A stretch of 64,000 nt of DNA from assembly GCA_044892525.1 (NCBI GenBank), contig CM097885.1:17424001-17488000 (forward strand), given 5' to 3'. Position 1 is the first letter of the stretch. Each line of letters opens with the position of its first letter. The notes beneath the pieces were generated by a model that searched no databases, was not told the origin of the DNA, and was given only the letters and a program-made list of their open reading frames with translations. Source of the stretch: Schmidtea polychroa. Lineage: Eukaryota. Of the stretch, positions 1 through 64,000 are shown piece after piece. The position numbers and the translations under genes were made by a program.

Positions 1-840
1 AATGAGGAATGCGAACAAATCAAGTTACAATGTTCGCAATGTCCACAAACAACTGAAAGTTCGACGGAAGTGCAAATGGCTCAGACAATAAAAACAATGT
101 TAGAACAAGAAATGAAAGTTATCAGAACCCAGATAGCAACATTAGCCAAACAATGTCAAAGTCAGAAATCAAAGAGAGAATCCCAAACAGATCCAGCCGC
201 AATGAGAATGATGGTAATAATATTAGAGGAAATAAAACAACAGGTAAAAGCAACCGCCTATGGACGTCCAAGCAATTGCGAAATAGTAGTAAAATCTTTG
301 GAGGAAATGAAAGGAAAAATAACTTCCATCATCAAAGAGGAACCCAGCATTAAAAATGAGGTAACGAAAACCTTGAAAGAAATGACAAGGGAAATCCTAA
401 CTACCATAAACAAAAACCCAACGAACTCCGAGAAGATGATTAAAACCCTTGAGGCAATAAAGAAAGTTGTCACCTCAGAAGAAAACAAATTCAATAAGCC
501 CGAAAAATCGGAAACGGCGGATACAACCCAATTAAAAGAAATTATGAACAAACCCAAAGTAATAGAACCGAGAGAGTCTGAATCCCTCACAATATTGATC
601 CTATTAGTGGCGAGCCTAATGATAAACATCACCGTACTGAGCCTGATTGCACTCAAACCCAATTCCGGAAAAGAAAGAAACAAAACCCTCAAACTAAAGG
701 AACAATCAAGAAGTATTCGTATCCCAATGGAAGAACAGCTAGTCCAAACAACGAACCAACCAAGCTACTTCAAATCTTCCCCAAACATTGAAACCAGAGC
801 CGTCATCGAGACGAGATCCCGAACAACCGAGTTTTATTAA
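1..840 (+). CDS. 5'-partial ORF encoding a coiled-coil-rich protein with one hydrophobic (TM-like) segment near the C-terminus; possibly an accessory/env-like ORF of a retroelement
   Basis: Frame is open from base 1 to TAA at 840. Repeated helical K/E/M/I-rich segments, then LTILILLVASLMINITVLSLIAL. No family recognised. Confidence 0.45.
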   Translation, partial: NEECEQIKLQCSQCPQTTESSTEVQMAQTIKTMLEQEMKVIRTQIATLAKQCQSQKSKRESQTDPAAMRMMVIILEEIKQQVKATAYGRPSNCEIVVKSLEEMKGKITSIIKEEPSIKNEVTKTLKEMTREILTTINKNPTNSEKMIKTLEAIKKVVTSEENKFNKPEKSETADTTQLKEIMNKPKVIEPRESESLTILILLVASLMINITVLSLIALKPNSGKERNKTLKLKEQSRSIRIPMEEQLVQTTNQPSYFKSSPNIETRAVIETRSRTTEFY

Positions 841-3493
841 TGTGACATCACGACAGTATAAACATTTCATGACATTATAAAACATTATCAAGCAATCATG
901 ATTTCAAAGACCGAGACTGATTGTGACTAATAACATTGATTCTTGAGCATGATAATTTTATTTTTGTGTGGACCGACCTCGGTCGTTCTTTTTCTTCATC
1001 TTTCAACCCATCCGTAGAATGTAGTATAATATTAGCCTTTTTATGTATGTGGGTATTGAGGTCACGACCCTGTAGCTCGTAGACCCAATTTGCATGTAGG
1101 CACTTGTAATATAGTGCAAGTATTCTGAAAAATAATTTTCTTCATCTTGTGATTTATATTGCGGGTCGCAATTTTATGGGCCCCGAGTTTTTTATGTTGG
1201 GCTAGAACTGACTTCTAGACCCAAACTTGAATTGTGACTGAAAGGTGCAGGTACACAACATACAAAAGCAAGAAGTTTAGTTAAATATGAAAATTACATC
1301 AAATAAACAATATTAACTAAAGGAGAAAGTAACAAAAACCTAAAACACAGAAATTAAATAAAATTATACAAAAGCAAGAAGTGATGCAAAAATAGAACTC
1401 AAAAACAACCAAATAAACACAGATAAGCATAAAACAGACTCAAACAACTTAAAAGACGATAAAAACCGAAAAAATTCCAGAAAAGCCCAGAACATTCCAT
1501 TAAAATGGCGATGACCATCACAAAAGCCAGCTAGAACAATAAAAGTTAGAGGAAATAAATAAATTAGTATTAAAAATAATAAATCTTAAAAAGAAATTCA
1601 CAAAACATCGGTTAAAATAAAAATTAAATTAAAAGCAAAATAGAATGTTCTGGAACCGTTCCAAATCCATCATGGACGGCAAATTAACGAAAAATAATTA
1701 AAGAATAAAAATATAAAAATAAAAACAAAAATTATGGCACAAAAATTGTCATTAAAAATAGCAAAATCGTAAAATAGAAAATTCTGGAATAAAAAGAATT
1801 CGAGTTTGTTTTAATGCATCAATACATACACGTGTACAAAATAGGTATATATACCGACACGTTTCGGTCATAAATCAATCTTTATGCCAATATTTTGCTG
1901 AAAAATTATTTTGGAGAATCATTAGTAAGCCTTTTGATTTGTTGTAATTTTATGTTATGTAATTATATTAATATCGACCTTTTATCTATTAAAAATATTT
2001 TTAAGATTTTATGTTTAGTAATTCTCGACGGATCAGCGGCGTCCGAGTACGTCTCTGATCGGTCCTGCATATAATTTTAAATTCGATTTCTCATGCACAC
2101 ATGCATTATGATTATCTATAACACTCTTTTTTGTTCGGGTCAGTTCGGAGGTCGAACTACTTCATGGTCCTGCCATGGAGTTAGGTCGAGGAAACCCTCC
2201 GCCTGACTCTTTGTATTTATGTAAGGTCGACCGTAAATGGTTGACTCAAAACTCAACACTAAGGTTTGTGGAAGTGGTCACAGTGGGGCCATGGAAGCAA
2301 TATTCTTCCCGACCTTGCACGTAATACAAATTTAAAATCAACATTAAAAATCCATGTCAAATATCTCTACAATAAGGTCTTAATCTGAGTAGAACTCATA
2401 CCTAATCTTACACAATTCTACAATCACCTTAATTAAGTCGGTTGATCAATAATAGCAATTCCAGTTGTACTTAAACATATGCCGAATCCGGTTTTGGTAA
2501 TAGGAATTTATAGTAACTCAAAGTAATAGAAATGATATAGTGTCCGGCATAGGTGTAGGTATAACTTCATCTAGTTGGGAATTCGAGGTTAATTACTATG
2601 TGAATAAAATCAGTCTACCTATAGATATTACAAATCTAACCGACTAAATTACAAGCGCCATCTTAAAAATTTATAAAAATATAAGTACTTATTACAAAAT
2701 TTACTAATTATAATCAAAATGCAAGTTGTAGATAATTATAAGATTTCAGATATAAAGCATACCGACCCTGAAACTATAAATTGGTAATGGAGAAGTCTTG
2801 ATAACAAATTTTAGATGGGGATAGTAGTAGATAAATTTTAGCATAAGGATCAATTAACTTAGAACTAGTTATGTATAGACTGTATATTCGTCAATATTCT
2901 GAAATTATAACCTAATAGTACCAAGAAATCTGCAAATAATTTCGGAAGACAATGTTGATAAAAAAGGGGTACTCGTAAAGAAGTACACGAGTCGAATATA
3001 AAATTATAATCCCTGAATTCTGAAATGACGAGTGGTGAAGTAATAAAGTGACAAATTGTAGAAATAGAAAACGAAAAAATTTCAAAGTACAAACTCATAA
3101 ATAAAATTATAAAATATAGAATTAGAATTTATAGAATATAAACTTATGAATAGAAAAAATTAAAAAACTATAAATTATAAAATATAAAATTGGCAATTAT
3201 AAAATATAAATTTATAAATTACGAAATATAAAATTATAAATTGTAAAGTATAAAATTATAAAGTATAAAATATAAAATTATAAAATATAAAATATAAAGT
3301 CATAAATGATTAAATTACAGACTATAATATATATAATTAGAAATTACAAATTTATAAATTGGAAAATAGAAAATTTTAAATTAGAAACAGAAATTTGTAA
3401 ATTACAACAAGTAACTTCCTAAATCATAGAATAGGAACCTCTAAAATGGGAAATATAAACTTCGAATTGTACCATATAAAATTATACTACTAG

Positions 3494-3717
3494 TATTATT
3501 ATTATTAACCCTAATATTATTGTTATTATTGCTGATATTACCATCATTATTACTATTATTCTCATTACCCCTAGTATTATGAATGTTATTATTATTACTA
3601 TATTATTATTATTATTATTATTACTACTATTACTATTATTATTATTATTATTGGTATTATTATTATTATTATTACTATTATTATTATTACTATTATTATT
3701 AGTACCAGAATGATTAG

Positions 3718-3768
<51 letters not shown>

Positions 3769-3920
3769 CATTATTATTATTATTATGATTTATTTATTAT
3801 TATTATTATTATCATTTTTTATTATTATCATAATTATTGCTATGATCATTCTCCCTAGTGTTATTCTTATCAACATTATGATTATCACCATTATTGTTAT
3901 TACTATTATTTCATTATTAA
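3494..3920. repeat. Degenerate (ATT)n microsatellite inside LTR-like copy 1
   Basis: Direct reading; produces the spurious poly-Ile ORF 3710-3958. Confidence 0.95.
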
Positions 3921-5006
3921 TTTCCAAAAATCAAAATTTGATTGAATTATCGATTTAGGATTTCCCCCACGACTAAATTTAGAACCTACCCCTTTACTCC
4001 AATAAAAATGACCATAATTCCAGAAATCTATTTTTAGTAACCCCCCTCGGAGAAAATGCTAGGACTATTAATTCAATAATAACATGAGTAGGTGCGCACA
4101 TATAGACATGTGTAAATGTAGGTAACTATACGTATCTAATAAGTTAATTTAACCCAGGCTCATCAGTGACGGATATATCTTAGTTAACTTAGCGGCCCCA
4201 GAAATTAAAAGTCAGGTAAAACCTCCATTAACCTAAACCAATTCATTGAGGACTAGGAATACATTGGGACAGTCGATACCAACCGTGGAACTCCACGGAA
4301 TCAGTCGCATGAATTATCGATAACTGACAAAAATTTATTTTACAAAAATCAAAAGCGATTAGCCAAAGAACATGCTAAATTAAAATTATTCAACAAAACT
4401 TCTAACACCACTAAATACAAATTAAACTAAAGATACCAACACAGAGTCATATAAAATTCCATTAGGGCTTTGAACAACCGGTCATTCCACCCGAGTGAAA
4501 GATTCCCACCAAATATCTCTAAAATCGAAAAGCTATGGTTAAAAAATTAAACTACTTACAAGCAAATCAAAGCGGACTATACCACTCATGACGAGTACAA
4601 CCGAAGGAAAGGCAAGCAGACGAGAAGCTAAGCTCGTTGTTAATACCTGTCGCCTCAGCGTACCCGAATTTAGTGGCAAAAGATTTAAACCCTGAAATTT
4701 CAAATTTGTTATAATATTTAAATTAAAATACATAAAATATAATTTAAATGATCACTTAGTGATAAATACAAATTTAGAGAAAAATAGCTAATTAAAACAA
4801 GAGGATTGTTGATAAAATTTTTTTTTGATTATTAGTAGACAAAATATGGAACTTCATTCTATTGTTCCTAGGATTATAGATGTTAGTCTTAAAATAAAAT
4901 ATTTCTTTTTATTTTCAAATTCTTAAAGGGAAAAAGGGTCAACAAAATCCTGTGTTTAACGTCGTATTACAATCAGTATAAGTGGCTTGATTGTTCTTTT
5001 GTAGAA

Positions 5007-5363
5007 ATGTCCTATTCTGACAGTGGTAGTAACGAAGAAGCCGACCGACAGATGCTTACACGACTCTGGACACGGTACATATGGTACCGTATCCATGATT
5101 GGAACCGGGACTTGGACCTCGACAACTGGGGCCCAGTAATCAGGAGTGGGCCGGAACCGGACGCCCCAGCGTGGGTAAAAACAGAGCCCACAAACGATTT
5201 TTTGCAAGAGGCCCGCGACCGAGCGGCCATCGAGGTAGAAGCAGCCCAGATGCGATTGAGGAAAATCGACTTGCAAATCCGGGCAAACAAGGAAGGGAAA
5301 ACCGTAGAGGACCTAGAAGAGGCCGGGACAACCCCGCGGAAGAGGGGAAGGCCTCGCAAGTGA
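5007..5363 (+). CDS. Small GC-rich ORF with a C-terminal AT-hook, inside the LTR-like element
   Basis: 118 aa, markedly higher GC than the flanks, preceded by an acceptor-like TTTTGTAG, and ends TPRKRGRPRK (canonical AT-hook core RGRP flanked by K/R). Confidence 0.6.
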   Translation: MSYSDSGSNEEADRQMLTRLWTRYIWYRIHDWNRDLDLDNWGPVIRSGPEPDAPAWVKTEPTNDFLQEARDRAAIEVEAAQMRLRKIDLQIRANKEGKTVEDLEEAGTTPRKRGRPRK

Positions 5364-5567
5364 CCGACCTGACTCATCGTCAAATTTTTTTTTTGTGCAA
5401 TTATCATCAGTTATGACTTAATTAAACTTTAATTTTAGTGACGAATTATTTTATTCCTTTCAATAAATTATCTTATGAATTGCGTGCTTAATATCTGAAA
5501 CTATGTTTATTTATAATATTGATCTTATTATATAATGGAATGAGCGTTATGCTGCAAGAATGAATCA

Positions 5568-6014
5568 TTGAATTTTCATCTAGTGTTCAAACTACTTGAA
5601 AATTTGCGAAAGGACAGGGAAGAAGCCCAAAAACAGGCCGAGGAGCTCCGCATACGAGTAGACAAGCTCAAGGGACGGTGCAGGGAACTAGAAAGCACCT
5701 GGTTTAGTCCCGAGGATATGAAAAAGAAGGTGGCGCAGGTCCTTCAACTGCAGGCTCAAGCCGCGCAGGATCAGATGGAGATCCGGGCACTGAAGCTCCA
5801 GCTCCGCGCGTTAGAAACCGAGCGAAATGAACAAGTAGTTCACGGAGCCGCCATAAGCCAAATCCGGCCGTTGACTGTGGAACTAGCAGCAATATACCCT
5901 CCGGCCGCGAAAGAGAAGCCCAAAAGAAAGCGGTTAGGACGGAACATCCGGGAGAAGTTAAAGAAGGCTAGGGTAGCCGAGTATGAGCGACAAGAAAAAC
6001 CTACACCAATGTAA
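5568..6014 (+). CDS. Small coiled-coil ORF/exon with a basic NLS-like C-terminus, inside the LTR-like element
   Basis: Heptad-like LLENLRKDREEAQKQAEELRIRVDKLK and basic KEKPKRKRLGR. A decayed homolog lies at about 33180-33530 (LMTNLRADKEA...RKRIGKPERPRLK). Confidence 0.6.
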   Translation: MNFHLVFKLLENLRKDREEAQKQAEELRIRVDKLKGRCRELESTWFSPEDMKKKVAQVLQLQAQAAQDQMEIRALKLQLRALETERNEQVVHGAAISQIRPLTVELAAIYPPAAKEKPKRKRLGRNIREKLKKARVAEYERQEKPTPM

Positions 6015-6460
6015 TTCCCGCGATGTGAACAGTCACTTGTGCTAGATATATTGAGTTTTTTTTTTGATTGTTTATTGCTAATGTCTAAATACAAATTTAG
6101 TTAAATTAATGGATGAAGTATATTGTTTGCAAACGTTGAGTGACTGAAAACCGAGGTGTTGAGAGTTGGGAAAACAATTTCGAATAGGGGACCTGAGGAA
6201 ATCGGACACAAACCTTCTAACGGTAGTCCGTGAACCCGTGGAGTACTCGACAATTATAGTGCGTTGATGCGCTCACTTTTTGCGGGTACTCAACCCTTGG
6301 TACAGTACCAACGTTGATCACTCAACGGGTACCAAGCGGAAAAACAATGTTGCATGTTGGGTTACGCTGGTAGCAGCACTTAATCATTCGACCACCTGTA
6401 ACCCACCATAATAATAATAATAAATTTAGAAAATATGTGTTTTATTACATTGTTTAATAA

Positions 6461-7419
6461 TATCATTGTACCCTTGCGAGTTGTTGAGTGTGAGCAGTAC
6501 CCTTGTGACTTGTTGAGTGTGAGCAGTACCCATAGGGGGATAGAATATTTTGTCGGATAGACTAGGAGTATGTATATTAATACTAATAATAATAATAATG
6601 TTAATAATATATGGCTCATTCGAAAGGTCTTGGATCGGGCTTTAAAATGAGCTATCGTTGAACAATTTTCATTGGCGGGAACTCTGTAAATTCAAATTTT
6701 AAAATTTGACCTTGAAAAAAATTTGACCTTGAAAAAATAAATGACCTTGAAAAAATAAATGACCTTGAAAAAATAATAATATGACCGTGAAAAAATAATA
6801 TTTTGAAAAATAATAATATGACCTTGAAAATAATAAATGACCTTGAAAAAATAAATGAACTTGAAAAAATAAATGACCTTGAAAAAATAAATGACCTTGA
6901 AAAAATAATATTTTGAAAAATAATAATATGACGTTAAAAATAATAATATTTTGAAAAATAATAATAGAATGATAATAGAATAATAATAAATGACCTTGAA
7001 AATGGTCTCTGGAAAACGTTAATAACTTTGCCAATAATAATGATGATGATACCTTCAATAGCTCATTCGAAAGGTCTTGCGCTAAGCTTCAAAATAAGCT
7101 ATCGTTTAATGAATTCGGATAATGGGAACGATAACGTTTGGGCAAACGAAAACCAGGGGCCCGCAAGACCACTTAATAATATTTTTGAAAAATAATAATA
7201 AAAATAATAATATTTTTAAAAATAATAATATGACCTTGATGATTCATCCTAATGAGTCACATGACCTTGGGAATGACCTTGGATGAGTAACGCGACCTTG
7301 AAATGACCTTGAAACAACCTGGATGAGTCATGGTCTTTGTTTAAAATTTGACCTTGAAAAAAAATTTCCTTGGCCGGGGGGAGGGGGTATGTGGTCTTGC
7401 GGGCCCCAATCCATCTACT
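6461..7419 (-). mobile_element. Polinton/Maverick-like terminal arm (terminus at 7419, reading leftwards)
   Basis: Reverse strand begins AGTAGATGGATTGGGGCCCGCAAGACCACATACCCCCTCCCCCCGG. Same architecture and shared blocks as 59146 onward; 6615-6682 is a near reverse complement of 59387-59456. Confidence 0.55.
6707..7000. repeat. About 18-21 bp minisatellite ATGACCTTGAAAAA(AT)AATAA
   Basis: More than ten imperfect tandem units; explains the FFQGHL-repeat ORF 6699-7058. Confidence 0.9.
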
Positions 7420-7439
7420 ATCAGTAAATCATTATGAGA

Positions 7440-8125
7440 CAAACATAAGAGGAATTGGATTGAAGTGTTACCTGAAATTCAGTTTACAACACTAAGTAAA
7501 GTTTAAATTAAAACATGTAAAACATCAATTGAACCCAAATAAAAGAACGATAAAACACAAAAATAAAATAAATACAACAGCAAGAAGTATGACACGAAAC
7601 AAACATAGATATACCATAGACAAATAACAAAAAGTAAACAAATTAGAATTAATTGGAAAAATAAATAAAAACTGAAAATGAAAAAGAATTCCACAATATA
7701 ACGTTAAAAAACGAATTAAGAATTAAAACTATATAGAAAATGATATAAAACGCTAGAATATTCTATGAAAATGGTGAAATCCAACATCAACAACTAAATC
7801 AAAAAATAAAATTTAGAAAGTTAGATCATTAAAAAATAATAAGAAAATAACTTAAAAATTAAATGAAATAGGAAATATATATTAAAACTAGTTAAAAATA
7901 AAATATTCTGGAAAATTGCCATATCCATCAAGGCGGCGAAAAATCATTAAAATTAAATGAAATATAATAAATAAAATAACCCATAAATTAGAAAAAACCG
8001 TCATCAAAATTGATAAAATTTAAAATTCAAACTTAATCGCAATTAAAACTATTCAAATTTGTTTTACGCAAACATACTCGATCACCAAAATCAGACTATA
8101 AGTACTGACGCATTTCAATCACAAT
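7440..8125 (+). mobile_element. Truncated, diverged 5' part of the giant LTR-like family
   Basis: Shares blocks with 1230-1880 and 25160-25880 (CAGCAAGAAGTATGACACGAAA, ATCCATCA..GCGG, AATTTGTTTTA, TATA-like box followed by CATTTC). Confidence 0.6.
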
Positions 8126-8289
8126 CTAATCCTAAAATTTCGAGTAGACCAAATTTTCCTGAACTTTACCAACTTACAATCTTGTAGAACTAAGGATTTT
8201 GTGTTATCATTATACAAATGCATTATAAGATTTTCATTTTTGCGAATAAAGTTTTGAACTGAATTTTTGTTTTCTTTTGTTGCTCTCAA

Positions 8290-8785
8290 AAGTCAAATAT
8301 ACTTTCAACCGGTAAAATCGCTAAATCTTTTCGGCCCACAGCTAATATCACAGCTGCAAGCGAGTAATTTACAATTCGCTAGCGAAGGGTGAAATGCTCT
8401 AACGCTCCCTTGTCTACAACTTCAGTGGTTTGGGAAATGTTCAGGATTGAAACTATCAAAAATTGTTGGAATAAAATTAATGAATATCGTAAATCAGACC
8501 TCCCTGACCTTATAAAGGATGAAGTTGAAGAAAATATCAATGAAGTAATAGAAGAAACATTTGAAAATCTTGATGGGATTGAAAACATTCAATTTTACAA
8601 TGGCGAAGAGATTATAAATGATGTCGAAACTTAAGATGTTTCAAAACAATTAGAAAAACTAGAGGAAAATATTAGAATATTTAGTTCAGATTCTTAAAAA
8701 GAATTTTATGCAATCAGAAAAACATTTGAATGATATTTGAAAAGCTCGTGAAATAAAATTACCGATTTTTTGATTAAAAAATAAA
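8290..8785 (+). pseudogene. Decayed C-terminal fragment of a pogo/Tigger-type transposase
   Basis: VWE...ETIKNCWNKI, an acidic tract and a terminal KITDFL motif typical of pogo/CENP-B-family C-termini; interrupted by stops. Confidence 0.5.
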
Positions 8786-8821
8786 TGTTTCTATCATGAA
8801 ATTTATTTATTTTATATCCAA

Positions 8822-9320
8822 AGTAGAGGGAAGTGTGCTCCATGACTCATCGTTTTTTGTCATTTTTTGCACTACCCCCGATGACTCATCACCAAACAAA
8901 GGCATGTGACTCATCAAGGTCAATCAATTTTTAGTAACAATGTCACGTGACGTCATCCACGACTCATCAAGGTAATTCTATTTTAAGTAACAAGGTCATA
9001 CTACTCATCATTTTAGGAACAAAGCCAAATGACTCATTATTAAAGTACATATGACTCATCAGTTTTGGAATAAAGTCGATGACTCATTGAGGTCATTAAA
9101 GTACACATGACTCATCTTTTTTTAAACAAAGACATTTAAACAAATATTTAAACAAAGACTCATCGATGACTCATAGTTTAAATAGGGGGTACTTTTTTTC
9201 TCTTTTTTTTGCACCCCCATACTATATGACTCATCGATGACTTTTTAGAACAAAGACAAATAATTTATTTTTAAAACAAAAATTAATCACACGACTCTAC
9301 TTTTTAGAACAAAGACTTAT
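8822..9320 (+). mobile_element. Polinton/Maverick-like terminal arm with a TGACTCA array, downstream of the broken PolB
   Basis: Begins AGTAGAGGG. Nine perfect TGACTCA at 8843, 8882, 8907, 9030, 9052, 9080, 9108, 9167 and 9227. Shares GATGACTCATC and TTTTAGAACAAAGAC with 59688-59740. Lies about 1.3 kb from the PolB 3' end. Confidence 0.5.
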
Positions 9321-9785
9321 TTGGTAAACCAAAAAATTATTGTATATGTCGCTACAGAATAATAATTATAAAAATAAAAGCATACACATTTCTTCATAAA
9401 AAATTGGTTTCATAAAATTTGTTTTAATAAAAACTGGCTTCATAAAAACTGGTTTCATAAATTGGTTTCATAAAATTTGGTTTCATAAAAAATTTGTCTC
9501 ATAAAAAACTAAACAATTAATCATAAAAAAAAATTTAATTATAAAAAATTTAAATCATGAAAAATTTACAAAAAATAATAATTACCTCTCGATCATTAGA
9601 AAATGATATACAAAGCATCGATAACATCTAACCAATCAGAATGCCCATTGGATTTTATCGATTCTTTGTTATCTGAATATGATTCATCGATGAGTCATTG
9701 TTACTAAGTGAGTAACTTCTACTCACATAAAGACATGCAATACAAGTGCATGACTTGTCTTTATGCGAATAATAAGATTTATGTA

Positions 9786-9905
<120 letters not shown>

Positions 9906-10098
9906 CAGCAAAATATATTCTAATTACAAATTTATTTACAATTTTACATTGGCTTTTATACAAATTCCAATTGCATTGATTGTTTCTTACAATCTTTCTT
10001 TCATTGACAACTAATAATAATAATTATTATAATAATAATAATAATTATAATAATAATAATAATAATTATAATAATAATAATAATTATAACCAAAATGA

Positions 10099-13000
10099 TC
10101 AGTAATCTTCTTCATCAAAATTGTCGTCATCATCATATATAAAAGTGTCCCCTACTCGATAATGCCCATATGCCAAACTCTTGTTTTTCGATTTCCAATA
10201 CCGCTTGTCATCTCTATTTGTAAGCGCCTTCTTAATGTTTTTTATGCTGTACAATTGATGATTTTTGGATGCAAGGTGGAATTGTGGTACAGAGTAAAAT
10301 AACAATCACGATAGGAATTGTGATCTAAGCCAGTATCTTTCAACGTGACAGATTTTGCTTTAAGAGTTTCTTTATCACCTAATAAGCTGTAACACTTGGG
10401 ACGAAGAAACACCCACTCCTTATAACTCAATCCTTTATTCTCGTCTTTAAAATTTCTATTGACGGAATCTAGTGCTCTACTATATAAAGGATGTGGGTTA
10501 TAATTAGATGTGTCGAGCAAGGAGTCACGAATCATGGCAGGTAAGAGAATGTCAAGACTACAGTGTTTAATTTCCAAAAGGAAAGAGTCTGTATCACTAG
10601 CTACTATATTAATTTGACAGTTAAACTCATCGCGATATTTTTGCAATTCATTATACTGCAATTGATACATTCTGAGTTTAGAAAGATCAAGTACAGTTTG
10701 CCCGATGTAGCTGGGCCTATCTAAACATACAGACTCTTTCCTAAGCAAAATCGAAATCAAATCATCGTCTATCCTAGTAGATTTCCTAAATACCGGTTTT
10801 GAGGCATATGTGATAAGTTTTTGTGCTTAATTGCACAGTCTTAAGTTGATACGTTTTTTCAAGTTCTCAACAGTCTTTCCATACAAACTATTATTGAGCA
10901 ACTTGTAATAGTCTTTATCGAGCAGTGTTGTGGATGCGGTTGGTATCTATGTATTTCTTGAAGACAGTGCTTTGTGTATACCTAATAGCCCTATGTACCT
11001 TGGTAACAACAACACCTAACTGTAGAAAGATTTGGAGAAGTCGCCAATGGAGAACATAATGTGTTTTCGGATCGTGTGTAAGTAGCAACTTCTCCACTTT
11101 AGAAAAGGTGGACACATCTTACCAGGAGCTACCGGAAAATCATCTAGTTTGTCATGGATAGATTTCGGTATTTTTAAATCTACTTCTATAGTATAGCCAT
11201 AATCAAGTTGATTTAAATCTGTTGTTGTTCACTCAATTAATAATCTCTCTAAAGCAGTGTCATCAGTCACCCATTCAAAACCACCGTCGGGAAGCTTTTG
11301 TGATAAAGCCCATCCATACAGTTTGTTGATGTCAATATACAACAACTCTGTATTTTCATCACTACTAACAAAATGTTTATTCACAAAAGTTATCCCACCT
11401 CTTATCCAACCTTCAAAGAAATAATACATTTCCATGTCGGTGAGAAGCTCAATCGGTTTATCAAGACTTAACAAAGCAGAACTCCAAGAAAGACTGGAGA
11501 TACCTAGGAAATTCAAAGTTCAAGCCTATTATGAGCAATACTCTTAGCTCGAAATTGCTGAAAAAAGTCAGCCAACAGAAATACATCTAATTTCAAATAG
11601 ACCATCATATAATCCAAAAGAGAATTACATGATGTCTCTTGCCAGATTAATTTTGCTTTATTGTATTCATCATCGGATACATCACTCCATTTAGAGGGTA
11701 ATTCTAATGTTGATCTTAATACATCAAGGGAAGTTGCTACATCATAAGGGAAAATCCCTTTACTGTTAATAATAGACCCTCTAAATTCAGATTCTGCCAA
11801 AGGTAATGTGTTAAGGGTTGAGACAGCATTTTTTAAAGACGAATTTACAAACTGACAAGGATCTATAAATTTCACAGTCAGGGAATCAATATGCACAAAA
11901 AGAGATAAATATTTTTCACTTGTCACCGGTATACAAGAAATACGCCAGGACTTGTATTTAGCCAAGCCAAATTTGAGGATATGATGGAGATCATACCCTC
12001 TCAAATTATGAAAGACTACAGGTAGTGTGTGGTATATTTTTCTGGAAAGATTACAAGTGTTGCAAGCAGCACCAAGGAATTTACCGGTAAAGTGATCATG
12101 ATCCCTGACTGGATTAACTAATAATTTTTTACACAAATGACAGTTTGTGCTGTTGTTAAAATTAATTTGATCATTTTCTGTGAATATCATTTTCTTATTT
12201 TTATCATTATAATAATAGGGATTTACAATCTTTTTAGCGATATCATTAATTTCTTTTAAAAATTCGTCTTTACAAGAAAGGCCTATGAATGATTTATAAA
12301 ATTTTACATAAAAGTACAGCGGAAATGGGTAAATGTTTCTGATAATATTTAGAATCTTTAGGAAGGATTGCCTCAAAATCGGCATAAATAACAAAAGGAG
12401 GAGTAATCATTTTACTATAGTCTGTGAATTCTAATAATGGACCTTTGGGTAGAGTGTACATTGTGGTTCTTAATTGGTTTCGTTCACAAAAACCTTGATG
12501 TTTAATAAAACTATCTTCAAATCTGAATCCATTTCGACATCTAGAACACCATTTACAGTAAATACGAACAGAACTTATTGATGAATTTCGGCAATTAAGA
12601 AAGATGTTTAAATCAGATATAGCGACATAATGGTAGGTTTTCCAATTCTGTAATAATAACAAATTTAGACAAGTACCTCCTACTATTTTACTGCGATAAA
12701 TTATATCTATAAAAGGATGTTTCATGATGGGGCCCGAAATTAACCCAGTTTCGTCGTAACTTAAAACATTAATTGAATAACCTGGGTTTTGTCGTTCAAA
12801 TTTCGAGATATTTGATAATTTCATAGGCATATCTGCCGGGTTATATATCAGATCTGAAAGGTTATAAGAACTAGGCAGATAACGCAATTCATCAGGAGTA
12901 CTATCATATTTTATAAGAGCCAAAACCGAGTAAAGGAAACAAAATTCGTCATCATTATTTACATTTATTATACATTTTTTCCTGATTAATGTTTTCGGGG

Positions 13001-13439
13001 TTTCAATATATTAACGACCACTCAACCTACTAATCTTTGAATATTTTGTCACAATAAAACTAATGTATTATATTTTGTTGATGGTCAAATTACTTCCCTT
13101 TTCATTAATTTTACTAATTTTCTCATTTAAAAGAGAGATACCATCATCAATAAATGTGTCGCTCCATACACGACCAGAGTTTGAGATTATGAAAGACTGA
13201 AATTCATCATTTTTCTTAAACTCTACTTTAATACAAAATTGAATTTTTACTGATTTCATTTTATTTACAATTTCTAACAATTTTTCTATGAGAACATCAG
13301 GAACAGAAAGAATTTTACAATTCAAGGAAGATATATCCAACTTAACTATTGCATGGGAACTATTCAGGTCGGAAACTACGTCGACTATACCACTACCTAC
13401 TTGGGGTACAACATCACTATTTTCAAATTCACTATTCAC
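10099..13439 (-). pseudogene. Protein-primed family-B DNA polymerase of Polinton/Maverick/adintovirus type with an inserted endonuclease VII-like domain, disrupted by several stops and frameshifts
   Basis: Motifs in order across frames: INVNNDDEFCFLYSVLA, KFERQNPGYSINV, exoI YADFE, CHLC...VRDHDHFTGKFLGAACNTCNL (EndoVII-like), exoII FHNLRGYD, KGIFPYD, exoIII YLKLDVFLLAD, IRGG, motif A YIDINKLYGWAL, motif B KLLNNSLYGKTVEN (about 10865-10905), motif C SDTDS, LRPKCYS, ALTNRDDKRY. Confidence 0.93.
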
Positions 13440-13847
13440 TAAATTTTATTTATTTTTTGTACGTTTTTGGACTTATCAAAACGGCCATAACCCAAAACAC
13501 AGATTTACCAGAAACAGTAGCAATCGAAACTAAATTTTCTTCTACTTAACTAATCAAAAATAATTTTATTCATGTCAATAACTAATAATTAAATTTTAAA
13601 ATAAAATTTTGTCATTCATAAAACACAATGCGAAATAATAATGTTGTTAAAATTGAAAAGACTCTAATCCTATATCATATTTTCTTTCTTAACAATAAGC
13701 TAGTTATTACCAGATTAAATGTAATATTATTTAAAAATAAAACTTCGATAATGTAAAACTACCGCATATAGTTAGATTAATATTTGTTTAAATAATCGAT
13801 TCCTTTTTCTTAATTAATTTTTCAATAAAGTTAAATCTATATGAATA

Positions 13848-15551
13848 ATGACAAGCTATTTCAAGGATTCTAAGTTAATTAAATGTAATTCGAAGTATGA
13901 AGTTTATGCCTTTGAAGTTGTTAATGATTTGTATGAAATTTTTATTTCAAATTCTATAAATCAAATAGATATTGATTTTGGCCATAATGTAAGTTAACGA
14001 TATTTATGATTTTAAATTTATATAAATAAAATTCAAAGATTATAAGAATACCAGATGGTAAAGATAGTGTCTTCAGTTTGTCTACTGACAAATGTCATTC
14101 TAATGAAATTCTAATTAATGTTGATAGAAAGTAAGAAATTATTTATGATAGAAATTCCTCCTTATTTTAATTAAAATTTCTCAAGTAACAATTTATTAAA
14201 TAATTTGGGAAAATTGAAAGAAAGAATTATTGTCAAAGAAAATTACCAATTAAACGTTATTAACAAAAGAAAAATTAATTCAGATTTATTTAATGACAAT
14301 CATCCTTCTGTCAAAAAACCATTTATTGAGCAGCCAAATGATAATGATGCTGGTTCGAGATTGAGTACTCGACCAAAAGCGGCAACATCTTTTTCAATGA
14401 AAACTAAAATAAGCGTTTTGGATGAATTAAAATTAGGCAAATCTATAAAACATATTTCTAACGCGTTAAATATTTCGGAAAATAAAATAAAAGAATTTCA
14501 GTCAAAAGAAAGCGAAATTCGTAGACAGTATCACGAATCTGTGAATGAGCGAGTGGAATTGAATAATTCTTCATCACAACCGCCGATTGCTAAACAAATT
14601 ACATCAGAAAAGCAAAATGTCAAATCAAGCGTAAAGACAAACAAATATCAGCCTAATTTACGTAAAAGTACTGAAATATCTCCACAAGATTCGGCTAAAT
14701 GTGTTTTGAATTTGGATTTTGAATTAACAAGGGAGAATGGTAAATTATTATTTAGTGAATCCCTCAAGAGAACATCAGTTGATTTGCCGAACTTCAGTTT
14801 CCAATTGCCAAAAGATCATCCAGATATCCCTAAACCCGATTTGTTACATCCGACTAATCTGACGCAAGCCTCAATAAACAATCCTATAAAGAAGCCACCA
14901 ACAGATCTGAAGAACAGTTCCTCGAATCCTCTATTTCCAGTAAAAGAAAAAATTGTGAAAAAGGCACCGGAAATAGGAAATGCCACTGTTCAAGAATCAA
15001 ATAAACCGCTACAGGCGGCAAAGAAACCGCTACTGATGGAAAAGACACCGCTACTGATGGAAAAGAAACCACCAGTGATGGAAAAGAAACCACCAGTGAT
15101 GGAAAAGAAACCACCAGTGATGGAAAAGAAACCACCAGTGATGGAAAAGCTACCACAAGTGGAAATAAAGCCGTCAAATGCAGTAGAAACCACCAGAAAG
15201 AGACCGAACAAAAGTCCTGAACCAATAAATGATAACTATATTAGAATCAATAAACATTATCCAACAGACCCAGTCGGGAAAATCCAACAAAAACAGCCAA
15301 TGACAAAAGCTAAATCATCAACAAATCAATACAAGCCACCAAATATCCCGTCACCGTTCAGATATGTTGTACTCGATCCTAGTGCCACCGATTTTGTGCC
15401 ATCAGAAAATGTCGATCCTGATCTCAAGTACAGCTTTAATTATATTAATATTATTATTGTAATTTTTATTATTATTTATTTTAATCAATTAATTTTATTA
15501 TTTTATCAATTGGTTTTATTATCAATTATGTCATTAAGTTTTTTAATTTAA
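13848..15551 (+). CDS. Spliced gene head-to-head with PolB; psq/CENP-B-N-like HTH plus 7-aa MEKKPPV repeats; 3' end uncertain
   Basis: Exons 13848-13988, 14039-14130 and 14186 onward join in frame through GT-AG introns of 50 and 55 bp. SFSMKTKISVLDELKLGKSIKHISNALNISENKIKEF resembles an HTH_psq helix-turn-helix. 21-bp tandem repeat at about 15020-15150. Codons after about 15435 run into AT-rich low-complexity DNA. Confidence 0.65.
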
Positions 15552-16745
15552 TATTTATTATTATTAATGATTATTTTTTATTATTTATTTTAATATTAAT
15601 TATTATTATTATTATTAAATTTTTAAAATTTTATTTTTATATTTATTATTATTATTATTTAATTTTATCAATTATTATCATTATTTTTTCAATTATTGTT
15701 AATAATTTTTTTAATTTTATTTTTAATCAATATTATTTGTTTTTTATCAATCATTGTTAATAATAATTTTTTTATATTTATTTTTATCAATCTAGTGAAA
15801 AAGCTTATCTTACCATTTACTTGTTTAATATTTATATTTATTTTTATTAATTATTATTATCATTTATTTTATCAATTAATTTTATTATAAATTATTTTTT
15901 ATATTTATTTTTATCAATTATTATTAATAATTAGTTTTATATTTAATATTATTAATGAATATTATTATTATTTAATATTTATAAATTATTATCATTATTT
16001 TTTCAATTATTGATAATAATTATTTAATTTTTATTTTTAATCTATATTATTATTTATTTTTGTCAATTATTCTCATTATTTTATCAATTAATTTTATTAA
16101 TTATTTTTATATATATCATTATTATTATTATTAAATTTTATCAATTGATTTTACTTTCAATTTTTGTTATTAATTTTTTAAATTTTATTTTTATATTATT
16201 ATTTAATTTTATCAATCATTATCATTATTTTTTCAATTATTGTTAATAATTATTTAATTTTTATTTTTAATCAATATTATTATTTATTTTTATCAATCAT
16301 TGTTAATAATATTTTTTTTTATATTTATTTTTATCAATTACTCTCATAATTTTATCAATTAATTTTATTATTAATTATTTTTATATTCAATATTATTATA
16401 ATTAATTTTTTTTATCAATTATTCTCATTATTTTATCAATTAATTTTATCAATTATAATCATTATTTTATCAGTCATAATTGATAATTATTTTTATATTT
16501 ATTTTATCAATTAATTTTATTATAAATTATTATTATAAATGGTTTTTTATATTCATTATTAATATCATTATTAAATTTTATCAATTATTATTGTCGTTAT
16601 CAATCTCATGAAAAAGCTTATCTTATCATTTACTTGATTAACGTTTAATTTATGCAGTTACCATGAAACCGTCAATTTAAATTAATCATTTTATACCATA
16701 ATTTTTGTTATTATTATTATTATTATTATTATTTATATTATTTTT
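15435..16745. repeat. Extremely AT-rich low-complexity tract built from TTATCAATTA/ATT variants
   Basis: Direct reading; internal duplicated blocks (for example 15620-15790 versus 16175-16340). Confidence 0.85.
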
Positions 16746-17070
16746 ATTTGTCATATTTAATTATTTTAACGGAAGTTTATCGATAAATTATTTAATTCTA
16801 AATTTCCATAGAAATCTCGAATGTTCTCCTTAACATAATACATAACTTAATTCACCCAAAATTTTACACTATCTTATTGCAACAAAATCGATTTCCGGTA
16901 ATTTTAGCTTTTGCTATGACGATTATTAAGTCGGTTTTTATCCTTATATTGAGGAAGATGTCAACCAAAACGAGAAATGAATAAACAGTTTTGGTGGTAA
17001 ATATTTGTTCTATATTATTATTTTCAATCGAAATTTTTCCATTGTGTTTTATTACTGGCTCCTTAAACAG

Positions 17071-23137
<6,067 letters not shown>

Positions 23138-23874
23138 GTTTTTTATTGAAGAATTATTTTTCCCCCGATGAAAATTTGCTGCCTCAAAATTTTCTTTTTG
23201 TATCTAAAATAACAAATCAATATTTTTGTATTTGATAATTTTTTATTGTAATAATTATGCTTTTTTTCGAGTGCTCAATTTTATCACTAATGTCTAAAAC
23301 GGCGAATAGCAATTACTGTCTAATGGCTTAATTGTGATTTGTAAATTATAATTTTACACAGATTTTTATTCTGTGCATATGTTATATGTAAATATATTAT
23401 ATTTCGGTGCATTTCTAGTGCATCTCTGCATCATATGCTGACTGTTGTTTTGTGTGTTATTTATATTATTATTATTATATTATCATGTTTGCAGTTTTGG
23501 TTAAATGAAGATTATTTTTTATCATTAATTTGAAAAATTGGGTAATTATAAACTTTTTGGAACTGGAAAAAATAAAGTTGTACGATATTGGTGAATTATA
23601 TGCGGCGGGTGTCAAACTTACTTGGCTTTTTAATTTTCATCGATAATGAAGCCAATACCAATGGCTTAGTAATGACAGGATACATTTTGAAACCACCTGA
23701 TGAAACTGTTGCTATATAAATATTTACGAATATTCACATCGCATTATAAATCGTCTCAAGAATGATTCCTGGAAAAAACAACTTATAGACATTTGAATCT
23801 TTCATTTCCAATGCTAATAATTTAATCATCTGGTATAAACGATGAAAACGGCAGTAAATTGATAGTTTTGTGTT

Positions 23875-24150
23875 ATCATCAGTACTATATTTTTTTAATG
23901 TTAGACATCCGTAAAAAATATTTTACACTACAAGTTAAAAATGCTAAATATTTACGGATGCACTTGTAAACAGTTCCTGTGTATGACGGTGTCTCCAGGG
24001 GCGAATATGATTTTTCATACTCCATGTTTACAAGTTTGCAGTTATTTGTTTTCTGTGATTTAGCGAATTTGCAAGTGATGTTATTTCCAGTGTAGCAGGT
24101 AAAGCATGCAATAGAGTTGAATCAGCAATATTGTACACTTATCTGGCGCA
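23875..24150. repeat. Dispersed repeat, with related copies at about 32750-32990 and 48715-48975
   Basis: Shared blocks AATCACATCACTTGCAAATT(A/C)GCTAAA and CGCCAG(G/A)TAAGT(A/G)TACAATATT, in either orientation. Confidence 0.7.
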
Positions 24151-26759
24151 ATATAAAGTTTTAAAAACCATGTTTTTATGGTTGATTGTTTTATATTTCC
24201 TTTTAAACGATACTATTTAATTACTATTTTTATTGCAAACTAAAAACAGTAATTTCTACCATTGTTACGGTTGGACGATAAATAATTATATGACCTCAAA
24301 AGCTGGGGATGGATTTTTGACAAATTTCGGAGTTAAATCTAATTTGACAAATCATATAATAAATTTGGAAATGTTTGATGATTTTTTATTTTGTTTAAAA
24401 GCTTTGATGCTGACAAAGTAAAGGAAATTGGAAAGAAAATAGAAATGAGCCACTAAACCGTAAAAAAGATCTTGACTCAAGTTATAGTGAAGTAAATATA
24501 AAAAATTGTAATTTCTTAACAAAAATTGAAAATGATAGTGATCATAGGAATGAAAAACTAAAGCTTATATATATGATAAATAAAAAAGTTTTATAAAATT
24601 TTCATAATTGAAAGAGATAGAGATATCTGATTAAAAAAGATATTCGAAAATGTTAAGGATGAAACTGCTAAAAGTTGTGAAGAGAAACTTTAAAATGAAA
24701 TTATTTAGATTAATGAGATCAATGCTAGAATTAAATCAGAAATGAGAAAAATATTGATATGTTCATTGGTAATGCTCATGATGATTTACAGCGTCAGTAA
24801 TTACGTATAATAATATACGAAAATTTTAAAATTTATAATTACAAAAATAAAAAAAAATATTACAAATATAAAAAAACTAATTCTAACCAATAAAATATGC
24901 ATATGTATATGTATAGACACATTTTCGGTAGAATTACCATCAAAGAGTGTAAATGTATATGCCAAAATTGCTCAACATTTTACTTTTGCAAATCCATAGA
25001 AAATCGTAAGTAGTTTTATCATTTTGTAATTTAATGTTATCAGTTTATTAAATCTTTCATTAAAGTAATCGTTTTATGCTTTCTTTTTCGTCATTTCATG
25101 TTTTATTGAACACTCGCATTTTTCGGTCCATAGTCATGTTGGGCTAGAACTGATTTCTAAACCCAAAGTTAGGAATGGGACGAAATGTGTCTGTACACAA
25201 CACGCATACCCAGCATTAAGTTTACTTAAATAAAAATATATAAAACACCAAGTAAACAATGATAATAGAGAGATAATATACCCAAAAATAAAACATCTGA
25301 ATTAAAAATAAAATAAAACACGAGCAAGAAGTATTACACGAAAACTTACTCAAATATAACCGAAAGACATAAAACAACAAAAAACAAATTCGAATAAAGG
25401 CGATTAGTAAAAATTAAAAAAGAAAATTAAAGAAAATCTTCATAAAATCTTACGTAAAGAAAATTATATCGATATTTTGAATAAAAATCCAGAACAATTC
25501 ATAAAAATGGCGAAATCCATCATGACCGCCAAACGACCCAATAAAATTTATAAAAAATAAATATTTTAGTTTAAAAAATAAATATTTTAGAAAAGAAATC
25601 ATAAAAAACAATTTAAAAATAAGAAATAGATTAAATTTAGCATGGAATGTTCTGGAAATGCTGAAATCCATCATGGAGGCAAATTTAATAAAAAATAATT
25701 CGAAAATAAAATTTCAAAAATAAAAACAAAAATTCTTACTGAAAAATCGCCATCAAAATCGATAAAAATTAAAAATCGAATGTTCGAGAATTAAAATAAT
25801 CTGAATTTGTTTTACTGCATCAATGCACGCATGTATACTTACACGTCAAACAGAGGCTATATAAACTAACACATTTCGTCACTTTGGAAGCAAGGAAAAA
25901 AAAATGCAAATGAATATTTTTACTCTTATGCCAAATTTTTGGTTTTGATTTTTCTGATATTGTAGGTAAGGACGATTTCATTGTGAATTATAAATTATTA
26001 TTATTGAAAGCTGGTTTTCATTATTTCTTTTTAACTATAGAAATGTAGGTTTGAGTGAGATCGTCGGTTATCATTGATTTTGAAGCGAGATCCCAGCCAA
26101 CCCTGCACCTATGCACTTTATCATCGATGAGTACACAGTTCACAATGATTGCAGGCCACTGCCTGGCACGCACTTATCAATATTATTGGTTTCCTTTTGT
26201 TCAGTCATCGGAGGTCGGCCACTTCATGGTTCTACCATGGAGTTGTGTCGATAAAACCCCTCCGCTATGGCTCCATATATTTATTTATCGGTCGACAGCG
26301 ATGTTTCGACTCCACACAACAGTAAGGTTTGTCGTAGTGGTCACAGTGGGGCCGTGAAAGCAAACACTCTTCCCGACTTTCAATGCATGAATAATTTACA
26401 TAGTTAAAATCTACATCCAAAATCATCACAATACAATACACTAAGGTTAATAAACAGAGTAGATCTCAGACCTAAATTAATCACAACTCTACAATTCACA
26501 ATTAATGTAGACGGTTAAATATCATCAAGAACCAACTCTACCTATACGTTTGTCGAATCTAGATTTATAAATGTCGTAAATAAATTTTCTAGTAATAGTG
26601 TAAAGTAAAGATTGTTTAAAAATGATTGATTTAGTAGTGATAGTATTCATAAAGGTGTTCGACATGCGCATCAGCAAGACTTGGATTTTAAATTGAATAG
26701 ACTCTAAACTAACTATAAAAATTCAAATCGTAAACCCATAACAGTATAAATTATCCTCT

Positions 26760-27410
26760 CAATTTCATAAAAATGTGAATTATACTTATAGATTTAATTT
26801 CTTCAAAATATAAATTATGATTAGTTATAAAGGTATAAATTATAAATTTAATTTCTTGAAATTATAAATTACAAATTTGTATTGACGATAAAAATTATAA
26901 ATTATAACTCTAAGTTAATTATAAAAGTATAAATTATAATCTTAACTTCATAAAAATATAAATTATAAAATTATATTAGCTTTGGAAATATAAACTATAA
27001 ATTGAACTTCACCAAATATAAATTATAAACTTAAAAGTATAAATTATAAAATTATATGGGCTCTAAAATATAAACTATAAATTTAACTTCATAAAAATAT
27101 AAATTATAAAATTATATTAGCTTTAAAATATAAACTATAAATTTAACTTCATAAAAATATAAATTATAAAATTATATTAGCTTTAAAATATAAACTATAA
27201 ATTTAACTTAACTTCATAAAATATAAATTATAAACTCAAAAGTATAAATTATAAAATTATATTAGCTTTAAAAACATAAACTATAAATTTAATTTCATAA
27301 AAATATAAATTATAAACTTATATTAGCTGAAAGACTATAAATTATAATCTTAATTTGGTCATAAAAGTATAAAATATAAACTACGTTAGCGATAAAAATA
27401 TAATCTATAA
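26760..27410. repeat. TATAAATTATAAA-based minisatellite within the LTR-like element (counterpart at about 3100-3400)
   Basis: Includes near-identical 60-bp units at 27061-27240. Confidence 0.85.
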
Positions 27411-28135
27411 AAAGTTGTAAATATTTTATAAATACCCCCCCCCCCAAGTTACGTAATGGTCGAAACAAATGTCCAGATTCATAATCTAACTTATATATGT
27501 ATATTTGAAACTTATAAAAGTATAACTTACCTTTTTCATGAGTACCCCCCCCCCCCTCAAACTATACATTAGTCGAGAACAATATATATAGCAATAAATT
27601 AACTTAATTATTGTCTAATTATTGTCTAATTAATTATTGTCTAAATACATTAATACATTATCTTTACGATATAAATTTGGAAATTTTGATAAATGACCCC
27701 CCCTTAATTCATATAACCATTAACCACTACCTGATGCACTAATTTAGACTATTTAATATATATGCTTAACTTAGATTACCTTTAAAATTATAGTTGAAAA
27801 ATTTTCATCAAAGACCCCCACAAACCATATAGTCATCAACTACCACCTAAATATACTAAATTAGCTTATCTTAATATACATTTAACTTATATTATATTTT
27901 AAAATATAAATTGAAAATTTTCATAAATGACCCCCCTTCAAATCATGTAGCCATTAACTATTCCTTAGGTATACTGAATTATATCATCTTCGTATAGAGT
28001 TAAATTATATTTCAAACCAAAAAAAAATAATTCCATAATTTTTCGTAAATGATTCCCCCCATATGTGGTAATCTTGTAAAAATATAAACTTACATTTATT
28101 ATTATTATTAACATTATTATTATTATCGTTATTAA

Positions 28136-28176
<41 letters not shown>

Positions 28177-28839
28177 TATTAAAATAATTATCTTTATTCC
28201 ATGAAAATAAAATTATAAACCAAATTATTGATTTTGGGATTCCCCTATCTCTAAATTTAGCTTTAATGGCCCTATCTTCCAATAAAATTATGGAAAATCA
28301 CTAAAATCTATTTTTAGTAACAACCCCCCCCCCCGGAAAACGACATCAATATTATTAATTTAAATTATATCCATATATTTATATAGGTGTGGGTGTATGT
28401 GTATACGTATATATATATGTGGATGTGTGTATGTATATATAGATTTAGAAAATATCAAATACCATAATCTTCCCTTCATGACCCATGTGGAATAATTTCC
28501 ACAACCCCTTTAAAGTAATAAAGATAGAATAATTTATAAGAATTATGGACAAAATTACGTTCAAATCAAATCAAAAGACAAAACCCAATGGTAAACTAAA
28601 TTTATTAAGTTCAATTACCAAATTTATTTACATCATTGTCTCTTTGAATCATATTCATACCAAAAAGTCCTTCGAGCTCAGTTGATGGACCATCCCGATG
28701 AAATACATTTCCTGGGGTTGGAAAATGGAAAACTTATATTAAAATATCTTTCAGAATTTCTTTTAGATTTCCACAATTAAATAATTCCAAATTATTTCTC
28801 ACAAATATATTCGATCAAAAAGAATTTTAACATTTTATT

Positions 28840-29510
28840 TAATTACAACATCCTGAATAAAAACTTTGCTTGGCTGCTTTAAGATCATAAATGGGCATTT
28901 TTCATTTATTAATCGGATAAAATCGGTTTTTTCTGTACAACCTTTACATTCTTCACCCCAGCTTTCTAATATTTTTTGAGATCTTTAACGCAAGCTTTGT
29001 TTAGATTAATACCAGTAAGATCAATAGGTTTGTCTGAAAAATAGTTGAATTAATATTTAAAATCTTAACTGAACATACCATATTTTAATTCACAAATTTG
29101 TGAATCCATTGCTTTTAGTTTTTCAGACTTTTTCAGCGGGCATAACCCAACTCAAAGGCTGAGACAAGTGTTTTACAATATATGCAGTAGATGTTACCAA
29201 TCCTCCAATATAATAACACTAAAAATAAATTACAATTTTATAGTAATCCGTTATAATACCTTACCAGACTTTATTCTTTTCCTTTACTTGTTTTGCTCAT
29301 CTTTTTGAATTTATTTTCAATATTTTCGATATTTGTACTTTCATCTCCATCTAGACTATCTTTCAGGCGTCTCACAAACTTAACACAAACTGAACAATTT
29401 TTAAATATAATAAAAATAAGTGCCAAATACCTTCGCAATTATTTTCATTAACTGTAGCTGACATTACATAGTAAACAATGATTAAAAAAAAAAACTGATA
29501 AAATTTTCAT
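28840..29510 (-). pseudogene. MANF: MANF/ARMET (mesencephalic astrocyte-derived neurotrophic factor) unprocessed pseudogene, four exons
   Basis: Exons 29510-29431, 29389-29265, 29218-29079 and 29033-about 28840 with 41-46 bp GT-AG introns. They translate to signal peptide + NCEVCVKFV...GKE*SLCYYIGG...[64 protein letters not shown], matching the MANF saposin-like and SAP-like (CKGC) domains. Contains a stop and frameshifts. Confidence 0.92.
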
Positions 29511-30694
29511 TGCAAAATATTACTAATATATAAAAAAAATGGTTTGTTAAAAAGAAAATATTTCAAATTATCAAAATTATGTTAATTATAAATAGGTGAT
29601 TTAAACACCTGGGATTAATATTTTAATTCACAAATTTGTGAATCCATTGCTTTTAGTTTTTCAGACTTTTTCAGCGGGCATAACCCAACTCAAAGGCTGA
29701 GACAAATGTTTTACAATATATGCAGTAGATGTTACCAATCCTCCAATATAATAACACTAAAAATAAATTACAATTTTATAGTAATCCGTTATAATACCTT
29801 ACCAGACTTTATTCTTTTCCTTTACTTGTTTTGCTCATCTTTTTGAATTTATTTTCAATATTTTCGATATTTGTACTTTCATCTCCATCTAGACTATCTT
29901 TCAGGCGTCTCACAAACTTAACACAAACTGAACAATTTTTAAATATAATAAAAATAAGTGCCAAATACCTTCGCAATTATTTTCATTAACTGTAGCTGAC
30001 ATTACATAGTAAACAATGATTAAAAAAAAAAACTGATAAAATTTTCATTGCAAAATATTACTAATATATAAAAAAAATGGTTTGTTAAAAAGAAAATATT
30101 TCAAATTATCAAAATTATGTTAATTATAAATAGGTGATTTAAACACCTGGGATTAATATTTTAATTCACAAATTTGTGAATCCATTGCTTTTAGTTTTTC
30201 AGACTTTTTCAGCGGGCATAACCCAACTCAAAGGCTGAGACAAATGTTTTACAATATATGCAGTAGATGTTACCAATCCTCCAATATAATAACACTAAAA
30301 ATAAATTACAATTTTATAGTAATCCGTTATAATACCTTACCAGACTTTATTCTTTTCCTTTACTTGTTTTGCTCATCTTTTTGAATTTATTTTCAATATT
30401 TTCGATATTTGTACTTTCATCTCCATCTAGACTATCTTTCAGGCGTCTCACAAACTTAACACAAACTGAACAATTTTTAAATATAATAAAAATAAGTGCC
30501 AAATACCTTCGCAATTATTTTCATTAACTGTAGCTGACATTACATAGTAAACAATGATTAAAAAAAAAAACTGATAAAATTTTCATTGCAAAATATTACT
30601 AATATATAAAAAAAATGGTTTGTTAAAAAGAAAATATTTCAAATTATCAAAATTATGTTAATTATAAATAGGTGATTTAAACACCTGGGATTAA
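29081..30694. repeat. Three near-identical 538-bp tandem units containing MANF exons 1-3
   Basis: Units start at 29081, 29619 and 30157 (TATTTTAATTCACAAATTTGTGAATCC) and differ at very few positions. Confidence 0.95.
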
Positions 30695-31778
30695 ATTTTT
30701 ATTTCTATTATTAATTGAAAATTTAATTTTTAAAAGGAAAAGAAATATGGATAATTAAACTCAACTTTAATTTAATCTGGATTGCCTGAATTAAAATTAA
30801 GTATTAATTTTTGGTATTTTGATTGAACGGGAAATTAACCCAACATAAACCTGAATTATGTGTGGTGTTTTAATAAATAATTATTAACTTTCACTAGAGA
30901 GTTGACATGAAACATGAGCGTGTGTGCATGAATTGGAAAAAATGATGTATGTGGGAGATAAGGGGGATGAATAGGGTATGGTATTGGGAAGACAATCTGG
31001 TGAAGGGACCAGGCCAAATCGGACACAAGCCTTCTATCGGCAGTCCGTGAACCCAGTAGAGTGCTCGACAATTACAGTGCAAGTAGTGCGCTCACTTTTT
31101 GCGAGCACTCACCCTCTTGATACAGTACCAACGTTGATCATTCAACGGGTATCAAGCGGTAAACAATGTTGTATCTTGGGTTACGCTGGCAACAGCACTA
31201 AAGAGCAAAATATTTGATCATCAGTAACCCACCAGTCAAAACGTGCGATATAATAAAATGAATACGTAATAAAAACATGAGTATGTTGAGGCAGTTGAAT
31301 TTTTATACGCCTTTAGTCAGGTAGATTTCCTATGCATGTGTAAACTTGAGCCACACGAATTGTGGAACGAAAACAGTCTACTTTTGGCATGCTCTCGTAT
31401 CAAGATATAACGCTCGCAAAAATTTTGCTCTACGTCAAAACGAAAAAGTTTAACTTATATAGGAAGTTCGTGACTCTTGGTCAAGCTTTTAGTTTGAACT
31501 CGAAACCCATAATCCAATTTACAAAACACTAAGTGCTGAATTGGTTGAAGTCCATTTCAAAGCCATTTCAATAAATAATCTATGGAATAGAAGTTACTGT
31601 ATACCTTACTCAAACAATTAATAATAAATGAGTATCTATACGATGTCATATCATCAAAACTCGACTCACGCCTTAGATAGTGATATGAACATTGAAGGAA
31701 ACTATTAATTGTATAAATTACATTAAAGTATTAAATAATACCACAAACACATTTCATAACCGTACAACTAGCCTTTAA

Positions 31779-32010
31779 CCCTTTCGCCCCTATTGGGACA
31801 ATACGTCCCAGAAACTTTCATCATGATCCTACTGGAATATTTTCAAAGCAATTTGCGGTGTTAAAGTTTATTTTCAGTGTTTCATTGTTCTATTTGAATT
31901 TAAGCGCCACGATTACAAAAATGAGAATATTTCATATTTAGGTCAATATTAACAAGTTCCAATATATAAATTTAGCATAGTGTCATTAGCGGAAAGTCGG
32001 TGCGAAGGGG
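31779..32010. mobile_element. piggyBac-type MITE
   Basis: TTAA|CCCTTTCGC ... GCGAAGGGG|TTAA. Confidence 0.75.
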
Positions 32011-32271
32011 TTAAAGTGTAAAACGCTATCCCGTAAATATATTTCTCTAATGAAATTTGAATTCTAAATGTTATTACTCGTGCGATCCTTTAGATGAAAG
32101 ACATGTTTTTTGATCCTTTGAGTGCCAACATGATCTTTTGATAATTACCTAAAATGTCACACTGCGAGGGGAAAATTGAAATTTAAAAAAATATTTCTTA
32201 AATAATTTTAATGCTTTTTATCCGAAAAGCAATTAAAAAACCAAAAAACAAATGTCATTACATAGTAAAAA

Positions 32272-32745
32272 ATGGAAGATAGCAAAGTAATGCCTAATTA
32301 TGGAAGTGTCGATATGTTAGATTTAAAGAATATTACGTTCACACAAGGTAGTCACTTGATGACAAATAAAAATTGTGAATTGCCATACGGATCATTTCGG
32401 AAAACCAAACCAGGATATAATCTTGTTTGTGTTCTGAGGCAAAGCCAAAACCTTTAGAAGCCGGTGAGAATTTGGTGAAAATCTCAGATTTACCGTCTTT
32501 TGTAAGAGCTGCTTTTGAAAGATTCAAAACTCTCAATCGAATACAATCAAAAGTATACAAGACTGCACTGAAAGTGACGAAAATATTTTACCCTGTGCTC
32601 CGACTGGGGCCGGTAAAACTAATGTAGCACTGCTTACAATGACGAGGGTAATAGGAAACACATAAATACAGATGGTATGATTTGAAAAGACGATTTCAAG
32701 ATCGTATATGTTGCTCCAATAAAATCATTGGTCAATGAAATGGCT
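32272..32745 (+). pseudogene. SNRNP200: Fragment of U5 snRNP 200-kDa helicase (Brr2), frameshifted
   Basis: LDLKNITFTQGSHLMTNKNCELPYGSFRKTKPGY / KPKPL...[16 protein letters not shown] / [22 protein letters not shown] / FKIVYVAPIKSLVNEM: N-terminal helicase cassette with Walker A; frameshifts and a stop. Confidence 0.92.
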
Positions 32746-33179
32746 TGGTACACTGGAAATCACATCACTTGCAAATTAGCTAAACAACTGAACAAATATC
32801 TACAACCTTGTCAACATGGCGTATGAAAAATCATATTCACCTCTGGTGTACCAAGGAAAGTATCAGAAATATTGTATACTTACCTGGCGCGAAGAGAAAT
32901 CTTCGCGTCTCCTGCATAGTACTTATGAGAGCCAAAAGCTCGAAACTAGTCTACTATTGGTATTTGCACTGAGTATCACAAAGCTTGTAATGTTTTGTAA
33001 TTTGAACAGAAGGTTATCCGAATGTAAACCGAATGAATAAAAACGGGTAACGTATGATACGCAACAATAACAACTTAATATCTCAAGAATGAAGGGTAGG
33101 CTACACTAAAATCATTTTCATTTTGAGCCAAATAGATTCAAATCTAAAAAAATATATTTTATTCCTTTTTATTATTCAG

Positions 33180-33869
33180 TGATACAGTTAATGACGAATC
33201 TGCGCGCAGACAAGGAGGCACCGCTAAAACGGAACGAGGAATTTAGAAGCCGGGAAACCTGAGAGTACCTGGTTCTGTCTCACAGAAATGAACAAATGCA
33301 TGAGGTCGATTTAGCAACTGCAATTACAGGCTGCTCAAGAACAAGTAGAGATAATAGCAATTCGGTTACGAGTCCGGCAACTCGAGATAAAAGAAAATCA
33401 ATCCATCATCGATTGAAACAAAGAAAGGCCACTCATAAACGAAAACGTATTGGGAAACCCGAGAGACCACGGCTCAAGATGCATACCAAGGCGATCCTGG
33501 CTAAGAATCAGATGTCATTAAACTTTGTGTGATTGCGTGATGATTATCGTGAGTAAAAAAATCTGTTCGTGTATTTGAGAACATTTTCGTGTCATTTCTC
33601 AAAAAGAGATGTTACCATGAGTGTGGATGCGGAATTAGTGAGATTGGGACCTAAACGAAAGTCGGACACAGGCCTTCTACCATCCTTCTATCAGTGCCTG
33701 ACAATTATAATATACAATGGTTTGCTCACTTTTTTCTGGTACTCACCCACTTTATACATTACCAACGTTTATTATTCATCGGGTATCAAGCAATAACACA
33801 CCATTGTATTCTAGGTTACTCTGAAAACAGCACGACAAGGTAAAATGTATGCTTACCTCTAAACCACCA
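33180..33869 (+). mobile_element. 3' fragment of the giant LTR-like family (copy 3) with a decayed coiled-coil ORF
   Basis: 33640-33869 is homologous to 6180-6408 and ends AAACCACCA; the upstream part is homologous to ORF 5568-6014. Confidence 0.7.
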
Positions 33870-35152
33870 TTTATAATAATTTTATAAATAAATCTTACAA
33901 ATGTTTTTCGTTATTTTCCTTATTAGAGTTCTCCGAATCTAGCTGAAAACTTATTTCAGCCATTTTTTGGATAAATTGGAAATAATAATAGGTTAACTAT
34001 ATGTTAACAGATTTTATTCATTAAAACATAAAAGTTTTACACACGGGTATCGATACTTTGCTTTTATTGATTTTTCTATAAATTATAAAAGTTTTTATTC
34101 CCTCGTGTAGTCAGATCATCAATTAAAATCCACTACTACAATAACTAAGGTGTCAAATATCCGCACGCACTAATGTGGTAGAAACGAATACACATTGGAT
34201 AATCAAGGATGACCCCACTCTGACGAAAACAGGTAATATTAAGATCCATAAGAGTGGCCATTTTCGATTTCAGTGCTGGAATGGTACTCGTACCGACATA
34301 CATGACATCGGGAGTTTGCGACGGAGAAAGTTCTACTCTATGACTTGAGCATGATAGCATGATGATGAGCTGGGAAAACATTTTCCCGATCGATGACGGG
34401 GTATTTGGTGACTAGTTTTTGTAGTTCCACTTCAGAATAGATGTGGTGAAGTTTTTGTGATTGGGCCTTAATTGTGAGTCGCTGGCTACTATTTTCCTCC
34501 AGCAGACTATCTCGACAGTGTTCTAAACGTAGAATCTTTCGGTTCGCTTCTTTCATCTGTGGTGGGGAGAATCACGTTCCTACCATTAGATCGGTGCGTT
34601 TCTTAAGACCTCCAATCTCCGTGCGTAACTGTCGCATTGTTGCATTTTTGTCCGCACGAGACAAGCACAGCTTCAGACCAGTCCTTGGCAAATTTGGTTC
34701 CAACATGATGATAAGAAAGAGAGGTTATCGATGAATCCGGCACCCTACCATCCACGCAGATCATTGGAATTTATTTACGCATTATCAATACTGGGGTAAG
34801 TTTTGTGAATCACTTAAGATTCTAAATTGTATCCCCAGTTCCTTTATACAGATTTACCTTTACTCCTGTCCACCTTACCGGGTCATAACTATTCCCTCTC
34901 AGTGGTCTTTCGTTCCTGTGTTTTTACTCATTACCTCACGTAATCACAATAAAGGTCTTTCGATATTAGGGGACACGAATCTGATCAGTGGATGGTAGAG
35001 AGGTTTTAAGTTTTACCAGGGAAATTAATTTCGAAGATTCGGAATTGTTTTAATTATATAATTTTAGCGATTTTTTATCAGGGAATCAATAAAATTTTAT
35101 AAACATAGTTAATATTTAAATAAACACGATAAAGATTTTATTAATAAAAATC

Positions 35153-36112
35153 GCCATTCGTACATCTTTTTCACTATATATTTCGATAGCATCCCTATCA
35201 TCATCATCAGGTAACCTACATTCACGACGGATGAATAACTATACTATATTGATAATATATAAACAAATTATAAAATCTATTAATTTTAAATTATAAATAA
35301 AAATTTAAAAATTTTTTTTTAAAAATAATTTTCAATAATCAATAATATTTAAACTTTTAAAATTATTTAAAAAATATTATTTTAATTATTTTTTTAATTG
35401 TTTAACATAACTATTATTCAACATACATCAACATACAAAAATTTAATTAAAAACATTCAACATACACGTATTCACTGCATTCTGCACATTGATTTTTGGA
35501 TTAAAAGTTGGATTAAACTATTATTCAACATACATCAACATACAAAAATTTAATTAAAAACATTCAACATACACGTATTCACTGCATTCTGCACATTGAT
35601 TTTTGGATTAAAAGTTATTATCAATAATGCTTCACATATCACATATCACACGCTCAAAACAATTATCAAAATTTTTTAATAATATTTTAAAATCCGACAT
35701 TCCTTATTCTGTCATACAAACTTTACCATGATGCTAAATATTGGACACTTCCTTCGGTCGACAGTGTTCTTGACCTCGAGTACAGAGATGATGGGAAGTA
35801 TATCCAATGTATGTGGCATTACACCCATTACATGTGAATTGATAAACGAGATTCGAACACAATCCAACCGGCGTTTGAGATTTACTAACAAACATACTAC
35901 GTACTTTGCACGACTTTGAAACAATTTTATAATTCAATGTACCCAGCTGTTTACCTATCTTTCTTTTGAAATCTTTATATCCTTCAGAATACGGCAATAC
36001 CATCGTATATTTTTTACAATATAGTATAGTTATTCATCCGTTGTGAATGTAGGTAACCTGATGATGATAGTGATGCTATCGAAATATATAGTGAAAAAGA
36101 TGTACGAATGAC
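35153..36112 (-). mobile_element. 5'-truncated Penelope-like retroelement: GIY-YIG endonuclease remnant between inverted pLTR copies
   Basis: NLVYQFTCNGCNATYIGYTSHHLCTRGQEH and, further on, EALLI..NPKIN. About 100-bp inverted repeat 35153-35251 / 36017-36112. Internal tandem duplication of about 107 bp at 35409-35617. Confidence 0.85.
36052..36096 (+). ncRNA. Minimal hammerhead ribozyme motif in the pLTR (second copy on the minus strand at about 35170-35217)
   Basis: CTGATGA-T-GATAG-tgatg-CTATC-GAAA-TATATA-GTGA: core boxes, stem II GATAG/CTATC and palindromic minimal stem III. Stem I TTAC/GTGA is present in the minus-strand copy. Confidence 0.6.
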
Positions 36113-36844
36113 GATAGTTAATATTATTACGGTTATTGATACTTTGGTAATAAGTAAATTTTGAAAATGTTTAAACTGATTTAATTAGAGTCAATATTAT
36201 AGATTGGTTAATGAGGAACCCATGATAAAACTTGTAACAATTTAATAGCATTGAAGTTATCGATCGGTTCTTCGGAATCCAACGGTAAAATTGGAAATCA
36301 ATTAAATAGCGGTAATGTTTTAAGAACTAATAGGAAAAAAATTCGTAAGCCATCTAATAAAAATAACGCTATATTATTCACCTTCCCAGTTAATTAACCA
36401 TTGATCATGTCTCTTACACTATATGCATACATTTTTGTTCTCACCGCTTCGAATTATTTGACAGATTTTCATTTCTCACACACAGATGTACGCACTTCTG
36501 TTTGACAGCGAATCGTCTGACTCGTGATGGATGCACCCAGCGGCCGAAGACGATACTTTCTAGGAAGGATTCCCGATGTGATTCGAACATTTTTATTTTT
36601 ATTTTTTTTATTCAATTTATTACGTAATACACGTAAGCTTATTGTCTTAATTATCATTATGGGTGCCCTGTCGTTCTGTCATGAAGTGGCTTTTCAGAAG
36701 TCTGTACCTAACTTATTGTGAAACTTATCGCCATGTCTTTCTTACCGCCGTTTCGAATTTTCGGTTCCGAAAATGCCAACAAATAAAATATATATAATCG
36801 TAATTTGCATTTTCATAATTTTTTGCCGACAGAGATTATGATTT

Positions 36845-37080
36845 AATGGAGGACAAAGAGAAATCGAGCAACGACCTATTATCGGTATCCCGTGAACCAA
36901 TAGGAGCATTTTACAATTATAATGCACTGGAATGCGCACACTTTATGTGAATGCCCAACCATTTAACATAGTACCAAAGTTGAACAATCAATGAGTATTA
37001 AATGGCGGATAACGCCTCTATTCTGGTTTATACTGGAAACAGCTCGAAAAGGTAAAATGTTGATTATTTGTTACCCACCA
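36845..37080 (+). mobile_element. Diverged 3' terminus of the giant LTR-like family (copy 4)
   Basis: CCCGTGAACC...ACAATTATAATGCA...AGTACCAAAGTTGA...CTGGAAACAG...TTACCCACCA, homologous to 6185-6408. Confidence 0.65.
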
Positions 37081-37487
37081 AAATGAATATACAGGGGAAT
37101 AATTCATTCTCCGGAAACCTAGAATCGTACTTCCACTTTCACTAAGCTCATCACCTGCTCAATATTTGATTTATTGCCATTCTCATTGGTCTGTGTGTTC
37201 GCATCTTCTTGTATCATAAACTCGTAACCATAGAGGTTAGACGATTTTTTGGAAATCCCGAAATTTGTGTCGAATAATTGTATATAATTATTTTTGCGTT
37301 GTTCAAATCTATTATAATCAATTTTTACCTTTTAAACGCCGCAAATTATTTGTATGGCCAAGTACTACAGGCTGAGAAATTATTATTATTTAATTTAATT
37401 GAAAAATATTTGCATTCAGTATTAATAATTAAAACATTTCAAATATTTTTCAATGTCATACAATTAGCTATATTATGACTTCTATGG

Positions 37488-37707
<220 letters not shown>

Positions 37708-38203
37708 AATAAATATTTGTTTAAAAATATTAAATAAGTATATTTAATAATTTATAATAATATTAGTAATAAAAATATTTCATTATAGTTTCATTAACAA
37801 TATTTCACTGACATGCATCAAATGTGGTTTACATGGGCTCTAATATTGAGTAAAAATATTTCTTTTGTTGTATAATTGATTAAAATAAATAAATTGTTTG
37901 TGTTGAATATTGATTAATGAAGTAATATTGTAAAACAATAAATTTTTGATCAACCCCTTTGGGAATGGACATTTGAATCTGATTTATTTTAATGAAAAAT
38001 TGAATACTTCAGAGACTGTGGAAATTGAAAAAATCTGAGATTATTAAGATGAAGGCAGATTCAAATTTCAATTTTATTAAAAAAAATAAAATGTGAAATT
38101 TTAATTATTGGAAAAATTTACATGAATATTTTATTAAAATTATTTACACATAAACAAATAACTATATTATCAATTTGGTTCCGTTGGGTATTTGTTGGAA
38201 ACT

Positions 38204-55734
<17,531 letters not shown>

Positions 55735-57627
55735 AGTATTGAGATTTTATAATCTATAGATAAAACTGTCTGTTAAGATAAAATTGTTTGTCGCGAGCAC
55801 CCAGGATAATTAGCCAAATTTCTCGCTACCCGGAGGAATTAAAGAAAATAAAAGAAACTTTGTCAGAATAACCTCTATTTGATGTTCTGTCGCGAACTCA
55901 AAGTGTTCTTAATTCAAAGAGTCTTTTGATAGTGATTTCTCAGTTTAATTATTTAAATGAATATTTCTACCGTCAGCAGTTTTCTCTATCCGGAGAACAG
56001 ATTATCAAGCAGTGTTCAGGTGTTGTGTTTTCCATCAGTCAATTTCAAAAAACTTTCTTCAATCAAAAAAAAATTAAAATTCCTTATCTTAACATGCCGA
56101 CCAATAGAATTGCAGACGATTTCTAACTGAAATTTGATTGGGTTTTAGATTTCCTGAGCTTGATCTGCAATTAAGATCCAAATTTCTAATGTATTTTAAT
56201 TATGTTTCATCGCCCATGCAAGAAAATAATAATAATAACAATAATCCATTGGATTTTTTTCCCTTTTTTTCCCTACGAAATAATTATCATGGTTATTAAA
56301 ACAATTAATTCTTCTACGTAATATTTAACCGCATTTTGTGTGTATTCAAATGATGTGATATTGAGAGAGAATTTTATTTTACACTGATTATCGGTGATTG
56401 CATAATAATTTTATATACAAGTCTGTTGCGTAAGTACTAAGTTGTCTACTTTAAATAAATATTTATATTGGTTTAATATTTTGATACTTGTTACGGCATA
56501 ATTATAAAATGCAATGCTTACACACGAGTTCATTCCGTATCGAAGTTTCAACGTATAAACATTGCAAGTTACTTTTCATTATTTTACATATTAGTTTAAA
56601 ATTTTTTATAATTCATATATTTCTCAAATTTTTTTACTCAAACGCGTAATTTTAAACAAAATTTACGTAAATATTTAAGCTGGGCAAAAAATCTTTTTGG
56701 GCCTTCTCCAAAAGTTTTATTTTACAAAATCAAAAAAATACACCTACATATCTCTTTATTTTTAATAAATGTAAATACAAATGTGACAAAGAAAAAAATT
56801 TCTTACAAGGTTAAAAATATATATTATGTAATACGCCCGATTTAAATGCGTTCGTTCATATAAAAATCAGTATAACATTTTTTTCTTCTTTCGAAGGTGG
56901 AAAATTGGTCGATTATATCTTTGAAGCAAAGAGTTTGCAACGTATCGTGTTCCATACTCAAAATATTTAAGTCAACGAGAATGTAGTGAAACTTTTTCAA
57001 ATAAATACGGATCAGTGGTATTTTGAGTTACTTTTTGATTTATATCTAGTCCCTAATCTACCGCCAAATAGTTATGTAAGGAGCTCAGTCTTGTAATTTT
57101 TCCAAAATTATCATCTTTTCGTGGAAAATATTGGGATTTTTCAGGGACCCCTAAAATACTGCTTATTTTACTGAATCGGATATCTGACCCTAATTGTATG
57201 AAGCCTATAGAAATAAAATGGTTATTTAAAACATATTTAAATAAATAAAACTTTTGGTAAGAGTGCCATAAAAAAATTCCATCCAAGCTATTGAAACCAA
57301 CGTAACGGTACTTCTCATAGACCACATTTTTGTGCTGCTTTATTTCTCATGCTACGCAGTAAGAAAACATATTTTTCCTTTCTATTACATTCTAATAAAA
57401 GTTTTTTAAAAAATGTCATACGTTATTTTCTACTTATTAGTTGTTTGGAAGTGTAACCTATCTCAGCTAAAATTAAGATAATTGTTCTATGTAAAATTTT
57501 ACTATTATACAATACTTTTTATTATTTTTTTACCAAAGTATGAAATTTAAATATTTCATACATTGTGATTGGGACTACGTGTGTTTGCAAAGTGTGATGT
57601 TAAATAGATATGTCAATATTCGGATAA

Positions 57628-58134
57628 GGGCCCGTCCATAAACGACGTCACGCTCCTAGAGAAAGAGGCAGATATTTTTGACGAAGGGGAATGAGGTTTT
57701 GAGAAATGTGACATCACAAAAAATTATTTCATTTGGCAATTTTATCACTATTATTTAATCATTCAAATAAATTTAATCTTTTATTCACTAGATGTCAACA
57801 AAATGCATTAAATTTTAATTAAATTTCACTTTAACTTACTTCATCAGAAAGAGAATTCGAGAGCAAATATATTTTATTTCTAAAAATATTTAACGCAGAC
57901 GGTTTTAGTTGAATTTTAATAAACTGAACTTTGATCATTATACTAATATATAAAATTGATTAATTAAAATTTATATTACCAATTCGTAAATAATTTAATT
58001 ATTAGTCAATAATTATAAATAATATTTGCAGGGAATTCACTCCTAATGATTGATAAAAAATATAATGCACCAGTGTGACGGTGAGGGGTTCAAAAATCCG
58101 TCAAAATTGCGTGACGTAATTTTTGGATGGACCC
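57628..58134. mobile_element. PIF/Harbinger (Tourist-like) MITE
   Basis: TAA|GGGCCCGTCCATAAACGACGTCACGC ... GCGTGACGTAATTTTTGGATGGACCC|TAA: imperfect 26-bp TIR and 3-bp TAA TSD. Confidence 0.82.
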
Positions 58135-58297
58135 TAATTAACTAACAAACAAGTGAATTTAAATAAAAATTTGAAATATAAAAATAAGTTTATAATATTT
58201 ATAATAATAATGCAATCTATTTGATAATGCTTCATCAAAATTTATTATTATATGTAATATTTATACTTAAAAATGAAAATTAATATATACTTATACT

Positions 58298-59012
58298 CAG
58301 GCCCTTTCACAGGTTAGAAGAGGTCTGAGCCATTTCAAAACTATGAGGCCCCTGACCGGGCCTAAAATATATATTTTAAAATTTCGGTTCTTGAAAATTT
58401 ACAAACATTTACCACAACATTGATGTTTTAATTAACATGTGGATATAGAATATGATCAATAAATTGATCACATGAATCATATGATGATAAAATTATTTAA
58501 TATCCAAAATTGAACTAATTTCAAATTTTTCTATTTAACAAATTCCTTTCTTGCTTTTTGTTCAGGAAAACCGTAATTATTTCAGAAAAATTTAGTTTTC
58601 TTGAAATGTCACAGTTTATATTGAGCATAGCAAGTCCTTTCAATCGTTCTTACCCCATAGTCAAACGATGGTAATTTTTGATTTGTTTTAAAACATTGAA
58701 AGTACTTTCACTAAAAGCTGCTGGTGCTGACAAACTGATGAAAATACGTAGTGCAATTGTAAGATTTTGGAAAACTCGAGACACACCAAGTTCAAATATT
58801 TCTTTCAGGACACATCATCAATAAAGACTATCTAGACAGAATTGACGTAATATTGAGTTATTGACGATTATACATAAATACAAATTCTATAAAAATTCTA
58901 TAACTCTATTATATTAATATTTAATAAAAGCATTTATTTACAAAATGTGAGGCCACTTTGAGGGCCTTTTAGGAGCACATGTCCCTCCTGGCCTCTCCTG
59001 TGATAGGCCTTG
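58298..59012 (-). mobile_element. Internally deleted hAT element retaining the hATC dimerisation-domain coding remnant
   Basis: Perfect 8-bp TSD CTTATACT; ends CAGGCCCTTTCACAGG / CCTGTGATAGGCCTTG. Minus strand at about 58531-58800 reads FQNLTIALRIFISLSAPAAFSESTFNVLKQIKNYHRLTMGKERLKGLAMLNIN. Confidence 0.88.
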
Positions 59013-59699
59013 CTTATACTTAATAATACTTATAAGTACTTAAGACTTAAGTGTTTTCTTATTACCAGTTTTAATGTTTCAAATGGAAATATATTGTGTA
59101 AATAAATTCGTTAAGGTTGCCGAAAGAATTTTTGCAACTGGCCTCAGTAGTAGGATGTGGGCTCCCCAGATCAGGTCCCCTCCAGATCACATATACCCCC
59201 TCCCCCCCCCCCCGGGAAAAAATTTTATTTTTTTTTTTAGAACGATGCCTAATATTTTTAGAACTATTACGTAATCAATGCCTAATATTTTTAGAACGAT
59301 GCCTAATATTTTTAGAACTATTACGTAATTTTTTTTTAAATTAAGTGATCCAGCGGGGACCTACTTTTTTTCTTCCCAAAAGTAATGTTCCCGCCAACAA
59401 ATTTTATTAACCGATACCTCATCTTAAAGCTCAGTCCAAGACCTTTCGAATGAGCTATAGGTATCTTATATATCTTTAATAGTTTTAATGTTATTAACAA
59501 TTGATGACCACCATCTTTTCAACGTTAAATTATTATTATTTTTCAAAATATTATTAAGTGATCCAGCGGGGACCTACTTTTTTTCATCCCAAAAATTATT
59601 GTTCCCACCAACATATTATATTGATCGATAGCTTATTTTAAAGCTCTGTGCAAGAACTTTCTAATGAGATATAGATTTTTATCATACGATGACTCATCA

Positions 59700-60250
59700 C
59701 ATTTTTAGAACAAAGACAATGACTCATCACATTTTTAGAATGATGTCTAATATTTTAGAATGATGCCAAATATTTTTAGAACGATGTCTATTATTTTTAG
59801 AACGATGCCTAATATTTTTAGAACGATGCCTAATATTTTTAGAACGATGCCTAATATTTTTAGAATGATTACGTCATAATTTTAGAACGATGTCTATTAT
59901 TTTTAGAATGATGCCTAATATTTTTAGAATGATTACGTCATACTTTTAGAACGATGCCAAATATTTTTAGAACGATGCCTAATATTTTTAGAATGATTAC
60001 GTCATAATTTTAGAACGATGTCTATTATTTTTAGAATGATGCCTAATATTTTTAGATCGATTACGTCATACTTTTAGAACGATGCCTAATATTTTTAGAA
60101 TGATTACATCATAATTTTAGAACGATGTCTATTATTTTTAGAATGATGCCTAATATTTTTTGATCGATTACGTCATACTTTTAGAACGATGCCTAATATT
60201 TTTAGAATGATTACATCATACTTTTAGAACGATGCCTAATATTTTTAGAA
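59700..60250. repeat. About 22-24 bp minisatellite TTTTAGAACGATGCCTAATAT / TTTTAGAATGATTACGTCATA
   Basis: More than 20 units with higher-order alternation; also present at 59235-59330. Confidence 0.93.
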
Positions 60251-60389
60251 TTAATAATTTTGTTTTAATTATCGATGATTATATAATTTTGTTTAAATCA
60301 TTGATTATATAATTCTTTTGTTTTAATTATCGAATACGTAATAATATAATTTTGTTTAAATCGTTGATTACATATTATTATTTTCTAAG

Positions 60390-60391
<2 letters not shown>

Positions 60392-60448
<57 letters not shown>

Positions 60449-60587
60449 GCATATATACACCGAGTTTATCCGGCAAGATATTCTGTCCCCCTATGGGTAC
60501 TGCACACAAATGTACTACTCACACTCAACAAGTCACATGGGTACTGTTCATATTATTATTATTATTATTTTTTCAAATACAAGTTCA

Positions 60588-60660
<73 letters not shown>

Positions 60661-61066
60661 TATTATTACGCGCACGGGGAATATTATTATCATATATACT
60701 CTTAATCTATCCGACAAAATATTCTATCCCTTTATGGGTATTGCTCATATGGGTAATGGTCAAAGGTGTACTACTCACACTCAACAAGTCACATGGGTAC
60801 TGCACACAAGGGTACTACTCACATTCAACATGTCTCAAAGGGTATAATATAATTATTATTAAATTCTGACCAACTTAAATCAATGAAGGGGTAGAACAAA
60901 AATATATTAAGTTGCGGTATTTTAAATTTAAAAGTATTTTAAAAACTTATTTTGACACTAAAGTTTACTTAATTAACAAAGACATAATTATTACACATGC
61001 TTTGCATAAATATTATTATTTTTTAAATTTTCAATATTTTCTTTTAAAGTATTAACACGCGCAGGA

Positions 61067-61128
<62 letters not shown>

Positions 61129-61367
61129 CAATATTAAAAACCTAAAATATTTTTACACACACAACCCCTCAACCATTATTATTATTATCAAAATTAAAAA
61201 CATAAAATATTTTCTACACACACACACACACAACCCATTAACCATTATTATTATTGCAAATATTAGTCAAAAACATAAAAACACTCATTAACCATTATTA
61301 TTATCAATATTAGTGAAAACCTAAAATATTTTTTTTTCCACACACACACATATACAACCCATTAAAC

Positions 61368-61451
<84 letters not shown>

Positions 61452-61467
61452 ATTATTATTATTATTA
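60392..61467. repeat. Cluster of (ATT)n and (CA)n microsatellites
   Basis: Runs at about 60392-60448, 60591-60668, 61068-61128 and 61370-61467. Confidence 0.9.
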
Positions 61468-64000
61468 GTGAAAAAACCTTAAATAATTTTTACACACTAA
61501 GTTATGGGGTAGAGTATTATTATGTTTGCAGTATTCTGTGTTTGCCTTTACAGGAAGTTGTCAATAAGGAGCGATAATTTTACACACACACATTCTATAT
61601 ACACATACCTTGTTTAACATTGGTGTATATACTCCTAGTCTATCCGACAAGATATTCTGTCCCCCTATGGGTATTGCTCATATGGGTACTACTCACAATC
61701 AACATGTCGCAAGGGTTTTCGATTTTAAAGCATATTATGGTTTATTAAGGTTAGTAAATAAAACTTATCACACACACTTTAATATTTAAACGATAAAAAT
61801 CAAGACAAGAGAGGACAAGGCAAAGTGTATGCATTTAGTATTGCCAGGCCTAATGAGCAGTGACCAAATATCTGTGCCTGAAAGACACGGTGGATATTTG
61901 TTCGCGTCCACAAGGGTCGTCTGTGCCTCCCCCAAGTGGGGTCAGAAGAACCTGGGCATTATAGCTTTCCGTACGGAACATTACGCCTAGCATGGGTAGT
62001 CAACTACCAGCACATTCGAAACGTATAATTTCAAAATACATGCGTCATTGGCACTATAACCAAATTAATTAATGTTTTCACTAACACAAATATATATTTA
62101 CAGAGGCCTCCCACTAGTTGGATTACAACCGCCCACCACGACGATCAGCTTGTAAATATATATTAATTAAGGGATAAAGAGGACCCACCCAACCCTATTA
62201 TATTTAATTTACAAATTTTTCTCGCTCTTCTGCTGGTAATCTATCTCAAAATTAATCTCTCCATCAGGCCATTTGATAGTGATTTCATGGAATACATCTT
62301 GCAAATTGGACGTATTTCTTAGTTTCTGATGCGGTGTCAACTATCATTGCTAAAATTTATATTGATTTAAAAGCAATTAACTTACATTATCTAGCATTTT
62401 ATCGTCACAGGCTTGATAAATTAGGCAACTGTTATTTGTGGTATACTTTTTCAATGTCATTTCCCACCATAAAACACAGATACCTAAATATAATATATAT
62501 ATTTTAAAGAATTAATTCATGTCTTACATTAATAATAATATTCTTCAGGTAGTACTTTACAATATCTAATTGCTAAAACATCGGTTTTTCCCATTTTTCT
62601 TGACAATCGTTGAAAGTTTACATAATTTAAGTCTGATAATTCATGTTGAAGGACACCCACAATCAGCTAATTCATTTAAGAAATCCGGAACTATAACACC
62701 TTTAGTGTTTCACCATTTTGTCTGGTTCATTTTTTTCTATAATTCATGTTTTAATAAGAAATTTCTAAATCCAGAACATAAGTCATTTAGTGTTTCACCA
62801 TTTTGTCTGGTTCATCTTCTTCATAATCATATAATTCATTTTCTTCATTACTAAGTAAAATAATTAAAATATTGTAGTAAATTCTTTATTTACTTACTTT
62901 ATGGATACTAAAACGAAAGAAATAAAGTTATATCAAAAGTATATTTAAATAAATTAAATTTAAATAATTTAATTTAGTTATTTAAAAATATTTAAACAAT
63001 TTAGTTATTTAAGCATATTTAAACATTAACATTATTATATAGTATAATTTTATATAATATTATAATTTTATGTACACTTATATATCCTTCATTTAATTTT
63101 TTAAATTCAAAATTTATAATGAAGATTTTTTGAATTAAAAAATATTCTGTTAGTATTTCCATGCAGAAAACAACGAATTCAATAATTAAAATCTTAATTT
63201 TCATGTTGTTAGGGTTGTGGCCAGAATTTAATCGCCATCTAATCGTTTGTTCTCAATTTCGCTCATTTTTGTTCAAAACATTCAAGTGAGTTGTTATCTG
63301 GAAAGTTTCTTTGAGCTCAGTTTTGTTAAAACACTCACGGTATTTTTGAGGGACGTGACACTGGGAATAAATTAACAATGGGTGGTCTTGCATACATGTT
63401 GTTGGTTTGAACTGTTGATTTATTTTAGAAATATGTATATTAAAAACATTTAAGGTATCATTCAGTAAAATAATATAGTATTTTTGAGTATTTTTAGTTG
63501 ATTTATAAATAACAGTATTTTGATATATCAATAAAGACCATATACTCCTAGTTTATCCGACAAAATATTCTGTCCCCCTATGGGTATTGCTAGCAAGGGT
63601 ACTGGTCACATTCAACATGTCGCAAGGCTATATTAATCATTTAGAAATTCTTAGGTAATTTAGTGAGATGATCAGAAATTCGTGAATATTTTAAATGTAA
63701 CTTTACACTTATGTCGAGCGACTAATTTATTGGTTAACTTTGTAGTCATTTAAAGCAAAAATTAATTTATTCATCTAATGTTCGTTACAATAGATAATAA
63801 TATGAGAAAAACATGGTCATTATTCATTGATAATTTTAAATTCTTTATCATTTGGAGTAAATTTGTTTGAGGCAAAAATATTTGAAGGAGTCATAATAGA
63901 AATATGGTTATCATTTAACCAAATAAGGTGCTTATTAGTTAAAAATATATATTTATATAGGGTTACAATTCTTTTCTAATTTAATTAGATGATCATTAGA

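Follow-up and report, generated by a model that had tools for sequence, protein, structure and literature searches.

A covarying RNA fold at the U5 end of Burro-type giant Gypsy LTRs in Schmidtea polychroa, probably part of the genomic-RNA leader

What does a set of covarying stems at the end of a planarian repeat do, and does the tRNA-like stem followed by ACCA in which it finishes mark the 3′ end of an RNA? The question is raised by a 64-kb stretch of Schmidtea polychroa DNA (the window, 64,000 nt), in which an earlier note made from the sequence had described four diverged copies of a multi-stem structure. We found all four copies and every listed stem and loop at the positions given, with the changes in copies 2–4 as quoted; the tetraloops of the CTG-NNNN-CAG hairpin are GTAG, GCAA, AAAA and GAAA, as written. 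Each copy lies in an LTR or its remnant:

Ending at 6408, plus strand: copy 1 of the structure, at the 3′ end of the 3′ LTR of a giant Gypsy element
25137..31234, plus strand: 6,098-bp solo LTR from a sister family, flanked by the target duplication GTCA; its end, 31015–31234, is copy 2
33170..33869, plus strand: copy 3, a decayed LTR remnant with a trace of the LTR coiled-coil frame at 33170–33410
36858..37080, plus strand: copy 4, a decayed LTR end

The solo LTR of copy 2 also contains a 538-bp unit in ∼3 repeats (29080–30705).

The element that ends in copy 1 is a Burro-type giant Gypsy, identified as such by its match to the published description. Its parts are as follows:

1..1157, plus strand: 3′ end of the internal region, the remainder lying upstream of the window
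1195..6408, plus strand: 3′ LTR, 5,214 bp, TGTTGGG...CCACCA, 99.0–99.8% identical to the 5′ LTR
G000:C1:17392384-17398147: 5′ LTR of the same element, containing a 534-bp duplication
6409..6412, plus strand: 4-bp target-site duplication TAAT, also found directly before the 5′ LTR

As in Ty3/Gypsy LTR elements, the LTRs are two direct copies that begin with TG and end with CA, and the element has made a short duplication of its target. The element measures 38.0 kb and its sister copies about 35.8 kb. Abutting open frames of 3,116 and 1,657 codons agree with the size of Burro (> 30 kb, polyprotein of ∼4,900 aa); in the window's element, the long frame is broken at several places. By Pfam, the frames of sister copies encode a CCHC Gag, MATH, a Monjiviricetes fusion glycoprotein, PR, RT, RH, IN and ankyrin, and TRAF and BIR-RING genes follow the polyprotein. 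The PR-RT-RH-IN order of Ty3/Gypsy is therefore present, and the env-like fusion protein (PF24664, E 1e-68) lies in frame between gag and PR, with MATH, Ank and BIR as cargo. When the genome itself was searched with copy 1, 40 of 2,926 candidates were scored, all of them 96–100% identical; several of these matches are paired ∼30.5 kb apart, and some are followed by TACAAATT and TGGGGGCTCAGCCGGGAT, the rest having unrelated flanks.

These features match planarian Burro/GYPSM1, described in the available part of PMC6431247 as giant gypsy-like LTR elements of > 30 kb with env in frame between gag and pol. The likeness extends to the length with LTRs, the single frame of ∼4,800 codons, the CCHC Gag, MATH, mononegavirus-like fusion glycoprotein, PR-RT-RH-IN and ankyrin domains, and the TRAF and BIR-RING frames (PMC6431247, same part); that part of the description does not mention an LTR RNA structure, the primer or a polypurine tract (PPT). 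Troyka was considered as the identity and ruled out by its different termini and 3-bp duplication, as given in the available part of PMC12440569.

Two open frames lie inside the LTR (4893–5363 and 5544–6014), both without a Pfam match; one ends in KRGRPRK, which we take to be AT-hook-like, and the other looks coiled-coil. Another repeat family, with short tandem units, occurs directly 3′ of the 3′ LTR (6468–7201) and, in opposite orientation, near the window end (59340–63630).

Past the end of 5′ LTRs, after a spacer of 7–8 nt, starts an 18-nt primer-binding site (PBS) for tRNA-Pro(UGG), which complements a host tRNA-Pro(TGG) gene continuously over its 18 nt. A 16-nt part of it has 1,074 matches in the genome. 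We used this site as an anchor to collect 73 loci, 70 among the matches listed first and three found earlier, which formed 20 clusters at 90%. Three loci had no hairpin anchor, and the other 70 were reduced to 28 representatives that were grouped by eye into the window-type group A and groups B, C and D; more families appeared later, and all sequences compared come from one genome. (The tRNA-Pro(TGG) genes themselves lie in a 475-bp tandem array at G000:C1:130.90-130.95 Mb, with 2,183 pattern matches genome-wide.)

Groups A, B and C are related in their proteins and hardly at all in their LTRs. One B and one C copy show the gag-env-pol-ankyrin order of A, and RH-IN is 76% identical between A and B and 73% between A and C. 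No blastn match was found between the window-type LTR and the LTRs of B, C, C′ or D. Between B and C, RT-RH identity reaches 97%, but their LTRs share one 32-nt blastn match only, which suggests LTR exchange or very fast LTR turnover. The single D copy and the single sister-family copy examined had no pol frame and kept the structure; its retention in such copies fits a cis signal.

Family D is the largest cluster of the PBS sample (21/73). Its LTRs, of 1.6 kb, stand 13.9 kb apart and enclose no gag or pol match; an 877-aa frame is without a Pfam match, and the element is likely a non-autonomous partner. A second conserved, GC-rich block occupies positions ∼860–1,000 of the C, C′ and D LTRs (82% identity, C versus D), and a separate 75% block is shared by A and its sister family (∼2129–2443 in the window). 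These blocks are candidates for a promoter, an R boundary or a second RNA structure.

In copy 1, the stems make up the last ∼220 nt, the U5 end, of the 5.2-kb LTR:

6203..6230, plus strand: Hairpin I, CGGAC/GTCCG, then ACC/GGT closing a near-invariant TTCTA loop
6232..6238, plus strand: GAACCCG linker in a PAS-like position, with complementarity to the 5′ strand of the T arm in the primer tRNA
6241..6291, plus strand: Stem A (arms 6241–6249/6283–6291), with an inner stem (6258–6263/6268–6273), an inner AGT/GCT helix and a conserved CAC bulge at 6274–6276
6296..6336, plus strand: Stem B (arms 6296–6303/6329–6336, around 6312–6317/6322–6327), with the near-invariant internal loop AGTACCAA opposite G; the best-conserved module
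6350..6408, plus strand: terminal helix TGGGTTAC/GTAACCCA, which encloses CTG-GTAG-CAG (6367–6376) and includes GGGTTAC (6359–6365)/GTAACCC (6398–6404) and ACCA (6405–6408)

When each group was folded separately, stem A, stem B and the terminal helix appeared in all four. Hairpin I, a conserved hairpin upstream of stem A that the earlier list lacked, was seen in group A folded separately and in the joint fold of B–D. The CTG-NNNN-CAG hairpin was seen only in window-type families; its loop is a GNRA in 50 of 77 matches, though not in copy 1. Where a 7-bp stem plus discriminator had been proposed there is indeed a stem, but one of 8 bp, T6358 being able to pair with A6405; its predicted extent in 5′ LTRs reaches beyond the terminal CA.

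A further hairpin, TTGGG-CTAGAA...TTCTAG-A-CCCAA, stands at the LTR start in window-type families (1197–1224), and the start itself, TGTTGG, is complementary to CCAAC of stem B. The GTAAG and GCTCACCTG motifs might be taken for splice donors or U1-like sites; we dropped this reading, since by eye window-type families have neither form.

Folded alone, copy 1 was no better than its own shuffles (z −1.47, 17 of 200 shuffles equally good; minus strand, z −0.55), so the case for the fold rests on comparison across families. In a plain MAFFT alignment of 20 B–D cores, 98% of the cells in the helices pair, as compared with 35–48% in slid controls on the same alignment, and both partners vary in 17 of the 33 pairs. 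A covariance model built without window-type sequences matched copies 1 and 2 at 58 bits (E about 4e-13) and copy 4 at 26 bits, along with one chance-level match; it missed copy 3, which is too decayed for the model to find. The same model matched 52 of 55 loci, and 42 of 45 held-out loci with three missed; in the alignment fitted to it, 26 of 33 pairs change on both sides.

To lessen fitting bias, we fixed gap-free registers on conserved motifs in 54 rows (four without one anchor), two fragmentary rows being dropped. In these registers, 968 of 1,014 cells were canonical. Seventeen variable pairs yielded 41 compensatory branch events, whereas 20,000 re-pairings on that tree averaged 3.3 such events and never exceeded 12; the covariation claimed in the earlier note thus holds in the larger sample. 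The pair counts lean towards structure, since these sequences themselves had served to derive the helices and a structure-aware model had gathered the 54 rows, all from one genome. G-U pairs outnumbered A-C mismatches by 59 to 13 (one near-invariant U-G pair left out), which points to the plus strand as the folded RNA, as had been proposed. The stem B loop pattern has 5,789 matches in the genome, as against two for a reversed control.

Two explanations that dispense with a selected RNA can be weighed on these data. It is extremely improbable that shared ancestry and GC content produced the stems as a neutral by-product: copy 1 shows no significant folding as a single sequence, and simple shuffle tests are inflated by relatedness, yet the tree-aware null never reached the observed value (0/20,000) and the flanking LTR sequence is unalignable. 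Selection of the fold in single-stranded strong-stop DNA, for strand transfer or end processing, is highly unlikely. Plus strong-stop DNA also carries U5, spacer and PBS, and integrase would have to remove the 7–8-nt extension; against this, the G-U excess excludes the minus strand, frequent wobbles and GNRA loops suit RNA better, and plus strong-stop DNA is mostly paired to its template. Taken as a comparison of sequences, the data argue that the stems are a real, selected and strongly covarying plus-strand structure.

No Rfam family accounts for it. Rfam gave no match in the window at the gathering score, and at E ≤ 1 over 11 loci it gave five weak matches, all at one locus and outside the structure; the earlier statement that no named family could be assigned therefore stands. 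A pattern scan of metagenomes for the structure returned nothing, and none of four matches in a viral pattern scan was scored by the covariance model.

Does the terminal ACCA then belong to an RNA end? At the 70 sampled PBS-anchored loci, the LTR ends in ..AACA 46 times and in CCACCA 24 times, distant families having ..AACA, the ends mirroring the common TGTTGGG start. With the PBS left out of the folding, at least four of the first five spacer bases were predicted to be paired in all 28 representatives. The predicted partner in the 5′ LTR is 6350–6355, which would pair with the terminal A plus the pre-PBS spacer. Mean gains from this pairing were 4.3–6.6 kcal/mol, compared with 0.8–1.7 for shuffled spacers; spacer letters and their partners vary between groups, and the young family of copy 1 has one mismatch in the helix. 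A helix with the U5 end that closes beside the PBS, as in retroviral U5/PBS segments, is hence predicted in 28/28 representatives. Since no LTR but the 5′ one can form a cross-boundary helix, the fold probably belongs to the genomic-RNA leader. The CA, and ACCA with it, is the end of the LTR to which integrase attaches, the alternative that the earlier note had itself allowed for: 4-bp target duplications adjoin it in 12 of 12 solo-type LTRs.

That the RNA ends in an acceptor stem plus ACCA, mimicking a tRNA, is correspondingly very improbable. Window-type families do allow a 7-bp stem to be drawn ahead of ACCA, in some with an adjoining second hairpin, but the prevalence of ..AACA ends, the possible pairing of the ‘discriminator’ and the helix predicted past CA in every representative all oppose it. 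Moreover, the enclosed domain varies in length and fold between groups and has no T-loop, no conserved unpaired NCCA follows a 7-bp acceptor stem, and ARAGORN called no tRNA over the structure, where a T-arm/D-arm signature or tRNA model match is also absent.

We therefore favour, with a probability of about 0.68, the reading that the stems are the conserved U5 end of a Burro-type Gypsy LTR and form a predicted four-module leader of the genomic RNA that closes before the tRNA-Pro PBS, with a likely role in primer placement, the start of reverse transcription or packaging. The 5′ LTR transcript would start upstream of the structure, and the genomic RNA is predicted to fold into the four modules, with the last helix closing just before the PBS; this closure is predicted in the 5′ LTR copy only, and the element RNA would not end at CCA. 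Gag, RT or the primer may bind, or make tertiary contacts, at the near-invariant loops TTCTA, CAC and CCAA. Of the functions suggested in the earlier note, packaging or priming thus appears the likeliest and tRNA mimicry falls away.

Other functions of a leader would account for some of the same features. An RNA export, stability or translation-control element, CTE- or IRES-like, is unlikely in our view: near-invariant internal loops in long helices are typical of protein-binding sites, and a genomic RNA of ∼30 kb would presumably need export signals, but the spacer directly before the PBS closes the last helix in all four groups, the long polyprotein frame of the window's element begins ∼3.5 kb downstream of the PBS, far for an IRES, and Rfam gave no match to the structure. 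Retrozymes carry hammerheads in their LTRs, and this precedent invites the idea that the core is an RNA of undescribed type which, by cleaving itself or forming an end, would cut or terminate the transcript within the LTR. The multi-helix core with near-invariant unpaired bases would suit it, and AATAAA/ATTAAA is absent from the last 947 nt of the window LTR, although the LTR frame stops at 6014, and from the last 780–835 nt of the B and D LTRs. We nevertheless consider it distinctly unlikely: the A2, C and C′ LTRs do have such signals within 90–411 nt of their ends, R would be parted from the PBS if the 5′ U5 were cleaved, Rfam matched nothing over the structure at E ≤ 1 in the 11 loci, and HDV-like and hammerhead descriptors, run with no positive control, hit 0/40. 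Retrozymes resemble these elements in having a conserved structured RNA inside LTRs that is kept in non-autonomous derivatives; they differ in that no hammerhead core is present here and the structure also occurs in families with a full pol.

Additional contacts between the leader and its primer tRNA, which one would expect if the fold were a priming scaffold, are a lead only, since the boxes in question were not above shuffles overall. A GAACCC box matches the primer T-arm strand in three of five groups, the near-invariant CCAA could by complementarity read the UGG anticodon, and D-arm-complementary boxes are present in B, C and D. Tests on shared k-mers returned P values of 0.60, 0.46 and 0.22, the best ungapped helix among 20 representatives gave P 0.51, and full-duplex energy exceeded shuffles in one of five groups. 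The complementarity of the GAACCCG linker was likewise not above chance in shuffles, and the linker is missing from one family group.

The favoured leader reading has a close parallel in the retroviral U5-IR and U5-leader stems (HIV-1), which share with the planarian fold a structured U5 adjoining the PBS, a helix (predicted here) that spans the U5 boundary and, at the T-arm position, a candidate PAS; RSV and Tf1 have analogous U5-leader stems. The planarian fold differs in being larger, with four modules, in having no Rfam similarity and in a PAS without statistical support; its spacer before the PBS is 7–8 nt, as against about 2 nt in retroviruses. As far as the available parts of the sources go, initiation is under the control of structured 5′ ends, which also bind Gag, in both Ty1 and retroviruses (PMC4974528), and these structures, in retroviruses the U5-PBS segment, are compact (PMC4974528, PMC5371799, PMC1865047); the Ty1 pseudoknot, a comparable structure, has no shown packaging role (PMC4974528); and a review calls the Ty3 leader structure uncharacterised, retroviral and Ty1 leaders being well mapped.

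A second departure from known elements lies at the other end of the internal region. A purine-rich PPT before the 3′ LTR was absent in 6/6 elements examined from groups A–D, and a hairpin with a C-rich box was found instead. In the window's element it reads:

1158..1194, plus strand: conserved non-purine pre-3′-LTR motif, made up of a hairpin of 7 bp, a C-rich box that complements the PBS, and a T-rich spacer of short length

The lack of a PPT is unusual for Ty3/Gypsy and is outweighed by the PR-RT-RH-IN domain order. The motif pattern has 1,039 matches in the genome, close to the count for the 16-nt part of the PBS. Its best partner in the 366-nt leader overlapped the PBS in all six elements, in the same register in five; this pairing beat shuffles only in two A-type elements (P 0.006–0.008; others 0.11–0.25). 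Like CYC5:CYC3 in Ty1, the motif may serve to circularise the RNA; alternatively, it may prime the plus strand in an unusual way. Going by the available parts of PMC4974528 and PMC5371799, the planarian elements resemble Ty1 and Ty3, with their pseudoknot, CYC5:CYC3 and bipartite PBS, in a structured 5′ end, here with a likely link to initiation, and in a possible 5′–3′ pairing, here of the pre-3′-LTR motif with the PBS; they differ in a continuous 18-nt PBS for tRNA-Pro, a structure inside a multi-kb LTR and the missing purine-rich PPT. A bolder reading would combine both features into an undescribed RNA-guided replication, in which the U5 core is catalytic or switch-like and the PBS-pairing motif closes the genome into a circle or, in place of a purine tract, acts as plus-strand primer; we hold this to be a long shot.

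Our literature search, which did not take in the two main Burro papers (Grohme 2018, Lee 2026), found no description of the structure or of the missing PPT. The fold is probably the RNA leader of a known giant retroelement and is apparently undescribed, and of the two features the missing PPT is the more surprising lead. Burro1 is reported, in the available part of PMC13465017, to be important for planarian stem cells. In the Burro-type elements analysed here, ∼250 nt keep one fold while the surrounding LTR of 1.6–6 kb is unalignable. The comparison provides a ready covariance model for Burro-type LTRs, and concrete targets for studying the priming and packaging of an RNA that carries env and is ∼30 kb long.
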